The notes under the pieces were generated by a model. The model was not told where the DNA came from and ran no database searches. It saw only the letters and a list, made by a program, of their open reading frames with translations. Of a stretch of 64,000 nucleotides of DNA, positions 1 to 64,000 are shown piece by piece. A program made the translations under genes and the position numbers. Within the stretch, counting starts at the first letter, position 1. Each line of letters starts with the position of its first letter. The stretch lies in contig JAWQFM010000001.1 of NCBI GenBank assembly GCA_033442325.1, positions 288,374 through 352,373 on the forward strand. The letters run 5' to 3'. This DNA comes from Salpingoeca rosetta. Its lineage: Eukaryota > Protista > Choanoflagellata.

Positions 1-2258
<2,258 letters not shown>

Positions 2259-2626
2259 AACCGTTGATGTCCTTGCTGCTTGCTTCTTTTTTCTTCCTTG
2301 TTGTTGAAATTCAATTTTCGCGCCAACCGGGTCGTACACGCAGACACTTGACATGACCAAGTTCAAGTGCGCACACCCACACACACACACACACCCACAC
2401 ACACCCACACACCCACTCCCCACATGCTGCACACGCGCACATGCACGTGTGGCACAGATGTACCGACGTCTCTATTGAAAATGAAACCGGGGTATCCGTG
2501 TAACAGCAAGAAGCCAGCAGCAACCGCAACAGTCATACAATGCAAACATGATGCGAAACAGAAAAGCCAGCAAGCAAGGCGCAAGCAAGCACCCACACAT
2601 GCATGTGTCGCACATCACACGGGTGC

Positions 2627-2976
2627 TCAGATGGCAGCTGGAAGCTGCGCGTCCTTCAACAGCGTGGCATTGAGGCGGCCAATCTCTTGCAGCGTCTTCA
2701 CGTACTCGACAGCGGAGAGCGCATCCCACCTGATACAAACGCAAAGTGCGTCGTGTGATGAGTGGCACACACAGGCATACCTGCAACAACCACATTAACA
2801 GTAACAAACACCAACGCAACAGCGGCGGCAGCAGCAACAAGCACAGGCAACTGACTTGATGCTGTTCTCGTCCGCATGGTAGCCGGCCTGCATCAGCTGC
2901 TGCAGTGTCGCCGTCAGCTCTTGAAACCGATTCTGTGCATCGTCCAGCTCCCTGTTCACGTGCGCGTAGGTTTGTT

Positions 2977-3038
<62 letters not shown>

Positions 3039-3808
3039 TTTTCGTGTGTGCGTGTGCGTGTGTGTGTGTGTGTGTTTGTTTGTTTTCGTGTGTGCGTGCG
3101 CGTGCGTGCGTGTGCGAGTGAGTAAGTGAGTGTGCGTGTATACGTGTGTGTAAAAATTGCGAGGATACATTCGCGACACCACCATCCTCAGCCACACAAC
3201 CCAGGTCCACTCGTGTGACATGATACTGCACACTCACCGCTGGAAATCTTGATCCAGCTTGGACTTGTTGTCATCCAACTTCTTCCTGAACGTGTCCTGC
3301 CAGCAAGGAATAACCGTACGCATTCCATCAGCGCAAGCCGATCCACATCCACGCCCAAACACTAGTCACACAGCACCAGAACAACAGAACAATAGCCACA
3401 AGCTATTGCCGCGAATTACCATGTCTTGTTGGATGAGGTGCTTGAGGACTTGCGTCTGCTGCACTGCCGCCTGCAACCAGCACGCAAGCAGAGGGAGAGC
3501 AAGCACAGTTTCGATGCTCAGATGTTAGCTACAAAGCAGACAAAGAGCAAGAAACAAGCTGGTGTACAACGGGTCATTCATTGCACATGTACACGCAACG
3601 AACATACGCGTTCCATGCGCTTCTCGTGCTCCTCTCGCATGTCCTTATCACCCTACATGCGAGTGAGTAAGTGTAAGCGAGTGAGTGAGTGAGTGGGTGG
3701 GGGCATGTGCGTGTGTGTGTGTGTGTAATCGTGAGTGGAAGCTCGCGCGTGCATGAGATAGTGCTTGCGGGCTCTCGAGGGGTTGTGGAGCATTACTACC
3801 ATCTACTC

Positions 3809-3890
<82 letters not shown>

Positions 3891-6676
3891 TACCTCCCTT
3901 CTCTCTTTCTCTTTTGCGAACTGCAGCGCAGCCCCTACCTTCTTCAGGTGGGAGTCGGAGTGGCTCCACTTCGCATGCAGCGTCTTCTTGAAGGCCTTTT
4001 CTTCCTCCGCGTGATATTTGGCCAACACCTTTGTCATCACAGCCGCCACAGAGTCCTAGTATCACAGACACACAGACACACAGACACGCAAACACAGAAA
4101 CGCACACACGCACACACGCACACACACGCACACACGCAGACAGACAGACACACACACACGGTGTGAGGACAACAGGAAGCGATGGGCATGCACAGTGTCA
4201 AAGTCGTCATCGCAATGGCCAACAGACACGATGATGCCAAGATTTCACACACACACACACAATGCATCATACGTGGTGCTTGCTGGAGAGGGCGTAGCAA
4301 CACGTCTTCAGGTGGTGCACGTGGAGATCGTGCACGCCTTGGTGGAACTCCAGCTCAAGTTGCAGCAGCTGCTTGAACCCATCCTCCAGCAGCTAACAGA
4401 GCACAGCGTAGCGAAGAGCAAACACAACGTCAGCAAGTCAATGTGGGTGCGCGGTGCGTGCCTTGTTGTACGGTTGGAAGTTGTGAATTCAATGAGGTTG
4501 AAGCCGCACAACAAGTGTCTCACATCAAGGCAATGGCGGGTGCAGGGGAGAAGGTCACGAACCTTCTTGAACTCTGGCGTTTGCTCGCCATCCTTGTTGG
4601 CCTTGCGCAAGGCCTTCAGCTGCTTGCACAACTGCTTGTGCGTCTTCTGCACGCGCGCTTTCGCGTTTCTGATATGGGAGAAAGGGGCATGGGGAACAGG
4701 GTTACACACAGGGACGCGCATCACACACAATCAAAACTGTAGAAACCACGAAGGCAGACAGGCGCAACGGCAGATAAACAAAGAAGAAGGCTACTGCCAG
4801 GAACACACCCACATACACAGAGGAAGACAGACAGACATACACACACAGGCACACACACAGAGACATGCAGAGCAGCAGCAGAAGCAATGCAATGGAGCAC
4901 TGACTTTTCAACGTCTGCGCATTTCTTCCCGCGCTCTTTCTGCCGCTTGGCGACGGCCTTCTCATATGACGCTGGATGAAGTGATGACAAAGCCGACCGC
5001 AGAATGAGGGCGCAGTCGCGGAACAATTCACGTACCAACACGCACACAGACTCCAAACGCGTTCAGCACCGCGCACATTACAACAGGCACGATTGCACAC
5101 GCGATCCTTATGATCACACAGCACACACACACACACACACGCACACGCACACACACATACATACACACACATATACATACACACACACACACACACACAC
5201 GTACGCACCTTTCAGCTGAAGGACTTGCTTGTGCTGCGCCAGCTGTGCTGTTCGCTCTTGCAACGACTTGTGCATGTCGCGAATGTGCTCAGCAAGATCC
5301 CGCTCAAACCTGAAAGCGGTAAGGGGGTGAAATATTTTTGGGTACAGTCGAGTGCGTGAGTGGTCGCACCGCTGCTGTGCGTGACTGAACAGTGAGAACG
5401 TTCCGCGATCGAAGAAAAGGAAGACAAAGGGCAAGGGACAAAGCGAGCTTTTTAAGGTGCGCGGGACGGGGTTGGAACAGAAGTGCAAACGTACGAGTCG
5501 GCGAGCTCTTGAATCCTCAGCCTTGTGGTGCTACCGCCCTCTGTTATCAACAAACAAAACGAAAGGCAGTGCAATTTGGTGCCAGGACATGAGCCGTGGT
5601 ACGGCAGCACACACAAGCACAGAGACAGCCAGACGAACGCGCAAGCAGAGACAGCCAGACGCACACACACAACCGCATGGACAGGCGTAGGCGTACGTGG
5701 CATGACGGTGGACTTTCGGAGAATGGCTGGGGACTTGTCACCGCCGTTTGTGGCGGCACTGATGCTGAGTGACCCGAGCACATCGTTGTTTTCCTCTTCC
5801 TCGCCCTCATCTGCAGCGAGAAGCTCAGACATCTCCATCAGGTTCCGCTCAGAGGGCTTGCATGCATCCTGGGCGAGGCGTGTTGGTGTGAGAGGTGTGT
5901 GCAGTGAGTGAGTGAATGAGAGAGTGTGTATGGGTGAGTGAGTGAGCAAGTGCGTGCGTAAATGAGTGCGTATGTGTGTGGATGCGAAGCCTCACGGACA
6001 GAGCGCACAGCAAAGCAAGACAGCAAGAACACCCGTGAGGATCGACTTGGTGGGATTATTAACACACGTACAAGCGGGTTGACGAGGATATCCGCAAAGT
6101 CTGCGTGCTCTGAGAGCGCAAAGATGCTGATGTCAATCTTGGTGAAGATGGACGTGAGACGTGTCACTCCGTTCTATCAGTGTCAAGCATTGGCGGTTTG
6201 CTCGTGAGCGACACAAATACAACAAAACAAGAGGTGTGAAGTAACAATAACTGAACACACAGGCATACAGACAGGAACAAAGAGGCAGAGAGACAGACAC
6301 TCGCAGACACAGACAGCCAGACAGACAGACACAGATACACACAGACACAGACACACAGACACACACAGACTTCACACGCACACACTCGCAGACAGGCAGA
6401 CACATAGACACATACACACACACCCGCAGAGGAATGTAGCGGAATCCTGAGCGGAGGGAGGTGAGGGGAATGACGTCCCAGCCAATGCAGTCGCCGTCAC
6501 GGCTGTCAAAGACAGCGAAGCGCACAAGCACGAGACTCGGCAGCACGAGGCGCTGTGCACTGATGGTGCAGAGAGATCACGAGCGAGAAGTAGGGACGGG
6601 GTTGTTTGTGGAGTCAGAGGAAAGGGTGTAAACGGCAAGCAAATACACATACACCCACAGACACAGACAGATAGAC

Positions 6677-6715
<39 letters not shown>

Positions 6716-7356
6716 TACGCACGTGAATTCGTTGTCTGCGCGCCACCGCGGGTTGAAGCCGCGACCGCGACAGGCGCGTGTCTTGAACTGCAACTTCTTG
6801 CTGTCTGCAGGAATGCCGAAGAACTGGACCTGCAGTGGTGGCGGAAGTAGAAGGACAGCGACAGCGCAGCGTGAGAGGAGCGTAAGTGACAGGTAGTGAA
6901 GAGGGAGAGAGAAATGTGTGTACGTGTGTGAGTGTGAGTGACAAACGGGTTGGGTTGTTGTACGTGTACAGCAGGACTGCTATGGAGCAGCACTGCCATT
7001 GCCTCGTGCACAGTGCCATGCAGTGAGCATGTGGCACGCGCGTTGACGCACCTCCACATATGGGCTGCCGCTCTTTCTGGCAACGCCGTAAACAGAGAGA
7101 ACCTTCACGCTGACGTTGAGGGGCACAACATCGTCGATGGGGAGCCGGTTGAACGGGTTGTACGTCTTGGACGGCTCAGTGTACAGCGCTGGCTTCAGCA
7201 GAAACCCGGTGCGAGCATTGTCCTCAAACTTGCCAAAATTCAGCTGGGGGTTGGTTGAAAGGGGTGGTGACATCGCTGCGTGAGTTTCTGTTGAGTGGGC
7301 GTGAGGGCATACGCGAGACAGAGGGCGCACATGTGTGTGCAAAGGACACCGGCAAG

Positions 7357-7434
<78 letters not shown>

Positions 7435-9913
7435 CTGCATGGGCATGTCGTTTGTTTGCCAATTGAGAGCGACGAGCTGGCAGCCAACATTCCAGAACGC
7501 CTTTCGTGTTCACGCAAATACACAACACAGCACGCACAGTGGTTCGATTAGACGCACGAACACACCACGGAAGCGGAGGCATTGCGCATGTATGTCGGTG
7601 TTCGTCTGTTGTCGTGGGTGTGTGCTTGCGTGCTGAAAGAAGAGCAACATTGGGGCAATGGCCCGCCGTTTCTTGCCTGGGGGTTGAAGTTGGTGGAGTT
7701 GATGCGGGTGCCCTGAGGATAGATGCGTGACAGCTGCATCTTGTTGTAGTCAACAAACTCCTGTTGGCCGGGAAGGCCAGGCACGCAGGCGCAAGCAGAC
7801 GGGGAGGGGATGAATAAACTGATACGTGCGCGTAGCACTTCGGGGAGCAGTGAGAAGAGGTGTCCAACAAAACAGCGTAGCACGCAGCTGGCGTATGTAT
7901 ACATGTGTCTGTGTGCATGCGTGTCTGTGTGCATGCGTGTCTGTGTGCATGCGTGTCTGTGTGCATGCGGCACTCACCTCTGGTTTACCGGTGACGAGGC
8001 GAAGCGCTTTCTTCTCGGAGAAGGACGAGATGTGGTAGCAGTTGTTGTTGGCCCGCGCCACGTCAAAGTTCTGGACGACCAGCAACACAGATGGCGGGAA
8101 GGAAATGTCCCAACACGCGCGGTGAGCCATGAAGTGCGCATGCAAGAGACACGGCAGCATCAACACACATAAACAAACAGGCACACACACACACACAAAA
8201 CAAGCAAACAACAATCAATCAAACAGGCACACACAAAAACAAACAAACAAACACACACACACACACACAAACAAACAAACAAACAAACAAACAAACAAAC
8301 AAACAAACAAACAAACAAACAAACAATCAAACAAACAATCAAACAAACAATCAAACAGACACAGACACACACACACACACACACACGGATCCACACACGG
8401 ATCCACCGGACCGCACCGAGAAGTGATATGGGGTGCAGTAGTTGACGAGGTCTGACAGCTCCTTTGCAATCTCCCCGGAGCGTTCCTTGATACGTTTGAT
8501 TTCTTCCTCGTCGTCCTCAATCACTTCGCCGTCAATGATGAGCTGGACACACCGTGCAGTGCACACATGCAAACGCGTGTGAGCAGATATGAGCGAGCAT
8601 GGTTAAGTTCAATTGAGCGCGCACGGATTGGCGTGAGCACAGGTGTGTGGACGAGGGAATGGAATGTGGGCGTGGGCCCAGTTTGTAGTCAGCACCTGAC
8701 ATCACAGCCTGCGATGTACAGGCGTGAGCGCGTACCTCGCGGTTGTACGCCTTCGCTGTCTCGGCCTCGTTGGGGTGCATGTCCGCTTCATCTGAAAAAC
8801 ACAACAGGGAATAAATCAACACACAGAACCACCCATGCGTGGACCGTGAGTGAATCAGCAGGGTTGCACGCTCTTGTGCATTTGCAAACGCAACACAACA
8901 TGTAAACAACAACAACAACAACAACTTAAACAACAACAACAACAACAAAAACAACAACTTAAACAACTTAAACAACAACAACAACAACCACAACAACAAC
9001 CACAACAACAACAATACTGACGTGAGCCGTCATCTCGCTGCTTGCGCTTCTTGTTCTTGATGATGATCTTGTACTTGAGCGCCTCGGGGCTCGGCAGCTG
9101 GTTTGGAAGTGTTTCATACCCATCGCCCTCCATAAACTCCCTGCATATATACGCACGTGTGCGTGTGCAAGTTTGCAAGAAGGCGTGAACAGGGAAGGCC
9201 AGGAAGAGGGGGAGGGGAGAGCAAGGCACAAAGGGTGGATACAAACAAGCGACAAGTTGCGTGTAGCAGTTGTTCTGAGCGCACTTTTGAAGGAGATCTC
9301 CGAAAGTTGCTTTGCAATATGCAGCCATCTTTCGCATCTGTGGAGGACTGTAGAGGAAGAGCAGGAGTGTGTGTGTTGTGTGCGTTGGCATGTGTGAGAT
9401 CAGGAATCACAGCAGCCGCTTGTGTGAGTTGCGTAGACGCCATTAAATGTGCAAATATTTGTGTGTATGTGCAGGTATTGTATACGTGTGTGTGTGAGTT
9501 GGTAGCGGACCTGCAATGGTTTTCGAAGCTGAGGATGACGGGGAAGGGGTTGTTGACAAAGGCAAAGTCAGCAATGGCCTGGATCACACCCTTGAATGGC
9601 ACGCGCGTGCACATGGTGTGGCCGTGCGTCACCTCCGGCTCGCCGTCCTGCCCGTCCCAGATGTCGACTTCAACGCACCTAACAGCGGCGTCAGGGGCGT
9701 CGGGGAGTGAGGTGTGGAGGCAAAGTGGAAGCACAGATTGCAACACACACACACACACACACCATACGCACACATCACACACACACACACACACAACACA
9801 CACAGGTACACACACACACACACCATACACGCACATCACACGCACACACACACAGGTACACACACACACACACCATACGCACACATCACACACACACACA
9901 CCATACGCACACA

Positions 9914-9965
<52 letters not shown>

Positions 9966-12410
9966 ACCATACACGCACATCACACGCACACACACACACA
10001 GGTACACACACACACACGCACAGACCTGCATCCTGCAAGGAGGCACTGGCGGTAGACTTCGAAGGTCGACTTGGACTGCCACTGCCCACCAGTGAGGTAG
10101 GTGTTGTGGGAGGAGTTGATAAAGTAGTGGGCAAGCGGGCGCGTCATGTCGTGATACACAGACGCGTGGCGTGACTCACGCGCCCAGCCATATTGCAGGT
10201 TGTCCATCAGGAAGTCGTTGAGAGCACGCAGTGAGATGACCTCATTTGCACTGCAACACGAGCACGTTGGGGTTGTTTTGCAAAGAGGGAGGAGGTTTGA
10301 AGCATGGGTTAGGTGCAAGCCGTGTATAGTTCACGAACGTGCACACGTGCGCGCAACTAACACCCAGGCAATCCTCCACGCAAGGCAAACACGAACCACC
10401 ACACATAACGTCCCACGCCACAGCAGGGCATCAACCCACTCCTCCTCCTCCTGCTCTTCCTCTGTCGCGCCCACAGACCGGTTCTCCTGGCTGGGCTCGT
10501 ATTCGTCGATAATCTCGATGCAGTCCTCGCGCGTCGGCAGCGGCGACAGCACCTCGTTCAGGCGCGGGTCGCGCTGGTCCTGGTGGTGGTGATGGTGGTA
10601 ATGGTGATGGTGGTGATGGTTGGTCGTGGCGGTAGTGCGCATATTGTATGAGGTGTAGAACACCAGGCAAACACCCAGCATGGCAAAGCAAAACGGCCAA
10701 GTACACAGATGTACTAGTGCACCGTGCAGGGACAACAGAGTGCGTGCATGCACGAGCGCTGCGTACTTGTGAGAGGAACGACTGAAGCTTCTGCAGGGGC
10801 ATGGTCGCATCAAGATCAACGGTATCACCGTCGTCGGAATCGGCGAGGTCGCACAGCGCATACTTGAGATCCTCCCGCACATACACGCGGCCAAGGAAGT
10901 CCTGAGCGAACGTGTGCGTGACGGGTGGTGGGTGATGGGTGGTGGTTGGTTGACCATGCGAGGGAGAGAGTGTATGTGTGTATGTGTGTGTGTGCGTGTG
11001 TGTGTGTGTGAAGTTGGAACAATGTGAACTGAGCGTGCGTACATCGCATCTGTGTGCGCTCGCAAAGCGTGAGCTGAAGCACGTGCATGGGGTACAACGA
11101 AACGTCGTGCACTGCACTGCACGGCACAGGTTAGCGCAGGAGACAACGATGTGGGCGCACCTGGTAGCGCTGGAAGGTGAGCTCCGCTGCATCGAAACGA
11201 CCGTCGCCATCCACGTCAACACCGTTGGCCTCCAACATCGCCATCGCCTGCTGCTTCGTGTCCTTGGACACGGAGTTCACCAGGCTGTGCATGGGGAGCA
11301 GCGGTGGGTGCATCGTGGGTGTCACGATCAAGAGTTAGTGCGTGTTTATATTCGCGTTTGTGCGTGCATGAAGAGGCATTCTGCCTGTGTGGATCTGTGC
11401 AAGGCAGTCTTGTCGTGTTGTCGTGTTGAGTCTGTGTGAGAGAGAGTGTGTGTGGTGTGGTGCGGTGTGTGTGTGTGTGTGTGTTGTATGTGTATGTATG
11501 TGTATGTGTGTGCGTGTGTGCGTGTGTCTTTGAAGATGGACAAATGGCAGGAACGGACTTACTCTGATACGGCAAGGCGGCCCTTTCGCGCCTGGGCAGC
11601 GCACTCCGCATACATCCACCGCTGTTGGTCCTGCAGGCAGCACAATCATCATCATCATTGTCACGGTGTTGGTGGTGGCACTGTTGAGGCTACGCGACAG
11701 ACATGCAGTGACACGCCATGCAGTCATACACAGGAGTCTGCTCGCGCACACATGTGCACGTGAGGGCAGAAGCATTTGTATATGGGGAAGGTGGCAGCAA
11801 ACCTTGATGGTGACGGGACGCGGTGAGTTCCAAGTGTTCTGCGACACCAAGCGATGCAGGCCAACGCGCCAGATCTTGGGATGGTGGTGGTCGTTGTCGT
11901 GGTGAGGAGTGTGATTGAACACAAGCAGGGGGGGGATGGAAGCGGGAGCGCAAAGAAGGTGTGAGGCGTGAAGACCTGCACACAAAAAGAGAGGCACAGA
12001 CACATGTACACTCACGCACACACAAACAGACAGATACAGACACAGACACAGACACAGACACAGACACAGACACAGACACAGACACACAGACACACACGCA
12101 CGCACGCACACACACAGACATAATAGACACACACACACACACCAACCTGGGCTGTCTTCTCGCTCTTGGCGATGAGGCTGAGGTAGTGGACATTGACAAG
12201 ATCACGCGTTCCCTTGTAGAAGGCGATGCACAGGAAGAGGGGCAGCTCCTCATCCTTGACCGTGCCCGTCTGCCCACAACAGAGAGCAGTATGTGCGTAC
12301 GTGAGTGTGGCTGTTGGAGGTGCGTGTCGGCATGTCCAACGGAGGTGCGCTGAGGGTCGATCGCACACACAAGCAAGGACATGCATGGACACGAACACGA
12401 ACACGCGCGA

Positions 12411-12445
<35 letters not shown>

Positions 12446-13027
12446 GGCACACACACACACACACCACAACACACCAACACACACAAACTCACAGCCTCGT
12501 CGGTGAACGGGTTGCTGCGGATGTCCGAGATCTGCTCGATTGGCAGGTACCGCTGTAAACGACGACGCATCATGTGTCAGGTATTGTGACGATCAACATG
12601 CGGGGAACGATAGGACAGATGGAGCGAGCAATGGCTGGCACATGGGGACAGTGAGGCGTCACCGTGGTTCATACACTCAGGCACACACACACACACACAC
12701 ACTCTCTCTCTCTCACACACACACACACGCACTTTTTCCTCTGTTGAGTAGTCTGTGAGAATGAGGCCGCACTCGGACTGGTCCAGTTTGATCTGGTGCT
12801 TCACGCGGTACTTGGGCGGCTTCCAGGATATGCAGGCCTGCTCGGCGTCAGCCAGCACGCAGAGGGTGGTGAGCCAGGGCAGTGCGGACCTTGTGCAACA
12901 AGCACCACACAGTGCGACGAACGGGCGGAGGCAAGGAAGGGCACGTAAAGGAGTTCAACATAGACACCCACACACAGACACACAGATACAGACACACAGA
13001 GACACACAGAGACACAGACACACAGAG

Positions 13028-13059
<32 letters not shown>

Positions 13060-13667
13060 AGACACAGACACACACACAGACACAGACACACACAGACACA
13101 GACACACATACACACACACACCCACGAATTGTAGTCCAACTGAACCTAGGCATGTAGCGAGTTGATAAACAGAGAAGAGCGGAGTGGGGGATTTCTGGTC
13201 ACCTTTGACTCTGCACTTCGGACTAGACCCTACCCGCGTCATTCCATCAAATTGGTAGCATCTGTGTTGTGGCGCATTACACAACTCTTACACATTTTCT
13301 GTCATCTCGTATTAGCAAGGGAACATGAACCCTTCCGTAGTAACTCTCCCCCTAGAGAGTCGTGACATTACGAGCGTCTAGAGGCGCTGTTTCGCACTCC
13401 TGACGAGTGGCTGTAGTCTGCACCACCAGAGACACAGACACACAGAGACACAGACACACACACACAGACACAGACACACACACACACAGACACACAGAGA
13501 CACAGACACACACACACATACACACACAGACACACACACACACACAACACCTCTTCAAAGACGAAGAAGAGGTCATCCTTCTTGATGGTGTCCACACACT
13601 CCTCTGGAGTGAGAGGGGCAGCAAAGTGTTTCGAGTGCATCTTACAGCCCCACTGCAAGTTGGACAT
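2627..13667 (-). CDS. PLCB: Phosphoinositide phospholipase C, beta-type (PH, EF-hands, X, Y, C2, C-terminal coiled coil); about 30 exons
   Basis: X box: '[24 protein letters not shown]' (~10080-10150), '[18 protein letters not shown]', '[10 protein letters not shown]' (9510-9677) and '[17 protein letters not shown]'. Y box: 'ELSDLVNYC', 'SSFSE', '[19 protein letters not shown]' and '[16 protein letters not shown]'. C2: 'FAVFD...[11 protein letters not shown]'. Beta-type hallmarks: '[11 protein letters not shown]', the proximal CTD '[12 protein letters not shown]' (~6074-6130) and helical K/E-rich exons from 5300 to 2627. ATG 13667, TGA 2627-2629. Confidence 0.93.
13398..13417 (-). other. Predicted 20-nt micro-exon of the PLC gene (TTATRQE)
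   Basis: Exon 1 ends in phase 0 (GAG|gtgttg) but the next clear exon starts in phase 2. The segment tgcag|ACTACAGCCACTCGTCAGGA|gtgcga reconciles the phases. An alternative donor 2 nt downstream in exon 1 would also work. Confidence 0.5.
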
Positions 13668-14113
13668 GCTGCGATCACACACGCACACAGCGAAGCCCAG
13701 CCAGCCCCCGCAGGCGTCGTCTGCTCAAGGTCAGCAAAGCAAGGCAACTGGAAGAGGTGTGTGAGGGTGAGGGTGGGTGTGGCAGTGTTCGTTGTGAAGT
13801 GCGTGGATGGAGGAGCGAATTTCAGCGCCGTTGTTGTTGTGCTCTCCTTTTTTTTTTTTGTTGCCTTGACCTGACATGCATGCTGCATGCAACAATCACA
13901 CACCGTGCTTGCTTGCTTGCTTGTCAGCACGTGTGTGCGTGTATTCGTCAACTATGAGATCAACGACACTCCCCGACGATGTACACCACAGACACACACA
14001 CAGACACACACACACACAGACACACAGAGTCTATTAACGTAAATTAACACTTGTTGCGCAGAAACCGCCACATCCCACGTCACATCCCGTGACAGGCACG
14101 TCATGTCAACACA

Positions 14114-14799
14114 TCACAGCGCCTGCAAGACACGTTCTGCGGTGCCGCTGGCGTCTAACAGCACAACGTGCTCGTCTAGCGCAGCCTCCTCCATCGCTAC
14201 AGCAGCGTCAACATCATCAGCAGGAGCGTGTGTTGTTGTTGTCCTCATGCCTTGCGTCGCCGCAGTCTCGTCGACGTGGTGTGATCCGTCTTGCAGGTGC
14301 CACCCGAACATGCGCGCCACAGCCTCCAGGTCGAGGTCTTGTTCGTCGTCGTTGTCCTGTGAGCGCGATGACAATGGCAGCGGCGTTATTGTGGTTCACA
14401 CAGCAGCGCATACGCTCGGTAGTAGTACATAACAAAAAGAAACACACACACACACACAGTGGGGCACGCGCATCATTGAAAGCATATAGACACACGCACA
14501 CACGCACACACACACACACACCATCATTGAAAGCATAGTCACACGCACACACACACAAGCATCAACCTGCGAGGAAGTGTCTCCATCAGCGCCAATGATG
14601 GTGTCGTAACCGGGGCGGTACTCAACACCATACACAACCGTGGACCTGTGGGTTGCGTGCACATGCAGTTAGTTGTAGCGGGCGAAAAACTGAGCTGACC
14701 AATATCCATTGAAAACCCAGTGTCACACGTGGCAAGACAGAGAACACACACACAAAACAGAGAGACAGGCGGACGCAATACGAAACCCCCACCTCCCCC

Positions 14800-14866
<67 letters not shown>

Positions 14867-15812
14867 CCCGACCAACACGCGACACAACACATGTACGTAC
14901 GTGCGGCGCTCTGGGCGTGCGAGCCGGCGTGTTCGTACCCGGCCCGTGTTTGTCATCATGACAACAGCGGCCGGGGTGGGTTCAGTGGTTGGTGGGGGCT
15001 CGTCCACCTCCTGCTCAATCTCAAACACATCCAGTGCATCCTCATCTTCGCTCAAGGCATCGCCCTCCACCACTTCCTCCTCCAATCCAGATTGCGGGTG
15101 CATAGCACCAGGGGCATCAGCATCTGTGCTGTCCTCGCTGCGGGTTGCTGCGCGTCTCTGTCGCACCGCAGCAGACGAACGAATCTGTGGTCGCCAAGGC
15201 GGTCCTGCATCGTGCTTGTCGCTGTTGTCAATTGGTGTGGTGGTGGCCATGACTGTCTCCTGGCTTGTGCTCCGCCTGTACTCTGCTCCTTCTGCTGTCC
15301 CGCGCAACACCGCTCTTCGCTCAGGTGTTGTCGCTTGCACGTGTTGGGGACGCTGCCATGGTGCCACTGGCGATGCAGTTGTCACATCACTATGGCCACC
15401 ACCACGACTGCTACCTCGGCCATCAGCACGGCTATCCACACCACCGCGACCACCGCGACCACCGCCGCTACTAATACCGTCGTCGCCTTCTTCATCGTCA
15501 TCATCGTCCTCGTCATCATCGCTATCATCGCGCACGGCTGCGTGTGTGCTCGCCTCGTCCTCCTGTATCTTGCGAACGCCGGCTGCTGTCACCCGGAAGT
15601 ACTCTTTCCTCTTCGGCCTGATCGTGGGTGACACGGAAACACAGACGGGAGGCGCGGTTGGGAATGAATGTTTGCGGGTGCGGGTGCGAGTGGGTGTGGG
15701 TGCATGCATTGCATGGGAGAGCATTTGGTGATTACAGGTTCAAGGCGCAAACGCACACAGAACGTTACCGACAAACCGCACATGCAGCGCACTCAGGCCC
15801 ATGTGCGAATGT

Positions 15813-15868
<56 letters not shown>

Positions 15869-16790
15869 ACCTGTTGATGAGGACATCGACTGAATCGATC
15901 AGGAAGGCGAAGAATACGTTGAGGATGAGGAGATATGACACGAGCAGCCACGCCATAAAATAAAGCACAGACCTGTTTGTGTGTAGGCGTGTGTGCGGCG
16001 TGAGCCAAGGTGTATATGTGTATGTGTGTATGTGTGTGTATGTGTGTGTATGTGTATGTGTGTGTATGTGTGTACATGTGCGCTTGTGGTTGTGCGTGTG
16101 TGTTTCTGTGTCGTGTGTTTGGTGGCCAGGAGGAGTAGTTTGGAGCAAGGAAGGCAATTCAAGAAGCGCTGAGGAGACGCGAACGCACCACGGCGACGTG
16201 ACTTGCATGCAGGCATCGATGAGATCTTGTATCTCTAGCTGCAGCTGCACCACCCACAGCGAGATGCACGCCTGCCCAAACCTGCCATCCAGTGCATGCG
16301 CACGTGTGACATGATAAAACAATCGATTGCCGTGAAAATACTGCAGGGTCAACACTTGATGGTGGTTCTTGATCAGATGCGTTCACAGCACGTCACAGAG
16401 GGCGTGCGCGATCCAATGTACACACCAAGCGCAAATACACGTGACCGCACACACACACACACAAACAAACACAAACACAAACACAAACGCACACACACAC
16501 AGATAAACGTCAACAGAACAGCCAACAGAACAGCAGCAAGCAGCCACGCACGTGTCAAAGTTGAAGACCTGGAGACCACCCTCTGCGTATGTGCTGTTTG
16601 CCAGTGCGGGATTGAAGCCAAGGCGGTCCTGGTACCGCAGTGGTGGTGGTGATGATGATGATGGTGGTGGTGATGATGATGATGGTGGTGGTGATGGGAC
16701 AGGCGTGAGCGATACCGTGATTCATAGCAGAGTTGAGTGGCGTGCCCAAGGGGCAGTTACATACACAAATACAATGGCTACAGGCACACA

Positions 16791-16831
<41 letters not shown>

Positions 16832-17940
16832 CACATGCACATACATACGCAGACGCACACGCACAGTGGGTGTACCTTGAAGAGCGCGATGCCAAGGAGG
16901 GCGAATATGTAGTAGGTGGCGAGCAGAACACCCAGCAGGCCAGGGAGCTGACTCAGCACGCGCGCCACAGACGTGAACATCAACCTGTGCACACAACGCA
17001 GGCCAAACGTGTTTCAGGTGGACATGAAGATACGCATGAAAAAGGTGAGCTGACAGCATGGCATGTGCAGCAGAACCAAGCGTGTGCTGGCGGCAACAGG
17101 GCACCACCACGATGGCACAGATGTAATGTGAATGTCATGTGTGCTTGTGCTTGTGTGCTTGTGCTTGTGTGCGTGTGTGCGTGTGTGCTTGTGTGTGTGT
17201 GTGACAAGAGAAGGGAATGTGACCTGAAGAGGGCGACGCGTGCGAGCATTCTTCCAAGTCGCATGATGCGACAGATGAGGAGCGCGCGCGCAAACGCCAG
17301 TGGTATCAGCTGTTTGCAAACACGTCCAACGCGCATTCGATAGTGTGGTTTGGAAGTGGAAAAGAGAGGAGAAGACAAGGTGTGGTGTAACGCACAGCGG
17401 TGAGCACCGGGGGAGAGGCATAACCCTGAGCGTGTGTGTGTGTGTGCAGACGTGTGTGTGTATGTTTTGATTCTCTGTGTTCGCGTTGCTCGTGCTGCTT
17501 GCACCATCATCCCGGCAGCAGTGCGAGGGACAATACAATGCAACACGCCATTAATATTCAGCTCGTAGTCCCAGCGTACCTGTGACGTGCCGTTGAAGGC
17601 GTCGACCTGCCCGATGAAGATGGCAACCACAAGTAGCATGTCCACAAGCGCTGTGGCAGAGGCAAGACGTGCATTGCGAGGGTGACGTTAAGGACAGAGA
17701 GAGGGAGAGAGGAGGAGGGGGGTAGCAGCGAGCTACACACCCGTCAACACAGAAATGGAGGCAACATGCAGATACAGAGTCAGGTGCACGCACAACCACA
17801 CACGCACTTGTGACTGCATGCACACATGAAATGCACGCACACAGACACAGACACAGACACAGACACACGCGCACGCACGCACACACACACAACTAAACAG
17901 ACACACAGACGCACACACACACAACTAAACAGACACACAG

Positions 17941-17996
<56 letters not shown>

Positions 17997-19126
17997 CTTA
18001 TCGCACCGAGCGGGTTGCGGAGAATGCGCCGCCAGCCGAGGGCGGTGGTGGTGATGAGGAGTTCCAGCAGATAGACGATGGCACACGCGAGATACACGCC
18101 GCAATATGGCGCACACACGACCGCCTTCTCCGGCGGCGATGCTGTGAGGTCGACAGCCAGCACAATGAGATTCACCACTAGCACAGCGTCTGCGGTGGCA
18201 GCGAGCCACCCGAGGTCGCACATGCGATACAGCCAGGGGAGGTGTGTGCGCACCCACGTGCGTGTGGGTCGCACGCGCTCTACTTTCAGCAGCATGAGCT
18301 CGAACATGTATGTAAACTCGTGCACGTTGATGGTGCCCGTGTTGTTCTTGTCGAGCAGCGACAGCAGGACGCCAATCAGCCTGTCGTCAACGTGCCACAC
18401 GGACTTGAGGAGGGCACGCATCGTGGCCTGCACGTTGATGTGGTGGCGGTTTTGATGGTGGTGATGGCGATGGTGGCGGTGGTGAGCGGTGGAGAAGGTA
18501 CATGGGTACTTACGCACACGCACGCACACACACACACACACACACTAGAAAACGAACGAGTCAGCAGTCAACCAACAGCTCGTACAAAGTCGATGAGGCC
18601 GCTTGCGACATTCTGCGAGACGCGATCGAGGCAGAGGAACGCCAGGCGAAACGCTGTTCGGCGCTGCGCAAACCGGTGACGTGACACCTGATGCGCATTT
18701 GCAATCACATGGGTGGTGAGGCGTGTACTCGTTCGTATACTTTCTTTGGTTGGTTGGTTGTTTGTTTGTTTGTTTGTTTGTTTGTTTGTTTGTTTGTTTG
18801 TTTGTTTGTTTGTTTGTTTGTTTGTTTGTTTGTTTGTTTGTTTGTTTGTTTGTTTGTTTGTGTGTGTTTATGTGTGTTTGTGTGTGTATGTGTGCGCATG
18901 TCTGAACACGTGGGTATGTGCGTGTGTGCGTACTTGGTTCATGTAGACGACGCTGCGGTTGTAGATGGTGGCGAGGACAATGCCCAAGATGAGGACCGTG
19001 CTGAGGATCGACAGCGCGAAGAAAAATATTACAGACAGCGACCTGGAGATTGATGAAAAAGACAACCGCAAGAGCACAGGATGGCTCGTGGTGTGAGACG
19101 CAAGCATTCATATGAAGCCCCGATTC

Positions 19127-19211
<85 letters not shown>

Positions 19212-20716
19212 CACGCGCATACGTCTGGTTGAGGGACGGCAGCATGACATCTGGGCTGTTGGATCCGGAGGTGAACACGAGCAGCGCTTCAAGCGCATCG
19301 GAGAAGGTGGAGAAGTTGGGCTGTCGCGAACACATGTGGGTGATGATGCTGGTGAGGGTGAGTGTGGGGATAATTCGTGTCGCCAAGCAGCCACTGACTG
19401 GCAGCACTTTTGCAAACACAGACACGCAGACACACAGACATACACGGGCACAGGCACACATGCACACATGCACACACACATCACACATCACACATCACAC
19501 ATACACACAAACAAACAACCAATGCAGATGCACACACCACAGCCAAGCGCGTACGTCTGAAGGGAAGATGATCATGGCCATGAGGGCGGCGGCGGCATTG
19601 AGGATGGTGAGCAGGACGATGTGGGGCACAACATCGCGCAGACTCCACGCCAGCGTGGTGGCAATGAGGGTCATATCTGGCCAGCGTATGCTGAGGTAGA
19701 CAGGGCGCAGCAGCCTGTGCCATGCTGGGGCTGCCGCTATCGCCATATTAAGGACACAGCCAATTAGCCCCGCTGTTGTTGCGCCGGCATACACGAGCTC
19801 AAGCGGTTGCATCTGTAATACAAGCAGGCGAAATCAGAAGGAGGAAGGAGGAGAAGAAGGGTGGTGTGCGGGAAACACCCGTTCAATCGCATTGGTGCAT
19901 ACCCGGGCACCAACACACAGAGATGGAGACAGACAGACAGACACACACACACACACACAAAGACACACACACGCACACACACGCACACACACAGACATGC
20001 GCCCACCTTGTAGAACATCCACCCTGTCATGCTGTAGCGGAGATACGCGTCAACCCCCAGCACAAGCAGCGACACGACCTCGATGGCAGTAGGCACAATG
20101 TCGCGGCGGCGCAGCGTGCTTGGCGAGAAGAACGCCTGCGGGTTCTCGTAGAACACCAACGTGGCGTTGACGAGCGTGATGAGCAGCAGCACAGCCTGCA
20201 CCCCGCGTGAGAAGTACCATCGCCGCAAGTTGAGGGCTTTGGTATCCTGCCTGTTGGGAATGAATGTGTATACACACAGACACACACAGACACACACACA
20301 CACACACAGACACAGACACACACACACGTGTACCACAGTTGTGCCCACATGTCACGTGCCAAGTTGAGTTGGTTGGGCGACGCAGCGTGCAGCAGCAAGG
20401 TACGTTACCAACTGGCAGTGCGTGCAAGGGGTCCAAGTAGGCCTCGTCATTGGGGCAGGCCGATCAAAGCGCACCTGTGGGCCATGGGTCGAAGAGCACA
20501 GGCATCCTCCACAAAGACGGTTGCGCGAAGCAGCATCAGGTGGAACGAGTGGACGTCATCCGTGTCGGAAGTGAGCATTCGGCCATGCCGATGCTGTCTG
20601 CCGGCAAACGTGGGGTGTTCTTCGTCATGGCGTTGGGGATCGCTGCCGAGTAAAGGTGCACGTTCAGTGCTGCCATTGTCGTGGTGCGCCGGCATTGTGT
20701 TCACTCCTGATGACAT
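14114..20716 (-). CDS. TPCN: Two-pore channel (TPC / TPC-related), 2x6TM; multi-exon
   Basis: N-terminal dileucine 'ERAPLL' and 'RATVFVEDA' (TPC AxxFIEDA-like). Domain I: S1-S4 'WYFSRGV...FYENP', 'RLLRP', pore I 'FSTFSDALEALLVFTSGSNSPDVMLP'. EF-hand linker. Domain II: S4 'RIMRLGR', 'NFDT|FGQACISLW', S6 'YFMAWLLVSYLLILNVFFAFLIDS'. A long acidic C-tail ends at the stop at 14114. Confidence 0.9.
18757..18860 (+). repeat. (TTTG)n tetranucleotide microsatellite in a TPC intron
   Basis: Directly visible. A similar (CAAA)n run lies at ~8268-8325 in a PLC intron. Confidence 0.95.
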
Positions 20717-20927
20717 CAAGATCATACTGGAGGCGTGAATGATGTGCCACCACCGTCGACAACTGCACCACACCCAAGCACGTCTTGATGCACTGACATC
20801 ATCCGATCCGCACACAACACTGCTTCTCTGTGTTTGTTCACCTGCGTGTATGTGTCAACGAGGGCGCGCTGCATGCGTGTTGCGTTGAGCCAAGGGATGA
20901 GGCCTGGCAAGCGCAGCACGCGCACAC

Positions 20928-20969
<42 letters not shown>

Positions 20970-21145
20970 CTCCACCTCCACCAGCGGCACAAGCTACGCC
21001 AGCGCCAACACTGCCTGTGCAGACAGCAGTTGCAGCAGTTGCAGCAGCGCGAAGCAGAGCAACACTTGTCTTCCTCATCGCCCACACACAAACAAGACAG
21101 CAGCGGCAAAAACTGATTTCAGTGTTGCGGGTGACAAGGGCAGAT

Positions 21146-22024
21146 ATGCAGGCAACAACAGCAGCAGCAGCTGGTGGCGGGAGTGGGAGAGCAGAAGGGA
21201 GTGGTGGTGGACAAGAGGCAGCAGGGGAGCAACAAGGAGGGGTGGCAACAGGTGCTGGCAGCGATATCAGTGACACCAGCACTGACAGCAATGAGGCACA
21301 ACAACAGCAACAACAACACAATGGAAATGAAGAAGACGACAATGAGTGGGAGGTTCGTTTGATTGATTGATTGTGTGCGTGTGTGTGCATGAGTTTGGGT
21401 GTGCGCGTGTGTGCATGTGTGTGTGTGTGATGGTCACATCACGTGTGGATCTTGCTTGACAATCGCATTCTGTCACACATGCCAGAGTCACATCACATTT
21501 CACACATGCACATGACTGCTCGCCTCCGCATCCCCGTCACCACTCGATGTACCATTTAGACGGAGTACGTGGTTGCCACGGTGCACAATTCAAAGTATGC
21601 TGGCCTGAATCTTCGACCAGAGACCTTCAAAGTCGTGGTATGTTGCGCACACCTGCAGGTTTTCATCTGGTGCCACCTTCCTTCTCGTGCTTGCATGTGT
21701 TGTTCTTGTTGCGTGTGCTGCAACGTATTCGGTGTTGTTGGAAAGGTGCTCAACACACGACAACACGGGCACTGCCCTACAGCCAGTCTCGTTCATGTGT
21801 GAGAGTGTACATGCTCACCACCATTGCTGATTCCTTTCTCTGTGTGCTTGGTTCATGCACAATTCCCTTGTTGGTGGGATTTTGTGTTGACAGGGTGCGC
21901 ACACAGCGCAGCCCGTGTTTCGCATGGGATCAGACGTGTTTGTTGGACAGTACTCAGGTACAGGGAAACATGAAGTTGTGTGTGTAGCTGTGCGTGTAGC
22001 TGTGCGTGTAGCTGTGCGTGTAGC

Positions 22025-22067
<43 letters not shown>

Positions 22068-22359
22068 CTGTGTGTGTAGCTGTGTGTGCGGTCTTCATGC
22101 GTCGTTCGTGTGCCCTTCTCACTGACATGTCTCTCCGCACCGCTACGTTCCCTCATCTTCTCACCCACCGGGCAGAGGCGTTTGGGACCAACCTCATCTT
22201 GCAAGCAACACAAGCAGGTTGACGGCGCGCGCGAGTGTGTGTGTGTGTGTGTTTGTTTGTTTGTTTGTTTGCAAACCCGTGTGCGAGCTGCACGCTTGGA
22301 ACTGAACGGCTGTGATGCTCAGCAGTGCACGCCTTGCCCCGATGTCTCTCCAGCCTCTC

Positions 22360-22438
<79 letters not shown>

Positions 22439-22604
22439 ACATTCACACAACACAAACGCAGAGGCAACTGGGCGGACAGAGTGGAAGTATCTTGGGCGAG
22501 GCATCGAGACCATGACGCTACTGAGGGCAGAGCTGCACGAGGTGGAGGAAGAGGAAGAGGAAGAGGAAGAGGAGGGCAGCGATGAACCAGCGCAATCGGA
22601 ATGA
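21146..22604 (+). CDS. GTF3C6: TFIIIC subunit 6 (GTF3C6 / tau35-like)
   Basis: Stitched exons read 'EEDDNEWE|TEYVVATVHNSKY...FKVV|GAHTAQPVFRMGSDVFVGQYS|EAFGTNLILQA|...WKYLGRGIETMTLLRAELHEVEEEE*'. This matches the TFIIIC_sub6 pattern: acidic run, YVV, GIDTxxP.LQ, FxGxYxDxxGTxxIF. Confidence 0.7.
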
Positions 22605-22715
22605 TACAGCCGATAGGACACAGCAGCCTTCTCACTTTCCCTCCACCATCTTTATCATCTCTTTGCCTCTTCAGCAACAACCTGCCTTTGCTCGTGTCAT
22701 CTCAACATCATCTGT

Positions 22716-22747
<32 letters not shown>

Positions 22748-22962
22748 ACACTCTCGCTCTCTCTTTTGACTGTCTTCCCTTCCTTTTCTGAGTTATGCTG
22801 GCCCGCCGTTACACCCCTCACTTGGCGCCTTGCTTCGATGCTACCAAGCCCATTGCAACTTGTCGCTCGTACACACACACACACACGCACACACACACAC
22901 GCACACACACACACACGCACACACACATCGGGGCACCTGCGATACTTGACGTTCGCCCACGA

Positions 22963-24754
<1,792 letters not shown>

Positions 24755-24969
24755 CCACAGCACAGAGATTGAGTGTGTGAGTGTGTATGTCTTATGTGTG
24801 TGGGTGTGTGTGTGCTGCGAGGCACCACAGTACAGCAGCAGAACCAAATGTCTCGTCTTGCTTCTTGCTTGCTTGCCTTTGTTTGTTTTGATTTCCCTCC
24901 TGTCATCATCATCATTTCATGGTTGCGCAAGAAGCAAGAAAGCGACAAGCAAGCAATCGTGGGGAGGGG

Positions 24970-26455
24970 ATGGCTCGGGGAGGGTTATGGCACATGTTCC
25001 GTCGCTTCCGCGACCCGTGGCAAGGCAAGGCCGTCAGCTTTGGCCAGCTCTCAAGAGGGCTGACGCTGCCCTGGTCCTTCCAGCCGCCACCAACGAAGGC
25101 GGCAGCTGCAACGAGCACGCACAACAACGATGCCACACACACTGCTGTTGCTTATGATGGGGACGAGAGTGCTGCTGTTGGGGACGAGAGTGCTGCTGCT
25201 GGACGAAGCGCAGGGGATGAGCGGCCTCGCACTGATGCTGAACTCATGGAAGCCGTTGAGAAGCAAGGCAACTTGAAGCTCAACGTCAACCTCCACCAGT
25301 TGCGCACAGGCTTCCTCACCGCCTTCAAAACGCTCGTCACTGCACTCAACACCCACGGTGCGACACAGTGTGAGTGTGTGTGTGTGAGTGTGTGTGTGTG
25401 TGTGTGTGTTGATGTCATTCTACGCGCGCCTGCTTCTGTTGCACACTTACCGTACTTGCTTACTTGCTGCCTTTTCGCTTGTCTTCCTGCGCTTCACGCC
25501 AGCCCTCGTCGACGATCCCATGGTTTCCCCCAGGCTGGGACGATTCCTGGACGACTGGCGCCGTGCGTACATCATGCACGGTGTCTTGCCAACGATCAAG
25601 GTGAGCATATGTGTATGTTGAGCCAGCAATCGTCCCACGTCTGTGAGTGTGTGCGAGTGTGTGTGTGTGTGTGTGCGCATGTGTCTGTGCGTGCATGATC
25701 TGAAGCCCACTCACACCGTCGGTTGACTGACGATGTAGGTGCTGGAAGATCCTGAGCCACAACTTCTGCGCCTTCGGGTCCGCCGTGGGTCTTGTGATAG
25801 GCGGAATAAGGTCTTCTTTGGCCTGTTCTCCCCGGAGGAAGTCAGGTAAGCAAGCCATCACCGCGTGCCTGCGCCACTGTGATGCGACATGACCAAGCGA
25901 CCGCCACAACTCCCCTGCACATCTGAACATAAGCACACACACACTCTCTTTCTTTCTCCCTCAAAAGCACACACACACACACACACACACACATGCACAC
26001 GCATGCACATTCCTGTGTGTCTTTGCCCAACGTTCAGACACCACTTGATGGAAGGGGCATTGGGTCCTGAGTATCAGCTGGCCAGCCGGTTACACCAGCA
26101 CGGCCCACAGCGGCTGGTTGCACGCGTTGCCTTCCAGCACACTTACTCGTGGTCGTACACGCCGCTGAAGGAGTCCGTGGCACTGGTGCGCGAACTCACG
26201 GGCGAGCAGCCGCCGCTCGACGCACACGACACACAGACCGGTGCCATCAGTCGCCCGCGAGCAAAGGGATGGGAGAGGCAACGCGGCAAGAATGGCGAGG
26301 CACAGAAGCCGTCAGCCCACAAGGCCAGCGCGGCGGCAAAGTCGCACGCGCCGTCGCTCATCGCCAAGGTCTGGTCGTGGCTCATGGCCAGACCAAGCAA
26401 GCCAGCCTCAGCAACCAAGTCTTCAACTGCCCTATCTCCACGTCAACAACACCAA

Positions 26456-26490
<35 letters not shown>

Positions 26491-26653
26491 GCAGCAGCAA
26501 CAACAGCGCGGCAGCGAGGTGTTGCAGGCACTGCCGCCAGAGACGACATCAAGTTGCATCGTGCACGAGTGGGAGTTTGAGGGCGACATTGTGGGAGATG
26601 AGGTCGTGGGCTGGCAGATACGCAACATCAACAACGTCATATTCGCAGTGTAG
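24970..26653 (+). CDS. Tim44/Mba1/MAIP1-like (NTF2-like fold) protein, possibly mitochondrial
   Basis: Arg-rich N-terminus '[14 protein letters not shown]', '[13 protein letters not shown]', and C-terminal 'HEWEFEG...WQIRNIN', which resembles the end of Tim44-like domains. Four exons with consistent phases. Confidence 0.45.
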
Positions 26654-26795
26654 TCTGCGTGCATGGCCGTTGTGTGTGTGTCTGTGTGTGTGTGCGTGCG
26701 TGTGTGTGGGCGCGCGCGTGTGTGTGTGTGTTCGTGTGTGTGTCTGTGTGTGTGTGTGCGTGCGTGTGTGTGGGCGCGCGCGTGTGTGTGTGTGT

Positions 26796-26832
<37 letters not shown>

Positions 26833-27051
26833 TGAGTGTGTGTGTGTGTTTTCCCCCTCTGTCTTCCATGAAGCATGAAAGGTTCTTGTGAGTTAGATAG
26901 ATTCGTGTATGTATGGGCTGTTACAGCATGGTGTAAGGCAGGTGTTACAAGTCCCCACGAATAAAGGAAAGAGCAACAGAGGGCATGCAGGGAACAAGCA
27001 GCATCTGTTGCAGCACAACCTCGCAGTCGGATCCCAGCACGCCACCTCCAA

Positions 27052-27693
27052 TCACTCGCTGTGTTGGCTGTGGTTCTTTGCAACGTGCACGATCCATGAA
27101 GGATAGCCACCCCGCACGCACTCCACATCACAATCTCCACGGCGTGCATCGCCACTCTTGGCGTCAACATCAGCACCAGCGTCAACATCAGCATCGTCAC
27201 CGTCATCGCCAGCGGGACGGAGAGATGTGGGCGCACTGTCAAGCAGCAATGTGGCCAGGGGTTCGAGATCATGTGCAACCGCCTGCAACGCAGCTCTGCT
27301 GCCGCTCTCAAAGCACACGGAGTGCCATTGCTGGACTGGTGCTTGTGGGTCAGGCGATGAGATCTTGGTTGCATCTGCACTCAACACAGCATCTAGCTGA
27401 GCAAGCCAGCTGTCTAAGTCGCGCACTGCTTCCAGTGCCATGGCAGGAATAGTCTGTGGCAGCACATTGATGACAGCATGCTCCACATGCACGTCTGCCG
27501 CATGAGGATGACGTGAAGAGACGCGAGCCTTTGCAGTCGTGACAAACGACGACCAGTCAGCGCGCACGCCCGGGTGGCCTTTCTTTCTCAACTTCTTTGT
27601 CTTCACCTTCGTCTTTGACCACAGCTCTGACCCGGTTGCATCGTCCACGTCGAGTCGTTCCTTCACTTCTACTCGATCCATGCGCCCGCCACG
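27052..27693 (-). CDS. CYTH-like (triphosphate tunnel) domain protein, bacterial-type; 5' part not found, probably in or beyond the N gap
   Basis: A single long exon reads 'RGGRMDRVEVKER...ELWSK...TTAKAR...VEHAVINV...WHSVCFE...GGYPSWI'. This recalls the motif order of uncharacterised bacterial CYTH-like proteins (xEVKxR, ExWxK, KxR, WxSxxFE, GYPxWI). Confidence 0.5.
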   Translation of the reverse strand, partial: RGGRMDRVEVKERLDVDDATGSELWSKTKVKTKKLRKKGHPGVRADWSSFVTTAKARVSSRHPHAADVHVEHAVINVLPQTIPAMALEAVRDLDSWLAQLDAVLSADATKISSPDPQAPVQQWHSVCFESGSRAALQAVAHDLEPLATLLLDSAPTSLRPAGDDGDDADVDAGADVDAKSGDARRGDCDVECVRGGYPSWIVHVAKNHSQHSE

Positions 27694-27710
27694 CTGCGCA
27701 TTGTGTTTGA

Positions 27711-27780
<70 letters not shown>

Positions 27781-27801
27781 CGTGCGTGTGTGTGTGTGTG
27801 C

Positions 27802-27901
27802 NNNNNNNNNNNNNNNNNNNNNNNNNNNNNNNNNNNNNNNNNNNNNNNNNNNNNNNNNNNNNNNNNNNNNNNNNNNNNNNNNNNNNNNNNNNNNNNNNNN
27901 N
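27802..27901. other. Assembly gap (100 N)
   Basis: N run adjacent to a (TG)n tract. Confidence 1.
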
Positions 27902-28444
27902 CCACGGATCCCACCCACAATCAATCAAATCACCGCCATGTGACCGCCATCCCACCGCCACACACACCTCCTCCCAGCACATCGTGCCGGGTTGTCACTG
28001 GACCGAGACGTGTTGGCTGTGGCTGCCCAACCAACCAACCAACCAACCAACCAACAAGCCATTCTCTGCACCACTCTCATCTCAACTTCAAGGTCAACTT
28101 CACGCCAACAAGCAAGCAAGAAGGCAAGAGAGAGCGAGACTCCACACCACATGTCCTGGTCCGTTGTTGCGTCCGGGCCCCCCGCTGTTGTCCCTGTTGG
28201 TGACATTTCGTTTCGACACCCACGCTGCTCACACTGCCATCATTCTCCTTTGCCTTTGCCTTGCTTGCTTGCTTGGATCGATCGTGTTCTGTTGTCTGTA
28301 GTTTGTTCAAGTCGTGTTGTGTCGTGGTTGCTGTCATCGACGTCGTCGCTTACCCCTCTCCCTACATCTCTCCTTCTCCCTTCCCTCTTCCTCCCCTCCC
28401 TCTTCCTCCCCCTTCTTCCTCTCCCTCTCCCTTCAACAACAGCC

Positions 28445-31275
<2,831 letters not shown>

Positions 31276-31672
31276 GCCCGCAGTATGCGGATGATGGGCG
31301 ATGGATGCTGGATGTGGCATGACTCTTGCTCATTGTGTGTTTTCCTGTGATCATATTGTCAAGCAAAACAAGTGAAGCAAGCAAGTATGCAAATGGGGCA
31401 AACCGCACAAGACGTGCCTGCAGGCAAGGCGAAGCAGAAGTGCTTCAAGGAAATGAAGAGGAGGAGAGAAGTCACAGGCAAGAGGTGGGCGATGAAATGT
31501 AACAATGAAGGCAGGTGTGGTTGGTGATGTGAATCGCATCCATCCATCCAGTACAGAGCAGCACGCATCCACCCAGCGCATGCACAACCCCACCAACAAA
31601 AAGAGAGGGGCAAGGGCCAGATGGTCAAGAGAGAAGAATCCATGACTGCTGATGGTGTTGTCACGACTGCTG

Positions 31673-33571
31673 TCACGACTGCTGCTGCTGATGGTGGTGG
31701 TGGTGGTGGTGTGCGACGGCTCGCAGGGTGGAGGCCATGTGCGCTGCTGCTGTGCGCATGTCCTCGGACTTCAGGCCAGTGGCGCTCAGAGTGATGGTCA
31801 TGGCGCCCTTGTACGTCGTCACCGCAACATACACGCCGCGCACAAACTGGTGGAACGTGGCTGAGAGCGTGTCGAGAGAACAGCCGAGAGAAGGCAGCGC
31901 CTCCACGCGCCCGACATTGCCCGTGGTGATGGGGCACGGCGCACTGGTGACAGCGGCCTCCACAGCCTTGGCCACGGTGAACGCCGGCATGCGCTCAAAG
32001 ATCCACGCCGCGCTGGCGTATGCCTTGTCTTGCAGGGCGGCGTGCACGCCGTCCATGAACACGCGCGCGCCAGTCCAGAAGTCGGCGCACACAAGCGGCC
32101 GGCCGGCAGCAAGCACCATGGGGTGGGTGGTGGCCACGGCAACAGAGAGGTTGCCAACCATGTCCAGCGGCAGCGACCGGCCCGTGTGGGGCGTGTGCGC
32201 GCGTGCGTCGATGGTGGTGGTGACGGGAACACGGACGGTGCCGTTGGCCTGCATGACTTTGCTGGCGCGTGCAAGTGTGTCTGCGCTGTGCACGACGTGC
32301 TCCCGGTGGGCCATCAGCGCAGCCATGGTGATGGCGCCCGTCACCGTCGTGCCGTGTGCGCGGGCAGCAGCACGCAGGGCGGACACCACGTCTTTTTCCA
32401 GCTGACAGCGGGCGACAACGCACCGGCTGGTCTGCGATGGTGGTGGTGCCACCGCATCCTCTGCCCACTGCAGCGCCTTGTTGTCCTTGTCGTGAGCAAG
32501 GAGGTCTCGCATGGCCCCGAGGCCGCCACCAAAGAGGAAGTTGAGCCAGCCCTTCTTCTCCTCAGGCAGGAGGTCCACCAGTCGCGGTGGCGGCAGCCTG
32601 GCCAGCTCTGCATCCAGCGGCAGGGTTGTGCGGGTCAGGTCGTCGTCTTCCTTGCGGACAGAGCTGAGCTGATCGCTGCGCATGCTGTCATCGGCGGCGG
32701 TGTCGGTTGGTGCGGCTATGGCGGATGCGACGGCGCCGAGGTGGAACACCAGCTCCTTGAGCACCTGCACGACACCGCGAAGATCGGCGACAATGTGGGG
32801 TGCGGCAACAGCTATGCGGTATGTGCCATCCTCCTTGGAGCGCACGAGGGCAACGGCGAACAGGGCGCGGTGCGAGGCGTGGAAGTCGAAGGACATGTGC
32901 AGGAAGTCTGCCTCGACATCCTGCAGCGCAGCGTCGGCCGCCTCGCTTGTGGGCGCAGTCTGCATGACCACGGCCTGCGGTGGGATGTAGGGGGAGGGCC
33001 ATGTGTGCACGAGGAACGGCTCATCGAGATCGGCGTCCTTGGCAAGGACGTGCGCGCGCAGGCGGCAGTGCCGCTGCTGCACCCGGTACACGGCTGCGGC
33101 GATGTGGTCCTTTGTGATGTGCTGGTCCAGTGGAATGCGATCGGGATCCACGCGCACCACACCAGATGCAACGAGGTTGGCTGCGCCGTTTCGCGGCAGG
33201 TGCAAGAACACGCTCTCTCCCTGGCTCACTGCTTGCCTGTGCTCCTCATACTGGTGTCTGAGCTGCTGCTGCTGCTGCTGTTGTTCTTGTTGTTGGTGCT
33301 GCTGCTGCTGTGGTGGCGGTGGTGGTAGTGGTGGTGATGACGATGGTGATGGTTGTGAGTTGGACGAGTGCCCTTGCCCTTGTTGCTGCTGCTGTTGTTG
33401 CTGGTGGTGTTTGAGAGTGCCAGTGGCGCCATCACTGTCAGCGCCGCTACCATCATCATTGTCGTCACTGTGCCTCTCTGCGTCCCCTTCCTCCTCGTCC
33501 AGTGGCACCTTCTCTTCTTGCACCTCTGGGCTGCTGCTGGCTGTTGCCACCTCTTCTGCCGCTTCGCTCAT
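31673..33571 (-). CDS. Intronless CoA-dependent acyltransferase (condensation / PapA5 / alcohol-acetyltransferase-like fold)
   Basis: About 630 aa in one exon, with a low-complexity N-terminus. Motifs: 'VQQRHCRLRA', the HxxxD motif 'APHIVADLRG', 'LRAAARAHGTTVTGAI', 'TTIDAR', 'VGN' and 'TGNVG'. Confidence 0.8.
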   Translation of the reverse strand: MSEAAEEVATASSSPEVQEEKVPLDEEEGDAERHSDDNDDGSGADSDGATGTLKHHQQQQQQQQGQGHSSNSQPSPSSSPPLPPPPPQQQQHQQQEQQQQQQQLRHQYEEHRQAVSQGESVFLHLPRNGAANLVASGVVRVDPDRIPLDQHITKDHIAAAVYRVQQRHCRLRAHVLAKDADLDEPFLVHTWPSPYIPPQAVVMQTAPTSEAADAALQDVEADFLHMSFDFHASHRALFAVALVRSKEDGTYRIAVAAPHIVADLRGVVQVLKELVFHLGAVASAIAAPTDTAADDSMRSDQLSSVRKEDDDLTRTTLPLDAELARLPPPRLVDLLPEEKKGWLNFLFGGGLGAMRDLLAHDKDNKALQWAEDAVAPPPSQTSRCVVARCQLEKDVVSALRAAARAHGTTVTGAITMAALMAHREHVVHSADTLARASKVMQANGTVRVPVTTTIDARAHTPHTGRSLPLDMVGNLSVAVATTHPMVLAAGRPLVCADFWTGARVFMDGVHAALQDKAYASAAWIFERMPAFTVAKAVEAAVTSAPCPITTGNVGRVEALPSLGCSLDTLSATFHQFVRGVYVAVTTYKGAMTITLSATGLKSEDMRTAAAHMASTLRAVAHHHHHHHQQQQS

Positions 33572-33704
33572 CTTGGTCGTTGATGACTCATCAACCAATC
33601 ACAGAAGAAGAAGAAGAACAAAAAAAAAAGAAGAAGTGCGCGAACGACCAAGAAGCAAGCGAACGAGCAACCAAGCAGCGAGCAAGACAGACAGAGAAGA
33701 CGGG

Positions 33705-34183
33705 ATGGAGGATGGGTCGTGTCCGTACGAGGTGCTGGGTGTGCCCACCACCGCAACAGAGGCAGAGGTATATGCAGTCGCACACGGGGGTATTGCGGTG
33801 TGTGGTTGAGTGAGAGAATGAACGTGAGGTACACACGTTTGTTTGTGGTCGTCGGGTGGAGTGGGAACAACCATTGCACTCATCGATTGCAACACGTTGT
33901 CTGCCACTCATCACAAATGCTGTGCTGTGCAGATTCGCAAGGCATACAAGAAGCTGGCCCTCAAGTACCACCCCGACAAGAATCCAGATGACCCAGAGAC
34001 AGGTGTGTGTGTGTGTGTGTGTCGAAATGAAAGGTGGATGATGGGAGAAGTGCTCATGTTGTTGGTGCTGTTGTTGGGGTGGGTGAAGTGATATGGTACG
34101 ATACGTGAAGAAGACGACCAACAACAAAGGAAGCAAATGAAAGAAGTGACACGTGCAGATGCATCTGATCTCACCTCTCATAC

Positions 34184-34244
<61 letters not shown>

Positions 34245-34884
34245 ACACACACACTCGCACATCCCATGGGGTGTCAGCGGAGAAGATGTTCCGGCGAGCT
34301 GTCATGGCATCAGAGATGCTGCTGGATGCCACAGCAAAGGTGAGACACACACACACACACAGAGCGAACAAGAGGAGGCTTGTACGTCGTTCACCAGTCT
34401 TCAAGACGTCTTTGTGGACGTCGTGCTGGACGAGGTGTTGGAGTGGTTGCCGTTCTTTCTGGTGGTCTTTACTCACACAACACACACCACACGCACACAA
34501 CTGCTGTAGGCTGCATATGACAAGGTGTTGAAGGCGAGGCAGGCTGCACGCGTGCGTTCGGAGAAGATGGATGCAGAGCACCGCAAAGCAAGAGAAGGTG
34601 TGTCTCGCTGTGCTGTTGGTTGTGGAAGCGTGCCTTTGTGCGCGTGTGACTGGGTTGTGTTGCATCTTATGTGTGTCCCTGTGGTCTTGTTGCCATCGTG
34701 GATGCATTCACACTCACCCACACACACACGCGCACATTCAATTGCGTGCATGCCGTTGACTGGCAGACCTTGAGGCGAGGGAACAGGCACACAAGCGCAG
34801 CAAGACTGCAGCAGAGACATTGCAACGTGACTTGGAAGCACAGGTGTGCTCCTGCGCTGCGCTTTGCTGATGTCTTGCACTTGT

Positions 34885-34979
<95 letters not shown>

Positions 34980-35693
34980 CCCCTGCCCAGTATGAGCAGC
35001 CACCATCATCATTACTCACCACGTTGCTGCCTGTCGCCTTGATGACAGATTCGCAGATTACGGGCTGAGGGCGCACGCAAGCTACAGGTGTGTGTGCGCG
35101 CGTGTGTGCGTGTGTTGGTCTATGCCACTGCTCCCGTGCGTTGATCCCTGTCTTATCACTGCCACCACCACCACCATCACCATCGTCACCGTCTCCACAC
35201 TTCTGCTGCGCAATCCCTTGCAGGAGGAAGAGGACAGGTTCAGGGAAATGCTGAGGACAGCGAATCGAGGAGATCAGGTGGTGAGTGTGTGCGAGTGTGT
35301 GCGAGTGTGAGTGAGTGTGCATTCGTGCGAGTGTATGTACCCACAATATCAACCTTTGTGGATTGCTGCTGGGGTTTGCGCAGCGCTGGCAATGCGTCCT
35401 GTGTTGGTCACACACACACACACATACACACACACGCTGTTGCATCCTGTGATTTGTGACATGCCCTCTCACAACCTCAATGTACGAACACCACTTTGCT
35501 GACGATACCATGTGTGTGTATGTGTTCCTTTGTGGTTTGTGTCATTGCTGATTGGTTGATTGCACAGGATGCGACGGTGGTGAAGAGCGACTTCTCCGAG
35601 GACTTTGAAGCAAAAGTGCTGGCACGCATGCGTGCTCATGGCCACGCACGAAGAGAACACATGCAGCAGCAACAGCAGCAACAGGCTGCGTAG
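33705..35693 (+). CDS. DNAJC17: DnaJ protein of the DNAJC17/Cwf23 type, 8 exons
   Basis: J domain: 'CPYEVLGV...[18 protein letters not shown]...AAYDKVL'. Coiled coil: 'DLEAREQ...IRRLRAEG'. C-terminal '[11 protein letters not shown]' resembles the DNAJC17 DYExxVxxRMR motif. Confidence 0.8.
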
Positions 35694-36303
35694 CTGTTGG
35701 TGGTGGGTGAGAACGTGCTGTGGGAGAAGAGGAGGCCGAGAACTGAGTTCGCACGCAGGCACTTGACATCAACGGCCTTGTTGTTGCTGTGGCTGCTGTT
35801 GGTGATGGCGAGCTTCCTTTTGCAACTGTTTGGTTAGATTGGATGATATGACACGCAATGTACACAGAGATGCGTCGCAATAAACAATCCTTCATGTCAA
35901 ACACCACACATCCTCACGCTCTGACAACAACAGCACGCATCGACACTAGTGTTCTTGCACGCAAAACGCCCAGCAAGCAAGCAACAAACCCAAAATCAGG
36001 GTGGTGGCCACGCCCCTTTTGTGGTTGTCAGTGGTTTGTGTGTTTTGCGTGCGGTCCCAACACCCTCGCACGCGATCGACACTTTCACGCCCAGCCACTC
36101 AAGCACACCAAACGTTGTTTTGGGTGGAATCGGCTTACTACTTACTTTGACTGCTTCTCACGCAAGCGCAGGCGGTCTGACCAGTCAATCGCTGTGGTGT
36201 TCCTGATCACCACCCAGACAGACAGGCACCTGACCTTCTTCACCAGCACCGGCACCAGTGCAACAAGCAAGCAGCCGCCACCGAGACCGGCACCACCGGC
36301 GAG

Positions 36304-39300
36304 ATGGCTCTGTTTGGTGGCGCCAGCCAGGGTGCTGGGCGCACTGCGCTGTGCAACGGCGACTTTGTGTCGCTGTTTGTGGAGGAGCTCAAGGGCTTCG
36401 CCAGCGTGGACATTCTGTCGACGCGCGAGGTCACCGTGTACCAGGGCGACACGGACTCCGCGTTTGATGGCAGCACAAGCACCAAGTCATCCTCGGAGAC
36501 CGCGACCGCGCCCAACTTTGAGCAGTCGTGCGTCTTCCAGATCAAGGCGGTCACCGATCTGCCGGAGGGCGCCAGCCTCAAGTACGGTGATGTCGTGCGC
36601 ATCATCCACCGCAGCACCCAGCGCAGCATGACGCGCCAGAACCGCGCCGTCAACGGCAAGCACGCCGTGGCGCTGGAGAACACGGACCGTGCCGCCGCGC
36701 ACTTCCGCCTCCTCCCGCGCTTCAAGATCCGCTCCGTCGGCGAGCCCGTGCTGCTCAACGACCAGGTCATCTTCCAGAACGAGGTGGTCATCGAGGGCAA
36801 CCGCACGTACCTGATGACGGACCGGCCAGAGGACTCGCCCAAGGTCCTCATGGAGTGCGGCTCAAGCAAGACCACGGGCATCCGCGTGCGCCTGTTTGCG
36901 GCCTACAACGTCTCCAGCAAGGCCTTTGTCCACGTCCTCAAGGGCGGCGACTTTGTGCGCCTGTTCCACCACGAGGCCAACGGGTTCCTTGTCGTTGCGC
37001 GCCACATTGGCACGGGCGATGCGCACGACTTCCTCGGCCGCGACAACACCGTGTGCCTGCGCACCTTGGCCGTCGGCCGCAGCCCGGACGAGTACCACGA
37101 CGCAAGCTCCATCTGGCAGGTGGAGCTCGAGGACACCCAGCGCCGCGGCGGCAGGCCCGTGCTGTGGACGGACCGCGTGCGCCTGAAGAACGTCCTCACC
37201 AACGAGTTCCTGGATGTGCGCACCACGTCGTCCACGGGGGCCATGGCGCCCACGGCAGACAAGGGCAGCTCCAACCTCTTCTCCTTTGTGCAGTCGACGC
37301 ACTCCGCGCAGGAGGGCGACGCGCCCGCCACGGCGCTGCTGTCGCGCCAGGAGGACCTGCGCATCCCCTACCACACGTTCTTCTTCCTGCGCGGCAGCGG
37401 CAACCCGGAGGTGACGGACCAGTTCCTGCACGTGGACTCGGAGCACTACGCCGTGGAGGAGGACGAGGAAGGCGACGACACCGGGCAGAGCAGCACGTTT
37501 GCGCAGACGGTGCTCATTGCCACGCACGACGAGGACGCCTTCTCGCTGCAGTCCGTGCACCAGCAGGACATTCGCGACTTCTACTACGCGCTCGGCCACG
37601 TCAAGGTGCTCACGCGCCTGGCAGCAGACGACGTGCTGACAGACGTCACCAACCCCGTGCACGCGGACCTGTACAAGCGCGCGCGCCGCAGCATCCACGC
37701 GCTCATCCAGTTCTGCTCGGAGGACAAGATTGAGGATGATGAGGACGTGGTGGGCCGCGCCAACACCCTGCACCAGAACATCCTCTTTGACCTGCAGGTG
37801 CAGGTGCCGCTCATGAAGGTGGTCAGCCTTCCCTTCCACGGCGCACACTGCGCAGAGTGGGGCAAGGGGTGGCGGGAGCGCCTGACACAGACACAGTACC
37901 GCCACTACAACAAGCTCGCCCGCGACGTGTACCGCCTCATCAGCTACCTGTGCCGGGAGAACGTGCACATTGGGCTCATGTTTGCCAACGCGCACCTGAC
38001 GGCCATGATCAACCAGTGCCGGCTGATTGGCTACCTGGACGGCATCAACTGGGACATTGCCGACGCCATTGACGAGATGTTTAAGGACAACACCATCCTG
38101 CTCAACCGCGTCACGAAGCAGTCGATTGAGACATACCTCTCCCTCATCCACGAGGCGCACACCACCACCGCTCTCGAGCAGTACCTGCGCCTCCTCGCCG
38201 CCCTGTGCTCTGTCGACGGTGAGGCCATCACCTCCACCCAAGCCAGCATCCGCGACCTCATGCTTGTTCCTGGCGCGCCGTCAGCGGACGTTCTGCCCTC
38301 CATCGCCAACGGTCCCAGCGGCATGCGCATCACCGCGCGTGTGCTCACCCCTGGCAAGCCCTTCCGCGCATGGAGCACCGTGACCCTCCCCTTACAGGAG
38401 TACCTGAAGGACCACGACAACCTCGAGTACTTTGACGCCACGCTGGAGCTGTTTGCCCAGCTGTGCCTGGAGGGCAACTGCCAGGGCGAGCTGCGCGCGG
38501 CGGCCCGCACGCCCTTCCCCATGATCATGGGCGCCCTCAAGTCGCAGCTGCCGCCGCACGTCAAGGCGCGCTTCTGCACGCTCCTCGTCAACCTGTACAT
38601 CGACGGCGACGACCTGCCGGACGTGGACCACTCCAACCGGCGCTGGCAGGACCTGGCCAACCACAAGTCGCACGCAAAGCTCAAGACTGCGGCGGTGCAG
38701 CTGTTTGACGTGGACGAGGTGGTGAACTGGGTGGAGGCGTACCTGTCGCAGAACGGCCTGCTCACCTACAACCACGAGTACCACAGCGCAGCCAACAGCA
38801 AGAAGCCCGAGATGATCGCCCTCAAGCAGGACGAGCTGCACCGCAACATGCTCACGGAGCAGGTGGTGCACGTTGCGCTTGCCCTGGTGAACAAGGGCCT
38901 GTACTGGGACGCCGGCAGCAGGAAGCGGCTGGTGCGGCTGCTGCTCACGCTGCTCGTGCGTACGCACCCGGGCGAGAACGATGACCTGAGCGCAACATCG
39001 TCGCTGGACGTGGTCATGCAGGCCAAGACGCTGGTGTGCCGCGCCCTCGGCGCGTGCATGGACGCGAACCTGGACGAGGTGGTGACGGAGCTGCTCACGG
39101 CGTTCAAGAAGGAGTATTTGGCGCACAAGCACAAGCACATTGAGGCGCACGCGGACGACCGTGCCCTGCACGAGGTCAGCCTCATCCAGCACAACGGCGA
39201 TCACCGCCACTTCTTCGAGACGGACGGCCTGTCGCAGCAGCAGATTGTGCACCTGCTGCTGGCGCTGACAACCTACCCGAGCGACGGGCTGCGGGTCGCG

Positions 39301-42300
39301 GCGCTCAATCTCCTGCTGCGCTGCTTCAACGTCAAGGGCTCCGTGCTGGCCCGCCTGTCGGATGTCGTCGTCATTGCAGACAGCAAGGACGAGGCTGCCC
39401 TGGAGAAGCTGGAGCAGCTGCTGCTGACGCTCAAGCACGAGGACCATGACGACCTGCACACTGCGGCCGCGCACATGACTGAAGAGATTGAGTGGATGTG
39501 CTCGCAGTGCATCACCGTCAACGGCACGCTGGCAGCCGACCTGCTGGCCCCCGGGGACAGCAGCAGCAGCAGCAGTAAGGCGGGGAGGAGGAAGCGGAAG
39601 GGCGTGAGTGGCCCACGTCTGCCGTGGCGCAAGCCCGGTGTGAGTATTGAGCCGCACCATGCGCACCAGGAGATGATGCGCAACGCCAACGCGCACAAGG
39701 CCGTACTGCACATCCTTCACCACCACCTCTCTGGCGCCGACCTCAAGACGGCGCTCAAGGACGACCGAGCGCGGGATCTGTTTGCCGCGTGTTTTGAATT
39801 CCTCGCCTTCTTCTGCCTGCACAACAAGCACAACCAGGAGCTGCTTGGGCACGCGCACGACATCTCGTTCTTCGTGCACGCGTGCTCGTACGGCATCCAC
39901 GCAGAGAAGGTGCTGCACCGTATTCTGGAGGGCGAGCCCGACCTGGTGCAGGAGCACGTGGTGGACGAAGGCAAGGTGGACCGCCTCATTGCAGACCTGA
40001 TCAAGGAGCCGCGCTGTCGCAACGTCGACTTCCTCAAGCTGATGGAGGTGATTGTTGCGCCCACGGGCACGCCCTCGCGGGAGCTACAGGACCTGGTGGG
40101 CGAACATTTCCTGCAGGCAGAGGAGAAGAGCCATCTCTTTGAGCACGAGCTTGGTTCCTCCCACTTCATCTCGTTCATCGTGTCCACCTACACCAAGACC
40201 GGTGGTCGTGGTGATGACGAAGATGATAATGGCACCAGCGCACAGCCGCTCTCCGCCCGCGAGCATGATCTCCGCGATTTCTTTGAGCAGCTGCTGTCAT
40301 TCTATGCGGTGACAGCGCACGGGAACCAGGGCACCGCAGCCCATGTTGCCAAGCACGTGCCGCTCGCTGAACTTGCACAGCCCTTCATTGACGGCGTCAC
40401 ACTCCCAACCGCCACAAAGGTGCTTATGTGTGTGTATTTCGTGTATTTCGTGTGTGTGTGTGTGTGCGTGTGTTTGTGGTGAGGATTTGTGTCTTATGTG
40501 TGTATTTCGTGTGCATCTGTGATAATGCCCTGTTCTGAAATGTTGCAGCTCCGTTCATGTTCACTTTGACACTGTGTGCTCGCCGTGTTTCATTCTTGCA
40601 TGTGTATGCCTTCACTCTCAGACTCACATTTCTTTCCTTCCACGCACACGCACAAACACACGCACACATGCACGCACAAATACACATACACACATACACG
40701 CACGCACGCACGCACGCACAAACACATACACACGCACGCACGCACAAACACACATACACACACATGCACGCACAAATACACATGCACACACACCGCCAGT
40801 CTCGCCTGCTGACGCTGATCCGAGATGTGTACCTGCTGCACGGCACGGACGAGGATGGCGATGGTGTTGTCGACGATGTTGATGCTGAGGATTTTGGATT
40901 CGTGTCTGCCGCAGCCAAGCAGGAGACGTGCGTGAGACTCTGTGGACCCCTGGCCAACGAGCTGCGGGCCATCGACAAGGGGTGGAAGCACAAGCCAAGC
41001 AAGGTCCGGGCAGCGCTCGACCGGTATGCGTTTATGACGCTGCTGCCGCTCGCTGCTGACCTGCTGCGCATCTTCGTGGAAGAGCACGGCAGCGTGCCGG
41101 CGGAGAGGCTTGAGGAAGAGGCTGTGTCGCTTGTTGCGGAGTGCGTGCGCTTCCTGAAGCACCGGCGAACGGTCACGTTTGAGAGCCCGCACTACCTGAT
41201 GGACCACGAGTACCGCGTGCTGGGTGGACATGTCACTGGCGAGCTGCTCAAGAGCACGCTGCTGGCACAGCAGGACGCGCTGCTGGTGAATGTGCAGACG
41301 GAGCACACGTGGTACGACGAGACGGAGGCGAAGGAGGCGCGAACGGCAGCAGCACGCTCCACCGCGCTCAGCATGGGCAGCAAGCACGGGTCGAGCAAGC
41401 GGCACGCGTTCTCAATCGACTCGTTTGCAGCCACGCACAGCAAGCGCGGCGGTGGCGGGCACACCCGCGGCGGTGGCAAGGCGCCACGCAAGGTGATGCC
41501 TGTGGAGAAGGTGAAGACAGAAGGCGAGCGCATCCAAGAGGAGCTGCCGTTCTTCGTTGATCAAGTGCGAGAGACATTCAACCACGGCTTCTCGCAGCCG
41601 CACCTGCCGTGGATGTCGTTTCTCTCCACGGAGTACAACTTCCAGCCGTTCTGGGCGCTGGTGGGTATTCTGCAGGCCGACTTGCTGGAGGACAGGCTGC
41701 ACGAGGAAGAGAAGGAGGCCGAGGAGGCGGCACAGGGCGGCATGCTGGGTGCTGATGGCGAGCGCAGTGGCGTGCAGTCGCGACAAGGCAGTCGACCAGA
41801 GCTACAGCGCACCACGACAGCAGCAGCTGCTGCGCGGTCGGGGACATTCCGGAGCCTGCGCAATCGCCGCCGGTCGCGTGTGCACGGGGAGTCGATGCAG
41901 ATGAACCCGATCAACCTGGTGGACGTCAACGTCGACATCAACATCCGCACGTGCCTGGAGAATGTGATGACGCACTTCGAGGAAGCTGGCGATCACGAGC
42001 ACCACCATCACGAGTTTGAGGAAGAGGACGAGGAAGAGGCAATTGTGGGCTTCCTCGCAGCCATGTCGTGTGCGCTGACGTGTGTCGTTGATCCCAAGAC
42101 GGGTCGCGTGTACCAGGAGCTTGACGATGAGGACAACGAGGAAGCCAAAGCAGCCCACGAGGCTGCCATTGCCACCGTTGGGCGCTCCCTCAACAGCCTT
42201 GGTCTCCCCGACATGGTTTTGTTCCTGCTCAGCTCCAACCACAGGTGCACGGTGCTCATGGCGGCGCAGCTTGGCTGGCTCATGCTGGATGCCACGCCGC

Positions 42301-44842
42301 ACGTGTTTGAGGCAAAGGCCGCGGCTGCGCTGATGGAGAGCAGCATTGAGGGCGGCAGCACGCTCGCCCGCCGGCAGCACCAGCAGCAGCAGGAGCGGCT
42401 GCTGTCGCAGTGGGCGTTCCACGATGCGTTTGAGAGCGGACCAATGGGCCGGCGCGCCCTTGCCGCCATCCAGCGCCATCTGCAGCACATGCAGGAGCTG
42501 CTGTTCAAGCGGGAGCACGAGGACCCGCTTGACCGGCTGCGTCGCGACCAGGACGTGGAGAACCTCGACGTCGCCATTGTGATCCGCATCCTCGGATTCC
42601 TGGAGGCGCTGTGCTTTGGGTGCTTCACGGAGATGCAGCAGCTGCTGCGNNNNNNNNNNNNNNNNNNNNNNNNNNNNNNNNNNNNNNNNNNNNNNNNNNN
42701 NNNNNNNNNNNNNNNNNNNNNNNNNNNNNNNNNNNNNNNNNNNNNNNNNCCCCTCTTATCATCATCCCACCCACCCCCGCCCCCCCCCCACAACCCCCCA
42801 CTCGCCCCTGTCAACAATTTCAGGTGCACGAGCCGATTCTGCTGTTCCTGCGCTATCTGAACGCGTCGGACGACAGCGAGGACATTCCAGACAAGGATGT
42901 GTTCCACTCGCTCACGCTGTATGTGCTTGAGGCGGCTGCATCCCTGAGCATCTGGTGCGAGTCGTACGGCGTGGTGGACAACGGGCACGGCGACTGGGTG
43001 CAGCAGGACGGCTACGATGTGGATGTGGACACAGAGCACATGCATGCGCTCGTGAAGAGCTTTGACCTGTGCAACGCGCTGGATGTGATTGACGAGTGCT
43101 GCGAGGCATCCATCCTCTTCCTCCTGCTCGGCGTGCTCGAGGGCCGGCGGGAGGGCGACGTGGTGCTGGACATGCTGTGCGCTGCGTTGTTCCCGGAGCC
43201 GTACCTCACCCGCGACGCGCACTTCACCCAGAGCGCGTTCTTCCGCCTCCTTGACGGGCACTCTGCTGCCGCGGAGAGCGACGCCAACATGCACGTGCGA
43301 GAGGCGGCCCTGCAGCGCGTGGCTGCGTCACCACACACGGCGCACTTCTTCGACCACGACGTTGCGCTGCTGTACTACACGGTGCTGCGGATTCTTGGCG
43401 AGCAGGCCGAGAACTACTGCATTCGCGTGACGCACTTGCTCAACACGTGGGAGCAGCACTCCCCGCACAGCCACAACGCGCGCGACAGCGTTGGCCGGAT
43501 TGAGTTGTTGCGTGATGGCGAGCTGCAGCCCGTGTACTTCCAGGTGCCCGCTGTTGTGCACGACACGAAGGACAAGCTGCAGGTGCGACAGCTGCGCACG
43601 CAGATGATCAATGGCACGGTGCTGGAGAACCCGGAGCAGAAGATGCAGTCGTTCTTTGGCAGCGTCGACTTTCTCATGAACGTGATGAACTTTGAGGCGC
43701 GCGTGGCCCGCATGGGGGTGTCGTATGTGCTTGGCCACCAGCGGTTTCTGCTGCCATTGGCGTTTATCCTCGCCGCCATCATCAACATCTGGGTCATCTT
43801 TGACCTGGGCGACGATGGGTTCCCGCACAGCGTTGTGCGGGTGCTGGCGATTGCGCATGCTGTTGTCAGCATGCTGATTCTGCTTGGGCAGTCGCTGTCC
43901 CCGCTGTACGTTGACTGGCAGCGGTGGCAGGAGGCGGCAGAGGGGCGCTCGCTCCTTGGAAAGGCGCTGGCCTTCCCGCTGTTCTGGAGCCTGCAGGCAT
44001 CGTACCCGTACTACGTGGTGTACCTTGCCATGAGCGTTGCCGGCATCTTCCAGTTCAAGCTGTTCTGCTTCCACCTGTTTGACCTGGTGCTGCGGGTGGA
44101 GGTGATGAACCTCGTGCTACGCGCCGTCAAGCAGAACGTCTCCAAACTCCTGGGCACCTTCCTGCTCACCTTCTTCATCATCTACGCGTTTATGCTTGTG
44201 GGCCGCGATGCGTTTGGTGGCACGTACGACTTTGCGGACGCCCCGGCCACGTGTGCGCCGGGCACGCCACTGGTGCAGTGCCTGCGCGACCATCTGTACT
44301 ACGGCTTCTACTCGTCGCCCGTGTTTGCGCCCGCGGATGCGGATGTGGGCCTGTTTGTGTACTCGCTGCTGTACTTTATGGTGGTGGTGCTGGTGATGGC
44401 TGCGATTGTTTCCGGTATCATCATTGACTCGTTTGGCGAGTACCGTGCCGAGACGGAGGCCATCGCTGCGGAGAAGGAGAGCCGGTGCTTTGTGTGCAAC
44501 TTCAGCCACGACCGCATCCAGGCTGCACACAAGGGCGGCTTTGAGGCGCATATTGCGAGCGACCACAACGTGTGGAACTACATCTGGTTCCTTATGCGCG
44601 TGCTGGAGAAGCGAGAGGAGCACAAGCCGCTGACGGGCGTGGAGATTGAGGCTGTGCGGCACTGGGACACGAGCAAGGACCTGACGGCAATGATGCCCGT
44701 GAACCGCGCGCTGTGCTTGGAGGCGGCGAGCGAGGACGTCACCCTGGACCAAGTCCTGGACGTGGTGAAACAAGTGGCCATAACAGCCGAGCGGTCTCTG
44801 CAGCTTCTCCTTGCATCTGCGGCTGTTCCCGCCTCCTCCTGA
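36304..44842 (+). CDS. IP3 receptor / ryanodine receptor superfamily Ca2+-release-channel-like protein (~2,700 aa), divergent
   Basis: Suppressor/MIR region: 'LCNGDFVSL', 'LKYGDVVRIIH', 'FRLLPRFKIRSVGEPV', 'LKGGDFVRLFHHE' and 'SIWQVE'. RIH/ARM region. RIH-associated 'ILGFLEALCFGC...MQQLLR' and 'VGRIELLRDGELQPVYFQVP'. Six TMs, S6 'AIVSGIIIDSFGEYR' and a zinc finger 'CFVC...H....HNVWNY'. Exons 36304-40419, 40800-(gap at 42650) and 42824-44842. Confidence 0.92.
42650..42749. other. Assembly gap (100 N) inside the IP3R-like gene
   Basis: N run interrupts the RIH-associated coding region. Confidence 1.
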
Positions 44843-44909
44843 AAGAGCTCAGCAGCGGGCGCATTTGCCCGTGCGTGCATGTGTGTTTGCGTGTGTGTTT
44901 GTATGAGTT

Positions 44910-44956
<47 letters not shown>

Positions 44957-45319
44957 ATGAGTTAGCTTGTGTGCGTGTGTGTATGTGTGTGTTCAGTTGT
45001 GCCATTGTTGCTTGTAGCTCGCATGATTTCTTCCATGATGATATTTTGTGTTTCCTTCAGTGTATCCCCCACCTTTTCCACCATTGCTGGTTGTTGCCGC
45101 AGCATGCAGCTTTGTTGGTATGGTTCTTTCGCGTGATTGATTGATGATGATACCATCGCCCCAGCCGCCAAGCGAGCAAGCAAGCGAGCAAGCCACTCTG
45201 CTTGCTGTTGTGCGTTCGCGGCGTTGCCTTCATTGTAGACGATTAGTTGGTGTTTTCATTAAAATTTCTGCACACCAACAGGCCAACACCAAACGCAAAC
45301 CTCCCAACAACCACCCAGC

Positions 45320-46189
45320 ATGCGTGTGTCGCTGAAGACGTTGAGCCAGGTGGCGTCAGCGGGCCTGGTGTTTGTCAGCGCGAGCACGTTTGGGTTTTAC
45401 AAGTTCACCCAGCAGCAAGTGTCGAGCGCAGAGTACTACTCTATGGCTGTGAACGCGGCACGCGAGCATGGGCCCAGCATGGCTGCGCTGGGCCAGGATT
45501 TGAAACCAGGATCTGTGGACTTGTTTGACGGCTTCACAACAGTGCACACCACACAAGCCAAGGTACGCTGACGAACGTGAAATTGATTGATTGAATGTGT
45601 GCGTGCACTTGCAAGGAGGTCTGGGCGTGTTGTCGTGTGACTGCTACGTTTTGTTGGCCGTGCCGTGCCGGGTGTTGTTGCCGTTCAAATGAGAACGTGC
45701 GTGTGGTCGTGAGCGCGAGGGCAAGGTGCGCTTGTGAAGACCTTGAGTCGGGGGGGGGGGAGGATGTTTGGGACTTGCATCTTCTGAGTCGCTGCTTTGT
45801 GAGTGCCAGTGCTTGGGCTTACATTGTGTGTATGTGTGTGTGTATGTGTGTGTGTGTGTGTGCTTGGTTTGGGGGCGCTTTTCGTGCAGATTCGCATTCC
45901 TGTCAAAGGAAAAACCACAGAGGAAGGAACATTGGAAGTGTTTGCGCGACGGACCAACGATGAAGCACCGTGAGTCCCATATGTGTGCGTGTGTTCGTAG
46001 CCTCGTGTGTTTCCTTGTGTAAGCGTGTGTTTGAGGGGTTGTTTCCCTGCGCAGACTTTGCCGCGTTGCCCTTACTCACTGCGGTTCCACCATTGACTTA
46101 TTCCTCCCGCCCCTGGCAGGTGGGAGCTGTCGAAGGTGACGCTTGAAACAACCTGGCCCACCATGACGACAATCAACGTCTTGCCTTGA
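45320..46189 (+). CDS. COA1: Cytochrome c oxidase assembly factor 1-like (Coa1/Tim21-like), 3 exons
   Basis: N-terminal TM, then 'EYYSMAV...ALG..LK.G', 'AK|IRIPVKG...GTLEVFARR' and 'WELSKVTLE'. Exon phases are consistent. TGA at 46187-46189. Confidence 0.78.
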
Positions 46190-46646
46190 TTCGATTGAAC
46201 TGTGTGTGTGTGTTTCCTTGTGTGGTGTCGCGTGTGTGACATGATGTGGTTGCTGCCACTGCTCTGCTCGGTGATTTTGGTTTCATTTTGTTCCTTTTCG
46301 TTAGGTTCGTCGCATGCGTCTTTGCACAGTGCAGTCGTTACATGACATGCCATGCCATGCCATGACTTGACAACTTTTCCCGATTTGCGTGTGTATGAGA
46401 GAGAGAGAGTGAGAGTGTGTGTGTTTGTGTGCGTGTGCGTGAGTGTTAGTTTGAGAGCGAGACAGAGAGAGTGTGTGTGTGTTTGTGTGCGTGTGTTGTC
46501 CGCTGTCTGTTGGGCAACATGTGGTTGTAGACAATTCATAAAAGATTTCAACAACTTTTCGATTGTTTTGGTTCTCGCCCTCCACTTTTGTTTGCTCGAA
46601 GCACCAACCACCCCATCATCATCAACAACAACAACAACATACGGAG

Positions 46647-46956
46647 ATGATCGCACTGTCGAGACACGGTTGCTTCCTGGCTGTTGCTGCCGCCGCTGTG
46701 CTGTGCCTGGCCAGCTGTGGTGCGGTTGCATCCCCCCTTCCACGATTGAACATCGACATTGACGCCATCACAGTTGCTGGTTCGTCGCGGTGTTGCGTGT
46801 CCAGTGTTAATCAAAATGTGTGTGTGTGCATGTGTGTGTGTGCATGTGTGTGTACATGTGTGTGCATGTGTGTGTGCATGTGCGTGCATATGTGTGTGTG
46901 TGCATGTGTGTGCATATGTGTGTGTGTGCATGTGTGTGTGCATGTGTGAGTGCACT

Positions 46957-46988
<32 letters not shown>

Positions 46989-48436
46989 TGCATACATACA
47001 TGCATCCACACACGTACGCACACACGTACGTATGAACGTATGCCATCCCTCACCTCAACGTGTCATCTCTTCCATGTCAATCTCACTATTTCTTTTCTCT
47101 TCTGCAGGCATCAGCGCAGGCGGAGCATTTGCATCGCAGTTTCATGTGGCGCACAGCGCAAGCCTCGCTGGCGCGGCCATCTTTGCCGGCCCGCCTTTCT
47201 TCTGCTCGCAGGCAAACGTCGACATTGCCGTGACCTCCTGCATGAAAACACCGGATCTGATTGATGTGGACGCGCTGGCCGCAGAGGCCGTCAACGCCGC
47301 CCTGATCAACAGCATCGACGACACGCGACACATGCGTGACGCAAAGGTGTGGCTGTTCACCGGCAAGAAGGACACCGTTGTGCACCCTGGTGTGGTGGAG
47401 AAGACCAAGGCCTTCTACGAGCACTTTGTCAACTCGTCCAGCAACATCAAGATGCACGACACCTTCCCTGCGGAGCATGCGTGGATCACAAGCGGGTACG
47501 GCGAGATGTGCGACTTCCTGGGCGACCCGTACATCAACAACTGCAGCTTTGATGCCGTGGGCGACTTTCTCAACCACCTCTACGACGGCAAGATCAAGCC
47601 TTCGGGCTCATTCAACGCCAAGCACCTCCTCCGCTTTGAGCAAGCGCAGTACATTGAGTCTGGTAACCCGGAGGCCATCAGCTTTGGCAACGCGGGCTTT
47701 GTGTACGTGCCGAAGCAGTGTGCGAGTGGCACGCAGTGTCGCCTCGTGGTTACCTTCCACGGCTGCAACCAGGATGTGGACACCATCGGGGAGGAGTTTG
47801 TTATCCACAACGGCCTCAACGAGTACGCCGAAACCAACAACCTCGTCATCCTCTACCCACAGGTATTGCGAGCGTGTGTGTGTGGGGGGGGGAGCTTGTT
47901 GCTAATGTTGATGTGTCTGTGTCTGTGTTGTGTGTTGGTGTGTTGATGTGTCTGTGCCTGTGTTGGTGCGTCTGTGTTGGTGTGTCTGTGCCTGTGCCTG
48001 TGTCTGCATGTGTGTCTGTGTGTCTGTGTGTGTGTGTGTTTGGTTGCTTGCGTGACGCTGACATCATTGGTGCGTCGTCTTTGCCTGTACGCTCAACGCC
48101 TTAAGGTGGAGAAATCTGCCGTGATTCCGTACAACCCCAAGGGCTGCTTCGACTGGTGAGGCCGATTGCAGGCAAACGTCTGTTGCTCATGTGTTCCATT
48201 GGCCCACTGCCTCGTTGTTCGTTGTTGATGTTGTCCCTCACTTTCTCACGACGACTCTCCACCGCACACACGCACACACGCACACGCACACGTACGCATG
48301 TAGGTGGGGGTATGCGGGCATCAACTTTGCTACAAAGGGCGGTGCGCAGATCAGGGCTGTCGCAACGATGATACACGCCATCACGGGCCAGTTTGGCGCC
48401 AATCCCACGCGCACCCGCTTCCACCCGCTCCCATAA
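46647..48436 (+). CDS. Secreted poly(3-hydroxybutyrate) depolymerase-like esterase (N-terminal lipase box type), 4 exons
   Basis: Signal peptide and '[14 protein letters not shown]|GISAGG' (GxSxG). Also 'QFHVAHS', 'GKKDTVV' (Asp), 'AEHAW' (His), 'PYINNC', 'GFVYVPKQC', oxyanion 'FHGC', '[13 protein letters not shown]' and '[11 protein letters not shown]'. Confidence 0.9.
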
Positions 48437-48473
48437 CCAAAGCTGTCGCATCTGCAAGGATGTGTATTTGTAA

Positions 48474-48552
<79 letters not shown>

Positions 48553-49108
48553 GCTTGCTTTTCTCCTCTTTCATCTCGACCGTGTGCTTGCATGTGCTGC
48601 TTTTGCCGCCCTGCCTCCCAGCAGTTCATAACCAAAACCGTTGCATCTGCCGGATATGAGAACGATGTGTCGTTTGCTTGTGCCCCTTCCCTTGTTTCCC
48701 TCGCTTTCCACCTCTGTGCTTGCTTCCACTACCTTCCCCCCCCCATCTCGCTCTCTTTTCTCCTCCTCCTCCTCCACTTCATCATTTGCTTTCGGATCAG
48801 AGAACCCCCTCTGCATGGCTACGCTTCCTGTGCTGACTCCTCCCCTCTTTCTCGTTTTTCCACGTGCTGTCGGTGCGCCTGGTGCGCGTCTTGATTGTGT
48901 ATTGTATGAACACCAATGAATCCCAAACCACAACCACGACGGCAGCTTGGACACCAAAGGGAGGCACGCGGGTGGAGTGCACGACACACACACGTCCATG
49001 CGTGCAAGTTACACACGTGCGCCAGACACACTCACACACACGGAAGCAAATGACCATGCACGAGGCACAAACAAGCACACCCACCCACACACACACACAC
49101 ACGCACAC

Positions 49109-49178
<70 letters not shown>

Positions 49179-49196
49179 GCTTGCGCGGCTTGGCGG

Positions 49197-51400
49197 CTAC
49201 CATGCGCCTGGGCGAGCGTACATGGGAAGGTGGTAGGCGTTGAAGGTGAGGTAATCCATCAGGCGGTCCTTGATCATCTTCTGTATCCCCGTTGTGCTGA
49301 TGGCCGATTTGAGATTGTGCAGGACATTCTCTTCCTCCGCCTTCACATCCTCCACTTCCGTCTCGTCCTCCGCTTGCATGCGCTGTCGCGGTGAAAGGAA
49401 CAGAGCGTAGAATGTGAGCGGTTGTGTGTACATGTGCATGTATGTGTGCATGCATGTGTATATGCGTACGCATGTGGGTGAATGAAGCAACACTAACCAT
49501 ACAGCGTGCAGCGATACAAACACCCACAATGTGCAACAACACGACTGGCAGCTGTTGCGGTCTGTTTACCTTGACGTTGAGCTTGGCCAGTTTCGCCACA
49601 AGATCCTCAAGCTCCGAGTTCTCGATTTCCTGACAAGGACACACGAGCATGAGCACGCGTGCACATGCACGCACACACACACACGCACACACACACACAT
49701 GCACGCACGCACACACACACATGCACGCACACACACACGCACACGAGCAAGTCCACGTGCAACCACACGCAGGTAACACACGCACTGGATTGTCCTTGAC
49801 GAGGGCGGAGAGCTCGCGAAGAAACGGGTGGAAGCGGTCGTGAAAGAGAGCAACAGCCCACGGCTGCTTGAAGAACCTGGCAAGCCATGATACCGATGGT
49901 GGTGGTGATGGCGAGTTGTGAACAGGTTGCTGGCATGGGATGTGCACATGCGAGCAGCATCAACATGGTTCATGCACACGCAAGCAAACGCAAGCAAATT
50001 CAAGGGGGGCGTTGCACCACACCCATCAACACCAGCAGTACCCATGTTGCACACCGCACGCACTTGTAAAAGTCCGGGATGAGTCCCTGATTGTATCGGT
50101 TGACGACGGAGTTGAGGTGGTGCTGGTGCAGCCCAATCAGGCGCACAAACGGAGCCAAGTCCACCCCAGCCTACAGGGCAGCGATGCGCATCGTGTTGAT
50201 GATGATGGCAAGGTTGACGGTGAGGCTGGAGGCGTGCGTGGTGGAGACGTGCGTAAACACGCACCCGCCACCAGGCAGGCATGCACAGGGAAATAAACAC
50301 ACACAAAGAAAATGCACAAGCATAAAAGCGCACACACGCGCACGCGCACACACACGCACACACGCGCACGCACAGACACAGACACACACACCTCGCACAG
50401 GCATGTAACGCCGCAGATGGTGTTAAATTCGTCCAATCGCAGCGCAAAGAAGCGAATGGGGCCGTCTGGGCCCTTGTCGCCTCCGCCACGACCATGACCA
50501 TCATCATCCTCATCATCACCATCCTCATCATCACCATCACCAGCGCCACCGCTATCATCGCCCTCCTCATCATTGTCATCACCATCGTCGTCGTCGTCGT
50601 CGTTGTTGTTGTTGTCGCTGGTGCGATCAATGAGACCGCCCGTCACGAGCTCGGTCACGTCAACCTGTCTGCTGGTGGCGGTGTGGCCCTTCAACAGCTG
50701 AAGGTTGTGCTGCGCCGACTGCGGCACCTGGGGTGTTGGAGAAGAGTGTCCGGGGGCAATGGGGTGGGAAGGAGGATGGAGGAATGAGGAGATGGGAGAT
50801 GGTGGCATGTACAGTATGAAGATCTGAGTGCGCTTCAAGAACAAGGGTTCTTCACAGAGATACAAACAACCAAACACGCAAGCACTCAACACACAAGCAC
50901 TCAACCAACCAAACAACACACAAGCACTCAACCAACCAAACAACACACAAGCACTCAACCAAACACACCTGTGCGTGGAGGTACTGCAGGTTGTTTGGGC
51001 AGACGGCAAAGCACACGCGCGGCTCCGTGAATGTCGGCAGCTCCAAGCCCGTCAAATCCTGACGCAAGCACAACCAAGACCAGCAAGATAGTTGAAGCGA
51101 CGCGACAAGAAGTTGAGAATTCGCGCGTGTGTTGTCAACAAGGTGCCAAATAACCATCCCCTGCTTCCAGTACACCACACCGACTTCTCTTCCGCGCAAG
51201 CATCCCTCGTCGCCACCACTACCATCACTACCATCGCCAGTATTATCACCGCCATCGCTCACCTGTGACGGTTCGAGCGGGTCAAAGTCTCTGCAGATCA
51301 CAGCGGCAGCGGCACGACCAACTTCCTCTGGGCGGAAAATGCACTGCCCGCACCCGCCAGCAAAGTATTTGTTCGAGTATCGCGCAAAGGGGCCCGCCTG

Positions 51401-51491
<91 letters not shown>

Positions 51492-52237
51492 TGTGTGTGT
51501 GTGTGCGGGTGTGTGTGTGTGCGTGAGTGTACAAGTTAGTACTTGATTCCGCAAGAATACCGTCCATCTCTTCAATGTACATCCACTCATCCACGCACCC
51601 GTCCATCCTTGCCTCCACACTCCATCTCGTTGCCAACCGAGAGAATCGCTGGGTCGTTGGTCCGGAAGTTGTTGTCGATGACAACACGCTGGTTGAAGAC
51701 AATGCTTGCCTCGCACAGCGGCAGGAAGTCGCGTCGTGCAATGCGTCGCTGCGGGAGATTGAGGCAGAGTTGGCACTGCACCTCGTATGTCGACCCGCTG
51801 TCACTCCGGAACACAGCGCCAGTCAATTCGCTCACCTGATGCATTTGTTCGAGGTAGCACTAGTGTGAGCAGGACTGTAGCGCGTTGGGTCAAGCATGCA
51901 TTTGTACATGTGTGTGTGTGTGTGTGTGCGTCTTGCTTTGTGTTGCCTGCAGGTTGGCACAGGGACACCACATGCTGCCTCCAGCACCACATATCGTCCC
52001 ACTCATGATCTACGACGCACAGAGTTTGCGACGAAGCGTTCGAGGGTGCATGGCTGATGCACACGCACGCCAAGACGCGCCAGGGACTGGTCAAGATAGT
52101 GCTCCACGTCAGCGTGCCCAATTCGCCCCTAACAGCACCAACAGCAGCAGCAGCACGTGGATGTGGTCGAACAGGGTGAGATGCAGTGACAGCGCAGATG
52201 TGCGTATCTGTGGCTCCCTGTGCCCACTGTTCGATCC

Positions 52238-52300
<63 letters not shown>

Positions 52301-52448
52301 GAATGTCGTCCTGATCTGCCTGTGCGGGCGGCGATTTGACGAAGACGATGTTCTGGGGTGCAGCACCGAGCTCCAGCACCGCCGCCGCCGCGCTGTACGC
52401 ATCCGCACTCGCACCGTACACCTGCAGACGGACACAGGGTGGTGGCAG

Positions 52449-52542
<94 letters not shown>

Positions 52543-54988
52543 CAAGTGCTTCGTGTGTGTGTATGTGTGTGTATGTATGTGTGTATGTATGTGTGTGTGT
52601 GCGTGCAAGCACGTGGTGGTGGACGTGGATGTGCCATGAGCATTGCAGGTGTGATCATCACGGAGACGTACAAGAATCGTGTTGTGCTCTGGGATGTGGA
52701 CGCCCTTGATTTCCTCGCACAGCTGATAACAAACACACATCTCATTGGATTGAGTGAATGAAGAGTGATGGGCTGTTGGCGAAGCTCATGGGCTCAACAA
52801 GCGATTGTTTCACATCTAAACACACACACACACATACAGCTGTTGATGCTCACCTCCTCGACAGCAGCGTGAGAGCTCGGGCTGTGAACGCCGTGCGGGG
52901 CCATGTGCTCTTGCTCGGGATCAAGCGTGGAAATGTACTGAGAGAGCGGTGTGTGGATGTGGTGCAACGTCACGGACCACAGAATGAGATGATAACTTGA
53001 ACGTGCTCGCAAACACACTTCTTGGAGGTGCCAACTTGCTGCAGAACCAAATGAACGACCACACACAAACACACACACACACACACACTCTCTCTCTCTC
53101 CACACACACACACACACACTCTCTCTCTTCACACTCCACACTCCACACTCAGCACTACACACACGCACACACACATATCCGTACCTGGATGTCTGGGGTG
53201 TACATGAGGACGTTGTAGTCGACGCGATCACTGTCATCCAGAACAACAAACTGAAGCAGTGGCGGCGTACGTGAGGAGTGGTGAGGGGTTAAGTTCAAGC
53301 AAACACACAAACTGAAAGGCGCGAGCAACGCTGCGCACACAACACACACACGCACATAAACACACACCATCTCCCTCTCTTGTTTCACAAGCACACCAAT
53401 TACCTTCTCGTCTCTGTTGATCTCGGCGACGCGGCCGCGGAGAACAGTTACAGACGCGTTGAGGCCAAGCTTGACAAGCTGGCTGCTCGTGTACGTGTGA
53501 TCGGCAGCGAGCATGTGCGACGAGGCTTGCCCGCGCGCGTCCCACCCAACAAAGTCGCCATCCTCGCACACATACGTGAGGTTGTTGAAGCGCAGGTGCG
53601 CCCTGATGGGGGGGGGGCGGGGTTGCACGTGAAGCAGAAGGAGGAGAGAGCGACATGACGGGAATGAGCAAGATGAGGAGGGGTGGTAGGTGGTGGAAAT
53701 CGTACAGAACACACGAAGTCACACGTGGGCAATAGGTCACACGTGTGTCACGCACATCCGCACATACACATGCACATCCACACACACACACACACATACA
53801 CACACACACACATCCACACACACACACACACACACATACACATGCACATCCACACACACACACACACACATCAACCTGTAGCAGAGGTCCTCGAGGCACG
53901 CGACGGCAGCTGGTGACGGGCCAACAACGACAATCTTGGCGTTGACTGACACCTTTGGCTCAAGCAGCAGCTTGCGTGCGGTGAATGCAAGCGCAAACGG
54001 CGTCCCCAGGTCCCGCACGCGTTCGGATGGGACGTTGCTGTGGAGATATGCGGCATCGTACACGGGCTGTGGTCGCGGCCTTGAGGGCAGGAGTGGCGAT
54101 GAACGAGTTGCAGTGGAATGTCAGCAAACACAATACGAATGAAGCCATCACACCGGGGCAAACGGAAAACGTTGAGCACCACAAAACACAAAGTGGTGCG
54201 CACATGCAATGAAACGCATGCAAATACACACGCACACACATACACACACACACACACACACGCAAGCGTTCGCACTTGACGGGGAGGAGCTGTTCGAGGA
54301 CGGTTGACATGGACGGGCGGGGAACAGCGACGAGATCAGCTGATTTCGACGCATCGTTAGTTGGGTCTGTGTCGTAAATGCGATAAAACAGGCAAGACTT
54401 CCGCAACTTTCTCAGAACCTCCCGCAAGACGAAGCGGGTGTGGCGCTGAAACAGCTGATTCAGCACAAAGTGGTGGAGGTTAATGTACTCTGCCGTCTGG
54501 TATTGCGAATAGAGAATGTACTCCTCGATGCTGAAGTGCGCGCGGATGGGCATGGCATCGGCCTTGGCGTCGCGCGACACCACCACGCCGGCAACACCGC
54601 CCATGCACTCCACAACGTGGCCGTGCACCCGCCGCCCGTCTGGTGGAAGCAAAGGACGGCCGGAGATGTGTGTGTGTGTGCGTGTATGTGTGTGTATGTG
54701 TGAGTGTGTGTGTATGTGTTGTGCGTGAGAGTGCAATAGCGTGAGCCGAGGTGGGCGAGAGCACAAGACGGACAAGTACCCATCATCAATGCGCAACGAA
54801 CAACGCACAACACACAACACACCGACCACCAAGCCGTGTGTGGTCTAACCTGGGTCGACACCAGTGGAGAGGACGCGGCTGACATCGGCGACGACCGCTT
54901 CGCCGGACGGCAGCGGCCGGACCAGCGCCTCCACGTCCCCAATGTCGCCCTCCTGCCGTGGCGCCAGCGCAACGGTGTCGTGGACGCG

Positions 54989-55035
<47 letters not shown>

Positions 55036-55045
55036 TGTGTGTGTA

Positions 55046-55094
<49 letters not shown>

Positions 55095-55928
55095 GAACGT
55101 CCTTGTTCGTGTGCACATAGCAAGCGTGTGTGTGTGTGTTTGCGTGCATTCGCTTCCCTTGCCACTGGTTCTGACCCCTACCGACCTGAATTGGTCTGAC
55201 GACGACGTCGAGAGAGAGTGCAAACTTGTGCAGCACATACAGCTCCTGCTGTGGATCCGCGCGCGGATGCGGAATCACGCGGTTGAAGTGCTGCAGTCGT
55301 GGCGGCGGTGGCGGTGGTGGTGGTGGTGGTGGTGTGACGGAAGGGGCAGCAGTGAGAGCGGTAATGACGTGGTAGTGATGTCAGTAAGAGGCAGTTGTGC
55401 AAGCGCATTCACACACGCGTCAGGTAAGCCTGTGTGTGCGCGCGCATTCGCGTACCTGGAGGAGAGGAAATTCGGGCACTTCCGCGGGAAGAGAGATGGT
55501 GCAATACTGCATATCGGGAAACGCCTCAAACACATACGGCAGCATGTGGATGGCTTGGGTGTCGTTCTACAATGAAAGGGGCGGAGAAATGAACGTGTGT
55601 GTGGGTGTGAGTGTGGGTGTGTGAGTGTGTGTGTAGTTGTGACAGGGTGATAGTGAGAAGCACATGACTGGTACAAGGCAGCACACACGGGAGCGCGCAA
55701 CGTCACGCACACGAGCGTGCACAGCCACAGCATTCATCACAGCCGCCAACACGACCAGCCACCAGCACTACCAGCCACCCATTATCACGTGTCATGAGCA
55801 GCACCTCCGCGTCGATGGCGAAGAGGTTGATGGCGACGGCGGCCGGCCGGTTCTCCTCGTCCCGCAGGCCGTTGTACGCAGACAGATCAAATAGCTGCGT
55901 CCACGGTGGTGGTGTGTGTGCGTGTGTA

Positions 55929-55996
<68 letters not shown>

Positions 55997-56705
55997 CGTG
56001 GGGTGTGTACGAACACTCATGAGAACGTTGGACATATGCACACGCAGGCACAGGCAAGTTCACGGACACAGAAGTACGCAGGCGCACACGCACACAGAAA
56101 TCCGAAGGAGAGAATGCTTGCCTACCTGGTTGAGGGCTTGGATGTCGACTGTTTTTGTGACGTTGATGAAGCCACACGCCTTTCCGCCAGCCTGAATGAT
56201 ATGCGGAGCACCACAGGAGATTCAGATGAGGTGTGGGGTGGCGCGCGTGTGTGCAAGCGTGCTAGTGGGTGTAGGGGATGGGTACATCAGCGAGACCTGT
56301 AGCAGCGTACAGCTTTGATGGCAGGCAACTGCACATGTTTGTTTAGTTGGTTGTTTGGTTGTTTGGTTGATTGTTCATTTGCATTACCTCGATGACAGCA
56401 GACTTGCTGTTTTCGTCCTCAGATTCAATCAGCTGGAACAGATAGAACTTGCCAAAGCTGCAGCACCCACGAGCACAAAAGAGATCGTGAATGTGAGGGC
56501 AGTGCCGAGGCGACGTTGATTGTGTTCGCGTTCACTGACTCGTAAAACCAATGCAACGTAACACAGCACGACACTGCCACACCATACCGAACAACAACAC
56601 CACCAAACATCCGCAACACCAACACTTAACACCAACCAGCGGCAGGAGCAGCAGTAGTAGGCGGACATGTTCAACGCCATACTCACTGCCATGACCCACC
56701 CACAC

Positions 56706-56743
<38 letters not shown>

Positions 56744-57039
56744 ATATCACGCACCGCTGTTCAAGCTGCTCGGTCTGCTGGTCGAAGATGGGCATGAGGT
56801 CATCGTAGTCCTCGGCCACGGCCTTGCGCACGCTCAGTTGGTCCAGCAGCGCATCCGCGCTTGCCAGCCAGAGCACCACGTCGTCGGCGCCAGTACCACT
56901 GGGCCGGCTGGCGTCGGCAATCTCTGTTGCCGGGTGGAAGAGCTCGTCGAGATGGTTTGCACGCACAGCGCTGGCTGCTGTCCCGCGCAGGGCCGGCAGC
57001 GCCACGTACTCCAGTTCCGGCAGCGCAGAGAACACCGTC
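49197..57039 (-). CDS. CFAP61: Cilia- and flagella-associated protein 61 (radial spoke / CSC complex); N-terminal ~120 aa not found
   Basis: 'TVFSALPEL', '[16 protein letters not shown]', 'FYLFQLIE', 'AINLFAID', '[11 protein letters not shown]', '[20 protein letters not shown]', '[22 protein letters not shown]', '[15 protein letters not shown]' and C-terminal '[16 protein letters not shown]'. Confidence 0.92.
50880..50965 (+). repeat. ~27-bp minisatellite (caacacacaagcactcaaccaaccaaa) x3 in a CFAP61 intron
   Basis: Directly visible tandem units. Confidence 0.85.
52449..52543 (+). repeat. (GAT)n trinucleotide microsatellite in a CFAP61 intron
   Basis: Directly visible. It produces the poly-D/M/H/I ORFs in the track. 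Confidence 0.95.
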
Positions 57040-57119
57040 CTGCAGATGGCACATGCGTAGGTGTCTGTTGGTGGCGGTGGTAACGGGTGTGTGCATGTGA
57101 GTGAGTATTTGTGTGAGTA

Positions 57120-57207
<88 letters not shown>

Positions 57208-57356
57208 TATTTGTGTGTTTGAGTGTGTGTGTCTGACTGTGTCTGACAGGAGCAAGACAGGCCACACAAGTACCAGACACACACATACACACACACACAT
57301 TCATACACGCTTGCGTTCGCCCCTTGATACCCCCCTCCTGCCCCCGCCTTGCATAC

Positions 57357-57755
57357 GTTTGCGACGAGTTGCAGGCCGATGGGCATGTTGCGTGAGGAGA
57401 CACGGCAGGGCACCGCCATAGCGGGGAGGCCGGCCAGGCTCGGGCCAACCGTAAACACGTCCGTCGCAAACTGCTGCAGCACCTGAGAGGAGCGGAGTCA
57501 TAACAGCAAAAACATGGAGCGGAGGCGGAGTCAATGATAGTGAGGGACAAATTAAACACAACACGCACACAAGCGTCCACACTACCACGTGCAAGCCACA
57601 CAACACAACACAGCAACAGCTGCAGCGTGGCGCACGTCTGCATTTGGGCTGAGTGCATCGGTGATGAGCGGGGCGTCGGAAGACGTGACTGGCATCAGCA
57701 CAACATCCACGCCCTGAAGCGAAACATGTAATGTATGTGTGTGTGTGCGTGTGTG

Positions 57756-57790
<35 letters not shown>

Positions 57791-60700
57791 GTGCGCGCGC
57801 GCGTGTGTGTGAATGTGTGAGCTGATGATTCGATGGTCGTTGGCTGACATTGCAAACTGGGGATCGTGCTCACACGTGTGCACATGTGTACACGCACTCA
57901 AACACACGTGCAACCATAGTTTCGTTCACGCAATGACGAAAACATGGACACGCGCGCGCACATTTTGCAGTGCGGAAGCAAAGTCTGCTTGAATCAGGCG
58001 ACGCACACGCTGTGCTTGGACATAAAAGCTCTCATATGACCTGAAATCGGTGGGAGGGGGAAGGAGCCGTGGTGACAAGGGCGGTAGTCAATGGGGGGAT
58101 ATGAGCGGGCGGAGCCACAATGGAGGACAAGGCAGGTGTACGTCATGCCACACACGTCGCACACCGCACGCAACTTGTGCAACTTGTACGCAAGACAGCC
58201 GCAAGACAGCACAATGCAACCACAAGACAGCCACCACGAGCATACGCATACGCACGAGCGCACAGGCACAACCATAAGGCCTTGAAACGCACGCGCGTGT
58301 GAGTGTGAAAGTGCCTGTGAGGATGCGGCGGGTGACCTCGGGCCCAAGACCGGACTGCCGCGAAGATTCAAACAGCCGGCGGTACGACGCGTGGGACGCT
58401 GCGCTCCCAGCACGCTCCCCTGTTTGCATCGAGAGGGTGGTGCATGATGGTGGGATGGAAGGTGTTGGCATCCATGGTGTGGTCCAACAACACACGCACG
58501 CGCACGCACACGCACACACATACACACGCACGCACACGCACACGCACACGCACGCACACGCACACACATGCCGCAGCTGCTGGGAGTGTTGTCATCGTAC
58601 GCACCGTAGAACATGCCGGTGTATCGGGCAAGGTTGGAGCTCGCCTCTGCCGGCGCCAACACGCAATAGCACGGCAGCGCTGTACGCACACACACACACA
58701 CACATGCACACATGCACATGCACGCACGCACAAACGGAGATCAGAACTGAAACAAAAGCGAGGCGCAGCTACAGCAACGGCACAGAGACTCATGTACAAA
58801 TAAACGCCCATGTCAGCACACCAACCGTTTTTGAGGTTTGGAAGGGAGATGTAGCGGACAGTGGCGCCGCTTGCCTGCAGCGCGTCAGCAGCCTGCGCAG
58901 AACACAACAGCATGAATGCATGCAACACAACACAGTGCACAAATGGAGCACACAACGGCTTCGTTTATACACACAAACACACACAACACACACACACAAA
59001 CACAAGACACACACACACATAAGCACACACACACACACATAAGCACACACAGCAACGCACGCACACACACACAATAGCGCACGCGATACCTCGGTCCACG
59101 CGGCAGCCACGTCGTCGCTCAGTTCCTCGATGAAGCACTCCCTTGGCAGACCGACCACCATCCCTTCCACGTCCCCATACTCGCTCCCCAGCGGTAGCCG
59201 GCTGCCAGGCGCCTGTGCAGTGAATACGCGTGTGTTTGCATATGTGTGTGTGTGTATGCGTGTGCATGTGTAAGTGTGTGCGCGTGCGTCTGTCGGTTTG
59301 TGCTTTCTGCACGTGCGTGCATGCGTGCGTGTAAATGTGTCTGTGTCTGTCTGTCGGTCTGCACCTTCTGCACTTTCTGCACCTTCTGCACTTCTGTATG
59401 TGTGTGTGTTCCCTTGACCACAGAGGCCAGGCAACCACTGGTGGCGAGCAGCTGACCTGGACTGATGCAGCGTCACGCGGATCGTGGCCCGCCATGGCGT
59501 CCACCATTGTTGCGGCATCGTCAACCGTGCTCGCCAGAACACCAACCGTATCCAGCGAACTGTTGCCGACAAAAGGCAGGTGTGTGGGCGCGTGTGAATG
59601 GCGGTTGTTCACCAAAGAGGGAGGCAAGGCAACAGGGCAAAACGATACAGGAGGGGAACACTGGGCAAGGTACAAGCGAAACACAGGTATGTGCGTGTAT
59701 ACACGCACTCAGAGACAAACACAAGCTGGGGCGCCCTCACCTGGCGTATGCTGTCATGCCCATGCGAGATAGCAAACCATAGCTTGGCTTGAAGCCAACT
59801 ACTCCACAAAACGACGCTGGCAGCCGCACGCTCCCGCCTAATCGCAGCCATCACATGCGTTGCAAGTGTGTATGTAGATGTGTGTGCATGTGTATGTATG
59901 TAGATGTGTGCATGTATGTGTACATGTTTTTGAAATGAACCAAAATAGCCTGTGCTGGTGCTCACGGTGATGACAATTTGGTCAGTCCAGATGCTGCACG
60001 TGCTGAACCGTGACAACGAACCTGTGTCTGTGCCCAGGGCAGCGCGTGCCTGTCCCAGTGCCACTGCGACTGCACTTCCACCAGAACTGCCCCCGGGCAC
60101 ACACAACCCCTGAAGCAAGATGGGAACGTCAAGGTCAGGGCCTCACGCGCACTGCTGTTCTGCAAATGATACACACCTGAACTCCCACCGCCGAACGCAC
60201 AGACGCACGCACAGACGCATGCACAGACGCACGCACAGACGCATGCACAGATGCGCACACACACACACAGACGCACACACACACACACAGACGCACACAC
60301 ACACACATAGACGCACGCACAGACGCACACACACACACACAAACTCACATCTGTTGCCCTCCATGGGTTGATGGTAAGGCCGTGAATGGGGCTGAAAGCA
60401 CCATATGATCCCATGCCAAACTCATCCAAGGATGTCTTGCCCGTGATCTCTGCTCCTTCCTGTGAGAGTGTGTGTTTGTAAGTGTGTGTGTGTGTGTTTG
60501 TATGTGAAATTGCGTGTAAGTGTATGTGTGTTTGTAAGTGTGTGTGTGTGTGTGTGCGTGTGTGCGTGTGCGTGTGAGGGAGAACAGCAAGGCTGTGAGA
60601 CGAGAGGATGGGATGCACACGACGGCAGTCAACACTGGTGCAGCCTGCAGACACACACACACACCCAATCACACACACACGCAAACTCCTCTCCCGATTG

Positions 60701-60916
60701 TCAACACACAAATTGCGACACGGAAGCACGCACGCTGCGGCATTTGCTGACGACAGTGGCATCGCTGGTTGGAACGAACGAGCGCAGCATGGATGATCCG
60801 CACGTCATGCGCTCATTGGCCACTGCAATGTTGTCTTTGACCATCACTGTGAACCCTGCCAGGCGTTGTTGCGCCGCTGCTGCACTCGCTGCTGCAGTGG
60901 CCACCTTGGAAGCCAT
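57357..60916 (-). CDS. QRSL1: Glutamyl-tRNA(Gln) amidotransferase subunit A, mitochondrial; terminal exon not found
   Basis: Amidase signature: 'VKDNI', 'TCGSSML', '[12 protein letters not shown]', 'PGGSSGGSA', 'GTDT|[21 protein letters not shown]'. GatA-specific: '[10 protein letters not shown]', '[13 protein letters not shown]', 'AQRVRRLI' and '[14 protein letters not shown]'. Confidence 0.93.
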
Positions 60917-60979
60917 GGCGAGGCTGTGTTGTGTGTGTGTGTGTGTTGTGATGTGTGTGTGTGTGTGTGTGTGTGTGTG

Positions 60980-61076
<97 letters not shown>

Positions 61077-61214
61077 GAAGTGGTGGTGGTGAGCAGCTTC
61101 CGGGCGAACGATGATTCGCTGTGCTGTTTGCAGTATTTCTACAATTGCAGTGGGCGATTTTCAACGGAAGATATGCCGAGTGATGATTTTCGGTGATGAG
61201 CCCACGCAGAATTG

Positions 61215-61271
61215 CCTCTCGTGCCTTTTTCCTTGCTGCTCGCCCGACCCAGAACTCCAGCCACACACGAG
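61215..61271 (+). promoter_or_regulatory. Putative RPS15A non-coding first exon with a TOP-like pyrimidine tract, followed by a 5'UTR intron (61272-61561); divergent from QRSL1
   Basis: 'ctctcgtgcctttttccttg' pyrimidine run, donor gag|gtgagg at 61272, and acceptor ttgcag| 9 nt before the ATG. Confidence 0.5.
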
Positions 61272-61570
61272 GTGAGGCTGTGGTGCTGGATATGGGGTGC
61301 TGCCGCTGCTCCCCCTGTGGACGCGAACAGCAGCCCTGCATGTGTGTGTATGTGTGTGCATGTGTGTGTGTGTGTCATCATGGAAGCGCATGTGTTTGTG
61401 GGCACGCACGCACCTTAGTGTTGTCGTCGTGGTGTGTGTGCGTGAGATAGATGCACATGCAAGCAACGCAAGAAGGCATACGCCACTGCGCGTCACACAC
61501 CACACACACACACCACTCACACACCACTCACACACCGTCATGCAACCCGCGCGTGTTGCAGACCGCGAAG

Positions 61571-62932
61571 ATGGTGCGCATCAGTGTCCTGAACGATGCC
61601 CTCAAGAGCATCACCAACGCCGAGCGCGCTGGCAAGCGCCAGGTTCTCATCAGGCCATGCTCCAAGGTCATCATCAAGTTCCTCATGGTCATGATGAAGC
61701 ACGGTGAGCTGACTCGCGTGCTGTGGTTCTATGGTTGCACCGGCCTGCCGTGTTTGTTCGTGGAATGCCTGCCATCATACGGCGGCCCGCAAACCTGCTT
61801 GCTGCGAGGGTGATCCCGCCACATGCTCGAAGACGAGAAAGCAAAGGAAGAGGATGATAGTGTGCCGGTGCTGCCACGACAGCAATGCGCGATTGTGGTT
61901 GTGGTCACGGGTCGTGGTTGGATGGATTGTTTCGAGGATTTCCTGCAGCGGCTTGAACGGAGATGGCAACAGCCAAACGTTGTTGGTGATGCCAGGATGG
62001 ACGACCAGCAAAGACAAAACAGCAGCTGGAATGGGGTGGACGACTGTTCTTGTGCTGAGTGTGTTGTGGTGGCGCGCGGGCGCAGACACAACACAGCACG
62101 ATGCTGCAGCCCGTCACAACCCGATGTTCCCGCTTTCGCCGTCCCGATTCCCCCCCCCCTCTTCTTTGTAGCTGACACCACACTGCACGCCATTGTCATC
62201 CTATCCGCTCACCCATCATGTCCTACTGAATTGCCTTTCCACACAACGCACTCACCAGGCTACATTGAGGAGTTTGAGGTCATTGACGACCACCGCGCGG
62301 GCAAGATTGTTGTGCAGCTGAACGGCCGCCTCAACAAGGTACCCTTGTAATGGTGATCCTTGTCGACCCATCGTGTGGTGTGTGTGTATGTGTGTGTGTT
62401 ACTTGAGCGTCTTGTCTATTTCAATGTTCTCCATTGTGTTTACCACAAAGTGACAACCCTCCTCACGTGCCGAATTTGAATGATTGCTGCTGGATGTGTG
62501 TGTTTAGTGTGGCGTGATCAGCCCTCGGTTTGATGTTAAGGTGAAGAACATTGAGGAGTGGATGAGCAGCCTGCTTCCCTCTCGTCAGTTCGGGTAAGCG
62601 ACTCACACTGTGAGGTGCCATGCATGTCTGGGTGGTTGTGTGGTTGTTGTTGTCGCTGTCAGTGGTGTGTGTGTATGTGTGCATTCGGCGTGTTTCGTTG
62701 AGTGTGTGCATGTCTACTGCCAGGTGCACAGCCATTTGCCAGTGTCTAGCGCCTTGTGATCCTCTCGCTGCAACGCACCCATTTGCCTCCCACTCACACA
62801 TTCATATACCCTTTTCCCCTCCCTCCCTGTTTGTGCAGCCATCTGGTGCTCACCACGTCCAACGGTATCATGACACACGAGGAGGCGCGTAAGAAGCACA
62901 CCGGTGGCAAGATCCTCGGCTTCTTCTACTGA
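61571..62932 (+). CDS. RPS15A: 40S ribosomal protein S15a (uS8), 4 coding exons
   Basis: [34 protein letters not shown]...|[27 protein letters not shown]|[10 protein letters not shown]...LLPSRQFG|[30 protein letters not shown]. Confidence 0.98.
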
Positions 62933-63333
62933 GCTGCTTGTGGTGAACCTCCCCATTGTGTGTGTTTTGATCGATGCCTTTAATCTCCGTGCTGCTGATG
63001 CTGGCTTCTGTACTGGGTGTGCGGATGAGCGTGTTCCTCGCTACCCACCACCCGAGGTCCCAGTAAATGCCCCACAACACCGTCGTTGTCAATGAGCTAG
63101 CTGGCTGCGTGCCTTGAGTGGCCTCTGGTGGCTGTGTATGTTTACGAGTCGTGTACGCAGCTATTTGGGACAGGGGAGGGGGATACAGCGCAAAGCAGGC
63201 TTGGTTGGCACAAACGCACACACCCCACAGAGCGTGTGGAAGAGGGACACTGAGAGTGTAGTGCAGTGTCACGTGTGTAACAGGTGTGAAGGCAAGGTGT
63301 CACAAAGCAACGCCCGCAGTTGTTGCTTGCTTG

Positions 63334-63546
63334 CTACGATGTTGGTTTGCTGTCGCCGTTGTCTGGCTTTGTCTGTGGGGATGCCGAGGAGGCCGATGAT
63401 GGCTTGCTGGGCCCCATCCAGTCAAGCGTTTCCACTTCAAGCTTGGTTGCCAGCTGCTTCTCCAACCACATGAGCAGCTTCAGCACGCGCGTCAACTTGA
63501 CGTCTTGCCGTTGTTTCTGTAGTGTGTGTGTGTGTGTGTGTATGTG

Positions 63547-63631
<85 letters not shown>

Positions 63632-63791
63632 ACGTGCAGGGATTGAAAGGGAAAGTGCATGGTGGTGCGAGCAGGCCAAAGTATTGATGGAAGAGCAGGG
63701 TGCGCGCACCAATTGCTTGAGGATGCTTGTGTTGAGGTGTGTGGCAGTCTCTTGACGATGCTGTTGTTGCAGAAGGCGGGCCAGCGGCGAG
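63334..63791 (-). CDS. GID8: 3' exons of a CTLH/CRA-domain protein (GID8/TWA1-like); gene continues beyond the window
   Basis: 'SPLARLLQQQHRQETATHLNTSILKQL|KQRQDVKLTRVLKLLMWLEKQL' matches the GID8 CRA pattern (SP..DLL...RQ....VN..IL; KL..LLKLL.W). Stop at 63334. Confidence 0.7.
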
Positions 63792-63917
63792 CTGAAGCAG
63801 CGCGCAAGGGATGATTGTGAAGAAGGCGAATGTGCGCGAATAAACGGAGGGCGTGCATGACAATGTGGCTGAACAAGTAATTTCAATATCGCGTGGCGCA
63901 CATGTATTCCTTTGAAT

Positions 63918-64000
<83 letters not shown>

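What the first reader, a model, noticed from the sequence alone, without database searches (positions are those of the whole stretch)
44279..44450. IP3R/RyR-family channel that has lost the universal GGG(V/I)GD selectivity filter
Seen: the pore region reads 'CLRDHLYYGFYSSPVFAPADAD' between an intact S5 and S6. Established: IP3Rs have GLRSGGGVGD and RyRs have GVRAGGGIGD here, and that motif forms the filter. Here only the first Gly aligns. The rest of the gene is open over ~2,700 codons with strong GC3 bias, and the S6/zinc-finger region is intact, so it does not look like a pseudogene. S6 'AIVSGIIIDSFGEYR' is closer to RyR (AIIQGLIIDAFGELR), whereas size and C-tail are IP3R-like. Inference: a distinct subfamily with altered permeation, or a non-conducting regulatory subunit.
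Basis: partly seen in the sequence, partly recalled or inferred. Interest (0 to 1): 0.85.

Follow-up and report, generated by a model that had tools for sequence, protein, structure and literature searches.

The report
Choanoflagellate IP3R/RyR-like channel, alternative pore loop
A large, expressed and selectively constrained calcium-release-channel-like gene of the choanoflagellate Salpingoeca rosetta really lacks the classic GGGxGD pore filter. Its substitute loop is a conserved motif shared with many protist relatives, so it looks like a distinct channel type rather than a broken gene.

Summary
The window is Salpingoeca rosetta scaffold GL832980.1. The gene at 36304-44842 (+) has three exons, one 100-N assembly gap and about 2,749 codons. 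It encodes an IP3R/RyR-superfamily protein whose P-loop reads CLRDHLYYGFYSSPVFAPADAD, with S-P-V-F-A-P where RyR and IP3R have G-G-G-(I/V)-G-D.

RNA-seq reads show this sequence without variants. A 96-98% identical dispersed paralogue gives dN/dS 0.17. Complete transcripts from two other choanoflagellates keep the loop, and it is the best-conserved 15-mer of the channel domain.

"Universal filter lost" is too strong. Among the 141 closest channel domains, 52 from at least five eukaryotic supergroups carry H-L-D-Y-G-F-R-S-A-P-V-W-type loops. They also share the window's filter-to-S6 spacing of 31 residues, against 38-39 in RyR and IP3R.

Trees separate the two pore types (SH-aLRT 89-98). An AU test cannot exclude a sister relation to RyRs, so the placement is unresolved.

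The protein also lacks six of the IP3-contacting residues and both Ca2+-sensor glutamates. It keeps the S6 hinge and gate and the zinc finger.

Best reading: a conducting tetrameric cation channel with a different filter and an unknown gating ligand. Conduction and permeation remain inferred.

Interest is moderate to high. It is a new variant of a known kind.

The parts
36304..44842 (+). Whole gene: IP3R/RyR-superfamily channel, GenBank model P0156 ('cardiac ryanodine receptor', S. rosetta, scaffold GL832980.1). True length is about 2,749 codons.
   Evidence: ORFs and translations; tblastn of P0156; locus identity 100%; Pfam Ins145_P3_rec, MIR, RIH
36304..40419 (+). Exon 1 (1,372 codons): N-terminal beta-trefoil/MIR, RIH and armadillo regions. 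The IP3-binding-core-like part lacks R504, K508, R511, Y567, R568 and K569 equivalents (T, N, F, N, V, H).
40420..40799 (+). Intron 1 (GT...AG, 380 nt), rich in GT/CA microsatellite; 92% identical in the paralogue
   Evidence: sequence; protein models join ...TATK|SRLL...
40800..42649 (+). Exon 2, visible part; it runs into the assembly gap
42615..42617 (+). Phe codon in 'FLEALCFGCF' at the position of the Ca2+-sensor Glu (RyR1 E3893 in 'FLQLLCEGHN')
   Evidence: alignment A1 and profile alignment to RyR chains
42650..42749 (.). 100-N assembly gap. It hides about 265 nt of exon 2 (about 88 codons, including the second Ca2+-sensor position) and part of intron 2.
   Evidence: paralogue L001 11992-12448; RNA loose end at 42822
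42750..42823 (+). 3' end of intron 2 with its AG acceptor
   Evidence: RNA depth about 11 against about 190 in the exon; 105 reads in run X21 and 41 in run X22 join an upstream exon here
42824..44842 (+). Exon 3 (672 codons plus stop): end of the armadillo region, S1-S6 channel domain and C-terminal domain
44147..44206 (+). S5 transmembrane helix (LLGTFLLTFFIIYAFMLVG...)
   Evidence: alignment to RyR2 S5; helix 177-202 of the AF2 model
44270..44305 (+). Pore helix (LVQCLRDHLYYG)
   Evidence: helix 221-231 of the AF2 model, pLDDT about 95
44315..44332 (+). S-P-V-F-A-P, the six residues that stand where GGG(I/V)GD stands in RyR/IP3R
   Evidence: MAFFT alignment and column profiles; no variant letters in RNA reads
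44333..44344 (+). Short luminal linker A-D-A-D (two acidic residues). Spacing from filter to S6 hinge is 31 residues, against 38-39 in RyR/IP3R.
44345..44446 (+). S6 helix with hinge Gly, gate Ile and Asp (…AIVSGIIIDSFGEYR)
   Evidence: I271, D273, F275 invariant; G269 and R279 nearly invariant
44486..44566 (+). C2H2 zinc finger of the C-terminal domain (CFVC...HIASDH)
   Evidence: C293, C296, H314, H319 invariant in 64 sequences

Best explanation
The gene encodes a functional, expressed member of the IP3R/RyR superfamily. It belongs, by pore-loop motif and loop length, to a widespread non-GGG pore type with consensus H-L-D-Y-G-F-R-S-A-P-V-W, found in choanoflagellates, CRuMs, Rhodelphis, dinoflagellates, ciliates, Rhizaria and Provora. 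The channel most likely still assembles as a tetramer. It most likely opens through the conserved S6 hinge and Ile gate and conducts cations through a filter built from the S-P-V-F segment. That segment would contribute backbone carbonyls and Ser hydroxyls, with the aromatic residue packing like RyR Ile4897, followed by a shorter luminal mouth carrying two Asp. The IP3-contacting basic residues and both Ca2+-sensor glutamates are missing, so it is probably gated neither by IP3 nor through the canonical cytosolic Ca2+ site, and its activator is unknown. Shown here: sequence, expression, splicing, purifying selection, conservation of the loop, fold, and absence of the ligand residues. Inferred: tetramer formation, conduction, ion preference and gating.
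For: Superfamily membership and fold: Pfam hits, PDB sequence hits, AF2 channel-domain model with pLDDT 92.8 matching RyR1-3 and IP3R1/3 transmembrane domains at TMq 0.6-0.69. Not a pseudogene: NG86 dN/dS is 0.17 against the dispersed paralogue L001 (42 nonsynonymous and 75 synonymous changes, 2,294 codons, binomial p 2e-20; channel domain 0.17, p 0.002). Expression: stranded RNA-seq depth is 100-780 over exon 3, the intron is spliced out, there are no variant letters in 44279-44344, and spliced contigs in two other runs match this copy with 1-2 differences. Orthologues: complete transcripts of S. kvevrii (2,675 aa) and S. urceolata (2,677 aa) carry CLRDHLYYGFMG(P/S)PVF, and Mylnosiga fluctuans carries CLRDSLYYGYQSSPLF. 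LRDHLYYGFYSSPVF is the most conserved 15-mer of the channel domain (12/15 three-way identity against 30% overall). Alternative pore type: 52 of 141 rows have x-P-(V/I)-(W/F), with Gly 100%, His 78%, Tyr 76% and Trp/Phe 89%. Filter-to-hinge spacing is 31 in 8 of the 9 window-clade rows (the ninth has 34). The xPx mode is 31, the GGG mode 39, RyR 38 and IP3R 39. Trees without the loop columns split the two types at SH-aLRT 89 and 93, and at 98 with the loop columns included. Gate intact: I271, D273, F275 and the zinc-finger C/C/H/H are invariant. Ligand sites absent.
Against: No electrophysiology or structure exists for any xPx-type channel that I could find, so conduction is inference. The AU test does not reject a clade of the window lineage plus RyRs (p 0.19 on 198 columns). 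On 683 columns the constrained tree is even 0.9 lnL better (p 0.52). The xPx affinity therefore rests mainly on the loop motif, the loop length and modestly higher loop-masked similarity (median 96.7 against 89.7 bits, p 0.003, in a sample biased toward the query). The choanoflagellate loop departs from the xPx consensus at two well-kept positions (Asp to Tyr, Arg to Tyr or Met). The nearest sister sequences (P0004-P0007) have yet another loop (TFGERAVF). The acidic residue equivalent to RyR D4899 is absent. This copy is the minor transcript (about 12% and about 1% of reads in the two raw-read runs).
Confidence: 0.55

Rival explanations
1. Secondary replacement in a holozoan IP3R-B/RyR-related lineage. 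The choanoflagellate clade descends from a GGG-bearing ancestor shared with RyRs, the 'IP3R-B' that cannot bind IP3. It later remodelled its filter, converging on an xPx-like loop and short linker.
For: The AU tests do not reject window clade plus RyR. S6 and the pore helix (H..Y.G) resemble RyR, and the channel domain scores best on RyR chains. A citing paper summarises IP3R-B as an IP3R-like channel that cannot bind IP3 and is related to the origin of RyR (PMC9113742), which fits the missing IP3 residues.
Against: It requires convergence in both motif (S-x-P-V-F after Y-G-F) and an 8-residue shortening to exactly the xPx modal spacing. Free trees place the clade on the xPx side. The best non-choanoflagellate hits are all non-GGG proteins from distant protists. 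Both lineages are long branches, so their attraction may be artefactual.
Confidence: 0.3
2. Non-conducting or regulatory subunit. The protein keeps the scaffold but no longer forms an ion path of its own. It acts as a modulatory partner in heteromers or as a scaffold or receptor on endomembranes.
For: It has lost the canonical filter, the D4899-equivalent acidic residue, the IP3 site and both Ca2+-sensor glutamates. S. rosetta also has canonical IP3R-like and RyR-like genes (supplement of PMC7399828) that could supply conduction.
Against: The pore helix and loop are the most conserved stretch among orthologues. The S6 hinge, hydrophobic gate, cytosolic acidic residues and zinc finger are invariant. 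The same loop type is conserved across supergroups, which is unexpected for a dead pore. Identity to canonical IP3R/RyR channel domains is only about 20-25%, which makes co-assembly unlikely (inference).
Confidence: 0.12
3. Decaying duplicate or assembly artefact. The unusual loop reflects a pseudogenising copy or mis-assembled sequence.
For: The gene contains an N gap. Its paralogue has two N gaps flanked by single-base indels. This copy is the minor transcript.
Against: dN/dS is 0.17. Long open exons are present in both copies. RNA reads confirm the loop at depth 85-410 with no variants and no indels. An identical loop is present in the paralogue, and a near-identical one in three other species.
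Confidence: 0.03

Closest known systems
Ryanodine receptors (metazoan RyR1-3)
   Same: Channel-domain fold, pore-helix H..Y.G pattern, S6 'G-x-I-I-D-x-F-G-E-x-R', C2H2 zinc finger and T-G-x-E in the C-terminal domain. RyRs give the best PDB sequence matches for the channel domain.
   Different: About 2,749 aa rather than about 5,000. No SPRY or RyR-repeat domains. S-P-V-F-A-P instead of G-G-G-I-G-D. Luminal linker 7-8 residues shorter. Ca2+-sensor E3893 and E3967 replaced by F and A.
IP3 receptors (IP3R-A, metazoan IP3R1-3)
   Same: Size and domain order: Ins145_P3_rec, MIR, RIH, armadillo, 6-TM, C-terminal domain. The N-terminus matches only IP3R structures.
   Different: R504, K508, R511, Y567, R568 and K569 equivalents are T, N, F, N, V and H. 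No GGGVGD. Ca2+-sensor glutamates absent.
IP3R-B family (Alzayady et al. 2015, Mol Biol Evol 32:2236; known to me only through citing papers and memory)
   Same: IP3R-like architecture, inability to bind IP3, and affinity to RyR in some analyses (PMC9113742; AU tests).
   Different: I could not read the paper or obtain Capsaspora IP3R-B, so orthology and the state of its filter are unknown. This gene is absent from the one list of S. rosetta ITPR/RyR homologues that I could read.
Paramecium Ca2+-release channels CRC-III, -V and -VI
   Same: Protist IP3R/RyR relatives whose filter region departs from GGG(V/I)GD; for CRC-VI there is 'practically no similarity' (PMC3213138). Ciliate sequences are among the xPx group here (Muranothrix, Protocruzia).
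   Different: Those are shorter, often lack RIH domains, and have been localised to trafficking organelles. Whether they carry the same xPx motif was not checked against their sequences.

Membership tests
IP3R/RyR superfamily | N-terminal Ins145_P3_rec/MIR beta-trefoils and RIH domains | tested here: met
   Pfam: RYDR_ITPR 2.7e-31, MIR 6e-9, Ins145_P3_rec 7e-6; RIH_assoc precomputed for the gene models
IP3R/RyR superfamily | C-terminal 6-TM channel domain with the RyR/IP3R fold, S6 G-x-I-I-D-x-F motif and C2H2 zinc finger | tested here: met
   phmmer to RyR2 8e-26 and IP3R2 2e-21; AF2 pLDDT 92.8; Foldseek probability 1.0, TMq 0.6-0.69 to RyR1-3 and IP3R1/3; invariant I, D, F, C, C, H, H
IP3R/RyR superfamily | GGG(V/I)GD selectivity filter | tested here: not met
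   S-P-V-F-A-P at the aligned positions, confirmed in RNA. The feature is not universal in the superfamily (PMC3213138; 72 of 141 rows lack it).
IP3-gated IP3R (IP3R-A) | IP3-coordinating residues R265, T266, T267, G268, R269, R504, K508, R511, Y567, R568, K569 (rat IP3R1 numbering; the residue list is from my knowledge) | tested here: not met
   The alignment to IP3R1 keeps R265 and T266 (L-R-T) but gives T, N, F, N, V, H at 504, 508, 511, 567, 568, 569. This stretch of the alignment has low confidence (domain score 9 bits).
Ryanodine receptor | SPRY domains, RyR repeats, about 5,000 residues | tested here: not met
   No SPRY or RyR_repeat Pfam hit in any of the three pieces; about 2,749 codons
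Ryanodine receptor / Ca2+-activated IP3R | Cytosolic Ca2+ activation site (RyR1 E3893, E3967, T5001) | tested here: not met
   E3893 is replaced by F in this copy (42615-42617). E3967 is replaced by A in the paralogue; this position lies in the N gap here. The T-G-x-E of the C-terminal domain is kept. Orthologues P0002 and P0003 keep the second Glu but not the first.
xPx pore type (defined here) | H-L-(D)-Y-G-(F/L)-(R)-(S/G)-(A/P/S)-P-(V/I)-(W/F) after the pore-helix Cys | tested here: met
   Window H-L-Y-Y-G-F-Y-S-S-P-V-F matches 10 of 12 positions and differs at Asp and Arg
xPx pore type (defined here) | Short filter-to-S6-hinge spacing (mode 31 residues, against 38-39) | tested here: met
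   31 in 8 of the 9 window-clade rows (the ninth has 34); xPx mode 31; GGG mode 39, minimum 33
xPx pore type (defined here) | Phylogenetic grouping independent of the loop | tested here: inconclusive
   Split SH-aLRT 89 and 93 without loop columns, but the AU test does not reject window clade plus RyR (p 0.19 and 0.52)
IP3R-B (Alzayady 2015) | Orthology to Capsaspora CO.IP3R-B in a holozoan phylogeny | not testable with these tools
   Paper not held. The Capsaspora sequence could not be fetched by accession.

The most novel reading that the evidence does not exclude
The IP3R/RyR superfamily has a second, ancient, pan-eukaryotic pore architecture: an x-P-V-W loop with a short luminal linker. 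It has not been described as such. In choanoflagellates, the closest relatives of animals, it is carried by multi-copy, expressed giant channels that have neither an IP3 site nor the canonical Ca2+ sensor. That would make them an orphan-ligand intracellular channel class with novel permeation, apparently absent from animals.
Probability: 0.35. Interest if true: 0.8.

Novelty: new variant of a known kind. Interest (0 to 1): 0.6.

Why it matters
IP3Rs and RyRs are the two textbook intracellular Ca2+-release channels, and their GGGxGD filter is usually treated as a family signature. This work shows a conserved alternative loop across many eukaryotic lineages. In a genetically tractable choanoflagellate it comes together with loss of both known activating-ligand sites. 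That points to an unexplored channel type whose ion selectivity, gating ligand and organelle are unknown. It also bears on how the Ca2+ toolkit of the animal ancestor was composed and what animals lost. In practice, the GenBank name 'cardiac ryanodine receptor' and the truncated gene models (2,479 and 2,637 aa) are misleading.

Tried and rejected
1. Single-sequence PDB search of the region upstream of the channel domain found nothing. A profile (A1) was needed.

2. Word-indexed protein searches were nearly blind. They returned 5 and 11 hits for whole-protein queries and none for the 410-aa domain, because of the length window. They gave no further choanoflagellate orthologues, and that blank says little.

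3. Alzayady 2015 and Cai 2015 could not be read. Accession searches found no paper mentioning this gene.

4. Full-length MAFFT of 50 proteins timed out twice. I used the C-terminal ~1,060 residues instead.

5. The ESM Atlas feature search gave only generic Ion_trans/RyR clusters.

6. I first took HMMER's 5-residue gap as a deletion of GGGIG. The multiple alignment shows a same-length replacement, with the shortening further downstream.

7. I first concluded an 'ancient clade' from quick trees. The AU tests forced me to downgrade that to unresolved.

8. Pseudogene and assembly-artefact readings were rejected.

Full report
**Identity of the locus**

The window is Salpingoeca rosetta scaffold GL832980.1. 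Locus L002, fetched through the GenBank protein model P0156, is 100% identical to window 30304-50842 except for the N run. The gene on the + strand starts at 36304 and stops at 44842.

Reading the DNA with the protein models gives this structure:
- Exon 1 is 36304-40419.
- A GT-AG intron full of GT/CA microsatellite lies at 40420-40799.
- Exon 2 starts at 40800 and runs into a 100-N assembly gap at 42650-42749.
- The tail of intron 2 is 42750-42823.
- Exon 3 is 42824-44842.

The paralogue and RNA reads show that about 265 nt of exon 2 are hidden in the gap. The real protein therefore has about 2,749 residues. The deposited models (2,637 aa here, 2,479 aa for the paralogue) are truncated around gaps.

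The translation reads PLVQCLRDHLYYGFYSSPVFAPADADVGLFVYSLLYFMVVVLVMAAIVSGIIIDSFGEYR, and the Cys codon is at 44279. Pfam finds Ins145_P3_rec, MIR and RIH domains.

Against all PDB chains, the channel domain matches RyR2 at E 8e-26 and IP3R1-3 at E 1e-21 to 1e-19. The pore helix, S6 and the zinc finger are aligned, and GGGIG is left unmatched. In a 141-sequence MAFFT alignment, G-F-Y-S-S-P-V-F-A-P stands opposite G-V-R-A-G-G-G-I-G-D. So the six filter residues are replaced by S-P-V-F-A-P, and the loop is shortened further downstream.

An AlphaFold2 model of the last 410 residues, built from a 64-sequence alignment, has mean pLDDT 92.8. The pore helix covers residues 221-231 and S6 covers 246-291. 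The model matches RyR1-3 and IP3R1/3 transmembrane domains with Foldseek probability 1.0 and TMq 0.6-0.69.

**The gene is alive**

S. rosetta carries a dispersed paralogue on GL832971.1 (L001, protein P0001). It is 96-98.6% identical from 74 nt upstream of the ATG to about 60 nt before the stop, introns included, and the flanking genes are unrelated.

Nei-Gojobori counts over 2,294 shared codons give 75 synonymous and 42 nonsynonymous differences. That is dS 0.047 and dN/dS 0.17, with binomial p 2e-20 against neutrality. For the channel domain alone dN/dS is 0.17 (p 0.002). Single-base indels in L001 sit only next to its own N runs and are not seen in RNA, so they are assembly errors.

Two raw RNA-seq runs (X21, X22) are more than 98% on one strand. 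They cover exon 3 at depth 100-780 and drop to about 10 in the intron tail. Reads join position 42823/42824 to an upstream exon (105 reads in X21, 41 in X22) whose sequence is present in L001. No alternative letter or indel reaches 10% anywhere in 44279-44344.

Diagnostic sites show that most reads come from the paralogue. This copy contributes about 12% in X21 and about 1% in X22. However, spliced contigs in two other runs (X1, X3) match this copy with only 1-2 differences where the paralogue has 20.

Loose ends and three further variant sites reveal a third expressed copy (…ECLK-DHLYYGFYSSPVF-GSEASTWEFAYALI-YFMVVV…). It is in neither locus.

**Orthologues keep the loop**

An exhaustive HMMER search of 1.84 billion representatives returned 2,748 relatives. 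The closest are complete transcripts of Salpingoeca kvevrii (2,675 aa) and S. urceolata (2,677 aa), at 37-38% identity. They carry CLRDHLYYGFMGPPVF and CLRDHLYYGFMGSPVF. A Mylnosiga fluctuans fragment carries CLRDSLYYGYQSSPLF.

In the three-way alignment the channel domain is 30% identical overall. LRDHLYYGFYSSPVF is its most conserved 15-mer, at 12 of 15 positions, ahead of S6.

**The filter is not universal**

The Paramecium CRC paper already reports that only 3 of 34 channels have the full GGG(V/I)GD and that CRC-VI shows practically no similarity there (PMC3213138).

In my set of 141 channel domains:
- 69 have x-G-G-(I/V)-(G)-(D).
- 52 have x-P-(V/I)-(W/F), with a well-conserved context of H 78%, L 48%, D 76%, Y 76%, G 100%, F/L 81%, R 65%, P 100% and W/F 89%.
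- 20 have other loops.

Named members of the second type come from Diphylleia (CRuMs), Rhodelphis, Polarella and Symbiodinium (dinoflagellates), Paulinella (Rhizaria), Ancoracysta (Provora), and Muranothrix and Protocruzia (ciliates). The window's loop matches 10 of the 12 consensus positions. It differs at Asp (Tyr here) and at Arg (Tyr here, Met in the orthologues).

An independent indel character agrees. The distance from the second filter position to the S6 hinge Gly is 31 residues in 8 of the 9 window-clade rows (the ninth has 34). The mode is 31 in the xPx type and 39 in the GGG type (minimum 33). RyRs have 38 and an IP3R has 39.

**Phylogeny is suggestive but not decisive**

With loop columns included, one branch (SH-aLRT 98) separates all GGG-type rows from all xPx rows. 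With the loop columns removed, the corresponding branch has 89 on 198 columns and 93 on 683 columns of the C-terminal ~1,060 residues. RyRs sit inside the GGG side.

The AU test, however, does not reject a clade of the window lineage plus RyRs. On 198 columns the difference is 28 lnL (p 0.19). On 683 columns the constrained tree is 0.9 lnL better than the quick free tree (p 0.52). Both lineages are long branches.

Loop-masked similarity favours xPx proteins only modestly (median 96.7 against 89.7 bits, p 0.003), and the sample was chosen by similarity to the query.

I therefore treat 'inherited xPx pore' as the better-supported reading, at about two to one. 'Secondary replacement in a RyR/IP3R-B-like holozoan lineage' is the main rival. 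The root is unknown, so neither pore type can be called ancestral.

**Other functional sites**

A profile of the armadillo region aligns FLEALCFGCF with RyR FLQLLCEGHN and TLGAFVGGPN with TLTEYIQGPC. The offsets place these at RyR1 E3893 and E3967, the two Ca2+-sensor glutamates (the residue roles are from my knowledge of RyR1 structures).

The first is Phe in this copy (42615-42617). In the close kin it is Asp (P0002), Ala (P0003) or Met (P0004, P0005). The second is Ala in the S. rosetta paralogue, and in this copy it lies in the N gap. The kin keep Glu at the second position. A Diphylleia xPx protein keeps LCEGH, so this loss is specific to the window's subclade.

Alignment of the N-terminus to IP3R1 keeps L-R-T (R265, T266). 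It puts T, N, F, N, V, H at R504, K508, R511, Y567, R568 and K569 (in a weakly scoring stretch). This agrees with two earlier first-stage notes on the same window.

The S6 hinge Gly, the gate Ile, Asp, Phe, the Glu/Arg after S6, the C2H2 zinc finger and the T-G-x-E of the C-terminal domain are all retained. They are invariant or nearly so across 64 sequences.

**How it most likely works**

Shown here: a correctly folded, expressed, constrained IP3R/RyR-type protein with intact gate hardware, a strongly conserved alternative P-loop, and no canonical IP3 or Ca2+ activation residues.

Inferred: it forms homotetramers among its own paralogues. It conducts cations through a filter made by the Ser-Ser-Pro-Val segment, with the Phe/Trp taking the packing role of RyR Ile4897 and with two Asp in a shorter luminal mouth. 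Without the D4899-type ring, its divalent selectivity and conductance probably differ from RyR and IP3R. The gating stimulus is unknown.

A non-conducting or regulatory role is less likely, because the pore loop is the best-conserved part of the channel domain. Only recordings can settle this.

**Comparison with the literature**

No paper in the searchable library mentions this gene's accessions. The one readable list of S. rosetta ITPR/RyR homologues gives four other genes and omits this one and its paralogue (PMC7399828 supplement). The reviews read treat GGGxGD as the family's filter (PMC3194816, PMC7399828). The exception is the Paramecium work.

The concept of an IP3R-like channel that cannot bind IP3 (IP3R-B, Alzayady 2015) exists. 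I could not read that paper, so I cannot say whether this gene was included or whether its pore was discussed.

**Verdict**

It is a new variant of a known kind. Interest is 0.6.

Noticed in passing
window 44288-44449 (reads only; the locus is not in the window or in L001): A third expressed paralogue. RNA reads match the window in the pore helix/filter and S6 but diverge between them (…PVF-GSEASTWEFAYALI-YFMVVV…) and upstream (…SNHSMIECLK-DHLYYG…). They carry T>C at 44377 and 44425 and C>T at 44449, in roughly 25-40% of reads at the first two sites in run X21. The copy is not found in the annotated proteins searched.
   Followed up: partly
L001 (GL832971.1) 5927-14492 against window 36230-44781: Gene-sized dispersed duplication, introns included, 96-98.6% identical with unrelated flanks. 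The two copies differ strongly in expression: the paralogue supplies about 86-99% of reads, and this copy about 12% in X21 and about 1% in X22.
   Followed up: partly
L001 6576-6786 and 13631-13730; window 42650-42749: All three N gaps fall inside these duplicated genes. L001 sequence next to its gaps carries runs of single-base indels that RNA reads do not show, so they are assembly errors. GenBank models were built around them and are truncated or mis-spliced (2,479 and 2,637 aa against about 2,749).
   Followed up: yes
window 43207: C in the assembly, but T in about 88-99% of RNA reads and in both contigs that otherwise match this copy. This is probably a reference error, a strain difference or a small gene-conversion patch.
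   Followed up: no
window 41740-42006 against L001 11011-11349: A stretch of about 90 codons in exon 2 (a Ser/Arg/Gly-rich linker) is unalignable between the two otherwise near-identical paralogues. Exon 2 has the highest dN/dS (0.29).
   Followed up: no
proteins P0004-P0007 (metagenome contigs, taxa unknown): The sister group of the choanoflagellate clade has yet another loop, C-(F/L)-R-D-H-(V/I/L)-x-T-F-G-(E/D)-R-x-x-F. It is one residue shorter in the pore helix and has no Pro. One member is named 'ankyrin repeat protein' by its source.
   Followed up: no
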